A stretch of 64,000 nt of DNA from Styela clava (lineage: Eukaryota). Made by a program: the position numbers and the translations under genes. Positions 1 through 64,000 of this stretch are shown here, one piece after another. Below the pieces are notes generated by a model. That model was not told the DNA's origin. It saw only the letters and a list, made by a program, of their open reading frames with translations, and made no database searches. How positions within the stretch are numbered: position 1 is the stretch's first letter; every line of letters begins with the position of its first letter. The stretch covers positions 6,882,001-6,946,000 of the forward strand of contig NC_135261.1 in NCBI RefSeq assembly GCF_964204865.1, given 5' to 3'.

Positions 1-173
1 GAGCAATATAATCCGGCCAGCGACACTTCACTGAATTAGATTAACAAAAAAGCTGTATTGACGATTATATTCTTCATGCGAATGACTTTCAACCTTTCAT
101 TTTGGCCCACGAGCAACAAAAGTTGGCCGACCCCCGCTCTACATGCTAACTCATTTATCAAACCCTTTTTCAG

Positions 174-3100
174 AAAAATTCAGCGTTCGACAACAGATGA
201 AAGATGCTTTATTAAAGCTGGTTGAGAACAGACCTGAAGACCCACTGCTTTTTCTTTCCAATTTCTTTGATACTGTTTCTTCAGAAAACCGAGCTGACAG
301 GGTACGATTTAGTATAATTTTTATAATGAATAAAGTATAATAATTATAATGAATCTAGAATTTATTCAGGGTTCAGAGAAATATACACCCTAAACTGAAA
401 GTTATACTGTAAAAGTACAGTTGTAAAATGAAATTGTTAAATAGTATCTTTTAATATTATTTATCTGATTAAGCTATTTTATTCTTGCTATGATGATGCT
501 CTTTTTGGCACTGTCTGAATTATAAGTAACTTCAGAGGTTTTCTCTGAATGTTGCTTGATTCATTGATGACAGTCTGATATATGCGCTCACTAATCTGAA
601 TGCAAGATCATCTTCCTCTGTGAAATGAGAGTAGAATTATCATTTAAATTGAAATTCATTCAAAAATTCAATATGGTATAATAATGGTATCATATAACAT
701 CTGTATGAAAAATTCAATTTCAAATGTGTCAAATTCTGTGGATATTTATATTTGAAGCTTTAATAAATGTATTAACTCCAAGCTCATATACGATAAACTG
801 CTACTCCAGAAGTATGTGCACCAAGATGGCGGACACCGGAACGTCGTATGTGTACCAGGTTAGGGTTAGGCCATAATTTTATTCCAATTTTCCTTATTTT
901 AGTTCTATAACGGGTTCAGGGACTAGCCAAGTGACTCCCATAGTATTTGTACCTGAAATTATGGCCTAACCCTAACCTGGTGCACATACGACGTTCCAGT
1001 GTCCGCCATCTTGGTGCACATACGTCTGGAGCGCCGATAAACTATGTATGTTAAAATGATGAAAATAGGAAAAAACAAATTTGTAGTCTTAAAATTTTTT
1101 TTCTGATCATTTATTTTACCTGAATTCTGTCTATCTTGGTCACATGCTCTTTTTTTTAATTTTTTTTCTAGATTTCTCATGCTGCAAGAACGTTAAAACT
1201 GTCTCATCATTCGAGTCCTGCTTTCAATAACAACGTTATATTGGCATACGATATTCTTAGTGCACCTAAAAGTATGATTTTCCTTTATAGTATATTTGAT
1301 TTGTTAGCAAATTTTTTCTAAACATCAATTCTTTGCAAACAAATTCTTGCTATGATGATGCACTTTTTGGCACTGTCTGAATTATAAGTAACTTTGAAGG
1401 TTTTCTTTGAATGTTGCTTGATTCATTGATGACAGTCTGACATATGCGCTCACTAATCTGAATGCAAGATGAATTGATGTTTGATTTCATAACGAGTCGT
1501 TTGTTAGAAAAATTAGAGTGTAGATTAGAACAGGAATGGTCAAAATCGAAATGGTCAAATTTACTATACCAAATACATTCTGAAATTATAATTTTGAATA
1601 CAGAATAAAACGGGGCATGTTCCACAGAAAATTCATATATATACCATTTGAAATGAATAAAATTATATTTGATTATGCAGAATGTTCGAAATAACGTTAT
1701 TCAATATTTTCTTATTAAAGTATAAAAAGTAAAACTAATTTCATTTTTTATCTGGCTTTCTCATGTCACAGACTCAAGGTGACAAATTTCCAAATGGAAA
1801 TATACTAAAAAATATTTCTAAATCAGGAATTAAATATATCGAATATGATTGATTTCAAACGATTACATGCAGCCTCTACTTGGTGAGGACCAATTTGTAT
1901 AAATTTTGATTGGGCCTTTCTGGTTGATACATCAATTTTCCATACATCAGTTTTCCCAATCCAAAATTGATTTCTCCAGCAAAAAGGTTTATACATTCTT
2001 CTTTCCTTCAGACCCAAGTTCGAAGAAGCTTGCAAACAAACGTTCAGGAATGTCTGGAGCAATACATGAAGAATTTATCAAGTTTATTTGTTCCGATGTT
2101 CCTGATGAATTAAAAGAAAATCTTGTTGATAAAGTTTGTTGCAAGTGGAATGAAATGGTTCCATATGAAGTTTTCAAATACAGTGTTACTGTAGCTTATG
2201 TTTTGTTAGGTACGTGTACATTTTTTCATTTATTTTGCAAATTGTGGGATTTTTTGGATATTTATGTCTTGAATAGCAAGTGGCGTTTGTTGTTGTGCAA
2301 GTTTGATCCCAATTGGCAATTACCGTACTTTTTTAAATTTATTTTAAATTTTCTTATCCGGTAATACTTGAAGCATTTGTTTTTGTCATCATAAATCTAG
2401 ATATAGATAGTGAGATATGCAATAAATTGATGGATTTTTATGATGTTTGAAAGATATCTTGAAATCTTATTATCTACATCTGGGGTGTGCAAACTGCGGC
2501 CCGCGGGCCAAATATGGCCCACATAAAGAAAATTGTGCGCCCGCGGAGAAGTGCCAGCTAGCAAAATCCTGTTGCAAAATACACAATGTTATAAAAACTG
2601 TATTTCTCATTGAATTCGTTTACAGTCGGTGTGACAATCAATTTGAATAGCAGTTTTTTCTTTAGAAATTTATTCGTTTTAACTCGCATTTCTGCAAGGA
2701 CCCCTAGCAATGCCGTAAGATCAATAACAAAATGAAACGATTTTTCGTGCCTGCAACTACTAGAAAAGCTATCTTAAATAAAGGTGCCGACCCACGGATG
2801 CACTCATTTACTTTGTATCTAGCCTTACTGTGATGAAGATTGCACACCCCTGATCTACATTATTATTTTTCTCAATAAACAAATGACTCATTTATTTTCA
2901 ATTTTTTTTATTTCTCAACAAACAATATTTCACAGATTTTATTGAACTCTCTGAAGACTTGTTCAAAACCCTGAGTGGAAAAAATGAAATGGCCGACAGG
3001 TTTGTTATTATTTGAATTTTTTGAATTTTCAAATCAGATCATTTGTAAAAATATTTTCTTGCTATGATGATGCACTTTTTGGCACTGTCTGAATTATAAG

Positions 3101-4161
3101 TAACTTCAGAGGTTTTCTCTGAATGTTGCTTGATCTATTGATGACAGTCTGATATATGCGCTCACTAATCTGAATGCAAGATTTCCTTTACTTTTTGAAC
3201 AATTTTGTCTTAGTTTATTTTGCCAAAATTACCAAAGGAGTTTTATATTACCGGTATTTCCAAATTTCCATCCCAATCAAGCTTAAAGTTGATTCCTTAA
3301 TTTAGTTTCCATATTTCCAGATATTTATGTGATACTACTGTTGAAACGTTCAGTGAATCGTTGCTTCGAAGCAACAATAATTTTGTGAAATCTGATGACA
3401 ATTTTTCTCACGCAATGGAGGCAGGAAAGAAATTGAGACCCGATAATCTGGCCTCTGCTATGTTGCAGGTATCGACATTCGACATCAATATTATATCTGA
3501 ATAGTGAATTTACTAAAATTTATCTTTTCGTCTGATTTTAATTTTGTAAATTGCAAATTTTGCATTTGCATTAAGATTGCATTGCTTATGCACATGATTA
3601 ATAATAATTATATTACTTGAATAATAATACAACTACCAAAAACTTTTTAAAAACTTCAGCAAAGATTCTCCATTTTATTTCAGATTTTTAGGAGTATTCA
3701 ATTATTAAGTTGAAAATTGAAATTTATTCAAGTTTGCATTTCTTAATTTGAAATTATTCAAAGATGTCTTAATAATTCCTATAATGGTAATTATGAAAAT
3801 TTTACTCACCAAATCTTGGAATGTCAATTTTTAATACAATATGAATTGTATTATTATAATTTATCAGTAAATTTGCAAGAAAGAGGGAAAAGCTATTAAA
3901 CATATTTCGACATTCTCTTAATTTCCCTGATACCCTTTCTATTCTGATGAATAGTTTTAAGAGTTATGACGATTTGAAGTCTGTGCTTTTATCTTGTTCA
4001 CACTATAAACTTGTGAATTCATTTGCGGTTACTTGACTGACACAATTCTTTAATTTCAGGCGAAAGAAGATGAAGGGGATGCAAAAAATTTAATGGACGA
4101 ATCAGAATTTCTTCATTTAATGACAAATGTTTATCTTAGTAATGTCAAATGTTTAAAATAA
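174..4161 (+). CDS. TPGS1: Tubulin polyglutamylase complex subunit 1; 5' exon(s) lie before the window. Exons 174-301, 1172-1271, 2012-2209, 2936-2999, 3321-3468, 4060-4161
   Basis: GT-AG joins keep one frame to TAA at 4159-4161. The translation has TPGS1 hallmarks: MKDALLKLVENRPEDPLLFLSNFF, LSHHSSPAFNNNVILAYDILS, EMVPYEVFK..V..AYVLLDF, EAGKKLRPDNLASAM, MDESEFL. Confidence 0.9.
483..607 (+). ncRNA. Intronic box C/D snoRNA, copy 1
   Basis: Terminal stem TCTTGC/GCAAGA, box C ATGATGA (490-496), D' CTGA, internal hairpin, C' TTGATGA, box D CTGA (596-599). Repeated at 1345 and 3057 while the surrounding intron sequence is unrelated. Confidence 0.88.
800..1035. mobile_element. Palindromic MITE of a Merlin-like family (GG...CC ends, 8-bp TSD). 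Other members at about 10500-10686, 17814-17934, 20517-20633, 24442-24544, 29019-29257, 33598-33809, 44064-44172, 47128-47335, 55239-55348, 56966-57169, 57757-57853
   Basis: Long TIRs (AGTATGTGCACCAAGATGGCGGACAC...GGTTAGGGTTAGGCCATAATT). TSD GATAAACT here, GAATATTG at 17814, GAATTGTT at 55239, AATTTGTA at 56966. The superfamily is inferred from the termini and TSD length. Confidence 0.8.
1345..1469 (+). ncRNA. Intronic box C/D snoRNA, copy 2
   Basis: Same 125-nt unit. Its hairpin substitutions (TTTGAAG/CTTTGAA versus TTCAGAG/CTCTGAA) keep pairing through G-U wobbles and one compensatory pair. Confidence 0.88.
2480..2852. mobile_element. hAT-type MITE
   Basis: TIRs CTGGGGTGTGCAA/TTGCACACCCCTG, GCGGCCC subterminal motifs, 8-bp TSD ATCTACAT. 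Confidence 0.85.
3057..3181 (+). ncRNA. Intronic box C/D snoRNA, copy 3
   Basis: Same 125-nt unit with all boxes intact, in TPGS1 intron 3000-3320. Confidence 0.88.
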
Positions 4162-4869
4162 TGTAGTACTGTGTTTTATTCTTATTTACACTGTGCCATT
4201 TAGGTTGTTGAAGTTTTATTTTCTAGATATCTTTTCTATACTTAGTAAAACCATTTAGAATGCCAGGAAACTACTTTATTTTAAAATATTAAAATAGTTG
4301 AATGAATGAATATTTCTAAAAAGGGTTGTTATAGAGAGAGATTAGTTTGATTACCTCAGTGAAATGGTATTGAAATGATTTTGCTCTGTTAACGTTTTCC
4401 ATCGTTAAAGTTATTTATTTATATATATATATATATTTATATTTCAACCGGATATAAATACATATAAAATTACTGGTGTGTGAAGCATCTTCGGTTCAAA
4501 GATGTTTGTATTTTACATAAGTTTTGTCAATCTGGCGCTCCAATGGCTTATTGATAACATTCAATGAATTGTTGTGATTTGTATCATTCTAAAACTGTTT
4601 GTTCATTTTAATTAATGCTAACAAAATACCTAGATAATATATCAGCTATTTGTGGAAATTTTCAAAAATATTATTTTATCCGAATAATTTTCAATTATCT
4701 TCAATTTTTTTAAATTTCTTCAAGTTTTTTCTGTTGTGTGGTTTTATATTTAATGAGTTGTCTCTATCTGAATTCCGTGTTTTATGATGATTTCTCATTT
4801 ATAGATCTTTATTTTTCACAAAATTTATCCTTTGTTCTTGTAGTTTTTAAAATATATTTTAGATAAAAA

Positions 4870-7800
4870 ATGAAATTTAAATGGAGGTTGATGTGTTTTT
4901 ATTTTATAACTGTTCTTGGAATATTCGTCTATCTCAAGGTAAATATTTGTATTTTTTTCTTGATTTGGGAAAGAGATTTCACTCTGAATAGGGCTCTAGG
5001 CTAACAGTCTATTAAAGTGGTTGGTTAGGTCGCCTTCAAAATTTTCCAACTATTTTCCACAGAATGAGAACTTCAATTAATCTATTTGGAGTGATGATTC
5101 CCTGATCATCCAGTGGTGTGAGAGCAATTTTAGTTGGTCAATTTGACAAAGCAACTCACCAACAATAGCGTTAATACCAAACTAAAGTCTCCAATCTTTC
5201 AGACTTCCAATTAGATTTTGCCTGTCACAGCTCCCCTGGTGAAACTCTTGAGTTTACTTATTTGTTCTTCATTTTTACATGATTGGTTTTTTCTAGTTGG
5301 AAAATATAAACTTGACTACTAGCGATGTAAGGCAATCGTTCTCTAAGAAAAGATATTTTGAATGATACAGAGTTTTCTGTAGCTGTTATCTGAAGTTCAA
5401 AAGTCTTATTCAAAGTTTTTACATTTGAGATAATAGTTAATGGTAAGCCAATTGTCACAGAAATAATTAAAGCAAATTTTAGGCAGTTATGAATCTCTAC
5501 TATCTATAATAGATCATGAAAAAAGTCAAATAAACAGTGAAATGAATTTTAATTTATTTTTAAGGGATTTTTTCCAGTCAAGATTTCCAGAGTTGGTTTC
5601 AGTAGTGAAGATGATATTCCTCCTGCACCATCTGATAGTGATATATTACTTCAACTCAGTAGTGTGGATTTCCATTCTCCTGATAACACTCCTACTGTCA
5701 AATCAAAAGGTATAATTCGCTACCATATTTAGGTTAATAAGGAGATCACGCTGGAGTCGTTATTCATTTATTTACATTATGTTCAAATTGCACCGGAAAG
5801 TCCAATGAAACTGGATACATTCAAAATTTGTGTATTCAAAGAGCAAATTCTTGAATTGAAATGCAATTTAAAATATTTTCATTATCATTTCATTGAATCC
5901 TATCCTAAATGTCTAAAATCTGATAATTCGATGTACTTTATTGAACCTCAGACTCTGACAATGTAAAATTAATAAAAGTCGTAACTGAAGAGTATTTTAC
6001 ATTTCTGATTTGTGATATTTTTCCCAGTTTATTATGATTGGGTCTCGGAATATATTAGATTCCCCTTATTTGAAAATATTATTTCAGTATAATAAATGAC
6101 TAGATTATTGAAGTTTGGGATTAACAGTAGGTCCATCTATGTCTTTTCCTCTATTTACGCTCAAATGTGATCTTTCAATGATATTTTTTTACTGTGCAAC
6201 TAATGCCAAATTAAATTCTCATTTTCAATATAAGCTAGTTATTTACAATTATTATATGCTATGTTTTTCTGTGTGTTTCACTGTCTAATCAGCTTTGGTC
6301 TTTAATTAAGTTTTCTACACTTTATTCCCATTAATCAATAATAACGAATTACCTTTAGATCCACTACCTAAGAACTTCACAAAGCTTGTATTGGTCGTGA
6401 TCAATGGCCTTCGTGAAGATTTTGTTTTTGCTTCTCATCATTTGCACAATTTACCATTTATACACAAATTATTACTTGGAGGTGATGCAGCAGGTTTTAT
6501 TTCAAGAGCTGAGGCACCTACATTGACAATGCCTAGAATTAAGGTATGGTGTCTAGCAAATTACCAGAGCATTTAGGTTTATTAACAAAGAATTCTATTT
6601 GAAAAATTCAGTTTTGGAGTATTTTTTTTGTACAATTTTTTAATTTGACAATTAAATCATAATTTGTGACAAATTTTTTGTATTAAATTCATGATTTTTC
6701 TTATAAAATGCTGAAATCAGAATTCGGAATATCACGAATCTGTAGCAAAGTATTCCTTAATATATAACTCTATAATCCTATTTATTTAACTCTATTCATG
6801 GGTTTAATCAGTTATTTTTCAAGTAGTTCCATAATCTAGTAATATTTCTTATTTTAATAGTTGTTGAAATAAAATTTTGCTTGTGCATGTCAAATTCAGT
6901 TTGCCAGAAAAGTGACAACAAAAATAAATTTTATAAAAAAAAATTTGTTTCCAAATTTGTAGCCTATTTTTAAAATTGAAATATTTCTAATCTGATATTT
7001 TTCCCCATTTTTCTATCAGAAAATTCAGCAATAAAAGCATTGTACTAATAATATGAACTTATTTTCGTGTAAGCAAAGAACGCCATCATTACCAAATGTG
7101 ATATTTTTCATTTGCAATGCAGTTGAAATATGTTATTCCCAAATTCATCTAAAAAAAAATTTCAGCCAATTTGGTAACTTTGTATACATGCAGTGTCTGC
7201 TTTCCCAGTTACTGGTTCAGAAATTGTGTATTATTTCATAAAAAATGTACGAATTTTTGTCCACAATCTTACACTATTTCATGTATATTTCATCGCAGGC
7301 ACTTATGACAGGCAGTGTTCCGGGTTATGCTGACGTTATTTTAAGTCTCGATGCCGCAAAGGAATTAAAAGAAGATAATTTCATCAGAAATGCATTTTCA
7401 GCTGGAAGATCTATTGTATTCTATGGTGACGACACATGGACCAGGCTACATCCTGGGAAATTTAAAAGACAAAATGGTGTCAGCTCTTTCTTTGTGACAG
7501 ATTATACAGAGGTTTGACAATTTAATTTGGAGTTTTACGTATGAATTTTGCTTGCTTGGTGTTTTATTGACAGAGTGTTAATGACTGTAGCAGTGTCACT
7601 GTTTCAGTAGACTCTTTTTCAAATAAAATATTTCGAAAGTTTTGATATGTGATGCCTATGGTTAAGAGCGAAAATGTACAATTACCTAATGAAAAAAATT
7701 TGTGTTTGTTTTAATTATTTCAGTAAATTGCGCCCAATTACGGCCCACGTAACGATTTAATATGGAATGCCGAAGTGAAATAGTTTGACACGTAATGTTT

Positions 7801-10800
7801 TTACTATTTTGCATTCTAGATATCCCTCGACTTTTACATCATTATTATATTTAAACTCAATTGTCATACCAATTCAATTATACCAGTATCCTATCTATAA
7901 ATACCAGTATTAGAATTACATACGAGTCTCGTCCTTGTGGGCGCTCCTCTCTCCCGGCCCTCAAATGTTCCCCCGATTCTAATTTTAACCTCCCGGTCAA
8001 TCAACTTTGGGAACCACTGCCTTAAATGCTGTTAATGATCTCAATCCTATATTGAATATTATTTAATTCATTCAGGTTGATAAAAACATCACACAACATG
8101 TAAAAACTGAGTTGAACTATCCTGATCATTTTGATATGATGGTTTTACATTATATTGGACTTGGACATATCGGCCATATTGCAGGTATTTATATATCAGT
8201 GGATTAGGAATTTTGCAAACTTTTTCTGAATTCTTTATCCAAATGCGTTTATTACATTCGGAACTGATAATTATCAGTGTTCCTATCCAAACATGGACAG
8301 GTACAAATCTGTGGTTTTCCATGTGACATGCTGTCTCATCAACTCTTCTCTAAGCCAGGATTATTTATTCCTGAAAAATGCCCAAAGCTAGGTTTTCGTG
8401 ACCTATGAATTGACCTCTAAACCAGCATAATCCGCTTTGGCCTAATTCAGTGATCGGCAAAGTTTTTTTAGTCGAGGCCCAAATAATAAAATGAAAAAGG
8501 TTTTATAGCACAATTCAGTTAGGCCCACCAGATAATGCTCGACAACCCACAGTCTGCTTACTACTGGCCTAGTCTAATATACCATTCCTACTGTTTGGAC
8601 TTTGGGTAACCAATAGCCATTTGACTTTGACTTGGTTATTGATTTTGTGTATATTTAACGACTGATATTTTCATTTTTAGGAGCAAAAAGTCCTCTGATT
8701 GACTCTAAACTCAAAGAAATGGATTTTGTAATTCAACAGATATATGAAACATTGCAGAAACATGTAAGTGTATGCGTTATTCCTTAGAATTTAGAGAGAC
8801 AGGGAGAGATTTATTTCCGTCAACCAGGAAAAACGAGCATTGCAATAATAATAATAAAAATATACAAAAACAATCTAAGTTTTTCAGTATAGGCTGGGTG
8901 GAGCAATATGACCATATGGTCAACCGAGTCAGCTCCCCTTATGTTTGTATGAAAGATTTACGTTATGTTCTGTGATAATAACGCTACAAGGCTCTTTTTA
9001 AATTTTTCAAAAGGGAACAATTTTTGTTCCTCTACTTAGTGGCCGCTGTTACCATCTTTCCTTGCTTTTTGGCTTGAACCAATGAACCAATACCGTTGCG
9101 CAACATTGTTATCGCTATATTTGAGCATTACTCTCTTGTTTTGATATATGAGTATTTATTATTATAATCACTTTATGCACTCTAATTTATTTTTCAAAAT
9201 TGCATATAATCATCGATTTTAACTTTATAAAATTTTAAGTTATACTTGTCTAGCTTATATTGTCAGTATAGAAAATTGAATGCTTGTTTTTCCCTGGCTA
9301 TCTTTAACATATAGATAATCAGGCGTAACACAGGCAAAGATTGAATAAAACATAAGAGTACTAACAGTGCCATATATATTGCGCTTCTTGAGTTCTTTGT
9401 TTTTACAAAAATTAGACATTCCAATTTTCAAGTTTGATATATAAATGGTTTCAAGGCAAAACGGCAAATGTTTGATTTTATAAAAAAGTATTACAATAAA
9501 TGGGTGCGATGTAGGTTAGTACCTAATCATAGATTAAAGCAATATTTACTTAGTATTCTAATAAAAGTTACAGAACTTTTTTTTAGTTGAACTATGTATA
9601 ACTGAGGAAGTCTGACCTTGGTCAGACAGAATGTTACAGAAATGTATTTGTGTTAATGTGCAGTAAGACGCTTGAATCCCTTAGGAAAGTTGCAGAGGTT
9701 TAAAAATATAAAATATATGTTTTTCTTATTTTCTAAAAGCAGCTTTTTCAAGTTTCAAAAGGGCATGTTTTTTGGGGTTTTTGCAATCAATATTTCTTTT
9801 CTTCTATTTATATCTATTCCATTTATTTCGTGTAGACACAATTTTGATTTACAATTTTTTTACTTCTTCAGGATGCTGAGAAAAACTCTCGCAGTCTCAT
9901 TGTGGTGACAGGAGATCATGGTATGACAGATAAAGGTAGTCATGGAGGAACAACACATCATGAGAGAAATACACCGTTATTGTTCTTGAGTCCTAAGATT
10001 AGTTTGGAATCTGATATGTAAGTGGAAATATAGTCCAATTTGATCAAACTTTGCTATTATTGATTTATAATACAAAAAGGGATTATTCTAGATATTTTAG
10101 AATATTAGATTACTTTTTTTCTTAAAACATTTAATATTCCAAAAATATGTTTTCAGAATGATTTTTTAATGTGTATTGTTGAAATATAATATAAACTTTG
10201 AATATTAATTTAAAACTTTTTTCACTATTAATAAACACCATTCAAAGATCTTTTTGTTTTGCCAATATTGGGTTTGCTTTTATATATATTTATAGTTTAT
10301 ATATTTATTCATACAGCTTCACACAAGTACGAATAGATTTATGAAAAAACTTAAATTACGGTTTCGTGTTTTATGATTGTTGCATCGTACATCAAAATAT
10401 GCCAATTTGTATAAGTCATTTTTTACTCTGAATGATCAAATCCATTTATATCAGTCCCAGGCTGGCATTATTGTGATTATAAGACTTTTATCTTTTGTGT
10501 GTGTACCACTATGGAAGAAACTAATTTTGTTCGCCTATTTTAAATCGAGTTGTGTAAAGGGACTGAAGCCTATGGGCAGAGGGTGTATTCACTTGGCTAA
10601 CACAGACAGTCCCCGAACTCCCAATAAAACTAAAATGAGGAAAATTATGGCCTAATCCTAACCTGGTACACATACTACGGGAGTACAGTCTTTTCTTTTG
10701 TATCATCCAATACTTCTTTTCAGAAGTGATATCCCAACTGAAGTGCAACAGATAGATCTTACATCAACATTATCAGTGTTGTTTGGTTTACCAATACCAA

Positions 10801-13800
10801 GAAATTCAATGGGAAAACTCATAACACCTTTAATACAGGTAACTGATAGAATAAAGGAATTTTGCTGTACTTACAATGGCTATATCAATGGATGGATCAA
10901 TATCAATGGATTGGGAAATGGAAGTTGGAAAGCGGAAATCACTTTTTCTCCAACTACTGTAAAATTTTTATCCATTATGAATCTATATCCTACAAGATTT
11001 TTTTCAAATCATTTCAGGGGACACCTGTTAATTTTTGAAAGACTCTTGACTTTGTGGATTCGCAATTTCGCCTCCAATGAAAAATGTCAAACCCCGCCTC
11101 ATCTGCCCTGGAAAATGTATTCATGATTTTACAAACACTATTAATTTGCTGCCATCTGCAATTTTATTTTTTATTTTCCCAGAGACTAAGTCCTGCAGAT
11201 CAGCTTCATGTGTTAGAATACAACTCGCATCATTTACTGACATTAGCTGGGAAGACTGGAACTCTTGATAAAGAACAGTTTGGATTTGCAAACCCTCTCC
11301 AACTATATGGGTAAAATATTAGATATTCACCAAGATCACTAAGATATTCACACTTCCAGGGGTAAATTTTGCGAACAGGTAAGTATGTGACCGAATGTCA
11401 CCAATAACGATATTGCATATTGAAACGTTGTGTTTTGCATAAGACAGCGAGCGGCTCCCAAACTTTTCGTTCGTGCGGCGATAAATTATCATGGAAAAAA
11501 CTCACGGCACACCTACACGAAAAAAAATGCTGCCTCTGAATAAAACTCAATTTTGTGATTGTCAGTGTGTACTTTTATGAATTTTAAAGTTTGGAATCAC
11601 GAGGCCTAAAAGAATAATGACAAAAGGTCAACTCTTCTTTCTCATATATGTCTGATATTCCTTTGAAATACTGAAAAATTCACTCATTTTCGCTAAACTC
11701 GGTCCAGAAGATAAATAAACTGCAGCTCGTGAAATTGCAACAATTAGTTTCTACCTCTATTGTTACATAACAATGGAGGCAGACACTGTGTAACAGAAAG
11801 TAAACGACATAGAATGGTAAAACGAATTTATTTTGTTTCCTATACACATCATTTAAAATAGAAACAAAACATTTATGGTAAATACAATAAATATTTTACT
11901 TTGGAATATGATGCAATGTCAATCATGTTTTACTACTCACCCAATTACCACTTTTAGTGAAGGACTTCTCTCTCATGCTACTTATCTCCAACATCAAGAT
12001 ATTGCCGACAATAAATTTGAAGATGCAAAAAAATCCTATGTTTCATCACAGAAGATCATATCTGATGAATTGATGTATAATATTGCATCGTATAATTATA
12101 TGTACATGGGGATTGGAATGGTTTTAACATGGCTGGTGAGTTTGATAACATTTAATATGGTTATTGGTAACTGTTCTTCAATTTGGTATTGAATTTGAAA
12201 ACGGTTTTGGGGATAAACCAAAGCATAATGGAAGCAGTCATTTATGGTATTTGAAAAAATATGGATCTGAAGGCCGTTTGTCAAGCACCTGATTGCTGAA
12301 AAGATCAGCAGACAACTATGTTCCAATGCTTCATAAAAAGCATTCCCATGAATTAAAATAAAACAGTCAAATATCAATTGAAGTATTGACTCCAATAGCC
12401 CCAATAAAAAATGTAAAAAAAAAAGAAATTTTAGCAGATTTGGCCATGTATCTGTAATGAAAATATGAAATTGATTGATCTGTTAGTTGAGGAGAAAACA
12501 GATTTTTTCTCAACGAGAACAAAAAAAAAACATTGCAAAACATCCACTTTGCCTCTAATGTCAGTTGATTGAAGTAATATAGCATTTCTCCGAATTTTCA
12601 GGGTTATTTTGCTGTAGCAGTCTCTTGGGGCCAAATTGTGTTAATTCATAAAGCTCCAACGAACACTGACGAGCCTCGAGACGCACCCTCCTCACCTGTA
12701 ACCTGGGGTGTACTTGCAACGTTGGGTACTATAGTTCATGGAATGAGTCTCTTATCAAGCAGTTTCCTTGAGGAAGAACATCAAACTTGGTATTTTTTGA
12801 CAACAACGTTTCTGGCAATCCTGTTTTGTAGTGTTATTATGGAAATTGTTGGCAAAAAACTTGGAATGGCTGAGACTATTCAGAAAGGATTTTTTTCTAG
12901 AAGTAAGTTAGAATTGCATTGTTATATATATTTTGCTTTAAAGAGGATAGATGAATAAGTGTAGAAATTTTGTTTTCACAAAATGGTGACAGTTACGGGT
13001 GATTCAACGAGTCTTCCTGCATACTGACACAAACGTATTTTTGTGTCGTTCTGTGTGGCCAAGATGTCTGCCTGCAAACCCAATTGATAAAACAATATTT
13101 GTGATCTGTTTTTATTTTTAAATAATTTTAATTAAAATTTGGACGTTTTTGAAATTGGAAGTACATCATTTTGTTTGCTAATTTTGTACTTTTGAGTAAT
13201 TCATGGCAATTTGCAACAAAATTAAATATATGTAACTATAAGCATAACATTGGATCTATTATTTATAAACAAGTCGGCTTTTGCTGACTTTGACTTAACT
13301 TACATTAAAATACCTTTAGTGCACATTTGCCACATTGGAAACTTGCCTTGAATTCACAATTTTATATTTTAGAAAAATCTTCACCAACCCGCAAAGTTCG
13401 AGGAAAAGAAGAGTCGATGGAACTTCTACATCGAGCTAAATCAGATGAATCTGTCGACTCAACTTGGGATTTTGTTGAGTTAGAAACAAACACCGAGGAG
13501 GAGTTTACTTTCGACAAAACAAAGAAGGGTCCTCAAAATGTGAGGATATTTTCATTTTTTATCAAGCTAGGATTAATGTACAAGCATAATTTTTGAGAAA
13601 TATCAAGTCCAGGCATCTGCAATGAATGATTAACTTTTTATCTATTCTTTCGTACCTATATGAAAACGGAATTATAAATAATTGACATAAAATTATGTAT
13701 GTTTCCAATTGAGTGATTAATTCCACTCATTTGAGGCTTTCATGTTTTTTTGGTTGGACTTCTTGCTCTCCAGTTTTTCAACTGGTCTACTTATTCATCC

Positions 13801-16800
13801 TTTTAGGATTCAGACATTCACATAGTTGGAGTTTTAATAGCAAGTCTTATTGCACATCGAGTACTTCGAGCTTGGAATAGAACGGGCATACAGTATGTTG
13901 ATTTACCAGATATTGGTAAGTGTGCTACCAGATTTCTGAAGAATATTGATAATTGTGCATAAATTACTGTTTAAATATTCCCCAAGCTCTTCAAGAGTGA
14001 GACCATATTGTTTGGATCTATTATATATCATCCTCTCGTGTTTTACATATAATTCCTCGTTGACTTCTTTACTAATGTATAGGGTATCCATAAAGAAACT
14101 TTTTCAAAATTGCAAAGGGAATTTATTGATACCATATATTATTTTGGCCCTCTCAGATGTAATAAATGATGTAAAAGTACCATTACTGATTAAAAAACAA
14201 ACCTGTTAAAAGATATTGAGAACTGACTTCATAACAAATTGAAAGTGTAAAGGGACTTTATGGACACCCTGTAAATAATGCCTTTACCATATCAGACCCT
14301 AATGATAACATTATTCTGTATAGATATTTGAAACGCTGTCAAAATATATCGTTCATATTATATACACACAGTAACCATTAGTCAGTAAGCAGGAATCACT
14401 ACAGTAAGAATAGTCCATTTCGCAATGTGAAAAATTATGGTGAATCAGCATTCATTTTGCTTATTAAAATTCGACTTCATTACCGTGTTGTTGTATTCCA
14501 GGTGATTGGCTCAACAGGCCTGATAACAGCCCAATACTGGGGCTGACCCACTTAATCAGTCTTATCAGTATTGCCATTCTACTAGAGATGATAACGAATG
14601 GAAAAGATATCTGGAGAAGGGGTGTGGTGTGGGTTGGACTCGGTTGTGTGTTCTGGTACAGAAGCGCTGTGATGCGGGCATTGAGGGGTGAAGAAATATC
14701 AAATGGAGACCATGCTATGTGGGTAACTTAGTGTTCAGATTTTGTCTTCAAAAGATACCAGTATTTGGTAAAAGTGGAAATAATATTGTTATTGTTCACC
14801 ACCTCACGCAGGGCGATTCCGAATCGAAAAGATTCTAGTCTTTCCCATGAATAGTAGCTCCTTATGCATTTTAGATATCAGTACTTATACAGGCTTTGTT
14901 TAGAGCGAAAAGCATGAATGAGCGTCGCATAACAAAAAATGGTACTGAATGGTTACGTATACTTTAGTGTAGTATACTACACCGTAGGCAAGAAAATATA
15001 AATTTCAACCGCACTTTTGTAATTTGAATTCCAACCTCTCGACTTTAAAAAAGGTTCTATTCAAGCATCCGCTGTTATCTAACGATGTGTAAGGGAGTTA
15101 GAAAGAACCGGAATCTTTCATAGTCGTCATAGCTTGTTCAATTTACTGCACCCTGGGTGAGGTAGTGGATATGGGATTTCAACACTCCCCTGGGGGGTAA
15201 TGCGATGCCAACAAGTTTTTTTTTTCAGTTTATGATAAAATATTCCTGGTTTTCTTCATTGCTTGTTTTTCCCTGAATGTTTCAATATATAAACATAGCA
15301 GGCGTAACGCAGGCAAAGATTATTTGAAATGCTTCTTGTTATCTCAGTGGTGATTCTCTGCTGGGAGAAGCAGTGTTTCATACATGATATAATAAATTTT
15401 GTTGAATTATTTTCCTGTCTAATTAAGAATGTAAATGGACATGGCTAATAATTAAAGCTCGTTGCGCTGCATTTCGTATTATGGGTTCGAATCCTGAGCT
15501 TGATAATCATGTGTGATAGGATGGATTGTTACTCACTTTCTCTGTCACAGTTGCAAGGCCCACGTAACTGTTTCATTGCCATCCAATACCATGCGTGATG
15601 CGTCTGAAATGATTACCTGGTGTTTTATTCGTATATCCGACATGGACTCGTACTAGACAAAAAACAGTGGTTCACTATATCATGACTTTTTTTTTTGAGA
15701 TTTGAGATTTTATCATCACAGATTCTTAAAACACTTTGGCTTCGTATAGTTTATATCAGTATAATGACTTGGGAGTATTCGTAGCCGGAATTGTGAGAGA
15801 ACTCCGTTGAGTGTGACTTACACCTAAGAATTATATGATGTAGTACGGTGAATAATTATTTTGTTAAACCTGGTATATTTCCTGTTTTCAGTGGCTTGTT
15901 ACCGGCTTTGCTGTCTTACCTATCAGTTGTGTTAGTTCTTGGAAGAGGAATATTTTTGAAATCAAGAAAGATATCTGGTGAGTGGAGAAATTTTTATGAT
16001 ATGTTTAATAATTAGAAGAAGCTCTATTTAGAACTCGGCTTATACTACTAATTCTTTGATATTGAATCCAAATCTTCATTGATTTACTCATAAGCAAAAG
16101 ACTGGGATTGTCAAATTGGAATAATATACAGTGATACCTTTACTAGTCGAACATAATTCATTCATGATTGGTGTTTGAGTAGTGAAACTTTTTTGCTAGA
16201 GAAAACGATGGTAATTATCTTTATACAATCTTACGCTTTCCAAAATATTCATGACTTTTTATTTTTCAAAAACATGGAAATGATAGACTTTGCCATGCAA
16301 TACTGTAACGCAAAATCATACACTCGAACAGCATTCTCGTATTTCACAGTAATTTCTTTTTCCAACAAATCATCAGTCGAACACCAATCCTGAACGATCG
16401 CGTTTGAAAACCGAGGTATCACTGTATATGCTTTTATGTTCTATATCAGGAGTGTGCAACCTATAATACAGAAGAGCCATATACAAATAACTGGGTAAAA
16501 CCGAAGGCCGCACCTTTATTTGACATAGGCTCTCTCTGGTGTTGCGAGCACAAAAATTTTGATTATTGATCTTATGACGTAGATTGGTCGATTCGCCCGA
16601 GCTAGCTGTTAGGGCATTGTAACGTCATGAACATAGATGAAAAAAAAAATTGACTCAGTTGCAGTTACAGGCTCGGAATTACTCGCGCGTACCAGATTAA
16701 ACTAAATTGAAAACTCATTTCGCGGGCCTCACAATTTTTCCTTGTGGGCGCATTTTGCTTGCGAGCCACAGGTTGCATGCCTCTGTTCTATATTATTGCC

Positions 16801-19800
16801 CTGATGAAGTTATTATTGACTTTGTGCCAGTTCTGCCTGCATTTGCTATTTCGATTTGATTGTTGAACCTTTTTTAATTTCCCAGGAACTAAAACAATGG
16901 ACTACATCATTTCATCAGTCATATTGTTGAGTTGTTTGCTTTTACGTCCCCACAACGTTTGGGCATTAGTCATCAACCTCTATTTGTATTGGTCAGTTTT
17001 TCGTCTGCTCTGGCCAATCGTGGAGGAGGATTCTACTTATTCAAATTTACAAATTGGAAAAATTGTCCTCAGGACTACACTGTGTTACTGGTTTGGACAA
17101 ATGTCCTATTTCAGTTTTGTAAGTAACTTTTTTGCACAGCCTTTTTTCACATTGTCTTCGAGGCGCAGTTCTTACCACTTCATGGCAGCTCCTGCCACGA
17201 ACGAACGGCGGCAGCTCTTGCCATGGTTTTATAGCGCTATTCAGTAATCAGTATTAACGGTATATTCACAAATAACAGACCAGATTTTAATTGATCATGC
17301 GGAATTATATCTACTTAAACCCTAACCCTACCCCCACATTCATCAAAACTGTATCCATAAGAAAAACGTTCCAACTTACCCAATATTCGTCACCATAAGG
17401 GACAGCCCTTTCTTTACAGCCCACCTGCCGTAGTTACGGCAGCAAAATTTTACCTGCCATTGGTTTTCAATTTGCTGCCGCGGTAACGGCAGCCTGTCAT
17501 TGGTTTGTGGCAGCTACAAACTCAGTCGCCATTGGTATGGTATGGAAATACCGCCATGGTTTTGCGGCAGCTGCAGACGCCACAGAATACTTAAAACTGC
17601 ACTTGTTGTCTTCCCTACTAGCGGCCTTTTTTATTTAAGTAGCCATCATTTTTGAAAGAACCAGAATATTTCCGGTTTTGCAATGGATTACACTCAGGCG
17701 AAGTGGTGGAATAGCATATCAAATACTGTTCTAAAAAGCCATCAATTCATGTGTCCTAAACACAGTCGAAGCGATAAATTGAGGTTTATCTGTATAGTAA
17801 ACATAGAATATTGGGTACTCTCGCAGTATGTGTTACCAGGCTGCCCATAGGCTTTCGTCCCTTCACACAACTTGATGTAAAGTAGGCGAACAAATTAGTT
17901 ATATCCATATTGATACACATACTTCTGGAGTGCCGAATATTGAACCTCATTTTGATGTTAGAAGGTACTTTTGGTTTAATTTGAGTACAATTCCCAATAT
18001 TATGATATTAATTCTGACTCTGAGGAATTTGTAATTTCAACTTTGACTCAAATGCCAATAACAACGCTTCGTGTTATCTGGGGTAAACGTTACCCATTTG
18101 TTGCAGTCGTCTAATATCTAAAACTAGAACGGGTTTGTTGATTATCACAATATTCCAAGAACAAGAATGGTGTGGCGCATCGTGCTAAGCGTTAGGAATA
18201 CGCTCGCCACCGCATCTCTGATTACCCATCGTGGGAATGCAGGTTCGAATCCCATGCGGGGATGGTCATGTGCGAGAGGATTGCTGGACTCCTCGCCGCC
18301 ATAGGGTGGTTCACGTAACCTCTGGTCGGTTACGGCTTCCTCCACCATAATGTCCATGTCTCTGAAAACAAATAACTGGCTAACTAATCCCATACCCGAC
18401 CTGGACTGGTAACCGGACAAGAGGCCGTGGTTTGCCATATGATTAAGCCGTCTTATCAAATTTCCTCTTCCCCAGAATAAATATGTAAATCCTAAGTCCC
18501 TCCGAACCCCATAAACCCCAACACTGAGAATAACCCTCTCACTTTCTTTCCTCTTTTTTTTTATTTTCAATTTTATTTATTTTAAACCAGGGTAATTCCA
18601 ACAGTCTAGCTTCTATAGATGTCTCTTCTGGTTTTGTTGGAATGTCACATCATACTGGAACACTGGAAGACTCAATTGTTAGATGCTTGATCATATTTAC
18701 TACTTATATTGGACCAATGACTTGGACAATGCTTTGTCTAGCGGACAGCGTGGACGTCACTCTACAAAGTATGTATTAATTGCTGAATATAATAAATAGA
18801 CTGTTGATAATATGATTTTTAATGCATCAGACAGTTAATGTTTAAAAAGGCGCTCTCGTGGGTAAAAGAGCACAATGTTTTTATAATCATCTCGCCCCGT
18901 TAAAATCTTTCTCTGTTTTGCCTGATGCCTCTATTACTGTAAGGCTAAGCGATAGCCGCATTCTCTTCTCTTGTCAGCTGGTGATGAACATTTGACCAGT
19001 GAGTTCAGGGTTGCTACAACCTGTCAAAGCTGTGTTAGCAAACTGTGCAAGAACTCAAAATTTTAATGTCTCACCAAAATGTTAAATAAATAAAATTTAG
19101 CATTGTGAGAATTTTTTATTCGTTGTGTGCATGGAAAATACTAAAGTTTTTGAGTGGCCCAGCTAGATGTCTAAAGTTGGCTATATGTAGGCTTACCATA
19201 CGTCCCGCTTTTCAGCGTTTTGTCCCACCGTCCCGATAAGTCAGTCAAAAGTCCCGCTTTTCTACCATGATACACAAACATGTTCTCGTTACTGTTGTTT
19301 CTGTGTAGTGCAGCGCTAGCCTACTTACTGAAGGTGAATGCGTTCGTTTCCTGCTGATTCCCATTCATGGCAGACACATCGCATGTAAAACCAATACTAA
19401 TTAGTCTAAATTTGAATTATTTGTACCCGTATCGTTACCGTCAATTCCTTCCAACTGAACCCGATATTTGGACAGAGAATATGCGCATGAAATTTCGATA
19501 ACAATATGGTCAATAAAGACAGCCGGGACAGCTTTAAATGTAGGAATGTAGGCCTGTGTAGTAAAATTGGAAAATGTGAAGTTACAAAATCGTTGTCTTT
19601 TGAGGTGTCCCGATTTGTCACAAAAATATGGTAACCCTAGCTATATGGTCCATTGACAAAAATGTTGCACACCCCTGCCTTAACATGACAGTTCTTATGT
19701 GCTTATTTCACGGACCAGGAGGCACAATGTCAATAAATTGCGTGAGTTGGAGTTTTGTCGATACCTAAGGTGCACCAGGGTGTATGACACAATGGTTTAT

Positions 19801-20339
19801 AGGAGTATCTAGTTACTGTACGAAGCTTATTAAACAAAAAATTTTTTAGAGTTATTGTATTTTATTCAAAAGGGAACGTAAAACGGCGGTTTGTTTCTAT
19901 AATAATAGTACTGGTATTATTTTGTAGGCAATAATGCATAAAGCACTACCTGACCCATACATTAGGCGCACCGACTCATAAGGCACATGATCGATTTTTA
20001 GAAAAAATTATTTAAAGTGCGCATTATTGTCTGTAAAATACGGTATATGATATTTTCACTCATTACAAGTATATATTTTAATCTGTATCTTTGTTTTTTT
20101 CATCTACAGATTCCACTTCGAAGCAATATTCCAGACCTGCGTTGTTAGCTGTATTCTCTACGTTCGCATTTCTTCGTATCACACCAACTGCGTTTTATCT
20201 CATTCTTATAACAGCCATGAGATATCATCAATTTGTGTGGAGTGTGTTTGCTCCTAAGTTACTATTTGAAACTGCTTCTACTGTCATTTATGGTGCGATG
20301 TTGCTGGCTGCTTCCATAGCTGCTAAATGGATAACTTGA
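4870..20339 (+). CDS. PIGG: GPI ethanolamine phosphate transferase 2, about 963 aa. Exons 4870-4938, 5565-5709, 6359-6543, 7299-7511, 8076-8184, 8681-8763, 9872-10017, 10724-10838, 11183-11310, 11958-12135, 12602-12902, 13373-13539, 13807-13915, 14502-14718, 15892-15977, 16886-17118, 18591-18768, 20110-20339
   Basis: Continuous spliced frame. Motifs: LKGFFP, PTLTMPRIKALMTG, FYGDDTW..L.P, SFFVTDYTEVDKNIT, GDHGM..GSHGG, QQIDLTSTLSVLFGLPIPRNSMG, SSSFLEEEHQTWYF, LLLRPHN, GNSNSLASID, HQFVWSVFAPKLLFE. The exon 14 donor (14718, GTGGGT) was chosen to preserve frame. Confidence 0.92.
14080..14271. mobile_element. Tc1/mariner-type MITE
   Basis: TIRs AGGGTATCCATAAAG/CTTTATGGACACCCTG flanked by TA. Confidence 0.65.
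16129..16424. mobile_element. Tc1/mariner (pogo/Tigger-like) MITE
   Basis: TIRs CAGTGATACCT/AGGTATCACTG with TA on both sides. Confidence 0.7.
16447..16785. mobile_element. hAT-type MITE
   Basis: TIRs CAGGAGTGTGCAACC/GGTTGCATGCCTCTG, 8-bp TSD TTCTATAT. Confidence 0.8.
18169..18492 (+). mobile_element. tRNA-derived SINE. Related copies at about 30745-31020 (-), 42778-43050 (-), 43760-43945 (+), 15440-15680 (+, degenerate)
   Basis: Pol III A box TGGCGCATCGTG and B box GGTTCGAATCC. A shared body (GGATTGCTGGACTCCTCGCC...GGTTCACGTAAC...TTCCTCCACCAT) is dispersed through the window. Confidence 0.8.
19188..19639. mobile_element. hAT-type MITE
   Basis: TIRs TAGGCTTACCATA/TATGGTAACCCTA, GTCCCG subterminal repeats, 8-bp TSD GCTATATG. 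Confidence 0.8.
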
Positions 20340-23042
20340 TCGATTGTCTCAATTTCACACACAATATACCAATTTGTTCAATACCATTTATCTATATGGT
20401 TACAATGCATTGAAATGGCGAATTTATACCATATTTTTTATACAGCGCGACTTATTCACCCTCATATGCCAAACAAAGCACTGGACAAGAAGGCGCAGAA
20501 ATCTAAAAATATGTAGGGAGCTGCCATTTTGGGCTATTCATACCAAGATGGCGCACAACCTGCTAACCCTAACCTGGTACACACACTAGGTTCAGGTTGT
20601 GCGCCATATTGGTACGAATACTACGGGAACACCCCATTTCGTAGGGATCAGAATCCGGGACTGGTAACCAGAAAAGTTTGCTGTATATTTTGTTTGATAA
20701 ATATGAGATACAGTGATATCTTTTGGAATTTCGTCATTTTATATTATTGACCTTGTCGTAGCAATAGATGGTTTAGTATTAGCTGTTCTACTCTCCTATT
20801 CCATTTATTATGAATTTCTCATTATACTTTGTAGCTCTCATATATCGAAGCTTTGCGGTAATAGTGTTGTATGCATGTTGTTGAGTATAGGTCACTGACA
20901 ATGTGTTGATAAGCTGTCCTCAATTTGAAGCTGTTATGCAGGAATCTTCAGAATGGCCAAGTTTTCTATTCATTGGTCCCAATACTATGCAGTGATTTGT
21001 TACAAAGTAGAAATTTTAATGATGTTGTTTTAATACATTTCGCTTACACAGACATTTTCACAAGCTAACACCTATTGTTATTACAACAAAATGGAGTAAC
21101 ATTTGGAAGGATTTAATGACCCACTGAACTGGGCATAAGAGATCCAGTTCCCTTTTCGGCAACTTGAACAACAAAACACAAGTGACTCCGCTTTTTTCAA
21201 AAAACCCATGTAATATTTGTTACACTAATTTCAGAAGATATTAACCCGATCCAATATTGGTGTTTCAAATCCTACTGCCAGTGATCTGGCCGGATTTGAG
21301 TTACACATTTGCAAAGTATTTTTAGTTGGTTGTTAAATATTGTTTGTAGTTGTTACTGTTTTATTTATTTAGACAGAAATTATAAGATGCAATTTTTCTA
21401 ATGGTGTTCTTCATCTATAAAACCATAATCGCGTATTGAATGTGGAAAATCTACATGATCGCTGAGGTTGTAGTTGTTCATAGATGATGAATAAACTCGA
21501 GCGTTTCTGCCAAGCACACACACAAATATTGTTCTCAGAAATGTCTCTAAAATAGAGGATGCCATGTGCGATCACAGTGATTTTAGTGTTTACATAACAC
21601 AACCATATTAGGGTTAGACACCAAATTCGATGAAAATGTCTTTTTGGGGTTAAACGCGTACCAACGTGGCACCACAGTTGAGATAACGTTCCACAGCCTA
21701 CATTTATGAGATCGCATACCAAAGTGGTTCCGATCGTTCCTTTGGCGTTTACCGAATGATTTTCAGCAAAACGAGTCTACTCGGTATATTCAAAATTACT
21801 TGGAATCCTATAACGTTGAGGTATTCGAATATGAACGCTCGTGCTTTTTTACCGTCGGTGTGGTTAGGACTTGGCACTTTAAACCGCATTAAATTGTTCG
21901 AGATGATTCAAGACGAAAATGTAACGGGAACAGTTTTAAATTATAATTAGGTTCTGAAATCATCGGCTCTACCATTGAATAGCTAGCTACCTTAGCTAAT
22001 CATGTGTCTGATTTTGTAACCTAAGTGTGGCCATGTTTCGACACCTTATTTAGAATTTCTCTTCTCCCTGATGAATTTGAGAAATCAGATTTCGTAATAT
22101 TCGCAAATAACTTCGATGCAAGTTATAATGATGACGCGAAACTTGTCCTTTTTCGTGACAGTGTGCGAAGCAACATCTCCGCAAAAGTGTACTTAGTGAG
22201 GGCGAAAAAGTGGTCATTTACGTCATAAATTTTCCGAGGTTTTCAGAACCACTCTCTTATCGAAACAACTAGTGAAAACTTGTTAGAGAGGAAAGTAAAT
22301 TCAGGAATATTTCAAATTCATCATGCCCAAACGTGAGTCAACAAAAGTAGGAAGGATGTTATTTTACCCCATGAAGATACCGAATCTTAGTGATTTTATA
22401 TGTCACAGGTTCTTAAGACAATAAAACACGACATTCGGTGTCGTGTTGTCTTTATATACAGACAAAGCAAGTATTTGTTATGATTTGTGATTTATAACTT
22501 GATAATGTGTTGAATTCCCATGTATTAGGTCATTTCGTCTTCTGTGGTTTAGTAGGATGAGAAACATTGCGGTTAGTTCGATACAACTCTCTCGCCGAGG
22601 GAGGATTTACTGATTAGAGTTTAGCGACCTGTTTTCAAGTTGTTCAATCAATCTGCGTGAATTGTTGATCTCTAGTAATTCTTGAATAGTTTGAGGTGAG
22701 AAAATCTACTTTTACCAAATGCCAGATATACAGACACTGCTGAAAAAATATCACGAGTGCAATAAAACAGATTGGGACAGCAGTGTATCAATTAGAGTTA
22801 ATGCGGGACTCACTGCGACTGCATAGGTTACAGTGTCCTGAGACCGCCCTTGTTTTCCACTTGCGACGTCGAGGAGTCTTGTTTTTCTCATTGTCTGCAT
22901 CTAAATTTGCGTAAAGGGCGAGGGTGCTTCTAATTCTAAGGACAACAAAGGCAGCTAATTCCGAGTCAGGATTTTGACTAACAATTACTAGCTATAAATT
23001 TTTTATTAGATATTATTATCCATATTCAAAACTCTTCAAACA

Positions 23043-25117
23043 ATGTATGCTAAATACCTAATTTTCGTTTACGTCACGTTGGTTGTACACCACGCCAAAG
23101 CCTTACCCAATGGAGCTCCAACCAGCGCGTGTTCAACTTTCATGCCACGTCATGTCAATAGACAAAGTGGCGGATTTCTCAGTTCACAAAGTCTGGTTGC
23201 CTCTCCGTATTCTATTGTTGTATCGAGGACCAATTTCACCAGAAATACAGTAATCAGAGGTAAGTCAAACTGATATTTAGAAGTCTTAAAACTCTAATTT
23301 GTGAGAGTAGATGCAAAGCGTTATTTCACAGCTCGATGTGCAAGACACGACGCGCATATTTTACGACAAAATTTTGGCTTGTCATCGCAGAAACTGCAGG
23401 CAATTTTAATTGCGTCAATGTGTGATTTAATTTCTGGAAATGAACGCTAATTGCGCGGTTTTTAAATCACAAAAAAGCGTCACGCTGAAAAACTAAAATG
23501 TTTATGCTTCGAACACCATAGCATTTTGAATCTAAAAATATCGCCGTTGAGAATAACATTACAATGAAAGAATTTTATGCAATATTCGTGTTTTAAATCG
23601 ATGCTGAAAAATAGTTACATTGGTGGTATCAGCCTCATATAATCAAGTATTCCAAAAATAGTTCGAAAATATTGACGAAGCCAACTCGTTGATAGTAAGA
23701 TGTATACACCTCCCAATGTTGGGGATGTTACCCAAATTTTTTTCGGTTTGGAAAAAAGCGGATTAAAAAACCGGTAAGTAGACCATCCATAGAGCTGTTT
23801 ATTTTCAGTATCGCTTTTTAAATGCAAAATTGCCTTTCACCATTGCTTCAATTGAAATGACCCCGTAAATCATGTTTATTAAATTTGCAGTTCACATTTC
23901 TGACAATCGAACGACCCCAAGTGGATATCGCGGAATACTTCTACAAGCTCGACTCAATGATTCATTCAGTAATGGATCTCAAGGATCGTGGATGAATGCG
24001 CCTCCGTTTACAAAACTTATCCGATGCAACAATCGTAACGACGCAGTTACTCATAGTGAGGTCATAAACGTAAAAAATGAAACGACCGTGTTTGAATGGA
24101 GAGCACCGTGTGACAGAGACATTGGAAATATAGTTTTCATGTAAGTTAATCAGTTCTAAATTTCTGTTCGTGCTCAAAACAAGGATTAAAGAAATTAAAT
24201 TGCTATTTTTAAGAGCATTTTGCTATATTTTACTAATAAACCAACCCATAGTATCGCTATTTAACGATGGTTTGTATCAATCGGTAATGTATAGAATGAA
24301 TGCCATATTAGGGGTCAAGGATCAACTAGTTAGAAACTTGGTACTATACCCTGTTGTCATTGTTATGTTTGATTTTACATAGCCTAGGTTAGAAAATAAC
24401 CATACCTCTAAATTCAAAAGTTAATTGTACACAAGTTTAAAGGTACTTCCGTGGTATGTGTATCAGTCGCCGTACATAACTTGATGTAAAGTAGGCGAAC
24501 AAAATTAGTTACCTCCATATTGGTACACATACTTCCGGAGCGCCGTTTAAACTGATATAGATGAGCTCTCTTGCTCTAGTATGCAAATGCCAATATTAAA
24601 ATATTTTTAATGTATCTTAATTGAGTAACTTTTGTTTTCCAAATTTTAATCATTGTTTGTTATCATTCCCAAATAAGCGCCGCACAATTCTGTGGCATGA
24701 CCCGTAATAACTAAGGCCTGATACCATGATGTAACAACTTGATCCAAACAGACTACCATTTTATGTCTACTTTTCTAACCCGTTTGCATATTTTTACATC
24801 AAAACAACTGTGCTTATTTTGACTGCCTGATAAATGTTTTCAATACAACTATTAAAATAGTAACATATGCACGTGCTGTTTTTCCAATTTTATTGCCTGA
24901 TTATATAATATTTTTTTTATACAGCGCAACCGTGGCACAAACTCGTGAACTTTTCTGGCCTCGTATAACATCAGATGTTGTGATGGAAGTGTCAAATGTT
25001 GGAAGCGGACAAGGACCTACGCAGGAAGACGAATGCGGGGAAAACGAAGCCTCAGTCACCTACGTATCCATACTAAGCTGTATTCTGACAATCCTGACTG
25101 CTTTGTCAATATCTTAG
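23043..25117 (+). CDS. Secreted, probably GPI-anchored reeler-domain protein (defense-protein / ferric-chelate reductase N-terminal type), 219 aa. Exons 23043-23259, 23891-24140, 24925-25117
   Basis: Signal peptide, LPNGAP.SAC..FMPRH, SPYSI, YRGILLQAR, C.NRNDAVTHS, FEWRAP, IVFIATVAQ...FW, hydrophobic C-terminus. TATA-like CTATAAAT at about 22992. Confidence 0.88.
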
Positions 25118-25893
25118 TCGGATAGTTGAGTGGAAAATTAGTTTAACTGAAATCAGCAATGTATATTATTAACTTCATCATATGTACTTTTTACATCTAC
25201 ACGCAACCACACCTTTTCCTTTGATTTGCATGACTGACCAGTGCATGGAAGTATAATTTCGCAAAATTGCATTAGTGTTCGCTGGTAAGGACATGCATTT
25301 TAAATGATTTGTACATAAATTGTCACTGGTAGAATATTTAAGTGAAACTCAACATACAAAATATTCAATGATCACAAATGAGGTGATTCATATGATGACC
25401 GACTTCACTGGCCAGATCTTTTTGTGTGATTTTTGCTATAATATGCGAGGGTAAGCTGATATAGAAAATTCACTTCAAACTTTAAAGCGAATTAGGATTT
25501 TCTGTCCTGGGCTTTTTTTATTCTGAATAATATTTCATTCATATCGCTTCAAATTTAATTTGTTTGAAATGACTGCCTCATGTCAGAACTTTTTTTCTTT
25601 GCAATTTTTTGAATATTATCTACCATAAACAACATTCTATCGACAATCATGTGAGATAGAGTTAACTATTATTCACTAAGCCTTTATATATTGGTTTGTT
25701 TTTTCAAAGTTTCGTTTATTTGTTATTGGTCTTACTTGATGACAAAGATATTGTATTGAAGATATTGAAACGGAAATATTGTATTTGAATAATAATTACT
25801 AGCATGACCCATGACGAAAACTCATTTTAAACCGCTGGTCGGTTTTGTATCCTTATTTTACTTCATACAAATAACCAGTAGCATAGTATAGAT

Positions 25894-26088
25894 CAGTGGC
25901 TCTCAAACGGCGGGGCGCGTCCCACAAAGGGGGCGTACACAATTTTTTGAGGGGACGTGAAGCTAATTGAACCTTCGCCTTACTATCTGTTATTTGCAGT
26001 CTATTGTTAGCTGGTTATTTTTGAGGTGGGACTCGAAACTTGAGAAATTCTAAAAAGGGGGCGCGGCTCAAAAATTTGGGAACCACTG
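25894..26088. mobile_element. hAT-type MITE
   Basis: TIRs CAGTGGCTCTCAAA/TTTGGGAACCACTG, 8-bp TSD GTATAGAT. Confidence 0.85.
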
Positions 26089-26933
26089 GTATAGATGCAT
26101 GATATCACTTCTTCACCGTTTTATGAACTATCTGATCGCAGACGACGGTGTGTATACGTTATATTATTCTATTTTTTCTCATTATAAAGGTTGAACTCAT
26201 TGATTCTCCAATTTCGAAAATGTTTATATCATATGAATGAAAATTCCAGATAATATATATATAGCCGAATATTTTGCCTAAATAAGTCTATGGTCGTTTG
26301 CAAGTACAAATAAAATGAACGGTACTCCCGAAGTATGTTAACGAAGATGTACCAAATGAACACATAGTAAAAGCGTTTTAGTTACACGCTATACGCCGAA
26401 AGATATTTGTGGTCATAACGTAATGGTATTTTCGATTGATTCATGAGATGGGGGTAAAAAAGAAATAATTATGTTATAAGGTATACGATGTTCCATATTC
26501 ACTATGACATCAAAATATTATGACGCCACAAAACCTCCTTTTTGCACGTTCACACTTTCATGTCACGGGTTGGCTTTTGTTTTGTTAGATTTGTGTAGAC
26601 TTTACTTTAAATTTTGTCTCATTTTTATACTGTAAATTTCGCTTCTATTGATTTCAACAATAGATGGACAAGTTTGTAGTTCGATTTATTTTTAAATGTA
26701 AATAAATTATTGCATGTAAAATGGCTTAATCTTGTACTGGAGAATGATCAGCATGTTTTATCTTATATTATTGAAGCATTAAACTCTTAATACTAGCGGA
26801 CAATGTTTAATAGTGACTAGTGAGTCGTAATTAGGAATTGTCCATTTTACCTTGGGGATAGTGAGAATTCATTTCACTTTCGTCCGTTGATTGCTTTGCG
26901 CGGGTCAGCAGTTCATGATCAGTAAGCATAGAC

Positions 26934-27850
26934 CAGAGTGGTCCAAACCCAGGCCCGCTTTATTATCTGTGGCCCACGTCACATTCGGAGAGTAATCAAA
27001 AAATCGCATTTCGTGTTGTTTTGTGATAAAATTAATCAGAAAAATCATTTTACATATTGTTACATCGATAATGTCACTGAATTGACTAGTGCTATGGCTA
27101 GCTGAGGCAACTAGCGAAGTTGAATGATGTGCTTGGCAGTCTAAATCATTATCTGGATTTCTATCTTTTTGTTCGGGAAAATATGCTAACAATATAGGCA
27201 TCATAGAAAACTAAAAATTGAATGCGGATTCTATTAGCTTGGGATGGCTATGTCCAGTGGCGTAGCAACCACCCCCGCAACCATCGCGGTCGCGGGGGGC
27301 CCAACACGCAAAGGGCCCCAAGAGGTTAGAATTTAGAAATTTAAGCCGCAAAACCAAAAGCTGCATTGCAAAACCAGGAATGCACATCTAATTATAATGT
27401 TGATTTTAGTTCTGCTCAAATTGTATTGTTACGTAACAATGCCGGAGTCGTCGATTTTTGGCGTCGTGAGGTCTGATCGTACCGGCACAATCACGAAAGC
27501 TGTCAGAATGATGTAGAAAGCAAAACCTCTCAATGGCGCACAGAAACGAAGAAAAATTTTAGGTTACCATAGCCTTTATATAGCGACATGTTGTGCTTTT
27601 TGACGAAATAAAAAAACGTTGTTTTAGCTCATGTCCGAGAGTTTTTAGGGTCATTTCCACGAAATATTTTTTCGGGGGGGCCCACGAGAGTCTTGCTACG
27701 CCACTGGCTATGTCTGATAACTATGTGTTTGCACAATAAAAGTGTTTGTTTTGTATTGCACTGTTCATCCATTCCTGGCACTATTGTGGCCCGCGAACAA
27801 TGCAAAAATAATTTTGTGGCCCGCGAAGCCGACAACCTTGGACCACCCTG
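26934..27850. mobile_element. hAT-type MITE with a second MITE nested at 27255-27706
   Basis: Outer TIRs CAGAGTGGTCCAA/TTGGACCACCCTG with TSD GCATAGAC. Inner TIRs CAGTGGCGTAGCAA/TTGCTACGCCACTG with TSD GCTATGTC. Confidence 0.85.
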
Positions 27851-29385
27851 GCATAGACCATAGACTCAGCCTTGGAACGAAGGCATAGTCGTATGCTAGC
27901 TCGCTTGGCCTAAATATTCTGGCACCGCATGCTAGAGCTCTCGAATTCAAACCAATGACTTCCTCGACAAGGTTCTGATAAGCTAGGCATACAGCCCTGC
28001 AATAAAAGTTTACGGCTGGAAACACGGTAATTTGTAACTTCATTGAATGCATCTTCAGTGGTGCGGTTTTATGAATAGGTATGCTCGTCATATCTAGTAA
28101 CCCGAAGAAGCTGCTGAGTGTTACAAAGCCACACATTAGGTTCGATAATATGATGACGCACGCGAGCAACTTTATTTCTCAGCAGAAATGCACGAATTGA
28201 AACAGATAGGAAACAGAACAACGAAACGCGCCCTACCTTTGCGGCAGACAGACCAAGAAGAGCGAACTGCATTCTGAAATCAAATCACGTGGACAGCAGT
28301 GCACGGAGTCCAAGAATAGCAAAACCGGGCTCATTGGAAACTATATCAGGCGAAACAATGGATCTTACTCTTGCACGCAATACCTAAACAACAGAAAGTA
28401 GTCAGTTTCGGACCATTGAAGGCCCTACGGCATTTATAAAAGCCTTAAGAAACATCCTCATCGCACAGATTCCTTAATAAATATTTTATGAGATTGATGA
28501 ACTTTTCGCCAACTGATAGTTTGCGCAACAAACAACAGCTGGATACGTCATTCGAAACAGCATGCTAGGTAGCGGAATACACGCACATTTACAGTCACCC
28601 ACAACGTTAAATTTGTTACCCCAAATTCGATAAAAGTCCTTTGATAATATGTTAAAAATGCCATCGCAAGGATGTAAAAAGTAAATGACTTTTCTGCTTC
28701 TATTTGTAACAATCTGAAAAAAAGATAAAGTTTCAAGAACAACCCAGCATATAAGCAATATATATTTATTTTAAGCTATCGATTGTAAAGTGAATTATCG
28801 CCTTGTCATAATAAATTCAAAATTATTTTTTAACCATATTTTGTATTAGCATCAATTTTTTACATAAAGCTTATTCATGCGTGAAATGTTTTTACTTCTA
28901 CATCATAAGCATTTTATCAATCGTTAGTCTATTACATACTTCACCAAAATTAAGAAATAATTAAAAGAATGTAAAGTACGAATTAAATACAAAATTTACA
29001 TGGAAAACGTGAACAGCAGGTACTACTGTAGTATGCGAACCAAGATGGCGGACACCGGAACGTAGTGCGTGTACCAGGTTAGGGTTAGGCCGTAATTTCA
29101 GTTACAAATACTACGGGAGTCACTTGGATAGAACTAAAATAAGGACAATTGGAATAAAATTATGGCGCAACCCTAACCTGGTACACATACTACGTTCCGA
29201 TGACCGCCATCTTGGTTTGCATACTACAGGTGTACCCAATTTTATAATATTTATCTGGAGCATATCATTTTAGAAAAACACGTTTAGCATAAGCAATCCA
29301 TCATAGAAACTACGAAACTAATATTTTTAACATAAAATGATAGCTGAGCTTTAAAGAAATGTCATGAACTTGATGAAGGCATCAT

Positions 29386-32300
29386 CTAACAGGCTCCATT
29401 AGGATAACCGAGATGATCCATTTGTCTTGATAGCTGACACATCGAGCAAGGTAAACAGCACCAGTGGATGCAACAATCGCTACAAATGTCACCCTGTGAA
29501 AAACGTGGGGAATAAGGATTTTAATTTAATGTTTTTTTGTAGTGTTGTAGACAAATGTAGAGCATTTCCATGATATATTTCTCCAAATTCTAAGAAGACT
29601 TGAAAGAAAAAACGTGTCAAAACAAAAATGTGTGAAATGTGAACTTTTGAATACCGCAGGATCATAACCTGAAAATTTTCCTAAACTTTTCCTGATCTGA
29701 TTATGATAAGGAACAAAAATCTTCTATCCCAGGACTCATTAAACTGGGAGTGCCGACCCTTCGATGGGTCGCTAAAAGGCCCAATGGGGGTCGCGTTAAA
29801 ACCTTTTTTGACCTTAACTTATGTTAAAACAAAATATCGATCAAATTTGAAACCAAATTTGACCCCCCATCGCGAAAAAACTACTCTAGCCGAAGACTGC
29901 AAAGTAGGGGGAGATAACAATCGGATCCGACTCCCGTCATCGAGTTTATGGTCTCCGACTCCGAGTTAGGTAATATTTTAATTTTGACTCTGCGCTGTAA
30001 AAAAATTTGACAGCGACAGGTCCGTTTTGCAAGGAAATCAAGTATGTAAGCCTTTTGTGTAAAAACTGATCGGAAATGTAATGCTTCTTGAGTTGTTCAT
30101 AAAATATTTGACCTTTTTATCACCGCTGACTGTCTGAAATTCCGTCTCCGGATTATGCAAAATTTTGACTACAATCCCCGAGAATATGAAAATACAGATC
30201 TATTGACAATCTTGATCAAGATTTTATGATTTATAAAAAATAAATCATATATACCTGAATTCCATGCCTGTTTCTGAAAGCAGATCTCATCGCAAGATGT
30301 CCTCCAGGAACGCAACCTGCCGGATATCCACTGCAACCTACACAGCAATTCTCTCCCATACGTTGGGCAATGCAAGCGTAGTAGAAGTTTCCAAACCAGA
30401 ACGCACAGCAACCTGAACAAATTTGTTTCAATATTATTATGGTTTTTTTATTCAAATCAATTCTACGTTTATTGTGCTCCTCAACAAACTTCCGATTTTT
30501 GTATGCTAAAACCAAGTCACACGGATATACTAGTATTATAATTGAGAATCGTGTTACTAAATGAATATGGTACAAAAGAAAACAGGTCACGCTATAGGGC
30601 GCTGTTGACATTTAATATTCTGGCAATGCTTATTCAAAATAGAGTAGTTTATCACTACAGTACCTGCGTTTACATCCAAGCATTTTCGGAGAAATACGCG
30701 CGCCGAGTAACAATACACCCACACTTGTGATACAGTAGGTAATGATTTATATATTTATCTCGGGGGAGAGGAAAGTCGATAATAAGGTTTAACCATATAT
30801 CGAACAACGGCCTAACGTGTGGTTACCATTCCATGTCGGGTATGGGATTAGTTGGTTATTTGTTTTCGGAAGCATGGACTTGATGATGGAGGAATCTATA
30901 ACGGACCAGTGGTTACATGAACCACCCTACGGTGGCGGGGAGTTCAGCAATCCTGTTGCACACAACTATCCCGCATTGGATTCGAACCCGCGAACCCACA
31001 CAGAGTAATCAGAGGTACACTTCGTGTCCAAAACAGCGTTGAAAGTGTACTTACAACTCTTGATATCTTCACCGCAAGCGCACAATTCAGTAGACCACGC
31101 TCCCGTAGGCTGATTTATAATGACTGTTGTCTGCATTACCGATGCTGGTTGGCTTGTCACGATACCTTGTGGCTGATTGTAAGCTGGTGGGCCGTAACCA
31201 ACGGCAGGCTTGTTTTCGTAGGTCTGTATGTAATGGAGTGTCAAATTAAAAATATACTAATTACTAAATTTGTATTGCTTCATCGATTTATAAGTTTTTT
31301 ATATTACCGTTTGGGTTATTGATATTGTAGAATATGGTGGTAGATGAAAATTTCCAAATAAACCTTATACAACAATCATTTGTTAGAATAACTTTATTGT
31401 ATGCACGTATGCGTGAAACAAAAAACAATACCCAAATATATGGGCAAGAAGATGACGCCGTTTCCGGTACGGCGTTAGTTCACCGAATTTAAGAATCATA
31501 GTAGAAAGGGAAACAGAATGGAAAAATGTTCCATTTAATTGAAATAAATCAGCATACTTTTGGATCAAATATAGATGTCCCATAGAACTCAGGGAATAAT
31601 AAATAAATACAATAGTCTTCTTGTGATTCATTCCATTTGAATTCTGAACATTTGTGACCGATCAGTCCGTTAGTTGCGGAGAAATTTTTCCAGCAACAAA
31701 ATTACTTCAACAGCAACAAAACATCAAGACCAACAACACCAATGCAGGAAACGACCCATGGACCCACTTCGTATACCCAATAATAGCGCTTTCGACTATT
31801 AGGTCTTTTGCACCAGGAAGAGATTATTACAGTAGTTAAAATTACCTCCATTATGCAATCATTAGAAAATCAGTAGACGTAAATTTCAAACAAATCACCT
31901 CGAAATGACCAAATGGGTTTAGTCATTGTTATATTATAATGTATTATATCCATACATTCTTTTATGTTTTCAACGTTTGAACGCGACGCAGATGGATAAA
32001 GAGATGTGAAAATATGTCAGTCAGTTCGCCCCATTGTCCCGCTTCTTATAAATATTGATTTTGCCAAGCAGTTTCTAGGTGTGTTCACGCTTACGAAAAA
32101 ATAACCAAATTTTCATTGTCATTCAAGTAGTCATAATAGTAACTTTGACTATGGAAAATGTTTGATTACAAGTCTCGGCATAAACTTAAACTCCGCCTGG
32201 CGGGTTTTTCGAAGGTTTCATAACACATTCATTTATAGTCTATTTTTATAAAATATAAACATATTTTATGCGCTTGTCATGTTTTCTTAAAGGCTGGTAA

Positions 32301-32534
32301 AGAAAATTTCCAAGAAATCGGACACTATAAAATAATATTAGCATGATTTTGTCACAATACGAATTTTTCTCCGATTAATAGTGATGGGTAACCCTGCTTA
32401 TGATAAATTTACATATAGGCCAATATGTCAAAATCTTTATAACGCCATATGCTCAAAAACGGTATGTTAAAAATTCAAATTTGATTTCCCGATTCAATGA
32501 TACAATTTTACAGACGTGAACTACTTACCGCCAT
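29386..32534 (-). CDS. PLAC8/cornifelin family Cys-rich protein, 146 aa. Exons 32534-32529, 31223-31055, 30412-30255, 29493-29386
   Basis: WSTELCACGEDIKSCCCAFW, GENCC, AMRSAFRNRHGIQGDICSDCCIHWCCLPCSMCQLSRQM match the PLAC8 domain. Phases are consistent. The 2-codon first coding exon is the least certain part. Confidence 0.88.
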
Positions 32535-35500
32535 TTGTAGCCTTCGAAATTAAAATTATTTTCAAGTGATGATCGGTACGTATATATTCTGGATATTTCT
32601 ACTTAACTTATTATGAATTAAAATGAAACATAAATATAAGAATAATAATTAAATAAATAAATAATATCAGTCGTACATTTAAAAAGTTAGAAAATACTTG
32701 TATTATCAGTTGTTCGAATTGTTCGACTAATATTCACTGATCTGTTACAAGTCTTACAAGTCTTCTACAGGCGAGAATACTCATGACTTACTAAATTATT
32801 TGCAATCTGAATGAGGTTATGTTTATAAGGCTGAGATACAATGCTGTTTGTATAACAAAATTATATTACCGAGGAAAAAAATTGTAATACTGATTTCTGG
32901 TACAAGAAAGTCAAGAATTTTTTTTCTTAAATACCCCTACATCCGGGAAGCTGTGCAGTGAATAGATGAAAACACTATTTACACTATCTTGACAAGGGCT
33001 GGGCATTCCAAATCGAATATTCGAATCGAATAGTAAATTATTCGAATCGGTTCAGACGGGAATTTAGAAACGCCGCCAGCTTTTTGTCCGGCCACAGGTA
33101 GAGTTTAATTCATCATTTTTTATATATATCGAATTTTTAAAACGTAATTCTGACATATGACTCTTTTCTTCCGAGTAATTTATTAGTGGTATTGAATCAA
33201 AAAAGGAAAACCAGGTTTATATTCGGCACGTTTTTAGCACTCGAGAATGTGCGAGCAAAGTTGAAATAAGAATGGAATAAACTCCAATCCAAATCTTTGC
33301 TTATCTTATGTGATTCAGGAGACTCGCTGCACACTAACAAAAGTATATATGCGTGATAGAAATATATTTGTGTTAGTGTGTAGCAAGCCTCTTGAATCAC
33401 TTAGGATAGTTATCTTCACTCTTGCTACAGCCTACATGCATTGTGTGCATACGTACTCGCCGGCACAAAAGCGTAGAAGAAGGATAAGTAGTTCGTCCGG
33501 TAAAAATCCAATCGATAGCAAAAGCTTTGCTTGTTTGTGATTCTTGTCATTACTGAAATTTATGGACCGCCATATCTACTTCGGCTACCCGCTATTTAGC
33601 GCTACAGAAGTATGTGTACCAATATGGCGGTAACTAATTTTGATCACCTATTTTACATCAAATTGTGTTAAGGGACTGACACCTATGGGCAGAGAATATA
33701 TTCACTTGGTTAACACAGGAAATCCCCGACTCGTAATAAGACTTATAAGGAAAATCGGAATAAAACTATGGCCTAACCCTAACCTGGTACACATACTTCG
33801 AGAATACCCGTTAATTAGACTAATGCCTATGATTATTCCAAAATCATTTTCAAAACAACTATATTATATCAAGTATAAAGTATTCTAAAAATAGTTTATT
33901 TGCCTTGTTGTGGAAACATTCGCCTTTTTTTAATCTACTTTTCTTTTAACCGCTTGCAACTTGACACTGGTCAGTCCTATACCTTAAGACAACTATAACA
34001 TAGATATACAATACACATTCATCTGGATAAAACCTCATTTATCTATTTATGTTAATTAAAATACTTTCGTACCAATAACAGAAACTGTTCTATACACGCT
34101 TATAAATTAAGTCTCGTCTTTTCAATGGAATCCATCACGAAAATGATTCATATTTATTTAGCCGTGAGTTCGCTCCTATATGTCCGTTACGCTTGATGAC
34201 GCTTTCAATAACGCTTGACAAAACTAAAGAATAGGAGACTTAGTGAGACCGTTAAATAATATGACAATCACAAATTTTCGGAATTTTATAACAACATTTC
34301 GAAACCTTATAACAACATTTCGATACATTATCACTCCACGTTTGTGTGAGCCAAATTCTGTCCGAGCAAGGCAATATTCTTAAGTAAATCGATTCCTATC
34401 GTCCACAGGATTGTTAAAATCGTTAAATATGTGACTCGGACTGTTTAATAAATTTTATACACAAATATACAGGGTGTGCATTAGGTCTCTCTACAATTTC
34501 AATTTTGTTATGAAGTCAGTTCTCAATATATCTCAACCAGGTTTGTTGTTTTTTAATCAGTAATTGTTTTAGTATTTTTACCTTCACAACTGTGAGGGCC
34601 AAAACAATATATAATATCGATAAATTCCATTTGCACTTTGAAAAAAAAATGGACAAAAATATTCTGACAAGCTCTTGTTCTGACACGTATGTGAGGCGAT
34701 TGGACGTCATTTCATCCAAAATACATCTAAATGTTTAGTCTAGTATTTGACTGAAGAGAAATAACGGTTATTTGAGACAACAGTAAATCTTTTTTCAATT
34801 GAGAAGCCCATCAGCTTTATTAATAAGCTTGTGGACGTTAGATCAAGATAAAGCGGCTCATCGCCATTACTTTTACTTGAAAGTAAACTACTCAGAGTAC
34901 ATATGTGTTTCGTTTGCAAGTCCCTTGCAATGGTGGTATGTTTAATTGACACGAAATGGACATACGGATCATTTTGTTATTATTATGTTTCTTCTTACAG
35001 TTGTTGTCAAAGAACCTTCCTTTTTTACTACTAGACCGAGTGCTTTACAATTTTCAGTGGTTAAAGTTTGTTGTTGTCGCTTGAAGGATATAACTTTTAT
35101 TTATTTCAAATTTCTGTGGACTCTATGAGAATCTTCTTTGTGTGTGGTGGTGTCGTCAAAATCAAAAGTTGAACACGTTTTTCACGATTACGCGATCGCG
35201 ATCGTTGCTATTTGGTAGCCAATCGAAGTGGTAAAGACTGTCGTACCGTACCCGTACTAATTCATTTTGGCCGCCGTGTCCATATATTCGAACATTGCTA
35301 TCTTGCTATAACAATTATGTATGGATGATCATTTATATTCTTTGGTTTCTGCCACATTGTTGCGATTTCGTTGTTTCTAATCAGCTACTTTGCATATTTT
35401 GGACTCCTTAATTTTGAACAAGGACATAATAATGTCTAGACTCTAGAGAATTCATAACAAATACCGTTAGAGAGCCAATTAGTCTACATCGTGAAACTCT

Positions 35501-37907
35501 AAAAATTGTCTAATTCGTTTCTTTCAGTCTATGTGTACGAAATATATGTTATAAACTTTCAAAAAATGTAGGCATTTTTACTCAAAATGTTACCAAAACG
35601 CCGTAACAATTGTGTCGTCTGTAAATTAATGCTGCGATGAACACGTGCATATTAATGCCAGCTTTATTGATACCACCATTTCAATGGCCATTTTATTGAC
35701 TTTTTGACTATAGAAAATCACCATGACCATACTGTAGTAAACTGAAAGATTAAATAAGTTCACAAAAACTTGTATAACATGTGTTAACTAGTGTTTACAA
35801 ATGCCTTCATAATACATCTATTCTTCTTGATTGACAAAAAAATTAATTATTAAACAATCATATTTATACCGATTTCGAATTACGACGCCACCACACGGCC
35901 TTTTAAAAGGTCGACCTGGGCAAGCGACCGCTCGAGATTCGGGAAACGGTGGACAGTAACCGTATTCCCAAACTTTTTTCCTCAATCCCTATTTTTGTAA
36001 AATCTAAAATTATAGATATTCGCGACCTCACAACAAAAAGTTTCGTTCAGCAGTCCCAGGAATCAGTAAACGTATATCGTCATCCTGGGGAATATTTCAA
36101 CCCTGCCGTCGTCATTATTACTGTGTTGTTATTCTCGCATCCGACGTGTCGCTGTTTTATTTCTTACGTGTCGTCATTCTATCTTTCGAGTTTTCTGGCG
36201 CCCCTCTAAGCTTTGGGAGATGTTTAGGATGGCATTTCATATTGTAGCGTTTTCACTTGTGATTTTGGTTAGCAATTAGGTAGTTTCGTCCATAGCGTTT
36301 TTTTTTAACTCTATTTCGAATTGTTCGATATAACATATGATATTTGCATGTCTACAGCTCTTTATTATCAATCTGAAAATACAACCAAATACTTAAATCA
36401 AATCAACAGAACAGAAAGGACACAATGAAAATAACGAACGACAAGCATCACGAAGCAAGAAAAATAATATATACAAGAAAAATCCTGAAATCTGAGGACA
36501 GCCCTTGAAATCCGGTACATTCCAGCTAACCTCTGATCAGCCTACTGACTAGCATTAAAATATCTAAACGAGAATGGTCCAAAGTTGCTAGGTTGGCGGG
36601 CGCAATAACTTTTGAGGATGTCTCGCAGGCCGCAGTCGGAGAAAACCCAGAAGTCATCAAAACATCGCGTGTTTACTCACTTTAAATATATTTAGGAATC
36701 AGAGTTTACCACTCTGATTAGTTTTTTAAGGAAGTTATATAAAGCCTTCAGTTATTTTGAAATTGCTTCCCGAGTAATATCGTGGTATTTCCGGTATCTT
36801 TTCTCGTGTTTGGTTTTGTAATGTCGCTTAAAGTTATGTTATTTCGTGACAGATATTACTTGAAAACACACCAGACAGTGTGGTTTAACGTTGTTGTGGG
36901 TAAGGAAATACCTTTCCTCTCAGTTTACCTCGATCACTTTTTTTCTACACTCACTGTATGAAGAATTGTCATATTTGAAAAAATGTATTACGTGTAGCGT
37001 GAGCAGGCCTAGTGCTGCCGTCAAAGAACAACCAAGTCTGTTTAAGTTCGGACCCAGTTATAAAAAAAAAATGGATCGCGCGGCGCTAAATCAACAGTGC
37101 GGTTCGTGACTGCGGTCGCATGGCCAACGCTTGAAAATAGAGAAGTATTTTGGCTAAAATAAAGGCACAAAACGTCTCTTCAAATGAGGAGTTACTTGAC
37201 GCAAGCTCATCTCATCGGCTTGGTCTTGTCTGCACAAAACAATTCATTCTCCTTGTACCGATCACAGGACGTCATTCACATATTGGCACCGTCTTGACGT
37301 TTATAGATACAACATTGAAATTCCGTTATTTTAACAAACATCAATTCCGACATCGGGATTTGGAAAAGAACCATTTCCAGTTGAAATAGTATGAACCCCG
37401 GTTAATTAATTGATGCATGAAGACAATAGAAAGTGTCGCGGACTATAGCGTTCGCGTTTATATTGTTTGTATATTTAACAGATAACATTACTAAAGAACT
37501 GAAAACACGACCGGCCGCCAGCGCAGCGACTGGAGAAAAGAGATCGAAAGACAGTTTTTTTCTCTCACGTGTAGTTAGTGGTCAGAGTCCAGATCCGACG
37601 AAACAGCATTGAATAAGGTTCAACATAACAGTTTATGAACATAAAAATATGAATATACAAAAAATATAATCGAGGACGATATGGTCCGCAACAGAGCCCT
37701 TTCCTTGTTCAGAGCAGAGCAGCCCCGGCTATAATTCAAAGCAAAATTTCCGTTTCTGGAGCTTGATACCCCCAACCCTATTTCTTCCCATGTTACAGGA
37801 TTTGCTGTACATGTAGTATTTTTTCAAAGAAAAAATTGATCAACATTTACATGCAGAATGCAAAAAATTTTCTTCAGCTTTTCTCATGTCGTGGATATCT
37901 CAAGCGG

Positions 37908-37976
37908 TTAGACGTTTGACACGAAGCCCCATTCGAACATTATGTTTTTCTTTCGGCATTCACATCCGCAAGGAGT
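37908..37976 (-). pseudogene. Orphan last exon of an inverted, 5'-deleted duplicate of the 41434-44531 gene
   Basis: Encodes TPCGCECRKKNIMFEWGFVSNV*, identical to 44463-44531, behind an intact TTTCAG acceptor. Flanking intron and 3' UTR are also duplicated. No copy of exons 1-4 remains. Confidence 0.85.
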
Positions 37977-40900
37977 CTGAAATTTGAAAGATAAGATACC
38001 TTTAAGAACTTTCATTTACGATATAAATATCACGATATTTCTTACCATCAGATTACTTTTTATTCTTGATGAATTCATTGTAAAGTCTTTGATATTTCTT
38101 AATCAACATTTCAATCAAGTAAACCGTTTTGTCACCTCTAGTATTGTGTTATATTGAGTCACGTGGGACCCTATAGTTTCACCCAGGATTTTGCTATTGT
38201 CCAAAATATTGTGCTTTTATTTTTTCAAAATGCTGAAACTTGAAACTAATACTGCTAATTGAGCAACGAGAATCTAGAATTAGATATTACATCAGGCCAA
38301 CCCGTAATATTGACGACAAAGCCTATGCTCTGTTACGGCTTTAGAGGTGTACATGTTTGAATTGCAATGGGACTTGATTTGTGATTTTTATTTTAAAGTT
38401 TTTGCACGATAAGATAATGGATTTTCGTGTAAATACCCTACCATACCGCTTTGTGTACATATTTGAATAGGATAGGTTTGGATTTATATATTTATTCGAG
38501 GGAAAGGGAAATGGCAACACAGTGTAATCATACGGCGCCAGTTATATGTTTCAGGCTTCGGTTCAGGCTTCGCCACTCTCATCAGGTTTCGATTCTCATA
38601 TATGCATCCCTGCACAGATTCACACTTTAAATGCATTATAACATTTTTTAAACCTTCCGTTCATCGGTACGCTTTACAAAATATAGATCGCTCGTTTACC
38701 CCCAAAATTGCGTGTTGTGATTGGACAAAATAAGTTGTGTAAAATTCGAAAGTGAACTTGGTAGTTAGTGTAGTTGTAGTTAAAGCTTGGGATGAAAATG
38801 TGACTTCCTGAGAAGTTCTTCAAACTATTATCACCAGGCGATAATTTTTTTAGGGCGGTTATGGAGTGAATATCCGTATACCTAATGTACCTCTTGAAAA
38901 GTGGAAGTGTACCACTGGAGGTACATGTACCCTAGTTTGGGAACCCTTGCTTTAAAAAGTCAATCTAGTAACGATTTGAACCATTTAGTATTCGTGGAAT
39001 AAGAATTTACGATTATGTGTTTTGATTCTCTCGACGATAATTCTGACTCATATCCCTCGAACCATCTGCATGAACCATCTAAATTTCGTATGAAATCTGA
39101 TATTTCGTCCAAGATTTCGCTGTAATATTTTATCCATGGGAACACTGGCTGTCTGGTTTGATTCTTGCTACGCAAAACTCGGAATTTTTCTGAGGGTAGC
39201 GGTAGCGTCAAAGACTGCTTCGCTCTGTGTAATGTGTTCATATATTTGAGCATTGCTTTGTTGTAAATGTAATTGTAATTTGATAATTTTTGCCCGGAGT
39301 AATTGTGATGTAATTGAAAAATTTAAGAGAGTAATTGTAATGGTAATTGTAATTGAACTGAATTACTGTAATTGATCCAACTCTGCATCGAGTATTCAAT
39401 GAAGCTTCAAAAATCATTTTGAATAATCTTTTCTTAACATTTAATTAATATATATTTATTGTTTAATATATAACAATTCTAACAAGGTTTGATTTCTTAT
39501 AATTTTTTATATCTCTTCATAGGCTGTTTGATTTTCTAAATTATGAATTCTCTATTTTGTATTTGTAAAGTTAAGATATAATTATACCATTTTGAGATTT
39601 TTTTCTTTCTCGTGCGAAGGAACTGATTTAAAATGTATAAACAGACGAATATTTCACAAATTCTGGGTCAGACAGAGTTCAGAGTAAAATGCGAATTTCT
39701 ACTTAAAAACAAGTATCCAGAACTGAATACAAATGTTTTTTGCGGTGATTTTCCCTTGGGCTATAACAAGAATTTTCCAACATTTCTCACTTTTAGATGA
39801 TTTGAAGTTTTACCGCGTATTGACCGTATAAATGGATAACGATTGTTTATCACATCTGTCAAAATACAATCAAGATCAAAGTATATCTCGTGCATTCTGA
39901 CACAATAATGCCTAAAAAAAGTTATTTTTACTAAATACTTTAAATAAAACCTAAAAGAGTCGACATCTGGTTTTGAACTTGTGAGGCACGAAGTCTCACA
40001 GAAAAGTCATTAGTAGCAATAAATCACATTTATCAAAATTTGAATTAGACAATGCGACTTTTCACTGAAGAATGACTTTCAATGGCGCATGAAAGCGCAA
40101 TAAGTCAATGAAGAATGGAAAATATAGAATATTTTAACTAGCTTACATCACATTCTTATACTTATTCTTTGTGACAGCAAAGCCGATAAGATGGCTTGAT
40201 TGCAGTCTTCTTCTCCTTCTACTAGTCCATGTCGGCAATAAAAATGATTGACCAAATTATTTTTGTCAGATTTCATGCAAATCTGATATAGATGGTTCGA
40301 CGGATATGAGTCAGAATTATCGTCGAGACGATCAAAACGCATAATCGTAAATTCTTATTCCACGAATACTAAATGGTTTAAATCGTTACTAGATTGACTT
40401 TTTGAAGCAAGGGTTCTCAAACTAGGGTACATGTACCTCCAGTGGTACATTTCGACTTTTCGAAAGGTACATTAGGTATACGGATATTCTCGCCATAACC
40501 GCCCTAGAAAAATTTATCGCCTGGTGATAATACTTTGAAAAACTTTTCAAGAAGTCACATTTTCACCCCAAGCTTCAACTACAACTACACTAACTACCAA
40601 ATTTACTTTCGAATTTTACGCAACTTATTTTGTCCAATCACAGCACGCAATTTTGGGGGTAAATGAGAGATTTATATTTTGTAAAGCGTATCGATGAACG
40701 GAAGGTTAAGAAAATGTTATAAAGCATTTGAAGTGTGGATCTGTGCAGGGGTGCATATATGAGAATCGAAACCTGATGAGAGTGGCGAAGCCTGAACCGA
40801 GACCTTGGCATGAAATTTTTTGAAAGGTCTTGAAGTTTTCATCACGCAAAATAGATTCCGAGATGTTGTTTTGGTTAACCGTGCCACAGCAGTTGCTCGG

Positions 40901-41433
40901 GCATCGGAATTAATGGAATAAAGTATAAACAGTTATCGAGAATTACCTCGACCTATTGTCACTCTTCGAGTACTTCGGGTTACTTCGTTGATGTTGCACG
41001 CAATCTTTGGAAAGTGAGTCATGATTTCTGACAATGCCCAGAAAGGTTTTCGGTAATTGTATAGTTGCACGTCTATAGCTGTAAACATTTTATCTTTTTA
41101 TCATTTTTCTGGTTATCCTGTGTATTTAGTGAATTAAAATCTACATTTCTGCATATATTTAATCGTATCAACGATTATAGTGGTTTGGTAGTCAGTATAA
41201 GACATTCCACGAAATACTCGAATGTGCAAAAACAAGAACTAGAATTTCGAACCGCAATACTTGTTTGCTCCTCTGATTGGCTAACGATAAAATGGCACGT
41301 CTGTATACTTATACTATATAAATGAGAAGCCAATGATCTACATCCTTATGAAGCTGCAACACGGAGAAGTGAATTGTCCATACATTTGCGATTTTTGTTC
41401 AAGAAAGGAAAGAAACTTCGAATCACAATCGAG

Positions 41434-44400
41434 ATGAAGATATTGTTGCTATCTCTTTTGTTTTGTCAGTTCGTATATGGATTCGCTCGAAAAGAGTTCA
41501 ATTCGATGGAATTCAAGGCAATGTTTGACAAAAAGGTATAAGTTGAAATAACAAAGTTTGAAATAATTACAGAGTTTCATCGTGCACGAATCGATACCAA
41601 AAAATTCTAGTTTTCTACTAATTTTCTGTTTGAAAATCTATAGACATTTTCATGTGTCTCAAAAATGTCGTGCCCCGTTCTCCAATTGGTCCATTTTGTC
41701 TTGTTTCCATTTTTGACTAGCTCCAATTTTACACTTATTGGTTTCCAAAATTATTCAGCTTCAACTTTCCATTTATAAATAAATACCTTAACATATTTAC
41801 TATAAAATTTTAAATTGCTTTGTTAAAATTTCAATCATATTTTTTCAGGTGAACGAAGAAGAAATCAATAAGTTTACTTTTCCGGAAGAGGATGGATATG
41901 TTGCCGGAAAACACAATTCTTGTGGCAGACTCAAGTAATGAAAATTTAATCATTTATTTTTAAACAACCTTTAATTTGAATCACTTATATGGAGCGTATT
42001 GCTTTAAACTGGCGCACTCTTATTAGAATTTTATATTCTACTGACTACAAAGTTCATTAACTTATGAAGAGTATATTTAATCAATTTCATCTGAATAATT
42101 GTATTGGGATTGTATATGAAAGGTAGCTGAACGTATCTTGACAAGACAAAATCAAATCAACATTAATAAACGGAAAAATTCGTTCCTGTATTGTGTGCGT
42201 TGTTTCCACAAATCAACGAACAAATTGATTATTGCACCGCCATTTTGTTTTGTGTATTGATAACTACTATTATGGCGTTTATACACCACGTTCTTTTTTA
42301 GGCTTTTCTCGGGCCCTGAGGACAGATGCTTCGCAAGTAAAGGCGATACATCAGGATCTCCAAACGCTTGTGATGACCAAAAATGCACACAGAAATCTGT
42401 TTACGGCTCAACCAAATGCAGATCCCACGTCAGGCTACGCCAGCCTTACAGACACACTGGTTTAGAGTGCACGTAAGTACATGATATCGTTATGAAAATA
42501 AAAAATTAATATTTTTAGAAGTAAGCAATAGTATTAAGTAGCGATGTAAGTTTAGGATATTTTGTTTCCGAATCAGAATGTTTTGATTCGAATAATTCCG
42601 AATCTGATTCTATTTAGTGCAATTCCATATTGTTATTAATTTTATTCAAATTTGGAATGCCTACAAGCTAAATTATCATTAAATGATATTAATTCAATGG
42701 AAAACATACAAGGTTGAGAGAAACAATACATTCAATGGATGCATCAAATACCCAAGTTTTAAAATTACATTCTAGTAGTAGGATTTTCATTTCTTTCCTT
42801 GAGGAGTGGAATGCCGATAAGACCATGTTACAGTCCATGTCGGGCATGGGATTAGGTCACTAGTTATTTGTTTTGGATGCATAGACCTGATTTCCGACCG
42901 CCGATTGAATCACTCTATGAGGGCGAGGAGTCCAGCAATCGTTTTGTACAGAATTTTCAACGGGAATCGAACCTGCTGATCCTGTAGGGTGACCAGAAGT
43001 GCAGTGACAAGTGTGTTTCAATGTTATCTATGCTCGATGCACCAACCGCCAATCCACAAGTATACTCAGACATGAATGACAATTAATTACGATTTACCAG
43101 TGAAAATTACCCAATTCAACAAAATGCATGAGAACCTACAGCTAAAAAAATTCCATGAATGAATCTTGGCAGCATATAAAAAAAAAACGAAAGCTATCGT
43201 AATAACAGTATAGAAAAAGCAAGTCCATCCCTCTTCTATTGGGAATATTTTGTAACATTGTTTACTCTATACCGTTTATTATATTTAGTGTAGGCTAATC
43301 TGCCGAAAACTATAAAATTAATGTTCAAAGAGCAATAATTCATTGTTAAATTCATCACACACTGATGTGATTTTTACGTTCAGGTTTCACCAGAAAGCTT
43401 GTGAAAACCAGCATGATAATCGTGAAATGTATCCGGAGCCGGAAGAAGAAACTAAGGAGCGACACATGTATCCAGCCCCGGAGCCTGGCGATGCAAAAAG
43501 CATTGGTCCGAGACCCTGCCTCTGTCAAACCATTTGGTGCATGAATGACATATACACGATTTACGAGAAGGACGGTGATTGTTACAAGGGCAATGTTACT
43601 ATCAAGGTTAGTAAGCTGTGTAGTGTACTTCACATATATTGTGTGATGACTTCAAATGAGATAAAAAAAAAATATCTTTTACAACAATTTAACATAATGT
43701 TTGAACGTACATTTTAATATTAAATTAAATTGTGTAAACGAGAGAGAACTGCACAAATTCTTATGTGTGTGAAGATTGCAGGACTCTTCGTCGTCGTGAG
43801 GGGGTGTACGTAATCGCTGGTCGGTTGTGGATTCCTCCGCCATCAAGTCTATGAATCTAAAACAAATAACTGGCGCCATATAATTACACTGCGTTGTCAT
43901 TTCGCCCTACATCCGAATAAATATAAAAATCCAAACATATCCTATCCAAATGAAGACACAAAACAGAACTGCAGTGCCGGCATTTTACTTACACTAAAAC
44001 CCATTATCTTTTCGTGCGAAAAATTTCAAATCAGAATCACAAATCAACGTTTTACGTAATTGGGACCTGCAGATATATGTGCACCAAGATGGCGCACAAC
44101 CTGAACATAGTATGTGTACCAGGTTAGGGTTCATGTTGTGCGCCATCTTGGTGCACATACTTCGGGAGCGCCCTGAAATGGTGATTAAGAATTACCGAAG
44201 ACTTTACAATAAATTCATCAAGAACAAAAAGTAATCTGATGGTAAGAAAGATCGTGATATTTATATCGTAAATGAAAGTTCAGTCAGTCAGTAATCAGTA
44301 ATTTATTTTTTCACCATTCTAAAGCACACAATGTGAATACACAATACAAGAAATAGGAAATATGGTACTTTAGGGTGAAGGGAGGCGCGAGACACCAAGA

Positions 44401-44531
44401 CTGGTGATCGAGCAGCGACACCCATACGTTCTTACAAGTATATCTTATCTTTCAAATTTCAGACTCCTTGCGGATGTGAATGCCGAAAGAAAAACATCAT
44501 GTTCGAATGGGGCTTTGTGTCAAACGTCTAA
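41434..44531 (+). CDS. Uncharacterised secreted Cys-rich protein with a probable C-terminal cystine knot, 216 aa. Exons 41434-41535, 41849-41934, 42302-42472, 43384-43606, 44463-44531
   Basis: TATA (CTATATAAAT, about 41314), signal peptide MKILLLSLLFCQFVYG, five GT-AG exons totalling 651 nt in frame, 14 mature Cys ending in CLCQTIWC...TPCGCECR. Supported by the paralog at 60971-62453. Confidence 0.82.
44282..44427 (-). mobile_element. 3' end fragment of a LINE-like retroelement. Related pieces at about 56086-56230 (+) and 63190-63260 (-)
   Basis: Absent from the duplicated copy near 38005 and flanked by GTTC. Shares GGTGTCGC.GCTCGA...CTCGCGCCTCC, then AAATAAA and a short tandem tail. Confidence 0.55.
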
Positions 44532-45305
44532 CCGCATGAGATATCCACGACATGAAAAAAGCTAAAGAAAATTTTGTGCATTCTTCCTGTAAATGTTGAT
44601 CAATTTTTTCTTTGATTAGATGCTACATGTCCAGCAAATCTTGTAACACGGAAAGATATAGGGTTAGGGTTGTCAAGCTCTAAAAACGGTGATATTGCTG
44701 TGGATTATCGCTGGTAATATATTATTATGCTGGTACAAACGCTCACCATCGCCCTGGTATTTACCAATCTTTTGCTCAAACATGGTGGAGAATTAATCCA
44801 CTGATACAACGTCTCATTGCTTATGGTTATGTCTTTTTATTTCCCTCATGCTCATGCATCAATTATTTAACCGAGGTTTCTGATGTGCAAGCTGGACTAG
44901 TAACGGCACGAGGGACCGTGGTTCATTCCTATATTAAGTTGCCTTTAACGGCGTCGTTGACAATAAGCTGTCGAAATCTACAACCAAATATTATACATGT
45001 TGGTGCATTTCTGTGCAAATGCTATTTTATTAGATTATACTGCGGACCTTGTCTTAGGTCTTTAGGTTCGAAGAGGATTGCAATCTCGATATGTAGTCAG
45101 TGTATTTGAACTTTACTTTTTGCAGTGTTAAATATTTATTTATTTTAGACTCGATTATAGACAATCATGACACAATTGATGAATATACCCAAGTGCATGA
45201 TGGCTAAAATTGCCGATTTTGTCCACTTTTCATCAATAATTCTTCTAGTTGCGTCTAATTTTGTTTATCCATTTTCTAAAAGCCGTAGACAAATATATTA
45301 TAAAC

Positions 45306-45706
45306 TTAGGCTGGTGAAGGCTGGATTCTGTAGGCTCCGTTTTTTGTTCCGTTTTTTTTTTTTTCATGAAGTTTACTCTCTGAAGTATCGACTTTTACTG
45401 GAAGTTCAACTACACACTCAGTTTGACCAACAGAAAGATTAGAACTTGTGACAGGTTGACTCACAGTCGAAACGATTGCACGCGATCGTACCGTTCTAAT
45501 TCTTGTGCGCCGACAGCAGTCAGGAGGTATTAGGAACGCAAAAAAAAGGAACAGACATGCCAAAGCACCTATACATCCAAAGGCACTGTAGACAATGGCT
45601 CGGGTACTCCCAATTCCAACTATGTATCCAATCGCCATAGCCGCTTGTATTGCGAACAAACCAAAACAAGCCCACGCCATTTGAGTTTCTTTTGAACATT
45701 TACAAG
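45306..45706 (-). CDS. Terminal exon of an unidentified multi-pass membrane protein; upstream exons unresolved
   Basis: TTTCAG acceptor, open frame to a stop, two hydrophobic helices followed by CC plus a basic cluster and a polar tail. Confidence 0.5.
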
Positions 45707-48049
45707 CTGAAACATGAAAAGTATGACAGATATTATAAGTTTACATTTTTTGAATTCTTGAATAAGATATTATATATTGGGGACTTTTTAAGATCTCTCA
45801 ACAATCGAATTCTCAATGCTTGCCTAAATGCATTGGCGAAAACTCTAGAAATAGTGGCGCTGTTTACCAGAAAAGTTTGTGAGAAAAGGGTGAACACAAA
45901 AGATTTCAGAGAAATTTTATATAAATATAAATATATGACTTCCTAGAAATTCATTCATTTTCAACTATATTCATACTGAAAATTGGAAAGCGGTTGGCTC
46001 TTGAGGCGACCAGGAAAGCGCTTTTTGTTTCAACCAAAAGAACATACTGAATAATGACAGCTCCATATCGTATCCATTAACATGAGTTCTACATAACTTG
46101 AATACTTCAGGTTCAGACATACGCATTCCCATTTAATTCGTATTCCTCGCTTGGTATATTTTGTTTAAGCGGTATTGTGTGGTTGACCTCATAATATTGC
46201 GACCGTGTATTTCTGACATGGTCATACTACGCCCGGTGGGCCAAGGTGGGTACGAAACTTCTTTTTTTCACTTTTGCTTTTGTAACACTGCAAATATACT
46301 TCATGAAATGTACATTTACGTCACACTAACACAGCCCACCAGTCTAGATAGGCAAATTTATTTATTTTTAGTCCAAAAACCTTGCCCTACCTTGGACTGT
46401 GTTGTATTTCTGTTTAACCCTATCCGCAGCATTTAATTCAAATTTGACTTTGAACTTAAAATATAAAACATCTTAAAAATTTACTTACTCATTTTTTGCA
46501 ATTGAATGCTTTTTTTTCTTTCTAGAGTTTTCTAAAGCTAATTCTGAAAACACACAAGAATGCTCGATTAAAAGTATAGAGAACTTTAAAAAATACCTTT
46601 TTGATTTGCCTATTGATTCTAAAGTAGGCTAATTGGTTAGATCACGGGGCACACGACCAAATGCGGCCCGCAAGAGAAAATTGTGCGGCCCGCGGAGAAG
46701 GGTCAATTTTAAATGGTGTGCGGCCCAAGAAACAAATTTTTGAATTAGTTTAATCTTGTAGGTGCGAGTAATTCCAATCCCTTTGCGTTGCAAAGCCTAT
46801 ACCTCAGTCCAATTTATTATCTAGGCTAAGGACGTTATAAAGGGCCTGACAGCTAGATTGTGCGATGCGTACAACGCATGTCATAAGATTCAAAACCAAA
46901 ATTTTGTGGTTGTAACTACTAGAAAGCTTATGTTGTATAAGCATGTATTACTACACTACGTAAACTTTCAAAAAAAAGTAAACCTAACGCTGTCGCCCAT
47001 ATGGGAAACGTTTGTATTTTAACTTAGCCTATACCTACTCAATGATTTCCGCTAGTAGTAAAAACCATCAGAATTTGACTATTTATATTTTTGCCATAGT
47101 GTAGGTCGTCTATGTATACAATCTGAGGTACTACCGTAGTATGTGTACCAGGTTAGGGCTATGCCATAATTCCATTCCATTTTTCTTGTTTTAGTTCTAT
47201 TACGAGTTCGGGGACTGTCTGTGTAAGCAAGTGAATATACGCCCTGCTCATAGGTTTTAGTACCTTTACACAACTTGAGATAAAGTAGGCGAACAAAATT
47301 AGTTACCTCAATATTGGTACACATACTTCTGGAACATTGAACTATTGTCTGAGGCTAATGATGCTGCCATTGCAAAGCGCAAATTTATGCGAAGGCTTAA
47401 ATTTGTACAAAACAAACATGAATGTAGCCTTGGGCTATTAATTGAAAAATACTTGTGGATTGACAATAACGATAACATATATTGCAAAAAAGTGAGTTAT
47501 CGAATTACTATCTAGACTTAATTACTGTTTATTTTGTAAAAATTTTAGTAAGTATACATCTGATAATATAGAAAATATACATGTCTTGTATATAAATTTT
47601 TCAATTTTTGTTTGAATATTTGATAAACTGCATGTTTGAAGATACATTCAAACTGTTGGCAAACAATATCGTTTGAATTTTAACAGTTGAGCGATTTGGT
47701 ATTAGGAAAAACGTGATCATATCCTCTTTTTATATACATTTTTATTTTATTCACAGTCAAATTTGCAATCACGATAAATGTCAAACGAATAAACCTGCAT
47801 GGGCCTCAACTAACAGAAAAATATAAAAGAAATTAAGGTTTTTCCAAACCAAAAGCCAATGATGAAACAAAAACGATGTCACCTAGTCTTGCTATTCCGC
47901 CACCAGGTAGACTATGAAGACAGCGCTGTTCACTCAGTTTAGGACATATATTTGTATTTGCTTGATTGATAGAGGGTGGTAACCTAATAGCAACTATGGG
48001 CGCACCACTTCGCAATCATGATGACTCAACAACCTTTTTAACTAGAATT

Positions 48050-48345
48050 CGGTTGGAAACCGAAGACTCATCGATCGGAGGTTAGGGGGATCCCCCAAAA
48101 CAGTGGTCTTACTCCATTGTGACACCGTGTGTCCCATCACTAATTAATTAATAACTCGCTAATTATACGACATAATTCATCCAAAATCGATAGGCTCCTG
48201 TTCCGAACTATGATGAATGCACATGCAAAATTTGGAGCAGATTCAACCTCGCTGAGATATCGCGTGTATCCAACAGACAAACAAACAAACAAACAAACAG
48301 ACAAATACCTATCAACATACTTACCGATCTTAAAATCGATAAGTA
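48050..48345. mobile_element. HINE/DINE-like non-autonomous element; partial copy at about 54345-54480
   Basis: AACTAG end, (ACAA/ACAG)n microsatellite, shared core CATCACTAATTAATTAA.AACTCGC.AATTATACGACATA.TTCATCCAAAAT. Confidence 0.55.
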
Positions 48346-48894
48346 ATCATAAACAAGCCGGTAGGCGCCCAATATCGATCTCCGTCATTGCTTGATGCCC
48401 GCGTAATTTCAGTTTACCGACGGGTAATAGCTGGCTATTGTACCGAGAAAATTGTACCAGAACTGCCAGTTCATTTGAGCGCTGTGCGGCTCGTCGGTAT
48501 CCGTGGGCATGGTTCTGTTGTGGCTAATAATTTCAATTCGTTCAGTACCCCAGACCGCTACGGTCCATATAAAATAACACAAACGAATAAACATAAGCAA
48601 ATACAAAAAAATGATGAAAACATGTTCACTAAAATTCCTTGGTTTATGGACTATCCAGATGAAAGACGACTTGTTCGAACGAGTATTTTCCTTCGCGGAG
48701 GGTAGCATTCTCAGAATTTTAATATTCGACATGGTTGACGAGAAAATGATAAAATTTATAGGAAAATGAGAATATTTTTAACGATCGGCGCGTTTTTGCT
48801 GCTGCCATGGAAACGGAACATCAATCCGGATTTCCGGTGAAACGCACAGAACTAGGATGACAGGATAACCTACCTGTGAAAATTCATACAGATC

Positions 48895-49156
48895 NNNNNN
48901 NNNNNNNNNNNNNNNNNNNNNNNNNNNNNNNNNNNNNNNNNNNNNNNNNNNNNNNNNNNNNNNNNNNNNNNNNNNNNNNNNNNNNNNNNNNNNNNNNNNN
49001 NNNNNNNNNNNNNNNNNNNNNNNNNNNNNNNNNNNNNNNNNNNNNNNNNNNNNNNNNNNNNNNNNNNNNNNNNNNNNNNNNNNNNNNNNNNNNNNNNNNN
49101 NNNNNNNNNNNNNNNNNNNNNNNNNNNNNNNNNNNNNNNNNNNNNNNNNNNNNNNN
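48895..49156. other. Assembly gap (262 N)
   Basis: Run of N; ORFs crossing it are artefacts. Confidence 1.
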
Positions 49157-49240
49157 AACGACGGATAATAAGGGTTTCCTAGAGCGAGATCCAATATTTT
49201 GAACCAACAAACACACTCGGAATAATGTATTATACTAGGA

Positions 49241-51708
49241 CAGTGGTGGGCAACCCCTGGCATGCGTGCCAAACTTTGCACGCGAGCCCATTTATTCGGC
49301 ACGCGAGCGATGTCTTTAAAACACGATCATTCTTCTTCAGATAAAAAGTTTCAAGACTTTGAATTATCTGATGAAACTAGGATGTTCGTTTACTTATTAT
49401 TGTTTGTTAACAATCCGTTATTTATGAAACTCTTTTTGTCCTTCCATGACATACGACTACAAAAAAATATATTATGATGTAACTAATCAGTGAGCTCTCG
49501 CGCAATTTTGTCGAAGAGAGCGCAGCATCCATTTCGCTATATTTTTGCATAATGTAGTTCGTCTGTGCCACCCTTTTTCGCCATTTGTGCTTGTTTTATG
49601 AAGTTGTACAGTACAGCTCATGTTGGTTATAGTTACTTGCTAACTTACTGTTATAAATTGATTTCCAAAAAATATAAGCGATTGGGAAGGGAATACAAGA
49701 GAGAAACGAATTATTGCGTGATTAGGATGCCATTCCCAACAATTTTACATGTCTTAAAATCTTCGCAACTGCATTACTTTCCATGTTTTCATTTACATAT
49801 GCTTGTGAATCTCTGTTCTCGGGTATAATCTTTATTAAGTCTCGTAACAGGAGTAGCCTGAAAGATGAAACCAGTAGTTCGTATATTTCATTGAAAGTTA
49901 TAAAATATGAACCTAATGTAAAACCTCAACGGTAATGCAGCAGCAGAAGTCTCACTGAAATAGAATGAGAGAAGTAATGAAGTCTTTTTGTCGTGCTGAT
50001 ATTTTCCCGAATAGTGAATCTGTCTGTACATGTTTGAAAGGTTTATTATTGTGTATTTTTGCTTTGAAAGTAGCAAAGCATTGTTTTTAATTTTGGTCGG
50101 CGCGCGGAAGAATTTTGTCGTTGAATTTAGCCGATTTCAGCAAGCGAGCCGAAAAAGGTTGCCCACCGCTGCTCTATAATTTCTGTTTTCTTTTGCCGTG
50201 CCGATGAGTTGATATTAAATGTTGGTCGTTACACTAAAAGTACAGAGATATTAATGAAAATCGTAAATTTTTCTGAAGTATCAAATATGTTTTGGATGTA
50301 CCATTAATAGAGTTGTGACCATACTCGAAAAAATTAATTCACACACATTGATTTGACATTTGAAAACTATGTGACTAGACTTGGTCTATACCAGGGGTGG
50401 GCAACCCCTGGCACGCGTCCCAAGTTTGGCACGCGAGCCCATTTATTCGGCACGCGAACGAGTCCTCGGAAACGAAATCATTTGACTCCAGATAAAAAGT
50501 TTCAAGACTCAGATGAAACTCGATGTTCGTTTATTCATTATCGTTTGTTAACAATCCGTTATTTATTTGAACTATTTTTGTCCTTTCATGACATATGTCT
50601 ACAAAGAAATATATTATGACGTAATATACAAATGAGTGAGCTCTCGCGAAATGTTTGTCAAGAAGAGCGGAGCATTCATTTGGCTACATTCCTACGTAAT
50701 ATAGTTCGTCTGTGACAATCTTTTTGTTCATTTCTGCTTGATTTATGAAGTTATATAACTCACGTTGGTTAGAGTTACCTGCTACCTTACTGTTATAGAT
50801 TGATTTCGAACTAAATATAGGCGATTAGGGAAGGGAATACAAGAAAGAATTGCAGAAAACAAATCATTGCGTGATTGGAATGCCATTCACAAAAAATTTT
50901 GAATTTGCATCTACATATGTTTGTGAATCATATCTATTCTCAGTAATTAACTTTATTAAGTCTAGTAATAAGAGTAGCCTGAAAGATGAAACCAGTTCGT
51001 TCGATTTCAGATGTTTACGGTTACGATTTATTTTGACCCCTAAATTGACATCTCAGGTACAAATCATCTTTATAATGTACTTTTTCTTCACAAATCGCAA
51101 ATTTATCTCCTATGTCTTTTAATTCAAAAAAATATCACCAACTGTATTGGTGAGATCTAATAAATGTGAAAAATAATTGAAGTACCAAGATTGCTGATTA
51201 TGGAAATTTGATGATAATTATGAATTAGTTTTTGGTCTAAATATATTGTTCACGATTTTATTTAAAAAAAATAGGGTTTCACTAAAATACTTCCATATGC
51301 CCAAACCACGCTGCATGTCTCTTGCAGGAGAGCGATCAGGAAACTATCTCGATTCGTGAATAATTTTGAGAAATACCGGGATAAAATCACGCGTAATTGC
51401 TTTGTAGCCATTGTGACGTAACAAGCTAAAATTATTACTGTAACGTCACGCTGCGGTTACTTCTTACCCGGTTAACGGTTAAAGTGTTTTGCCTGAAATT
51501 CCCAGCCCTACCCTAATCAAATCAATTTGTCGGACTGATATTTACTCGAATAGTGAATGTCAGTACATGTTTATGAGGTTGAATATCATGTATTTTTGCA
51601 GTGAAAGTAGCAAAAAATTGTTTTTAATTTCAGTCGGCACGCGGAAGAATTTTGTCGTTAAATTTAGCCGATTTTGGCACGCGAGTCGAAAAAAGTTGCC
51701 CACCCCTG
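49241..51708. mobile_element. Two direct-orientation copies of one hAT element (49241-50171 and 50392-51708) enclosed by a single TSD
   Basis: Each copy has CAG.GGTGGGCAAC/GTTGCCCACC.CTG TIRs and GGCACGCG subterminal repeats. TACTAGGA occurs at 49233-49240 and 51709-51716. Confidence 0.85.
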
Positions 51709-52768
51709 TACTAGGACAAGCGTGATCAACCAATACCAGGTTATTTAATCCAGTTGATGTTCATTTGATGTTGGTCCATGTTTAATCTAAGTCCGCAGCT
51801 AACGGAGGGGTATGTATTTCGTATTCATATTTGTGACTTTAAAACCAATTCTGCTCAATCACTGACCGCCAATCGCTACTATAAACCCCCGTAAAAACTT
51901 GAACAAAATGAAGCATATATATGTGTCTGATTGCACATCTCAGTTGTCATGAAAAAGAATACCATCATGGGATTAAATAGGAATAATTGGACCTGTTGAA
52001 CAATGGTTTATTTCTCTCTAGTTCGATGCTCAAATATATAGACACAACGAAGTAATCTGTCACAGTAGACTACCGCCACAAGGTGCGCAAATTTTTTAGT
52101 TTGATGGCGGCATCGCACACAGAAAAACAAATCTCATGGAATCCACAGAATTTTTTTTAAATAAATAAAAGTAATATTTTTCTAGAGAAAAATAAATCTG
52201 TAACAACTGAAAATTTTAAATCAATTTGTTCGTGGTTAATGTGAAAACCGATTTCGTCATAACAAGAAAAATACTAGGAAATGAACAACAACAACAAGTG
52301 AATAAAAAAAAAGATCTGAATGTACATTTCGTGCCCATAATCAATTCCAGCCTATGTCAGTTGCTTAAAACTTGACTTGTGTGACCCTGCTTCTCGACGT
52401 AGTCATACGCATTGTTTTTAGGTCCCATAAGGATTGAACACATAAAATTACCTTTTGATAATCGTTGATTGAAGCAAAACAATTTAATAACGTTTATGAT
52501 AAAATAAGTGGTGATTAAAATGAATTATGCCCCGTTTAGTAAACACAGTTTGAATTGCATCGTATATCGATTTGATAAATCGATAAAGTTTTTAGGTTGA
52601 GTATTCTGTATGAGCAGAGATTGATACACTGACTAGAACTGAACATGAAATTCTTAGGAGTTGTGGTTTACTCGTTTTCTGAAGCTTTACTATATCTAGT
52701 GTCTCTCGACGACAGCAATTTTATTAAAAAGGGAACTCTTGAGTTTCATTTTAAAATATTCGAAACCA

Positions 52769-53491
52769 ATGGCGATGAACCGCGGGAACGATACATTGAC
52801 TTCGTCTAATGCTGAGCTCATTCGAGCATATGAAGAAGAGGACTTGGCCAAGATTTATGCAAAATATGGATTTCCATATTGTTCAACGGTACCAAAAGAA
52901 ACTATGCAGTTTATCCGAGAAAAAAGACTCCCCGATACTGGAAATGGGAGATATGAGCGAATGTGGATGTGGAACATTATCAACACAAATATTTTCTCCG
53001 TATTTTCAATCAATTTTGGGTGTCGATATCAGCGAAGCCAAAATTAGTCAAGCGAAGATATTGAATATGTCCGAAAACATCACTTTTGAGTTATCCACAG
53101 CCACAAATTTCCAGTAGAAGACAATAGCATTGATCTGATCACGTGTGCGACATCCATTCATTTTCTTGATACGAAGAAATTTGAAAAAGAATGTCAGAGA
53201 GTTTTAAAACCTGGTGGATGCTGTGCTGCGTATTTGATTAATCTGCGAAGTGCGAGGCTTATCAACCACTACGAAAACGATCCTGCAACGTGCAACATAT
53301 CGTTGAGGCCTTTGATTGCACAACATTTTGTCGATATCAAAGTTCATCCTTGCAATTTCGACGCAAATGATGGAAATCGACCCATTATCATCGAATACAA
53401 AATCCAACTAGACAATGGCGTATTCATGAATACATTCGTATTCATGAAGGATTGTAAGGACAATCATATTGAGTTGATTGAGTTACGGTAA
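52769..53491 (+). pseudogene. Intronless class I SAM-dependent methyltransferase (Methyltransf_11-like) with two frameshifts
   Basis: Three consecutive frames give LAKIYAKY..., then GCGT.STQIFSPYFQSILGVDISEAKI..A, then PVEDNSIDLITCATSIHFLD...EKECQRVLKPGGC. Shifts are at about 52962 (within motif I) and about 53110. Confidence 0.82.
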
Positions 53492-55023
53492 TTTGGGCAA
53501 AACTAGTATTATGAGTTGGAAATCGAATTTAACTCGGATTCTTTGAACTAGGACAAAACGAGTTGGTGATACCAATTCTTAGTTATTGTGCGTCATTCGC
53601 GTCGCAGGCCATATCCCTAGGACAAAACATGTCGTTTTGATCGGACAATCAAGGTTATTTCTTCTGCCGTGCTTGATAATACATTAACTCAGTGAACCAA
53701 TTTATTATATATAAGCACGTCACGGTTTATATAAAAAAAGATAAGAGGGGAGTGTCAAGTCAGAAAGGAACAGTATTTACCCGTAAGATACTGGAGAATT
53801 GTGACGATCAAGTTGGGGAATTCTGATATCTTTGCATTCGTCGTTGGGAGTGGAGATCAGGCAATCCCAGAAAGAGGATACAATAGTGATCAAGCTAAAA
53901 ATTGGACCGCTCCCATCTGCCCTTACACAACGTTCAATAATACTATTATAAAGGCTATGGGTTAATTAGAGTTCATTCAATCTGCGCACTCACCAGACCA
54001 AAGGTTGCAAATAAACCATTTTTCGATGTGTATCATGTATGAATAAGAATGAAAATTATCAAAAGATTAACCAAATTTTGTGCGGTGGTTTGCAGTCGAT
54101 GTTTTTAGATTTAAAATGGAGAGAGGCGTTGTTTTTCGTCAACATATTCGAAATACCTTAGACTTTAGAGAACTATTTTGTTAGCGGAAACGATATTATA
54201 AAGGAATTTGACTCCAACTTCCAACGTTTAATGAATAACCCTCCCTTATCTCGGAAGAAATTCTACTGATCGCTTGAATCGCGAATCGCAATAGATCCAT
54301 AAATAGATAGCGATCGGCGACCGCCGACATATTGATCGTTCGCAGAGACGAAAGTTAAGGGATCCACCCAAACAGAAATCGCGTTTTCGATTCCTTCGCT
54401 CTGACTCAATAGCGACATTGCGCGTTCCATCACTAATTAATTAAGAACTCGCGAATTATACGACATATTTCATCCAAAATGAACGCTTATAAAATGATTA
54501 ACAGCTCTTAACATATTTCATTCTTCGGAATTTCAGCAGTTGAATCTATTTACGTGACTGACATAGTAGGCTGTAAAATAGGCTAAATCGATCACAAAGA
54601 GCTTGGAAATTAATTGCTGGCGTGAGGGGTAATTAATGATGCAAATATTTCGTGATAATTGTAATCAATAAATTTTATATTGATTGAATTAGATGCAAGG
54701 TGCTTATCATAACAAATGTAAATTACCTTTTTAATGTTAATAAATCGATAAAGTTTTTAAGTTGAGTATTGTAAATTGATAACAGAGATTCAGCCACAGA
54801 CTAGAACTGGATATAGGTTTCAGATGCTACGGAAAACAAATCTACTTAATCTGAGTTTGTCGTAAGCTAAGATTTCACTCATTCGAATGTTCCGGGATTT
54901 CCCATATCCATAATTTTTTATACCTACGTTGAAATTTCAAGTAATGATTTGTATGTATTATGCGGTTTATTAGTTCTAGATTAGTTTGGACGAGTTGAAA
55001 ATTGCAGAATCAAACTACGAAAA

Positions 55024-57445
55024 ATGTGCTCTGGTCTTGAATGGACAGTAGATGGCTTTGACTTTCGAATTCGTGAGTTGGATTCTGATGACATTTCAGA
55101 AGTACGTGGAATGGTCGTCGGCTGTTTGTATAAGATACTGTTTATGGCATTTAAAGGATTATTCGTGAAAAATTGGCGAACACAGGTAACTTTATTGAGA
55201 AAAATTAATTAATTCTATTATTATCCTGATGAATTGTTGGTGATTTCGTAGTATGTGCACCAAGATGTCGCACAACCTGATCATACTATGTGTACCAGAT
55301 TAGGGTTCAGGCTGTGCGTCATCTTGGTGCACATACTTCGCGAGTGCCGAATTGTTTAATATCCAACTATTTAAAAAGGGAAAGTTTTATACCACATTTT
55401 TCAATAATGCTGTTTTACTTTGGGAGGCCAAAAAGTCCCCGCAATACTTGTTCAATTCCTAAAAATTTATGCTGTTTCGTTTTAGAGGTGGTTGCATAAT
55501 ATCATCTGCAACCATAACGTTATTATTGTGCCGAATGCTTGGTTGATAAAATTTACAGCATAGAAAAACTGCAATTAGGCAAACAGTTTTACTAAAATCC
55601 TAACATGACTGAACTATATTCAGATTGTTCTGTCAGGGTTGACCGCGTTGCTTCTCATTAACATCGGATACGACGCGCAGTATATCACAATTTTTGTCCT
55701 TTTTCAAACATGTCTGTTGGGTTTTACAGGTGAGTTTTTTCCCAAATTTAGGAGGCAAGTGTATCGCTGGTTATAATAAAATTTTACAGGGTTGTTTACT
55801 AAACCCGTCGTCATTTAGTTTTTGCCTGTATCTTTCTAGTATTTCAATTCTCCACCTAAACCATACGGTAGTTGATTTTATGAAATAAACAAAAACTAAT
55901 GACTGATATTTACCTGTTTGTTTTTAGTCCAATATAATATTTACCGACGTTACAAACTGTATTGTTCTTTAATGCATTCTCTCGTGATAGTTGTATTTTT
56001 TTAAAATAATCCGCACAGTAGTCTCAAGGTACTCAGAAGTTGAGCCTCATTTAGTTACTTTTTTTCATACTAACCTGCATCAGCTAGGTGTCGCCGCTCG
56101 AAGACCTCTATGAGTCCCTCGCGCCTCCGGTCACACAATTAACACGATCAGTATATTTTATTTGTTGTAACAGTTTTTCTTTATGCTTGTTTCTTATGAT
56201 GACAAATAAAAGATCGATTGGTTGATTGATACGATTAGTTAATACATTCAAGAACGTATGACCAATTCAACGTCAACAACTTTAGGACGTAAAAAAAAAT
56301 ATTCCATTGTGCTTACGGTATAATTATGATTAGATGCAGTCTCGTTTTACTGTTTCTTTGCACCGGAAATAACAACATTTAAAAAAGAAATTGTCAACGC
56401 AGACAAGACTTACCTGAAATTTTGGATTTCTGAGGTTTTCGAAGATGGTGAATGGAAGAAAGTAGGAACAGCGGCTCTGCATGAACCATATCAACTAGAT
56501 AAGTGCGAATTTCAAACTGGAGAAATAACTTCTTTAAAAGTAAGTGCAATGTATGTATATAGAAAATGCCAAACACTTTTAAATAAGTGTTTAATAACAA
56601 AACGAAATAACATTCCAGATTTAAAGAATATTCGAGATGATTCTTCCTACATCCTTTCACTATAATCGAAATGCAAATCTTCCAAATTAAAATATTTGGT
56701 TTATGTAACGATCAGTCAAGCTTTGATTAAATTCTTGAGTAATGGGTCGGCATTTCTACAGTACATTTCTAAACATGTATGACATACACTGTAAATAATA
56801 TCGCTGATGTATTTCATCACAAATATCATGAACAATATCACTTGAAACCGGAAGTTCGCTTACCGATAATTCTGTGTTAAGTCTAACGTGTGTGCAGTCT
56901 TTAAAATTGATGGAGTGGAGAGCTATAATATGGTATATATAATATATATTAAAAAAAAATTTGTAGGCGCATCAAAAGTATGTGTACCAATATGGAGGTG
57001 ACAAATTTGGTTTGGCTACTTTACATCAAGTTGTGTAAAGGGACTGAAACCTATTTCAGTATATTCACTTGGCTAACACAGTATCCGAACCCGTATTTGA
57101 ACTAAAATAGGGAAAATCGGAATAAATTTATTGTACAACACAACCTGGTACACCTACTATGGGAGTACCAATTTGTACAATACCAAATTTATGATTTTAC
57201 AGTGTGTATCAGTATCGCGCGACTGGAGATCCAAGAAGATGGGAACGATGCTGCTGAAGTACGCACTCAGTCAAGCAACTTTGATGAATTATAAAGCTAT
57301 TATTCTTCGTGTTATCGAGGAGCAGCCAACGGCCGTTTCTATGTATAAAAAGAATGGATTTGAAATACTGAAGGTGAAAAACACGGCATGTCTACCTCTA
57401 CTCTATGGGATAAATGTCTACGTCATGGCTAGAAACCTTGGGTAA
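55024..57445 (+). CDS. NAT8/camello-like membrane GNAT N-acetyltransferase, 236 aa. Exons 55024-55185, 55624-55729, 56340-56539, 57203-57445
   Basis: FRIREL..DDISEV, hydrophobic segment, FWISE...VGTAAL, LKCVSVSRDWRSKKMG.MLL, Q.TAVSMYKKNGF. Phases are consistent. Confidence 0.85.
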
Positions 57446-58320
57446 ATCAAGATTTAGTTTGAGGCATCTTTTTATCATGTGCAATTGTAGCAACAAACTT
57501 CGATTTATAGTAATCCCTAATTTTTAACACTAGCACACAATGTTTCTGAATCGTGATTTCTCTTGTACTTCACACTTTAATGTCCACATAGAGTCAGTCA
57601 TCTGCACTCCATGGAAGAAATTGTTTTATCCCAAACTGGTTGATAAAATGTGATTCGCACTTAATATTTGACATTAGTCGCGAATTTTATCTCGATACCC
57701 CAGAGCAACGGTTAAAATCGCACAATTTCATCTCCAAACGACAATTTACAATTTTTGGCACTCCCGTAGTATGGCGCACAATCTGAACCCTAATTTGCTA
57801 CGCATACTATGTTCAAGTTGTGCGCCATCTTGGTACACATACTACGGGAGCGCTTTTTTACGTAAATGACCGCTCCAAGACATCGAGGCTCTTCTTTAAA
57901 CTCTTTGCAGATGTCACACGATCATTTCCAGAATCATCCAAACGATATTTCTATCGCAAAACTATCACCGAAACGATTATTCCACAAACGTCAAATTGTC
58001 TGCGACAATTTCATTCAGAGATCCTAATTTATTTTGTTGTTTATCCGACGGTTACAATATAAATTGTTTTGGTTTCTTTAAACGATCGTGGTTTTCTTGG
58101 TTGTCATTTGTTAATTAGTATGGGGATTAGAAAGATTATACTCTATAGTAAAATTTAAATATATCTTGATGTAATTAAGTGAGAAAGAAATAGGTGTGAT
58201 AGCGAGCGAATTCAATCACCCTCTGCCTTCTGTAACGGAAATGTACTTCATGTACGTTCGCGCACGCAAGAAACTTTACATAAGAAGTGCTGTAGTTGTA
58301 ACGTCGTAAATCCACGGATG

Positions 58321-61300
58321 TTATTGGACACGTTAGTGGACCTATGGATCGTTTCAATATTATGTTGTTGGACACGTAGTGGACATAACGATCGTTTCCA
58401 TATTATGTTGTTGTTGTTGTTGTTCTTGTTCTTTGACACGTTTTTAAAAAGTCGCTTTTCTCTTCGAATACTGGACCAATTGCTTTGAAATTCTCAGTGG
58501 TTAAAGATAAAAATTTTCTCCAGAAGGCTATTACTTTTTTTTTCGCTATGACGTCATCAAAATTATGTGACTCTACGTGTCCATATATTTGAGCATTGCA
58601 CTCTTGTTGTTCTTTGACATTATTTGGACACCTAGTGGAAAATTTAAAAATTCGCTTTGTCTCTGATTACTGGACTAATTTCTTTGAAATTTTTAGTGGT
58701 CAAAGATGGAATTTTTCTCCAGAAGGCTATTACTTTTATTTATTTCAAATATTTCTGTTAGCTCTGTGAGATTTGCTTTTGTTTGCTATGACGTCACCGA
58801 ACGTTCTGCGGACGCATATGCTGGCACTCCTCTTCATGTTCTTTCGATCACGTGCCATCGAACGTCGGTGGTTCGTAACGGAATCCTTGCTTTGCTAAGA
58901 TTTGAGGAATGGTGAATAGCGAATAGCGCCGTACTTGGTGTTACGTATATTACAGCAGTGTCTCGGATCGTTGGTATTACTACAGTTGTGAGTCGGACCA
59001 TCTTGCAATTTCAATTCACGCTGTCACAAGACAGTAACTGCTAAAGACAGGGCAGTTCCAGTACCGTAACACAGCACAGTGACACTGGACTAACTCGTAT
59101 CTGTCTGGTAAAAGCGGGGCTTGTATTTTAAATTTTGTTCCAATAATGAAGAAGGAAATGAAACGGATTACTTAGTATTTCAATTCATGTTGCAATTGAA
59201 TATAGAAAATAGATTCATTTACACGGGACATGTGAAGTGGGAGGCAGACAACTCGACTACAGACGGACAACTCGACTACAGACAGGCCTGGTGAGTTGTC
59301 TGTGTAGTCGAATTGTCCATCAGCCCTAAACGTTTATGACAGTCACTGTACCGAAACTTGTACCCTGATTCAGGTGGTGTTAAGTTGACGCATGTTATTT
59401 TGTAACGTTTTTATGTGAAATGTTCGACTGTGGTTCGGTACCTGATCCGGTAATACGGTAAATAATTGACTCATATCACGAGATATTTCAATTGATGTTT
59501 CAATATATTTGAGAATAATGGAACATTGTCACAGGACGTAAAATATCTATGACAGTCCCTGTACCGTCACAGTACTCCGATACAGGTACTGGTAAGTCAC
59601 CGCATATGATTTTTGGGGAATTGTTGTGCGTGTCCATATATTTGAGCATTGCTCTCTTGTCATTAATTATATATTAGGAAAATGCACATTTATTGAAGAT
59701 CACAATGATCATGATTTTTTGATTATAATGCTTTGATTCATGGCGATAACGCAAGATAGAAAGGTCAATCCCTGACATATAATACTATATATATACTCTA
59801 AATATGTATTTTTAGATTTGCAAACGTCTTGCTGCATTAACATTCGTCCTTGTTGTTGTTACTAAAACGAAATCGTTGCACCAATCGAATATAAATTTAC
59901 AGTAGCCTACCTAATAACGGCTAAAGCCGCTAAATGACACTTTTTATTCCAATGCTCGTCCGCCAATATTGCAGCAAATCAAACTCAGTGTTCTAAAGCC
60001 TCTTTGTAACGTTACCGATACAAGACCATCTTAGTCCTACCGCTGCCTAATGAATTGCTGCGGTGGTGGCACCTGATTTGCCATTTGCATTCCGATCTTT
60101 TCATGAGGGGGTTTCCGACTTTAGTGTAGGTCGCCTGTGTTACCGGTAGGCTACTTCGGTTAGTCACTGAATCGTCGTGTTCATATATTGGAACCTTGTT
60201 AGACATGAAGTGTATATATGGACCCTCTTGTTATTATGTTGTTGTTGTTGTTGTTAGTCATTCTCTTCTCTTTATCGTTTTAAAAAATCTTCCTTCCCAT
60301 TTACTGGAACAATTGCTTTGACGTTCTCAGTGGTTAACCCGCTTATCTCTCTCCACCTGGGTCCACGGTAGCCTACTGTAACGGATTGCATACCCGTACT
60401 ACTTCGTGCCCATATATTTGAGCATCGCTCTCTTTTCCAGGTGAAATCTTTTGTAAACAATCACCACATTCGATCATCATCCAAAAAGTTTCGTTGTTTT
60501 TTTTGAGATTTCTAGGGGCCAAAGTACTCTTCAATACATTAGAATAAAATTTTGGCACAATTTGACTTCTGAGATTGAAAAATAGATAAAAAATTTCAAA
60601 ATCCAGTTACGCAATAACATCTTTATGTTCATAATACACATTGCCCATCTATTTCAAACTTGTTTATGGATCCATTGTTTCATTAAGATGTATGTTACTT
60701 ACCTATTTATAACGCTACTGTAAAAACCACTTACTCTATAGTTGAAAAACATAATTCTGAAATTAAAAAAACTTGTTGATAATATTTCAATTTATTTGAA
60801 TGTCCAAGCTTAAGCAGTCAGAACAACATTGCACCAAATTAATATTTAAGCTAAGTCCTATGCGAATAGCCTCGAAGAGTCATATTGAATTCATGGTGTT
60901 TTTGTTTTATAACAATTTTCAAGTTTATCTGTATATTTGATCTGCATATAGTAATGTCGGTTGATAACATTTAGCCAACAGTAGACCAATTTTCCATCTT
61001 TCGAAACGGCATTCTGCATTCACACTTGCAAGGTGTCTGTAATGTAGAAAACATAAGAGATTATTGGACACGAAGTGGACATAACGATCGTTTCAATATT
61101 ATGTTGTTGTTGTTGTTGTTCTTGTTCTTTGACACGTTTTTAAAAAGTCGCTTTTCTCTTCGAATACTGGACCAATTGCTTTGAAATTTTCAGTGGTTAA
61201 AGATTAATTTTTTCGCTAGAAGGCTATTACTTTTATTTATTTCAAAATTTTGCGTGAATTCTATGAAATTTGATATTTCGTTAAGAGATTATTGGACACG

Positions 61301-62495
61301 AAGTGGACATAACGATCGTTTCAATATTATGTTGTTGTTGTTGTTCTTGTTCTTTGACACGTTTTTAAAAAGTCGCTTTTCTCTTCGAATACTGGACCAA
61401 TTGCTTTGGAATTTTCAGTGGTTAAAGATTAATTTTTTCGCTAGAAGGCTATTACTTTTATTTATTTCAAAATTTTGCGTGAATTCTATGAAATTTGATA
61501 TTTTGTCTAAAATTTTGCTGTATTATTTTTTATCCATGGGAACACGGATTTTAGTCAGTGTCATGGCTGGCTGTACGTCTTGATTCTGCAAAATTCTTGC
61601 TACTGGAAATTCAGAACTTTTTCGAGGGTACCGGTAGCGTCAAATGTACCGGTAAGGACTGATTCGCTCTGGTCTAACGTGTCCATATATTTGTGCGTAG
61701 CTCTCTTGTATTATATTTAATACTAATTCAAATGTTCCTATGAATAGCTGTGACAGAAAAAGAGCAGACGAAAATATTTCGCAATCAAAAGAAAATAATT
61801 TCAGAAAATTTTAGTCCCCAATCATCAATAAAGATATTTCTAATATGCATCCTAATATTATGATAATTCAAATATTTAGATAATTTCATAGTAGCTAAAA
61901 TACAAAGACTAACAAAACAGCAAACGTTTATTTAAATTTGGAGTAAAAAATTTACCAGTGAGGATCGTGAAGTCGGAAAACAATACACGATACAAAGGTC
62001 ACATGTGCAGGGAGATGTAGCGAGATCGTCCCAAAACATATAAGACCAAAGTTGGATTCTAATATCTAATAATTGCAGTGCCACTGGAAAAAAAAAAAAT
62101 CCATTCACAATTTTGGAATTTAGAAGTTGAAATCGCAGTAAAATTAATTGTAGTCCACGTTTTTCTCAGTACGAATATGAAAGTCGCTGTCCGTGTTTAA
62201 GGGATCGGAATCTAGTGCCGAAGGTCCGAATAAACAGTCACATAGAGAATTATTTAATTATCTCACCTTAACAGTAATATTTCCTTTGTACAGTTTTCCA
62301 CCTTCTTCGTAGATTGTCCAGATGTTTCCAAGGCACCAGATAGTCTGGCATTCACATTCTTTATCATCGGTATCGTGTGGGTGAAAACTGGAAAACGTGT
62401 CAACATGTCGTTGATATTCATTTTCACTTTCGCCACAAGGAATATTTGGAAATCTATTAAAAACACGAAAGAGCAATGCTCAAATATAAGGACAC
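58321..62495. mobile_element. Cluster of Helentron-associated (HINE-like) elements at about 58321-58608, 58620-59660, 60220-60435, 61061-61709 and a minus-strand end at 62469-62495. Further ends near 35277 and 39233
   Basis: 5' TTATTGGACACG and 3' CGTGTCCATATATTTGAGCATTGCTCTCTTGT (subterminal inverted repeat plus GAGCATTGCTC hairpin), (GTT)n microsatellite, shared core, no TSD. Confidence 0.65.
60971..62453 (-). CDS. Last two exons (62453-62267, 61036-60971) of a paralog of the secreted cystine-knot-like gene; 5' exons not resolved
   Basis: FPNIPC...CECQTIWCLGNIWTIYEEGGKLYKGNITVK|TPCKCECRMPFRKMENWSTVG*, with the same intron positions and phases as 43384-44531. Confidence 0.8.
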
Positions 62496-64000
62496 GAAGA
62501 CCAAAATAATTTTTTTACCTACAATTTTCCCCAAATTCTGTCCTAAATGAATCGGGTATTGTGGAACACGTACTGTAACTTACCAGTACCTGTATCAGGG
62601 TAACGGTACCCAACATGAATTGAAATACCAAATGATCTGAGTCACAACTGTACTACAAATATTTACAGTACCGGTGACGTAGCTACCGTAAAAAACGTTC
62701 CCACTGCCGCAAGCACCAGCTCCGCTGACATACGGTCGGGTATAGACCACTATTTTTAGTTTTGTAGACGTCACTACACAAAACGTTATATGGGAAAACG
62801 AATCCCACAAAGACCACAGAAAATTTTGAAACGCTATTCGACGTAACAGATGGTGCTAAGTTGGGTATGCTATTTCAACCGGGTAAAGGTAATTCCATGG
62901 TTCAGTTTATTCTCAAAACAAGATAGTTATTAACGTTGCTAGAAAGTAGGTTAAAATTGATGCGTTTAGTGCGAAAGATTCTCATCGCTGAATGCCATTG
63001 AATTCCTGAATTATGAGACGCCATTTTCTTATTTCGTAAAAAAACACCGATTTGCCACTATAAAATAGACGGGACCACAGTAAGCCAGCATTAAACTCAA
63101 TCAAACTGAAATATTTATGAAAAGCAGGAGCCAAGTCAAAATTATTTTTCCCAACCAGAAAAGTTAAAATCGCGCACAAATTACGAGAAAATAATATTTA
63201 CAGTTTTATTGGGGAAGGGAAGTCGCGGGGCACCAAAACTGATTATCGAGTAGGGACACACAATGTTGCAATATATAATTTAACAGAATGGGAGTTTTAG
63301 AGTTTTAAAATCTCTGTTATTGATGGTAAGTACTATATGAATTTTGCGAATTAGCCAACTATCCTCAATTGTAAAATTATTATTCATCAGACTTTATAAG
63401 AATAAAGATTACTAGGTACAATAAACCGCCTGAAGTGCTTACTAAATAAGACAAAATATAAGCATTAAAAATAAGATACCGGATATACTGCTACGTACTT
63501 CCTAATACATTTTTGCAGCGTGCTGCTCATACTCGCTTTCAATAGGCCTCGGGCAAGTGACTTGCAATAATCGAAAATTTGAAACGTTATTGAAAGGTTT
63601 AGTTAGGTCTTAGCATATCCTACCGATCCTTACACTCTGGATAAAATGAAAAAATGAATTTTAACAAATCATCTTTGTCAACCTACATAAGCATTAATTA
63701 ACAGGTGACGTCAACAATGCGCATATTTTGTATTCTTCGGACAATTTTTCGTCGGTGTGCATTATAACCAGAAGGTGCGCCTAATCTATGTATCATGTAG
63801 TGCTTCATGCTTTATTACCTACACATCAAAACCATGACCGGTGGCGTCTTATTTTCCGTTGCGCCCTATGTATGAACAAAACTCCAATCTAAGCCACTTG
63901 TGACCGCAACCCGATCGATATATTTAGGCCCAAAATGCTCGGGTTTACTTGAATATTGGTATATAGCAATAACGCATATAGCAATTAAAATTCGGAAATT

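What the first reader, a model, noticed from the sequence alone, without database searches (positions are those of the whole stretch)
483..3181. Three copies of an unrecognised 125-nt C/D snoRNA hosted in TPGS1 introns
Seen: one copy in each of three introns, with identical length, intact C, D', C' and D boxes, a terminal stem, and a long D'-C' hairpin whose substitutions in copy 2 preserve pairing. That pattern indicates selection on RNA structure. Known: multi-copy intronic snoRNAs usually sit in translation or ribosome-biogenesis genes, so a tubulin glutamylase subunit is an unexpected host. I cannot match it from memory to a named SNORD family.
Basis: partly seen in the sequence, partly recalled or inferred. 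Interest (0 to 1): 0.8.

Follow-up and report, generated by a model that had tools for sequence, protein, structure and literature searches.

The report
Four-copy intronic C/D snoRNA in TPGS1
A sea-squirt tubulin-glutamylase subunit gene (TPGS1) carries four near-identical copies of a 127-nt box C/D small nucleolar RNA in its introns. The RNA matches no catalogued family and probably guides a methyl mark on a conserved helix of the large ribosomal RNA, so it is a real but fairly ordinary new member of a well-known RNA class.

Summary
The unit is 127 nt, not 125. There are four copies, not three: window 482-608, 1344-1470 and 3056-3182, plus one 1.7 kb upstream of the window in intron 1.

- **Copies:** BLAST and a covariance model find no other copy in the 377-Mb genome.
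- **Conservation:** cores are 92-98% identical, while flanks sit at the shuffled baseline. All 12 variable columns avoid the boxes, the terminal stem and the D guide.
- **Host:** TPGS1-like, by Pfam TPGS1_C on exons 3, 4 and 6. Spliced contigs from three studies place each copy in sense inside a GT..AG intron.
- **Family:** Rfam gives no match.
- **Target:** the D guide pairs with the genome's own 28S helix 71 as 8 bp abutting box D, one bulged C (C2587, equivalent to human Cm3787), then 7 bp. Each half occurs only once in the rRNA. The +5 rule predicts Gm2583.
- **D' guide:** it has no target.
- **Weak points:** covariation is real but weak (one compensatory pair). The mature RNA is untested.

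Tunicate snoRNAs are largely uncatalogued. This scan's unchecked notes list other multi-copy intronic C/D families in this genome and the same bulged-C pairing on this window. Verdict: new member of a known kind, of modest interest.

The parts
482..608 (+). snoRNA copy 1 (127 nt), in host intron 2 (302-1171)
   Evidence: Alignment. BLAST and covariance-model hits. Intron bounds from spliced contigs.
1344..1470 (+). snoRNA copy 2 (127 nt), in host intron 3 (1272-2011). It carries the compensatory G-C to A-U change in the internal hairpin.
3056..3182 (+). snoRNA copy 3 (127 nt), in host intron 5 (3000-3320)
490..496 (+). C box AUGAUGA of copy 1. Same offsets in copies 2 and 3: 1352-1358 and 3064-3070.
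   Evidence: Read from the sequence. Invariant in all four copies.
497..514 (+). D' guide region of copy 1 (18 nt). No rRNA target. The distal 3 nt vary between copies, and 4 nt near its 3' end (unit positions 29-32) pair with the 4 nt after box C'.
   Evidence: 64 of 100 shuffles bind rRNA as well; genomic near-matches lie in a dispersed repeat; helix 29-32 with 90-93.
515..518 (+). D' box CUGA of copy 1
   Evidence: invariant.
523..558 (+). Internal D'-C' hairpin of copy 1 (15 bp, unit positions 42-56 with 62-77)
   Evidence: Folds. Pair counts: 11 invariant pairs, 3 one-sided changes that keep pairing, 1 compensatory change.
565..570 (+). C' box UGAUGA of copy 1
   Evidence: invariant.
579..595 (+). 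D guide of copy 1. It is complementary to the genome's own 28S 2579-2586 and 2588-2594, with C2587 unpaired. Same element in copies 2 and 3: 1441-1457 and 3153-3169.
   Evidence: -19.3 kcal/mol, matched by 0 of 100 shuffles; each half occurs once in the rRNA and the two sites are adjacent; only its first column (98) varies; the other 16 are invariant.
596..599 (+). D box CUGA of copy 1
174..301 (+). Host exon 2 (weak RIIa/Dpy-30-like motif)
   Evidence: Pfam. Splice joint 300/301 to 1171/1172.
1172..1271 (+). Host exon 3 (TPGS1_C profile positions 8-39)
2012..2209 (+). Host exon 4 (TPGS1_C profile positions 40-100)
2936..2999 (+). Host exon 5
   Evidence: joints; reading frame.
3321..3468 (+). 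Host exon 6 (TPGS1_C profile positions 125-167)
4060..4161 (+). Host exon 7, with the stop codon

Best explanation
This is a lineage-specific family of box C/D small nucleolar RNA genes. There are four paralogues, one per intron, in introns 1, 2, 3 and 5 of a TPGS1-like gene, all in the sense orientation.

Inferred mechanism:
- After the host pre-mRNA is spliced, each intron would be trimmed back to the RNA protected by the C/D kink-turn and its 6-bp terminal stem, giving a ~127-nt snoRNP.
- The 17 nt upstream of box D pair with the 3' strand of 28S helix 71 and the start of helix 70. The pairing is 8 Watson-Crick bp directly abutting box D (28S 2579-2586), then one unpaired rRNA cytidine (C2587), then 6 Watson-Crick pairs plus one G-U (2588-2594).
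- By the box D +5 rule, fibrillarin would 2'-O-methylate G2583. The distal helix would act as accessory pairing that helps the guide enter the stable helix 71.
- The C'/D' motif with its long closing hairpin is probably architectural. Its guide has no target, and 4 nt near its 3' end are sequestered by pairing.

Shown here: the copies, boxes, stems, intronic sense position, uniqueness in the genome, and complementarity to 28S. Inferred: processing to a stable RNA, protein binding, and the methylation.
For: - **Architecture:** all four boxes, the terminal stem and the D guide (apart from its first column, 98) are invariant in 4 copies. All 12 variable columns fall outside the 49 functionally critical positions. 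P=0.002 per column, or about 0.03 when adjacent columns count as one event.
- **Conservation:** cores are 92-98% identical, against flanks at the shuffled baseline.
- **Copy number:** only four copies in 377 Mb, by BLAST and by covariance model R1.
- **Host and orientation:** spliced contigs from three studies define GT..AG introns 302-1171, 1272-2011 and 3000-3320 on the + strand, each enclosing one copy.
- **Fold:** z-scores of -2.9 to -4.5 against shuffles.
- **Target:** the best rRNA duplex for the D guide is at 28S 2579-2594 (-19.3 kcal/mol, matched by 0 of 100 shuffles). ATTAGTGA and GCGCAT each occur once in 18S, ITS/5.8S and 28S, and they lie 1 nt apart.
- **Site context:** the site sits in the modification-dense helix 70/71 region (PMC4174444; PMC5027482).
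- **Precedent:** short guides aided by extra base-pairing, and conserved but guide-inactive C'/D' motifs, are documented in yeast and human (PMC3116282).
Against: - No read-level evidence for a discrete 127-nt RNA. Only assembled contigs of probable poly(A) RNA were available, and they cover copy 1 weakly and together with intron flank.
- The contiguous guide duplex is only 8 bp before the bulge, which is short for a canonical guide.
- No methylation is reported at the equivalent guanosine in yeast. Gigova et al. list only A2280, A2281 and G2288 as ribose methylations in helix 70/71. It is also not named in the main text of the human map.
- The copies lie 138-1,800 nt from their 3' splice sites. 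From memory (Hirose and Steitz 2001), mammals favour about 70-80 nt.
- No relative from another species could be examined.
Confidence: 0.55

Rival explanations
1. It is a real C/D snoRNP that binds the same 28S site but does not methylate it. Instead it would act as a transient folding chaperone that holds the 3' strand of helix 71 and the start of helix 70 open during pre-60S assembly, in the manner of U3, U8, U14 or snR190.
For: The duplex is interrupted by a bulged rRNA nucleotide and has only 8 contiguous bp next to box D. No methylation is known at the equivalent G in yeast. Chaperone-type C/D snoRNPs exist (PMC11879421, abstract seen).
Against: The pairing starts exactly at the nucleotide before box D, which is the geometry of a methylation guide. 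The boxes are perfect consensus. Chaperone snoRNAs usually have longer or multiple antisense elements, and none was found here.
Confidence: 0.15
2. It is the fast-evolved tunicate counterpart of a known family that acts on helix 71. Candidates are SNORD10/mgU6-77 (human Cm3787) and SNORD15/snR75 (G at the base of helix 71). Its guide would have slipped register and it would be too diverged for Rfam to recognise.
For: The guide covers the same rRNA segment, and the unpaired C2587 is the homologue of human C3787, which SNORD10 methylates. It is a long C/D RNA like those, though their lengths are from memory. No canonical SNORD10-type guide was found elsewhere in the genome at <=1 mismatch. Tunicate snoRNAs are known to escape homology searches.
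Against: No Rfam family scores above chance on any copy. The +5 nucleotide is G2583, not C2587 or G2571. Sharing a target region is not homology.
Confidence: 0.1
3. It is an orphan C/D snoRNA whose true target is not rRNA but an mRNA, snRNA or tRNA. The 28S match would then be coincidental.
For: The D' guide has no rRNA target. Orphan snoRNAs are common.
Against: The joint probability of the two unique rRNA matches lying adjacent and abutting box D is about 1e-4 by my estimate. No perfect or 1-mismatch genomic complement of the D guide lies in a recognisable RNA gene. There is no target in the host locus. Only rRNA was scanned systematically; snRNAs and tRNAs were not fetched.
Confidence: 0.07
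4. It is not a stable RNA at all, but a repeated intronic element such as a mobile repeat, a retroposed snoRNA pseudogene or a splicing-regulatory hairpin.
For: Mature RNA was not demonstrated.
Against: There are only 4 copies, all in one gene and one orientation. By contrast, the palindromic MITE in the same intron gave about 2,000 first-pass candidates genome-wide, of which the 40 scored are about 90-93% identical. There are no poly(A) tails or target-site duplications at the sharp unit edges. The conservation pattern follows snoRNA functional elements.
Confidence: 0.05

Closest known systems
SNORD10 (mgU6-77), the guide for human 28S Cm3787
   Same: It is a box C/D snoRNA whose guide covers the 3' strand of helix 71. 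The cytidine it methylates (human C3787, which pairs with G3771 at the base of helix 71; PMC5027482) is the homologue of C2587, which sits inside this RNA's target duplex.
   Different: Here that cytidine is left unpaired between two helices, at positions +8/+9 from box D rather than +5. No Rfam model matches. Complementarity to U6 was not tested against this genome's own U6.
Yeast snR75 / human SNORD15A (Gm2288 / Gm3771 at the base of helix 71)
   Same: It acts on the same helix 71. snR75 depends on extra base-pairing adjacent to its guide for full activity (PMC3116282), like the bipartite pairing proposed here.
   Different: It targets the 5' strand (G2571 in this genome's numbering), whereas this RNA pairs with the 3' strand and points at G2583. 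There is no sequence match.
Multi-copy intron-encoded C/D snoRNAs, such as U14 in hsc70 introns or the snoRNAs of ribosomal-protein and UHG/GAS5 hosts (from memory)
   Same: One copy per intron, sense orientation, several paralogues within one host gene.
   Different: The host is a tubulin polyglutamylase complex subunit rather than a translation-related gene. The family itself is not catalogued.

Membership tests
Box C/D snoRNA (class) | C box RUGAUGA near the 5' end and D box CUGA near the 3' end | tested here: met
   AUGAUGA at unit positions 9-15 and CUGA at 115-118, invariant in 4 copies.
Box C/D snoRNA (class) | Terminal stem that brings C and D together | tested here: met
   A 6-bp stem (2-7 with 121-126), paired in 100% of cells and found in every fold. 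The pairs never vary, so there is no covariation evidence.
Box C/D snoRNA (class) | Internal D' and C' boxes | tested here: met
   Consensus CUGA (34-37) and UGAUGA (84-89), closed by a 15-bp hairpin.
Box C/D snoRNA (class) | Antisense element of about 9 or more bp abutting D or D', placing an rRNA or snRNA nucleotide at +5 | tested here: inconclusive
   D guide: 8 contiguous Watson-Crick bp from position 1, then a 1-nt rRNA bulge, then 6 Watson-Crick pairs plus 1 G-U. The site is unique in the rRNA. D' guide: no target.
Box C/D snoRNA (class) | Intronic, sense to the host, one per intron (animal type) | tested here: met
   Spliced contigs define the introns on the + strand, with one copy in each of introns 2, 3 and 5. 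Copy 0 lies in intron 1.
Box C/D snoRNA (class) | Accumulates as a discrete RNA bound by fibrillarin, Nop56, Nop58 and 15.5K | not testable with these tools
   Only assembled contigs of likely poly(A) RNA were on hand.
SNORD10 / mgU6-77 | The guide places the helix 71 closing cytidine (human C3787) at +5 | tested here: not met
   C2587 is unpaired between the two helices. The +5 nucleotide is G2583 (site mapping).
Any Rfam snoRNA family | Score at or above the family's gathering threshold | tested here: not met
   0 hits at gathering thresholds in the whole window. The best hit on a copy is SNORD53/92, 16.7 bits against a cut-off of 46, E=9.5.
SNORD15 / snR75 | The guide places the G at the 5' base of helix 71 (human G3771, yeast G2288) at +5 | tested here: not met
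   That G is G2571 here. The guide pairs with 2579-2594.
Acetylation-guide C/D snoRNAs (SNORD13, snR4, snR45; definition from memory) | Two antisense elements flanking an unpaired cytidine of 18S helix 34 or helix 45 | tested here: not met
   No significant 18S complementarity. The unpaired C is in 28S.
Dispersed mobile repeat or retroposed snoRNA | Many scattered genomic copies, often with poly(A) tails or target-site duplications | tested here: not met
   4 copies at one locus and no tails or duplications. Compare the neighbouring MITE, with about 2,000 first-pass candidates.

The most novel reading that the evidence does not exclude
The interrupted guide duplex is itself the point. By pairing on both sides of C2587, the snoRNP would extrude the helix 71 closing cytidine, the position that vertebrates 2'-O-methylate with SNORD10. 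That would either allow modification of a bulged nucleotide outside the +5 rule or present it to another enzyme. This would be a non-canonical C/D guide mode on large-subunit rRNA, resembling the bipartite acetylation guides known for 18S.
Probability: 0.05. Interest if true: 0.65.

Novelty: new member of a known kind. Interest (0 to 1): 0.3.

Why it matters
If confirmed, this adds an uncatalogued C/D snoRNA family to the ascidian repertoire. It also predicts a ribose methylation in helix 71 (intersubunit bridge B3) at a position not modified in yeast.

It gives a concrete case of a short guide extended across a one-nucleotide rRNA bulge. That case bears on how much irregularity C/D snoRNPs tolerate.

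It is also one more example that animal snoRNA hosts are not limited to translation genes. None of this overturns current understanding, because homology tools are known to miss most tunicate snoRNAs.

Tried and rejected
- **Ungapped antisense scan:** scanning the whole snoRNA against 18S and 28S gave only G-U-rich chance matches. The 28S site appeared only once a bulge was allowed, after a lead from scan note s1-829500.
- **D' guide:** no rRNA target. Its 1-mismatch genomic complements lie in a dispersed repeat with no Rfam match, so I treat them as chance.
- **Near-matches to the D guide:** the 1-mismatch sites elsewhere lack a D box, so they are not paralogues.
- **Targets in the host locus:** none for either guide in the 64-kb window.
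- **Extra pairing to 28S:** other snoRNA parts show only a trivial 7-mer match to 28S 2480-2700.
- **Canonical C2587 guide:** a pattern search found none at <=1 mismatch. This is not exhaustive.
- **Wrong Rfam accession:** I guessed RF00591 for the U6-77 family. It turned out to be SNORD77 and the result is irrelevant.
- **Metagenome scan:** guide plus D box gave 0 hits.
- **Protein atlas:** the look-up of exon 4 was unavailable.
- **Literature:** no paper links TPGS1 with snoRNA hosting.
- **Exon handling:** host exons were searched one by one.
Full report
**What is there.** Reading window 1-4200 and aligning the three stretches with 20-nt flanks confirms three units of identical length. They run from TTCTTGC to GCAAGAT at 482-608, 1344-1470 and 3056-3182 on the + strand. 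Similarity stops within about 2 nt of the unit ends.

A BLAST of copy 1 against the whole 377-Mb assembly found exactly four places, all on contig 16 within 5 kb. The fourth, copy 0, lies 1.7 kb upstream of the window (L004 1501-1627). A covariance model built from the four copies (R1) again found only these four.

By contrast, the 230-bp palindromic element in the same intron (arms 804-879 and 956-1031) gave about 2,000 first-pass candidates genome-wide; the 40 scored are about 90-93% identical.

**Anatomy.** Unit positions are as follows (add 481, 1343 or 3055 for window coordinates).
- Terminal stem: 2-7 with 121-126.
- C box AUGAUGA: 9-15.
- D' guide: 16-33.
- D' box CUGA: 34-37.
- 15-bp hairpin: 42-56 with 62-77.
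- C' box UGAUGA: 84-89.
- A 4-bp helix: 29-32 with 90-93. [quoted passage not shown]
- D guide: 98-114.
- D box CUGA: 115-118.

Unconstrained folds are more stable than shuffles, with z from -2.9 to -4.5.

**Evidence for selection.**
- The four cores are 92-98% identical. The 120-nt flanks are 59-61% identical, which equals the shuffled baseline of 58%.
- One exception is a partly shared downstream flank between copies 0 and 2. Those two copies also share variants.
- The 12 variable columns are 19-21, 52-54, 64, 66, 77, 80-81 and 98. All avoid the 49 positions made up of the boxes, the terminal stem and the pairing part of the D guide. P=0.002 per column, or about 0.03 if adjacent columns count as one event.
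- Hairpin covariation exists but is weak. There is one compensatory pair (54-64, G-C to A-U in copy 2), three one-sided changes that keep pairing, and one broken cell in copy 0. 118 of 500 shuffles do as well.
- An RNA-derived contig over copy 1 carries variants otherwise typical of copies 0, 2 and 3 (table 3). This suggests allelic variation or gene conversion between the copies.

**Host.** I searched the exons one at a time and made no joined protein. Pfam TPGS1_C (PF24480) matches in colinear order:
- exon 3, profile positions 8-39, E=1.9e-8;
- exon 4, positions 40-100, E=8.5e-13;
- exon 6, positions 125-167, E=6e-4.

Exon 2 gives weak RIIa/Dpy-30 matches.

Logan contigs of four runs from three studies carry spliced joints. 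These define GT..AG introns 302-1171, 1272-2011, 2210-2935, 3000-3320 and 3469-4059 on the + strand. The reading frame is kept across all of them.

Copies 1, 2 and 3 therefore sit in sense orientation in introns 2, 3 and 5, and copy 0 in intron 1. Introns 4 and 6 hold none. The runs are coded as probable RNA, and their spliced contigs show that the host gene is expressed.

These contigs cannot show a mature 127-nt RNA. Coverage of copy 1 is weak and continuous with intron flank, and copies 2 and 3 are not covered. Stable accumulation therefore remains untested.

**Family.**
- Rfam 15 gives no hit at gathering thresholds anywhere in the window.
- With permissive filters on 300-3400, the only snoRNA-type hit on a copy is SNORD53/92, at 16.7 bits against a cut-off of 46, E=9.5.
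- A survey of ascidian ncRNAs found only 12-24 recognisable snoRNA families. It states that tunicate snoRNAs have not been systematically studied and evolve too fast for homology searches (PMC5006418). An unmatched C/D snoRNA here is therefore expected.
- According to earlier unchecked scan notes, this genome is a sea squirt.

**Target.** I took 18S and 28S from the same genome. An ungapped scan gave nothing convincing. The scan's note s1-829500 on this window suggested a bulged cytidine.

RNAduplex then placed the best rRNA partner of the 16-nt D guide at 28S 2579-2594, at -19.3 kcal/mol. Shuffled guides averaged -14.3 (sd 1.5), and 0 of 100 were as good.

The 8-mer complementary to guide positions 1-8 from box D occurs once in 18S, ITS/5.8S and 28S, at 28S 2579. 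The 6-mer complementary to the next part also occurs once, at 2588. They are separated by the single base C2587. I estimate the chance of this arrangement at about 1e-4.

The +5 nucleotide is G2583.

**Mapping to yeast and human.** I mapped the site using this genome's own sequence together with statements in two papers.
- G2571 and C2587 close helix 71. They correspond to human G3771 and C3787, both fully 2'-O-methylated, the latter by SNORD10 (PMC5027482).
- They also correspond to yeast G2288 and C2304. Yeast m5C2278, Am2280 and Am2281 fall on C2561, A2563 and A2564 here (PMC4174444).
- G2583 therefore equals yeast G2300 and human G3783, in the numbering of those papers.
- Neither paper's text names that position as methylated.

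Short guides helped by adjacent extra base-pairing, and conserved C'/D' motifs without an active guide, are documented (PMC3116282; PMC5389607).

**The D' guide.**
- It has no rRNA partner better than shuffles: 64 of 100 shuffles do as well.
- It varies between copies in its distal part.
- Its only near-perfect genomic complements lie in a dispersed repeat.

**Reading.** The most likely account is a genuine, lineage-specific intronic box C/D snoRNA family. Its D guide targets 28S helix 71, probably to methylate G2583, with the distal helix acting as accessory pairing.

Three less likely accounts remain: a non-methylating chaperone role at the same site, a diverged SNORD10-like ancestry, or an unrelated target. 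The C2587 bulge, at a site that vertebrates methylate, is the one odd feature. The tools here could not resolve it.

**Comparison and score.** This is a new member of a known kind. The host is unusual by vertebrate standards. However, unchecked scan notes list similar multi-copy intronic C/D families in MYBBP1A, CRTC and hnRNP R/Q of this genome, and no paper links TPGS1 with snoRNAs. Interest is modest.

Noticed in passing
window 804-1031 (intron 2): A near-perfect palindromic 230-bp element: 76-nt arms, 96% complementary, containing a TTAGGG-like doublet. It gave about 2,000 first-pass candidates in the genome; the 40 scored are about 90-93% identical. In all four RNA-type runs the summed contig depth over it is enormous (about 57,000-146,000, against about 25-220 for the host exons), so this MITE family is heavily represented in transcripts.
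   Followed up: partly
window 2461-2871 (intron 4): A second MITE-like insertion with about 35-nt terminal inverted repeats (GGGGTGTGCAA...) and an internal GC-rich palindrome at 2485-2522. RNA contig depth is raised here too (about 180-525).
   Followed up: no
G000:C16:6880237-6880363 (L004 1501-1627), upstream of the window: The fourth snoRNA copy, in intron 1 of the host. Its downstream about 50 nt resemble the downstream flank of copy 2 (69% against a 58% baseline). The two also share core variants, so they are the most recent duplicates, or partners in gene conversion.
   Followed up: partly
window 533-579 (copy 1): A contig from run X6 over copy 1 carries C533T, A534G, T561C, C562T and T579C. 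These are the states seen in copies 0, 2 and 3, which suggests an allele shaped by gene conversion among the paralogues.
   Followed up: no
G000:C14:12454214-12559484 and other contigs (L023, L027-L032): A dispersed repeat, about 92% identical over 260 nt, also arrayed at a period of about 21 kb on contig 14. It contains an 18-mer complementary to the D' guide apart from one mismatch. I judged this a chance match. There is no Rfam match.
   Followed up: partly

What the first reader, a model, noticed from the sequence alone, without database searches (positions are those of the whole stretch)
6403..8165. PIGG has lost two predicted catalytic metal-binding aspartates
Seen: VINGLREDF (AAT at 6403-6405) where PIGG/Gpi7 normally have IDALR.DF, and HYIGLGHIGH (GGA at 8163-8165) where they normally have HYLGLDHIGH. 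The Thr nucleophile motif, GDHGM and GSHGG are kept, and the 963-aa frame is intact. Known: these Asp residues ligate the two metals in alkaline-phosphatase-superfamily folds. Inference: a pseudoenzyme, altered metal chemistry or a scaffold role, which would imply GPI anchors lacking EtN-P on the second mannose unless another paralog compensates.
Basis: partly seen in the sequence, partly recalled or inferred. Interest (0 to 1): 0.7.

Follow-up and report, generated by a model that had tools for sequence, protein, structure and literature searches.

The report
Conserved but disarmed sea-squirt PIGG
The sea squirt Styela clava keeps and splices an intact gene for the GPI-anchor enzyme PIGG in which two otherwise invariant aspartates, predicted to bind its two zinc ions, are replaced, so the protein is likely dead or nearly dead as an enzyme and likely kept for a non-catalytic job such as binding its partner PIGF.

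Summary
Observation confirmed. The window holds the 18-exon, 963-aa PIGG of Styela clava. It has Asn87 (AAT) and Gly234 (GGA) where 336 of 336 and 382 of 383 covering homologues have Asp. An older RefSeq version of the protein and spliced contigs carry the same residues, so this is no assembly error. The two positions map to one ligand of each zinc in the NPP-type site. The gene is under purifying selection (14 synonymous, 3 non-synonymous exonic variants). No second PIGG was found; PIGO, PIGF and two PIGN paralogues are present, the transferases with all ligands. New here: the nearest relative (an unnamed protein) keeps both aspartates but has lost another ligand (His238Leu); in this clade conserved columns changed in the catalytic domain (24 of 88) far more than in the membrane domain (3 of 47); a model supports PIGF binding (0.70, best control 0.00). 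Best reading: a pseudoenzyme kept as PIGF partner or GPI binder (0.58). Main rival: residual one-metal activity (0.25). No activity was measured. The scan noted the same two losses before in another genome (e1-9891023, unchecked).

The parts
4870..20339 (+). PIGG gene, start codon to stop, 18 coding exons, 963 aa
4870..4938 (+). exon 1: N-terminal membrane helix (aa 1-23)
5565..5709 (+). exon 2 (aa 24-71)
6359..6543 (+). exon 3 (aa 72-133): first ligand motif and nucleophile motif
6403..6405 (+). codon 87, AAT = Asn, in place of the invariant Asp of the nucleophile-side metal site
6526..6528 (+). codon 128, Thr nucleophile, kept
7299..7511 (+). exon 4 (aa 134-204): YGDDTW and SFFVTDYTEV motifs, kept
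8076..8184 (+). exon 5 (aa 205-240): D-x3-H ligand motif
8163..8165 (+). codon 234, GGA = Gly, in place of the invariant Asp of the second metal site; two base changes from any Asp codon
8175..8177 (+). codon 238, His ligand, kept here; Leu in the sister protein P0018
8681..8763 (+). exon 6
9872..10017 (+). exon 7: Asp283 (9914-9916), His284 (9917-9919), His292 (9941-9943), all kept
10724..12135 (+). exons 8-10 (10724-10838, 11183-11310, 11958-12135): end of lumenal domain, helical linker
12602..12902 (+). exon 11 (aa 458-557): SSFLEEEH motif and membrane helices; most of the predicted PIGF contact
13373..13915 (+). exons 12-13 (13373-13539, 13807-13915): disordered loop; helix with Arg631/Arg634, part of the predicted PIGF contact
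14502..20339 (+). exons 14-18 (14502-14718, 15892-15977, 16886-17118, 18591-18768, 20110-20339): rest of the PIGO_PIGG membrane region

Best explanation
This is the only PIGG gene found in Styela clava, spliced and under purifying selection, in which one predicted aspartate ligand of each of the two zinc ions is replaced, so it is likely a pseudoenzyme that no longer adds ethanolamine-phosphate to the second GPI mannose and is likely kept for a non-catalytic job done by its membrane domain, most likely binding PIGF. Shown: the substitutions, the intact spliced frame, selection, the paralogue inventory, the different ligand loss in the sister protein. Inferred: the ligand roles (motif order and fold shared with NPP enzymes), loss of activity, and the job. 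The mechanism I commit to: the folded but inactive protein sits in the ER membrane in complex with PIGF, the subunit for which PIGG and PIGO compete in mammals, and so sets how much PIGF is left for PIGO, possibly also holding GPI intermediates. I put loss or near-loss of activity at about 0.7 and the PIGF-partner job, given that, at a little over half.
For: Asp invariant elsewhere: 336 of 336 and 382 of 383 covering homologues, including Ciona, Phallusia, Clavelina. The model's lumenal domain matches di-zinc NPP/PafA enzymes best (Z 25.6, rmsd 2.9-3.1 A, 255-262 residues), whose seven site residues run D, T, D-x3-H, DH, H (PMC6052110 passage), the order of 87, 128, 234/238, 283/284, 292. In MCR-1 the alanine mutant of the matching carboxylate drops activity to vector level (PMC5216409 passage); in PafA zinc-ligand mutations were highly deleterious (bioRxiv 2020.11.24.383182 passage). 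The sister protein P0018 (100/100 support) has His238Leu and an eroded SFFVxDxxEV loop: two lineages lost different ligands, none lost in the other 392 proteins. Conserved columns changed in this clade: 24 of 88 catalytic, 3 of 47 membrane (Fisher p 0.003); in the four other tunicate-clade proteins 12 of 88 and 9 of 47 (p 0.46). Three losses among 14 site residues fit drift at the protein's average rate (5.4 expected, p 0.15). Selection: 14 synonymous, 3 non-synonymous of 17 exonic variants, pN/pS about 0.06. PIGF model: score 0.70, best of 3 controls 0.00; mark reached by 51 of 78 solved complexes and 2 of 108 mismatched pairs (eukaryotes: 39 of 65 and 2 of 126); runs agree in at least 77% of contacts, partner pLDDT at least 75. 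Interface residues S511, E515, R631 are invariant in 74 of 74 non-tunicate rows and kept in Styela and P0018. PIGG competes with PIGO for PIGF (PMC7254680 passage).
Against: No activity was measured. Styela keeps five of seven site residues and 75 of 89 conserved catalytic columns, including the whole SFFVTDYTEV loop. For Styela alone the catalytic-versus-membrane excess is not significant (13 of 88 vs 2 of 47, p 0.085). Asn can still bind a metal (own knowledge), and D38G, D352G and H353V of PafA left measurable activity. Both lineages keep Thr128, Asp283, His284, His292. The clade pattern rests on two species, one a single unnamed contig product. PIGG-PIGF is a textbook pair, so the model's pass may reflect family likeness and does not show that this copy binds; an active PIGG would pass too.
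Confidence: 0.58

Rival explanations
1. Altered metal chemistry: the protein is still an active, slower transferase (or does only the first half-reaction) with one metal at the nucleophile side, held by Asn87, Thr128, Asp283 and His284, as proposed for mono-zinc bacterial phosphoethanolamine transferases.
For: Both lineages lost a ligand of the same, distal site non-conservatively (D234G; H238L) while the nucleophile-side site is kept or changed conservatively. DFT models indicate a mono-zinc mechanism may be feasible for MCR-1. 75 of 89 conserved catalytic columns are kept; strong purifying selection includes catalytic exons.
Against: Asn87 removes the carboxylate whose match in MCR-1 is essential, and the distal His395 of MCR-1 is essential too. 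P0018 has also lost most of the SFFVxDxxEV loop. No other of 392 homologues manages without these ligands.
Confidence: 0.25
2. Hand-over of the job: PIGG is dead, and Man2 modification has passed to the second, divergent PIGN paralogue, so anchors are normal. (Compatible with the best explanation for PIGG itself; it changes only the consequence.)
For: Two PIGN-family genes about 1 Mb apart on contig C8; catalytic exons 49-56% identical, the long membrane exon 30%, no stops in the 8 aligned exons; both keep ADGLRA, TESRP, GIDSNGH, ADHG and G[SG]HG.
Against: Known PIGN acts on Man1 (PMC7125958 passage). Expression of the second copy and its presence in other ascidians were not tested; nothing ties it to Man2.
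Confidence: 0.12
3. A gene in early decay: activity became dispensable and the gene is drifting towards a pseudogene with no new job.
For: PIGG loss is mild in other animals' cells: minor effect in PIGG-knockout HAP1 cells, wild-type RNAi phenotype in C. elegans. Long stem branch (1.1 changes per column).
Against: Open frame in Styela and P0018 after about 0.5 changes per column on each branch; pN/pS about 0.06; 45 of 48 conserved membrane columns kept in each.
Confidence: 0.05
4. Artefact or allele: assembly error, a rare allele, RNA editing back to Asp, or a hidden active second copy.
For: AAT could become GAT by A-to-I editing. Three differences of run X7 in exon 5 were not itemised. Contigs drop rare variants. 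The assembly may be incomplete.
Against: An older protein version with 12 other differences has both residues; spliced contigs show no G at 6403; GGA needs two changes to give Asp and editing cannot do it. Two protein searches of the genome found only this locus and PIGO, the latter at 44-48% identity.
Confidence: 0.02

Closest known systems
PIGG / Gpi7 (GPI ethanolamine-phosphate transferase 2) of other animals; nearest named: Clavelina XP_076823896.1, Phallusia CAB3264862.1, Ciona XP_078494079.1
   Same: Architecture (N-terminal helix, lumenal AP/NPP domain, PIGO_PIGG membrane region), Thr nucleophile, four of six metal ligands, 51-54% identity in the catalytic domain, tree position among tunicate PIGGs, predicted PIGF interface.
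   Different: Asp87Asn and Asp234Gly; more changes at conserved catalytic columns (14 of 89 against 5-7 of 89). RefSeq still names the Styela protein 'catalytic subunit-like'.
Unnamed protein P0018 (Logan assembly, 968 aa)
   Same: Sister on the tree (100/100); 61% identical in the catalytic domain; shares changes at conserved columns 127, 149, 194, 209, 211, 223, 231, 242; also lacks a ligand of the distal site.
   Different: Keeps both aspartates; has His238Leu and has lost most of the SFFVxDxxEV loop.
NPP/ENPP phosphodiesterases and PafA (di-zinc alkaline-phosphatase superfamily)
   Same: Fold of the lumenal domain (Z about 25) and the order of site residues.
   Different: They are hydrolases with all six ligands; 16-19% identity; no multi-pass membrane domain.
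MCR-1/EptA-type bacterial phosphoethanolamine transferases
   Same: Same chemistry class (Thr-linked phosphoethanolamine), same superfamily fold; a precedent for a weak second metal site.
   Different: They keep an essential carboxylate at the position where Styela has Asn (the mapping is inferred from motif order).

Membership tests
PIGG/Gpi7 orthologue | N-terminal helix + lumenal AP/NPP domain + PIGO_PIGG membrane region | tested here: met
   Pfam PF01663 and PF19316 over cut-off; model pLDDT 83.8; fold matches
PIGG/Gpi7 orthologue | Groups with PIGG sequences, distinct from PIGO and PIGN | tested here: met
   Nested among tunicate PIGGs (no PIGO row in that tree); PIGO and PIGN are separate loci with their own motifs
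Active GPI-ETII enzyme | Thr nucleophile | tested here: met
   Thr128; Thr in 361 of 361 covering homologues
Active GPI-ETII enzyme | Six metal ligands D, D-x3-H, DH, H | tested here: not met
   Two of six replaced (N87, G234)
Active GPI-ETII enzyme | Complex with PIGF | tested here: inconclusive
   Model only: 0.70 against best control 0.00, 51 of 78 solved and 2 of 108 mismatched pairs reach the mark; textbook pair
Active GPI-ETII enzyme | Transfers EtN-P to Man2 of GPI | not testable with these tools
   Needs complementation or lipid assay
Pseudoenzyme | Catalytic residues lost in an intact, expressed, selected gene | tested here: met
Pseudoenzyme | No measurable catalysis, with a shown non-catalytic role | not testable with these tools
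   No assay
Mono-zinc phosphoethanolamine transferase (MCR-1/EptA-like chemistry) | Nucleophile-side site with a carboxylate, Thr, Asp, His | tested here: not met
   Asn87 at the carboxylate position in Styela (met in P0018); role of Glu246

The most novel reading that the evidence does not exclude
A whole ascidian clade has turned PIGG into a conserved pseudoenzyme, losing different zinc ligands in different lineages, which exposes an undescribed non-catalytic function of PIGG (PIGF titration or GPI-intermediate handling) that may exist in all animals; these chordates either build GPI anchors without Man2 ethanolamine-phosphate or have handed the step to a diverged second PIGN.
Probability: 0.35. 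Interest if true: 0.75.

Novelty: new variant of a known kind. Interest (0 to 1): 0.56.

Why it matters
PIGG is known only as an enzyme; its loss causes an inherited neurological disease, and its product is the preferred bridge for some GPI proteins such as CD73 and netrin G2 (bioRxiv 2020.11.26.399477, abstract and discussion read). A chordate lineage that conserves the protein but not its metal site is a natural separation of function. It makes two things directly testable with an existing cell assay: which ligands PIGG needs, and whether catalytically dead PIGG still regulates PIGO through PIGF, which would bear on the difference between null and missense patient alleles. It also flags a RefSeq entry named 'catalytic subunit-like' as probably inactive.

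Tried and rejected
More close relatives: a search of shorter proteins, of 50%-identity representatives and of metagenome contigs (57 loci, none closer to Styela/P0018 than to other animals) found none beyond P0018. PGAP5/MPPE1 (would test co-loss): not among 24 Metallophos matches, and a recalled motif pattern gave 3 matches against 5 in the control, none of them PGAP5-like; both are too weak for a spliced gene, so no conclusion. Pfam searches of the genome are poor tests for a second PIGG: PF01663 missed PIGG and PIGO altogether, PF19316 missed PIGO. No run is on record as RNA; RNA status is inferred from GT-AG joints. Literature: no paper held all of 'ascidian, PIGG, GPI anchor' or 'pseudoenzyme, GPI biosynthesis, PIGG'; searches showed no mutagenesis of PIGG metal ligands in their listings; subscription papers and supplements were not searched. 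RNA editing and a changed genetic code were considered and rejected (see rivals). Rfam gave no match in window 1-22000 at E 0.1.
Full report
Observation. AAT at 6403-6405 and GGA at 8163-8165 are in the window as stated, in VINGLREDF and HYIGLGHIGH. An 18-exon model from 4870 to 20339 gives an open frame of 963 aa, identical to RefSeq XP_039252035.2 of the ascidian Styela clava. The residues are Asn87 and Gly234; Thr128, His238, Asp283, His284 and His292 are kept.

Is it real? The older RefSeq proteins differ from the window's at 12 places but carry both residues. Spliced contig X1 matches exon 3 with no difference and exon 5 with one, at 8142. X3 and X7 show no change at 6403-6405. X3 does not reach codon 234, and three differences of X7 in exon 5 were not itemised, so codon 234 rests on X1, the older proteins and DNA runs that may be the window's source. 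GGA is two base changes from an Asp codon, which no single error or A-to-I edit gives.

How unusual? I pooled the listed hits of three homologue searches and one representative search (10 of 10, 120 of 886, 120 of 385, 150 of 4068). They are the best-scoring hits, redundant, rich in vertebrates, and not sorted into PIGG and PIGO. Of 393 non-Styela proteins, Asp stands at 87 in 336 of 336 covering it and at 234 in 382 of 383, the exception being a fragment end. Ciona, Phallusia and Clavelina have all seven site residues.

Are they metal ligands? No PIGG structure was found. The AlphaFold2 model (pLDDT 83.8) matches NPP enzymes and PafA best, at Z 25.6, rmsd about 3 A over 255-271 residues. NPP3 binds two zincs with D168, T206, D326, H330, D373, H374 and H483 (PMC6052110, passages), the same order and spacing pattern as positions 87, 128, 234, 238, 283, 284, 292; the ENPP6 alignment places the first Asp and the DH motif alike. 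The first Asp belongs to the zinc at the nucleophile (PMC4438272, passages). That D-x3-H and the last His form the other site is my own knowledge. So each metal loses one Asp, by inference. Mutating the matching Glu246 of MCR-1 to Ala abolishes activity (PMC5216409, passages). Zinc-ligand mutants of PafA are highly impaired, though three left measurable activity (bioRxiv 2020.11.24.383182, passages).

A clade pattern. The only other protein with a lost ligand is P0018, an unnamed assembly product and the sister of the Styela protein (100/100). It keeps both aspartates but has His238Leu and has lost most of the SFFVxDxxEV loop. At columns at least 95% conserved in 74 non-tunicate rows, Styela differs at 14 of 89 catalytic and 3 of 48 membrane columns, P0018 at 21 and 3, four other tunicate-clade proteins at 5-7 and 1-7. 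After dropping one column in each domain that changed in all six, the clade's union is 24 of 88 against 3 of 47 (p 0.003), the other four's 12 of 88 against 9 of 47 (p 0.46), contrast p 0.018; Styela alone gives p 0.085. An earlier unreviewed note of this scan (e1-9891023) reports the same two losses in another genome; I could not check it, and look-ups by sequence found no look-alike. I had stated my reading before seeing it.

The gene is not decaying. Of 17 exonic variants taken and from the 40 of 402 rows shown, 14 are synonymous and 3 not; pN/pS is about 0.06, p 3e-7. This is a small within-species sample.

Paralogues. Two protein searches of the genome found only this locus and one on contig C9, which is PIGO by its motifs and has all ligands. 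PIGF is present as an open 238-aa frame. There are two PIGN-family genes on C8, both with all catalytic motifs and no stop in the aligned exons. The second is divergent (49-56% in catalytic exons, 30% in the long membrane exon) and is the one candidate for compensation; known PIGN acts on Man1 (PMC7125958, passages). PGAP5 could not be settled.

What would a dead PIGG do? PIGG and PIGO are both stabilised by PIGF and compete for it (PMC7254680, passage citing Shishioh 2005; the original was not read). A model of PIGG residues 400-963 with Styela PIGF scored 0.70 against a best control of 0.00; the mark was reached by 51 of 78 solved complexes and 2 of 108 mismatched pairs (eukaryotes 39 of 65 and 2 of 126); runs agreed in at least 77% of contacts and the partner's pLDDT was at least 75. 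The contact uses residues 509-544 and 627-634, among them S511, E515 and R631, invariant in 74 of 74 non-tunicate rows and kept in Styela and P0018. This is a textbook pair, so the pass may show family likeness only, and it does not separate a dead from an active enzyme.

Verdict. Most likely a pseudoenzyme kept for a membrane-domain job, with PIGF binding the best candidate (0.58). The main rival is a one-metal enzyme with residual or half-reaction activity (0.25): both lineages hit the distal site hard and kept Thr128, Asp283, His284 and His292, and a mono-zinc route may be feasible in MCR-1. Hand-over to the second PIGN (0.12) alters only the consequence. Decay (0.05) and artefact (0.02) are unlikely. 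It is a PIGG orthologue that fails the ligand test for an active transferase: a new variant of a known kind. Searches of the held library found no paper on ascidian PIGG or a PIGG pseudoenzyme; subscription journals and supplements were not seen. Papers seen: passages of PMC9168625, PMC7125958, PMC5216409, PMC6052110, PMC4438272, PMC7254680, PMC13409885, PMC11740278, PMC3302757 and bioRxiv 2020.11.24.383182; abstract and first part of the discussion of bioRxiv 2020.11.26.399477. A ready assay exists (PMC11740278), so the claim can be settled by one complementation experiment.

Noticed in passing
window 483-610, 1345-1472, 3057-3184 (+): Three near-identical intronic copies of about 125 nt with C (ATGATGA), D' (CTGA), C' and D boxes and a closing stem: a likely C/D snoRNA family. 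No Rfam match at E 0.1; folding z-scores -3.3 to -4.7. The stretch before box D looks complementary to a conserved 28S rRNA segment (recalled, not tested).
   Followed up: partly
window about 130-4160 (+): Host gene of these RNAs, just upstream of PIGG; looks like TPGS1 (recalled); only a weak RIIa-type Pfam hit below cut-off (E 0.0024).
   Followed up: partly
G000:C8:22982774-22989010 (-) and C8:23941081-23949875 (+): Two PIGN-family genes with the same exon order, both with intact catalytic motifs; the second is strongly diverged in its membrane part.
   Followed up: partly
window 10724-10729: Tandem splice acceptor (CAG/AAG) at exon 8 explains RefSeq isoforms X1 and X2, which differ by one Ser.
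   Followed up: yes
L004 / G000:C9:15782514-15783470 (-): Intronless ORF of about 315 aa just upstream of PIGO that looks like a homocysteine S-methyltransferase (recalled).
   Followed up: no
G000 C2:15.67-15.69 Mb, C4:14.24 Mb, C18:11.94-12.06 Mb: Tandem clusters of NPP-family (PF01663) genes, at least three on C2 with a long first exon.
   Followed up: no
window 10634-10686, 14205-14273, 17200-18460, 20560-20600: High-copy short repeats (MITE-like) in PIGG introns, with contig depth thousands of times the exon depth.
   Followed up: no

What the first reader, a model, noticed from the sequence alone, without database searches (positions are those of the whole stretch)
41434..44531. Unassigned family of secreted cystine-knot-like proteins, possibly Spaetzle/IL-17/neurotrophin-fold ligands
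Seen: a signal peptide, a pro-region-like N-terminus, and a C-terminal pattern C...C...CxCQTIWC-x22-TPCxCECR shared with the paralog at 60971-62453. The loop before CxC is variable and holds an internal repeat here (REMYPEPEE/RHMYPAPEP). Known: a CxQ-type strand, a beta-hairpin and a terminal CxC are the layout of growth-factor cystine knots such as Spaetzle, neurotrophins, IL-17 and PTTH/Trunk. Inference: a lineage-specific cytokine family in birth-and-death evolution, with three loci in 25 kb. The ORF track misses it because the exons are short.
Basis: partly seen in the sequence, partly recalled or inferred. Interest (0 to 1): 0.78.

Follow-up and report, generated by a model that had tools for sequence, protein, structure and literature searches.

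The report
Sea-squirt NGF/Spätzle-fold secreted protein gene
This is a real, spliced gene of the sea squirt Styela clava for a small secreted cysteine-rich protein, one of about 48 related genes found only in this species so far, that no sequence method can name but that is predicted to fold like nerve growth factor, Spätzle and horseshoe-crab coagulogen.

Summary
Positions 41434-44531 (+) are a five-exon GT-AG gene that matches RefSeq LOC120329502 of Styela clava (216 aa). Contigs of three runs guessed to be RNA carry introns 2-4 spliced out exactly as modelled.

The motif CxCQTIWC-x22-TPCxCECR, the MYPxPE repeat, the minus-strand paralog and an orphan exon-5 copy are all present.

The family is much larger than three loci. 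About 48 exon-4 and 47 exon-3 matches lie on seven contigs, some with stop codons. All 11 hits among 1.84 billion representative proteins are S. clava.

Pfam and PDB sequence searches find nothing, and a profile comparison with Styela's own IL-17 genes is insignificant.

An AlphaFold model (pLDDT 77) has two long beta-hairpins. Of 48,161 PDB chains, 35 reach Z>=2 and 33 of them are cystine-knot growth factors or antagonists. NGF (Z 5.1-5.6) and coagulogen (4.8-5.0) are best.

Not shown: the knot's disulfide connectivity (no coordinates were given), any cytokine function, and a cleavable pro-region. The N-terminal segment looks like part of the fold.

The scan met this family before on other DNA of this genome (s1-819790, s1-817510).

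The parts
41434..41535 (+). Exon 1: start codon, signal-peptide-like hydrophobic N-terminus, first 34 codons (phase 0 donor)
   Evidence: The same junction is in the RefSeq protein P0001. 23 paralog exon-1 peptides begin M-[KR] followed by a hydrophobic run. Intron 1 was not covered by contigs.
41849..41934 (+). Exon 2: conserved N-terminal segment (KF.FP motif, Cys59)
   Evidence: The joint 41934|42302 is seen in X1. Residues 31-60 are modelled at pLDDT 92-95.
42302..42472 (+). Exon 3: Cys72, Cys86, Cys91, Cys102, Cys119; first beta-hairpin (strands 88-99 and 105-119)
   Evidence: The joint 42472|43384 is seen in X1 and X2.
43384..43606 (+). Exon 4: Cys126, variable loop, CLCQTIWC, most of the second beta-hairpin (strands 165-182 and 185-203), and Cys186, which is unique to this gene
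   Evidence: The joint 43606|44463 is seen in X3.
43403..43516 (+). Coding stretch for the variable acidic Tyr/Pro-rich loop (residues 127-164), with the REMYPEPEE / RHMYPAPEP repeat
   Evidence: The model has pLDDT 54-57 here. Paralogs carry 1-4 LYPEP-type units. Tandem 33-nt and 18-nt units occur in L028; none is detected here.
44463..44531 (+). Exon 5: TPCGCECR (Cys197, 199, 201), C-terminal tail and stop codon
   Evidence: 25 paralog exon-5 peptides share [TIS]PC.C[DE]C.
44060..44180 (.). Palindromic high-copy element (MITE-like) inside intron 4; not part of the protein
   Evidence: Depth of 7,000-84,000 in bins 44036-44263. 1241 first-look candidates in the genome; the 40 scored places match at 92-100% identity on one strand (the window's own copy among them), each palindrome also matching the other strand at 80-86% (80 rows). 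Only sub-threshold miRNA-like Rfam matches.
37908..37976 (-). Orphan inverted copy of exon 5 with its stop codon (22 of 22 residues identical), inside inverted repeat arms 37725-37998 / 44441-44714
   Evidence: No exon 1-4 homologues lie beside it.
62267..62453 (-). Paralog (LOC120329504) exon 4, long form. RefSeq isoform X2 (P0005) uses an internal acceptor that skips the Cys126 equivalent
60971..61036 (-). Paralog exon 5 (TPCKCECRMPFRKMENWSTVG, then stop)
   Evidence: It matches the C-terminus of P0005.

Best explanation
Shown: 41434-44531 is an expressed five-exon gene of Styela clava. It encodes a 216-aa protein with a signal-peptide-like N-terminus. It belongs to a family of about 48 tandemly clustered loci that share one five-exon structure and a framework of 13 cysteines.

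Predicted: after signal-peptide removal the whole chain folds as one unit. An N-terminal helical segment packs on a growth-factor cystine-knot core made of two long beta-hairpins. The core is closest to neurotrophins and coagulogen.

Inferred: the protein is exported and acts outside the cell as a binding ligand, probably as a dimer like other proteins of this fold.
- The two strongly conserved hairpins (dN/dS about 0.23) are the scaffold and a common contact surface.
- Specificity would lie in three variable parts: the acidic Tyr/Pro-rich loop between Cys126 and Cys165, which grows by tandem duplication of units of about 11 residues; the Cys72-Cys86 loop; and the C-terminal tail.
- Gene duplication, decay and partial copies diversify the repertoire.
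- Its partner is unknown. Candidates are Toll-like, IL-17R-type or other ectodomains.
For: Gene and transcript.

Family size and shared exon structure: 48 of 60 matches at E<1e-3; 47 of 58, five of them with stops.

Restriction to S. clava: 11 hits at E<=1e-3 among 1,835,955,588 representatives. All are named S. clava.

Cysteine framework.

Fold:
- AlphaFold2 model: pLDDT 77.3, pTM 0.64, strands 88-99, 105-119, 165-182 and 185-203 at pLDDT 91-95.
- Foldseek's best rows are NGF, NT-3, coagulogen and BDNF, prob 0.98-1.00, but E is only 3e-3 to 1e-2.
- VIA-align: NT-3 Z 5.6 (rmsd 3.7, 93 aligned); coagulogen Z 5.0 (103 aligned, 18% identity, model residues 35-204); Spaetzle Z 4.6.
- In the Foldseek-independent search only 35 of 48,161 chains reach Z>=2. 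33 of them are titled as cystine-knot growth factors or antagonists.
- ESM neighbours are Spaetzle, NGF, IL17 and Noggin clusters at 0.90-0.92.

Selection: over 34 codons of hairpin 2, median dN 0.28, dS 1.04, ratio 0.23 in 170 pairs, none above 1.

Loop growth by tandem units.

16 of 25 exon-5 peptides end in Gly followed by 1-3 Lys/Arg. By general knowledge this is the usual signal for C-terminal trimming and amidation of secreted peptides.
Against: - No sequence method links the family to any described one. Pfam NGF, Spaetzle, IL17, Coagulin and Noggin models hit none of its loci.
- The structural scores are middling (best Z 5.6; no Foldseek E<=1e-3). The tool notes that Z under 8 can reflect only a common arrangement.
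- There is only one model. It was built from an alignment of same-species paralogs and single-exon fragments.
- Disulfide connectivity, dimerisation, secretion, receptor and biological role were not tested.
- The tissue and condition of the runs with spliced contigs are unknown, their depth is low (2.6-5), and their RNA nature is the tool's guess.
- This gene has an even 14 cysteines and lacks the Gly-basic C-terminal end.
Confidence: 0.6

Rival explanations
1. It is a coagulogen-like structural protein: a clottable or cross-linkable component of haemolymph or tunic. It would be stored in blood cells and polymerise after limited proteolysis or oxidative cross-linking of its Tyr/Pro-rich loop. 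It would not be a signalling ligand.
For: Coagulogen ties with NGF at the top (Z 4.8-5.0). It has the longest alignment (101-103 residues), the highest identity (18%) and is the only top match that also covers the N-terminal segment (model 35-204). As in coagulogen, there is no separate pro-domain. A basic residue four positions after Cys59 is kept in all ten aligned proteins (read by eye). The loop is rich in Tyr-Pro units. One family member is fused behind a multicopper oxidase.
Against: The Coagulin Pfam model hits no family locus. About 48 diverged paralogs with variable loops are unusual for a bulk structural protein. Contig depth is low in the runs seen. No cleavage or polymerisation was tested.
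Confidence: 0.15
2. It is a very diverged true member of the IL-17 family: a full-knot 'T1A-like' type retained in a tunicate. It would signal through IL-17R/SEFIR receptors.
For: The layout C-x-C-x4-C ... C-x-C-x-C resembles Styela's own IL-17 motif CLCKGC ... GCTC. There is no pro-domain, as in IL-17. IL-17A and IL-25 are among the fold matches (Z 2.9-3.9). SEFIR-domain loci exist in the genome (7 places).
Against: The IL17 Pfam model finds 32 loci over its cut-off in this genome, and none is a family locus. hhalign of the family against six Styela IL-17 domains gives probability 0.9% over 12 columns. Neurotrophins and coagulogen score higher than IL-17. Section 7 of PMC11087794 states that all tunicate IL-17s are the T2 type, lacking cysteines 1 and 4.
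Confidence: 0.1
3. It is a secreted binding module or antagonist of the Noggin/DAN/sclerostin kind. It would trap another ligand or target a partner to the matrix instead of activating a receptor.
For: Noggin (Z 3.8, 93-105 aligned, covering model 33-203), NBL1, Gremlin and sclerostin are among the matches. Noggin also ends in C-x-C-x-C (recalled, not tested). A family member serves as the C-terminal domain of a multicopper oxidase model and has no signal-peptide exon of its own. That fits a binding module.
Against: Scores are lower than for NGF and coagulogen. The genome has one canonical Noggin gene elsewhere, and the Noggin model hits no family locus. No partner is known.
Confidence: 0.08
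4. The knot-like fold is an artefact of prediction. The protein would be a cysteine-rich beta-hairpin protein of another, possibly new, fold, for instance a defence peptide or toxin, and the matches would reflect only long paired hairpins.
For: Best Z is 5.6 and no Foldseek E reaches 1e-3. The alignment behind the model is shallow, from a single species and partly built of fragments. The connectivity was not inspected. 13-14 cysteines is more than the six of a minimal knot.
Against: 33 of the 35 chains with Z>=2 out of 48,161 are cystine-knot proteins, which is very specific. An independent language-model search gives the same clan. The cysteines sit at the ends of the four strands, where the knot of NGF-type proteins lies.
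Confidence: 0.07

Closest known systems
Neurotrophins (NGF, NT-3, BDNF, NT-4; Pfam PF00243)
   Same: Best structural matches: NT-3 3buk_A Z 5.6, rmsd 3.7, 93 aligned; NGF 1sg1_A Z 5.1-5.2. Both have two long twisted beta-hairpins with cysteines clustered at one end, and both are secreted. The cysteine order C ... C-x6-C ... C ... C-x-C is compatible with the NGF knot (inference).
   Different: No sequence similarity. No conserved furin-type pro-domain site. 13-14 cysteines instead of 6. The N-terminal segment appears to be part of the fold. There is a long variable loop. There are about 48 genes. By a passage of PMC2772990, Ciona lacks neurotrophin, Trk and p75NTR.
Horseshoe-crab coagulogen (PDB 1aoc; Pfam PF02035 Coagulin)
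   Same: Z 4.8-5.0 with the longest alignment (101-103 residues), 18% identity and coverage from the N-terminal segment to the last strand. Both have many extra disulfide-forming cysteines. Both have an N-terminal part that stays with the knot domain.
   Different: The Coagulin HMM hits no family locus. No evidence of clotting. The family is multigene with variable loops, and the lineage is different.
Spaetzle (Pfam PF16077)
   Same: Fold match Z 3.7-4.6. The nearest language-model clusters carry Spaetzle. Most paralogs have an odd number of cysteines (13), which would allow a disulfide-linked dimer as in Spaetzle (inference).
   Different: No HMM match (the genome search's control also rang nowhere). 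No recognisable activation-cleavage site. Only 3 TIR places were found in the genome by an exon-wise search, which is a lower bound.
IL-17 family (Pfam PF06083), including Styela's own expansion of at least 32 loci
   Same: Secreted with no pro-domain. C-x-C ... C-x-C motifs on strands 3 and 4. Tandemly expanded in this genome.
   Different: hhalign probability 0.9%. The IL17 HMM hits none of the family loci. Lower structural scores (Z 2.9-3.9). By section 7 of PMC11087794, tunicate IL-17s lack cysteines 1 and 4, whereas this family keeps cysteines at all the expected knot positions.
PTTH/Trunk and Noggin
   Same: Fold matches: PTTH 5aoq_M Z 3.9; Noggin 7ag0_A Z 3.8.
   Different: Lower scores. 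One canonical Noggin gene lies elsewhere in the genome. PTTH and Trunk were not tested by sequence.

Membership tests
Cystine-knot growth-factor fold (structural superfamily) | Two pairs of long antiparallel beta-strands (two hairpins) joined at one end | tested here: met
   The model has strands 88-99/105-119 and 165-182/185-203 at pLDDT 91-95. 33 of 35 chains with Z>=2 among 48,161 are proteins of this fold.
Cystine-knot growth-factor fold (structural superfamily) | Three disulfides (1-4, 2-5, 3-6) in which one passes through the ring made by the other two | not testable with these tools
Cysteine positions at the strand ends are compatible. Joint loss of Cys72 with Cys165 in P0007, and of Cys172 with Cys197 in P0003, hints at two extra pairs.
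Neurotrophin (PF00243 NGF) | Match to the family's sequence model | tested here: not met
   0 Pfam hits for 10 of 10 members at E<=10. In the genome search the best NGF match is E 0.44, below the cut-off and not at a family locus.
Neurotrophin (PF00243 NGF) | Pro-domain removed at a conserved dibasic (furin-type) site before the knot domain | tested here: not met
   No conserved R-x-[KR]-R or dibasic site between the signal peptide and Cys86 in the 10-protein alignment (read by eye). The segment carries conserved Cys59 and Cys72 and is modelled at pLDDT 92-95.
Neurotrophin (PF00243 NGF) | Binding to Trk or p75NTR receptors | not tested
   No receptor search or binding test was done. A passage of PMC2772990 says Ciona lacks the system.
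Spaetzle (PF16077) | Match to the family's sequence model | tested here: not met
   Searches gave no hit. The genome search found none, but its control rang in no genome, so that search alone is weak.
Spaetzle (PF16077) | Protease-activated pro-form; disulfide-linked dimer that binds Toll | not testable with these tools
   Most paralogs have 13 cysteines, an odd number, which is compatible with an intermolecular bond. No cleavage site is recognisable. 3 TIR places were found in the genome.
IL-17 (PF06083) | Match to the family's sequence model, or to this genome's own IL-17 genes | tested here: not met
   32 loci are over the cut-off in the genome, none at family loci. hhalign of A1 against A6 gives probability 0.9%, E 0.063, 12 columns.
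Coagulogen (PF02035 Coagulin) | Match to the family's sequence model | tested here: not met
   The best genome match is E 0.25, not at a family locus. No Pfam hit for the proteins.
Coagulogen (PF02035 Coagulin) | NGF-like knot with an N-terminal chain that stays disulfide-linked, and a helical peptide excised on activation | tested here: inconclusive
   The structural alignment covers model 35-204 against coagulogen 26-175, Z 4.8-5.0, 18% identity. Cleavage was not tested.
Noggin (PF05806) | Match to the family's sequence model | tested here: not met
   One canonical locus on contig C14 (E 1.3e-71); none at family loci.

The most novel reading that the evidence does not exclude
Tunicates did not lose the full-knot neurotrophin/Spaetzle-type ligand class. 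On this reading, the family descends, far diverged, from the ancestral three-disulfide ligand that gave rise to neurotrophins, Spaetzle, coagulogen and IL-17. In Styela it has been expanded to about 48 genes whose hypervariable Tyr/Pro-rich loops set specificity. It would signal through Toll-like or IL-17R-type receptors in immunity, wound response or self/non-self recognition.
Probability: 0.15. Interest if true: 0.8.

Novelty: new variant of a known kind. Interest (0 to 1): 0.55.

Why it matters
[quoted passage not shown] A passage of PMC2772990 reports that Ciona lacks the neurotrophin/Trk/p75NTR system. Section 7 of PMC11087794 reports that tunicates keep only the incomplete-knot (T2) type of IL-17.

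A large, transcribed, selectively constrained family with a predicted full NGF/coagulogen-type knot in Styela would show one of two things. Either this ligand class survived there in unrecognisable sequence form, or the fold was reinvented. Either way it supplies about 48 candidate extracellular ligands, with a built-in variable loop, for an animal whose immune and allorecognition signals are poorly known.

It also shows that short-exon genes of this kind escape ORF-based scans and all sequence-family libraries.

The gene is already in RefSeq as an 'uncharacterized protein'. The fold assignment rests on one predicted model with middling scores. The finding is therefore a well-founded lead, not a demonstrated function.

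Tried and rejected
Single-exon searches. Pfam on the five exon peptides gave only a sub-threshold CMC4 match on exon 3 (18.4 bits against a cut-off of 28.9). I took it as chance, because of the Cys spacing.

Protein word searches.
- With P0001 the search found only P0001 itself (1 of 47 candidates).
- With profile A1 it found 3 proteins of 626 candidates, all S. clava. It added nothing beyond.

Paralog with a long open frame. I looked for a paralog with fused exons, so as to have a natural contiguous knot domain. L041's 200-aa frame is intron read-through, not a fusion.

Alignments for folding. A2 and A3 were rejected after inspection, because MAFFT misplaced short fragments: exon-5 peptides landed on the first CxC motif, and the heads of exon-4 peptides were misplaced. 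A4 was fixed to A5 by trimming three residues from the exon-3 fragments. A5 holds 58 rows: 11 database proteins, 22 exon-4 fragments and 25 exon-3 fragments. Exon-1, exon-2 and exon-5 fragments were left out.

Cysteine table. A script meant to tabulate cysteine presence for each locus had offset errors in its patterns. I do not use its table. Statements on cysteines rest, read by eye.

Other negative or unrelated results.
- TRF found no tandem repeat in this gene's loop.
- Rfam on 41300-44700 gave only two sub-threshold miRNA-like matches, both on the intron-4 palindrome.
- Tuphoxin (PMC9395347, outline and abstract only) is a tyrosinase-type oxidase and is unrelated. Rusticalin (PMC6339383) was seen only in a search listing.

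Literature. No paper describing this family turned up in the searches (six LOC identifiers, 0 papers). The library lacks most subscription journals, and supplements were closed. Dataset S1 and Fig. S1 of PMC11087794 list the curated IL-17-related sequences, may include tunicate entries, and could bear on novelty. I did not see them.

Papers, and what I saw of each:
- PMC11087794: outline with abstract, sections 5 and 7 in full, and three passages.
- PMC2772990: one passage.
- PMC9395347: outline and abstract.
- All others: search listings only.

Not done:
- any search of other tunicate genomes or transcriptomes (no such collection is on hand);
- a dimer prediction;
- a signal-peptide predictor;
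- RNA evidence for the paralog or for intron 1.
Full report
WHAT IS THERE. The window is AT-rich eukaryotic DNA (GC 0.29-0.40). Reading 41300-44700 and translating the five proposed exons gives this model on the + strand:
- exon 1, 41434-41535;
- exon 2, 41849-41934;
- exon 3, 42302-42472;
- exon 4, 43384-43606;
- exon 5, 44463-44531.
Every intron is GT..AG, the phases are 0/2/2/0, and the product has 216 residues.

Instead I searched with the open frame around exon 4, scoring only the exon. This returned one database protein, P0001: 216 aa, 'uncharacterized protein LOC120329502', Styela clava, 100% identical over exon 4. Its sequence has the same four junctions. It differs from the window's exon translations at six residues, all in exons 1-3, which looks like allelic variation.

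The organism is therefore the ascidian Styela clava. The window is G000:C16:6882001-6946000.

TRANSCRIPTION AND SPLICING. Four runs hold 6-12% of the stretch's words, as expected if they hold only exons. Their contigs, laid on 41300-44700, show three joints:
- 41934|42302 in X1 (X2 shows it one base off);
- 42472|43384 in X1 and X2 (X3 one base off);
- 43606|44463 in X3.
Each skips a GT..AG interval exactly as modelled. One X1 contig of 435 nt runs through exons 3 and 4 without a gap.

Some limits apply. The runs are only guessed to be RNA. Depths are low (2.6-5). Intron 1 is not covered. One X3 contig reads through exon 2 into intron 2.

The X3 allele differs at 16 listed coding positions, 9 of them non-synonymous. 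None of the non-synonymous ones falls in the second hairpin.

- The motif CLCQTIWC, 22 residues, TPCGCECR is present.
- The paralog has CECQTIWC, 22 residues, TPCKCECR on the minus strand (62267-62453 and 60971-61036).
- The paralog's exon 3 lies just beyond the window's end. RefSeq isoform X2 of that gene (P0005) uses an internal acceptor.
- The third locus is an inverted copy of exon 5 with its flank (37908-37976; 22 of 22 residues identical; repeat arms 37725-37998 / 44441-44714 at 89% and 38006-38113 / 44174-44281 at 94%). No upstream exons accompany it.
- The REMYPEPEE / RHMYPAPEP repeat is real at the protein level.

THE FAMILY.
- The exon-4 peptide matches 60 places in the genome, 48 at E<1e-3, on seven contigs.
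- The exon-3 peptide matches 58 places, 47 at E<1e-3, five of these with stop codons.
- A profile of ten database proteins run over 43 fetched loci finds the same five-exon layout everywhere, with breaks near profile positions 36, 64, 121 and 197.
- Most genes lie in tandem clusters: C16 at 6.67-6.95, 7.62-7.80 and 9.33-9.53 Mb, C19 at 0.93-1.06 Mb, and others.

A framework of 13 cysteines is kept (P0001 numbering): 59, 72, 86, 91, 102, 119, 126, 165, 167, 172, 197, 199 and 201. The exceptions are informative:
- P0007 lacks Cys72 and Cys165 together.
- P0003 lacks Cys172 and Cys197 together.
- Cys172 alone is missing in P0004, L027 and L033.
- Cys102 is Trp in L013 and L018.
- Cys186 is unique to the window's gene, which gives it 14 cysteines.

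The two hairpin regions are strongly conserved. Over 34 codons of hairpin 2, 170 paralog pairs give median dN 0.28, dS 1.04 and ratio 0.23, and none exceeds 1 (22 sequences; pairs with dS below 0.05 or not computable were dropped).

The variable parts are the Cys72-Cys86 loop, the Cys126-Cys165 loop and the tail. The Cys126-Cys165 loop carries one to four [LM]YPxP units. In L028 it shows 33-nt and 18-nt tandem units at 95-97%, though none is detectable in this gene. 16 of 25 exon-5 peptides end in Gly followed by one to three Lys/Arg.

RANGE. phmmer of P0001 against 1,835,955,588 representative proteins gives 11 hits at E<=1e-3. All of them sit in clusters named Styela clava. This was a single-sequence search. 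Other stolidobranch ascidians may not be in the library, so 'Styela-only' means only that nothing else was found. A dS near 1 says the paralogs are old, so relatives in sister species are likely.

WHAT IT IS NOT, BY SEQUENCE.
- Pfam: 0 families for P0001 and for all 10 members of A1, even at E<=10.
- PDB sequences: 0 hits for the protein and for the profile.
- Pfam models run over the whole genome:
  - Spaetzle: none, but the control also rang nowhere.
  - NGF: best E 0.44, elsewhere.
  - Coagulin: best E 0.25, elsewhere.
  - Noggin: one canonical gene on C14.
  - IL17: 32 loci over the cut-off, none at a family locus.
- hhalign of the family against six Styela IL-17 domains: probability 0.9% over 12 columns.

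FOLD. AlphaFold2 was run on alignment A5, with P0001 as the first row. It gave pLDDT 77.3 and pTM 0.64. The model has:
- four long strands (88-99, 105-119, 165-182, 185-203) at pLDDT 91-95;
- an N-terminal segment (31-60) at pLDDT 92-95;
- a poorly defined loop (131-160) at pLDDT 54-57.

Foldseek against the PDB has no hit at E<=1e-3. Its best rows are cobra NGF (E 3e-3), NT-3, coagulogen, NGF and BDNF/NT-4 at probability 0.98-1.00.

VIA-align on Foldseek's list:
- NT-3: Z 5.6, rmsd 3.7, 93 aligned;
- NGF: about Z 5.2;
- coagulogen: Z 5.0, 103 aligned, 18% identity, model residues 35-204;
- Spaetzle: Z 4.6;
- IL-17A: Z 3.9;
- Noggin: Z 3.8.

In the Foldseek-independent scan of 48,161 chains, only 35 reach Z>=2. 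By their titles and my knowledge of those proteins, 33 are cystine-knot growth factors or antagonists: NGF, coagulogen, PTTH, Noggin, Spaetzle, IL-17A, IL-25, NBL1, Gremlin, Norrin, sclerostin, GDNF, artemin, VEGF, PDGF, the TGF-beta family, glycoprotein hormones and VWF CTCK. One title is uninformative (6wio_C). One is unrelated, at Z 2.0 (8brp_A).

The scores are middling, but the list is almost pure. The ESM Atlas feature search independently gives Spaetzle, NGF, IL17 and Noggin clusters at 0.90-0.92.

N-TERMINUS. There is no conserved dibasic site between the signal peptide and the knot. Conserved Cys59 and Cys72 lie there, and the segment is confidently modelled. I read it as part of the mature protein, as in coagulogen or IL-17, and not as a pro-region.

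HOW IT MOST LIKELY WORKS.
- Shown: the gene, its splicing, the family, the constraint on it, and its lineage restriction in the searched data.
- Predicted: a secreted protein with an NGF/coagulogen-type fold.
- Inferred: an extracellular, probably dimeric, binding ligand. The conserved hairpins would form the scaffold and common interface. The tandem-unit loop, the Cys72-86 loop and the tail would give each paralog its specificity.

Candidate partners exist in the genome: 3 TIR places and 7 SEFIR places, both lower bounds. None was tested.

The rivals are a coagulogen-like clotting or matrix protein, a diverged true IL-17, a Noggin/DAN-like trap or targeting module, and a prediction artefact. 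Their evidence is set out in their own section.

KNOWN OR NEW. The gene is annotated in RefSeq, but only as uncharacterized. No paper on the family was found, and supplements were closed. The fold class is known. The family is a new sequence family within that class, in a lineage reported to lack neurotrophins (PMC2772990, one passage) and full-knot IL-17s (PMC11087794, section 7).

The scan had already met this family on two other stretches of this genome (s1-819790 and s1-817510). Its follow-up notes reach the same fold reading. My tests were run independently of them and agree.

Noticed in passing
window 44036-44263 (core about 44060-44180), inside intron 4: A palindromic element of about 113 bp. 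It has 1241 first-look candidates in the genome. Only 40 places were scored; they match at 92-100% identity on one strand (the window's own copy among them), and each palindrome also matches the other strand at 80-86% (80 rows). Contig depth is 7,000-84,000 in the four runs. It looks like a MITE. Rfam gives only sub-threshold miRNA-like matches (mir-784, 32 bits against a gathering score of 94)..
   Followed up: partly
window 38553-39067 and 40290-40805: A second, larger inverted repeat lies between the orphan exon-5 copy and the gene. Its arms are 298 nt and 225 nt at 92-94%, with about 1.2 kb between the inner arms. It may be a foldback element..
   Followed up: no
L041 (G000:C8:22733500-22738000), minus strand: A family member lies directly behind the last exons of a hephaestin-like multicopper oxidase. 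Its first exon has no start codon or signal peptide and begins after an acceptor. RefSeq models (P0006, 967 aa, 'ferroxidase HEPHL1-like') join the two in frame, so the knot domain appears to be recruited as the C-terminal domain of a secreted oxidase..
   Followed up: partly
G000:C16:9497995-9510326: Six identical weak matches to the last 23 residues of exon 4, spaced 2452-2453 bp apart. This looks like a tandem array of a unit of about 2.45 kb that carries an exon-4 fragment..
   Followed up: no
G000: C3 at 14.84-14.87 and 2.19-2.23 Mb, C5 at 14.7-15.08 Mb, and others: Canonical IL-17 is itself expanded in this genome: 32 places are over the Pfam cut-off, mostly in tandem clusters. The motifs are CLCKGCI ... 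VGCTCV..
   Followed up: partly
exon-5 peptides of the paralogs (loci L002-L038): 16 of 25 C-terminal tails end in Gly followed by 1-3 Lys/Arg (for example GKK, GRR, GKR). By general knowledge this is the usual signal for carboxypeptidase trimming and C-terminal amidation of regulated-secretion peptides. The window's gene ends in VSNV and lacks it..
   Followed up: no
window 41434-44531, compared with P0001 and with X3 contigs: High allelic diversity. There are six amino-acid differences from the RefSeq protein. Another allele in run X3 shows 16 listed coding differences, 9 of them non-synonymous. All 9 lie outside the second hairpin, and four are in the variable loop..
   Followed up: partly
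   Followed up: no
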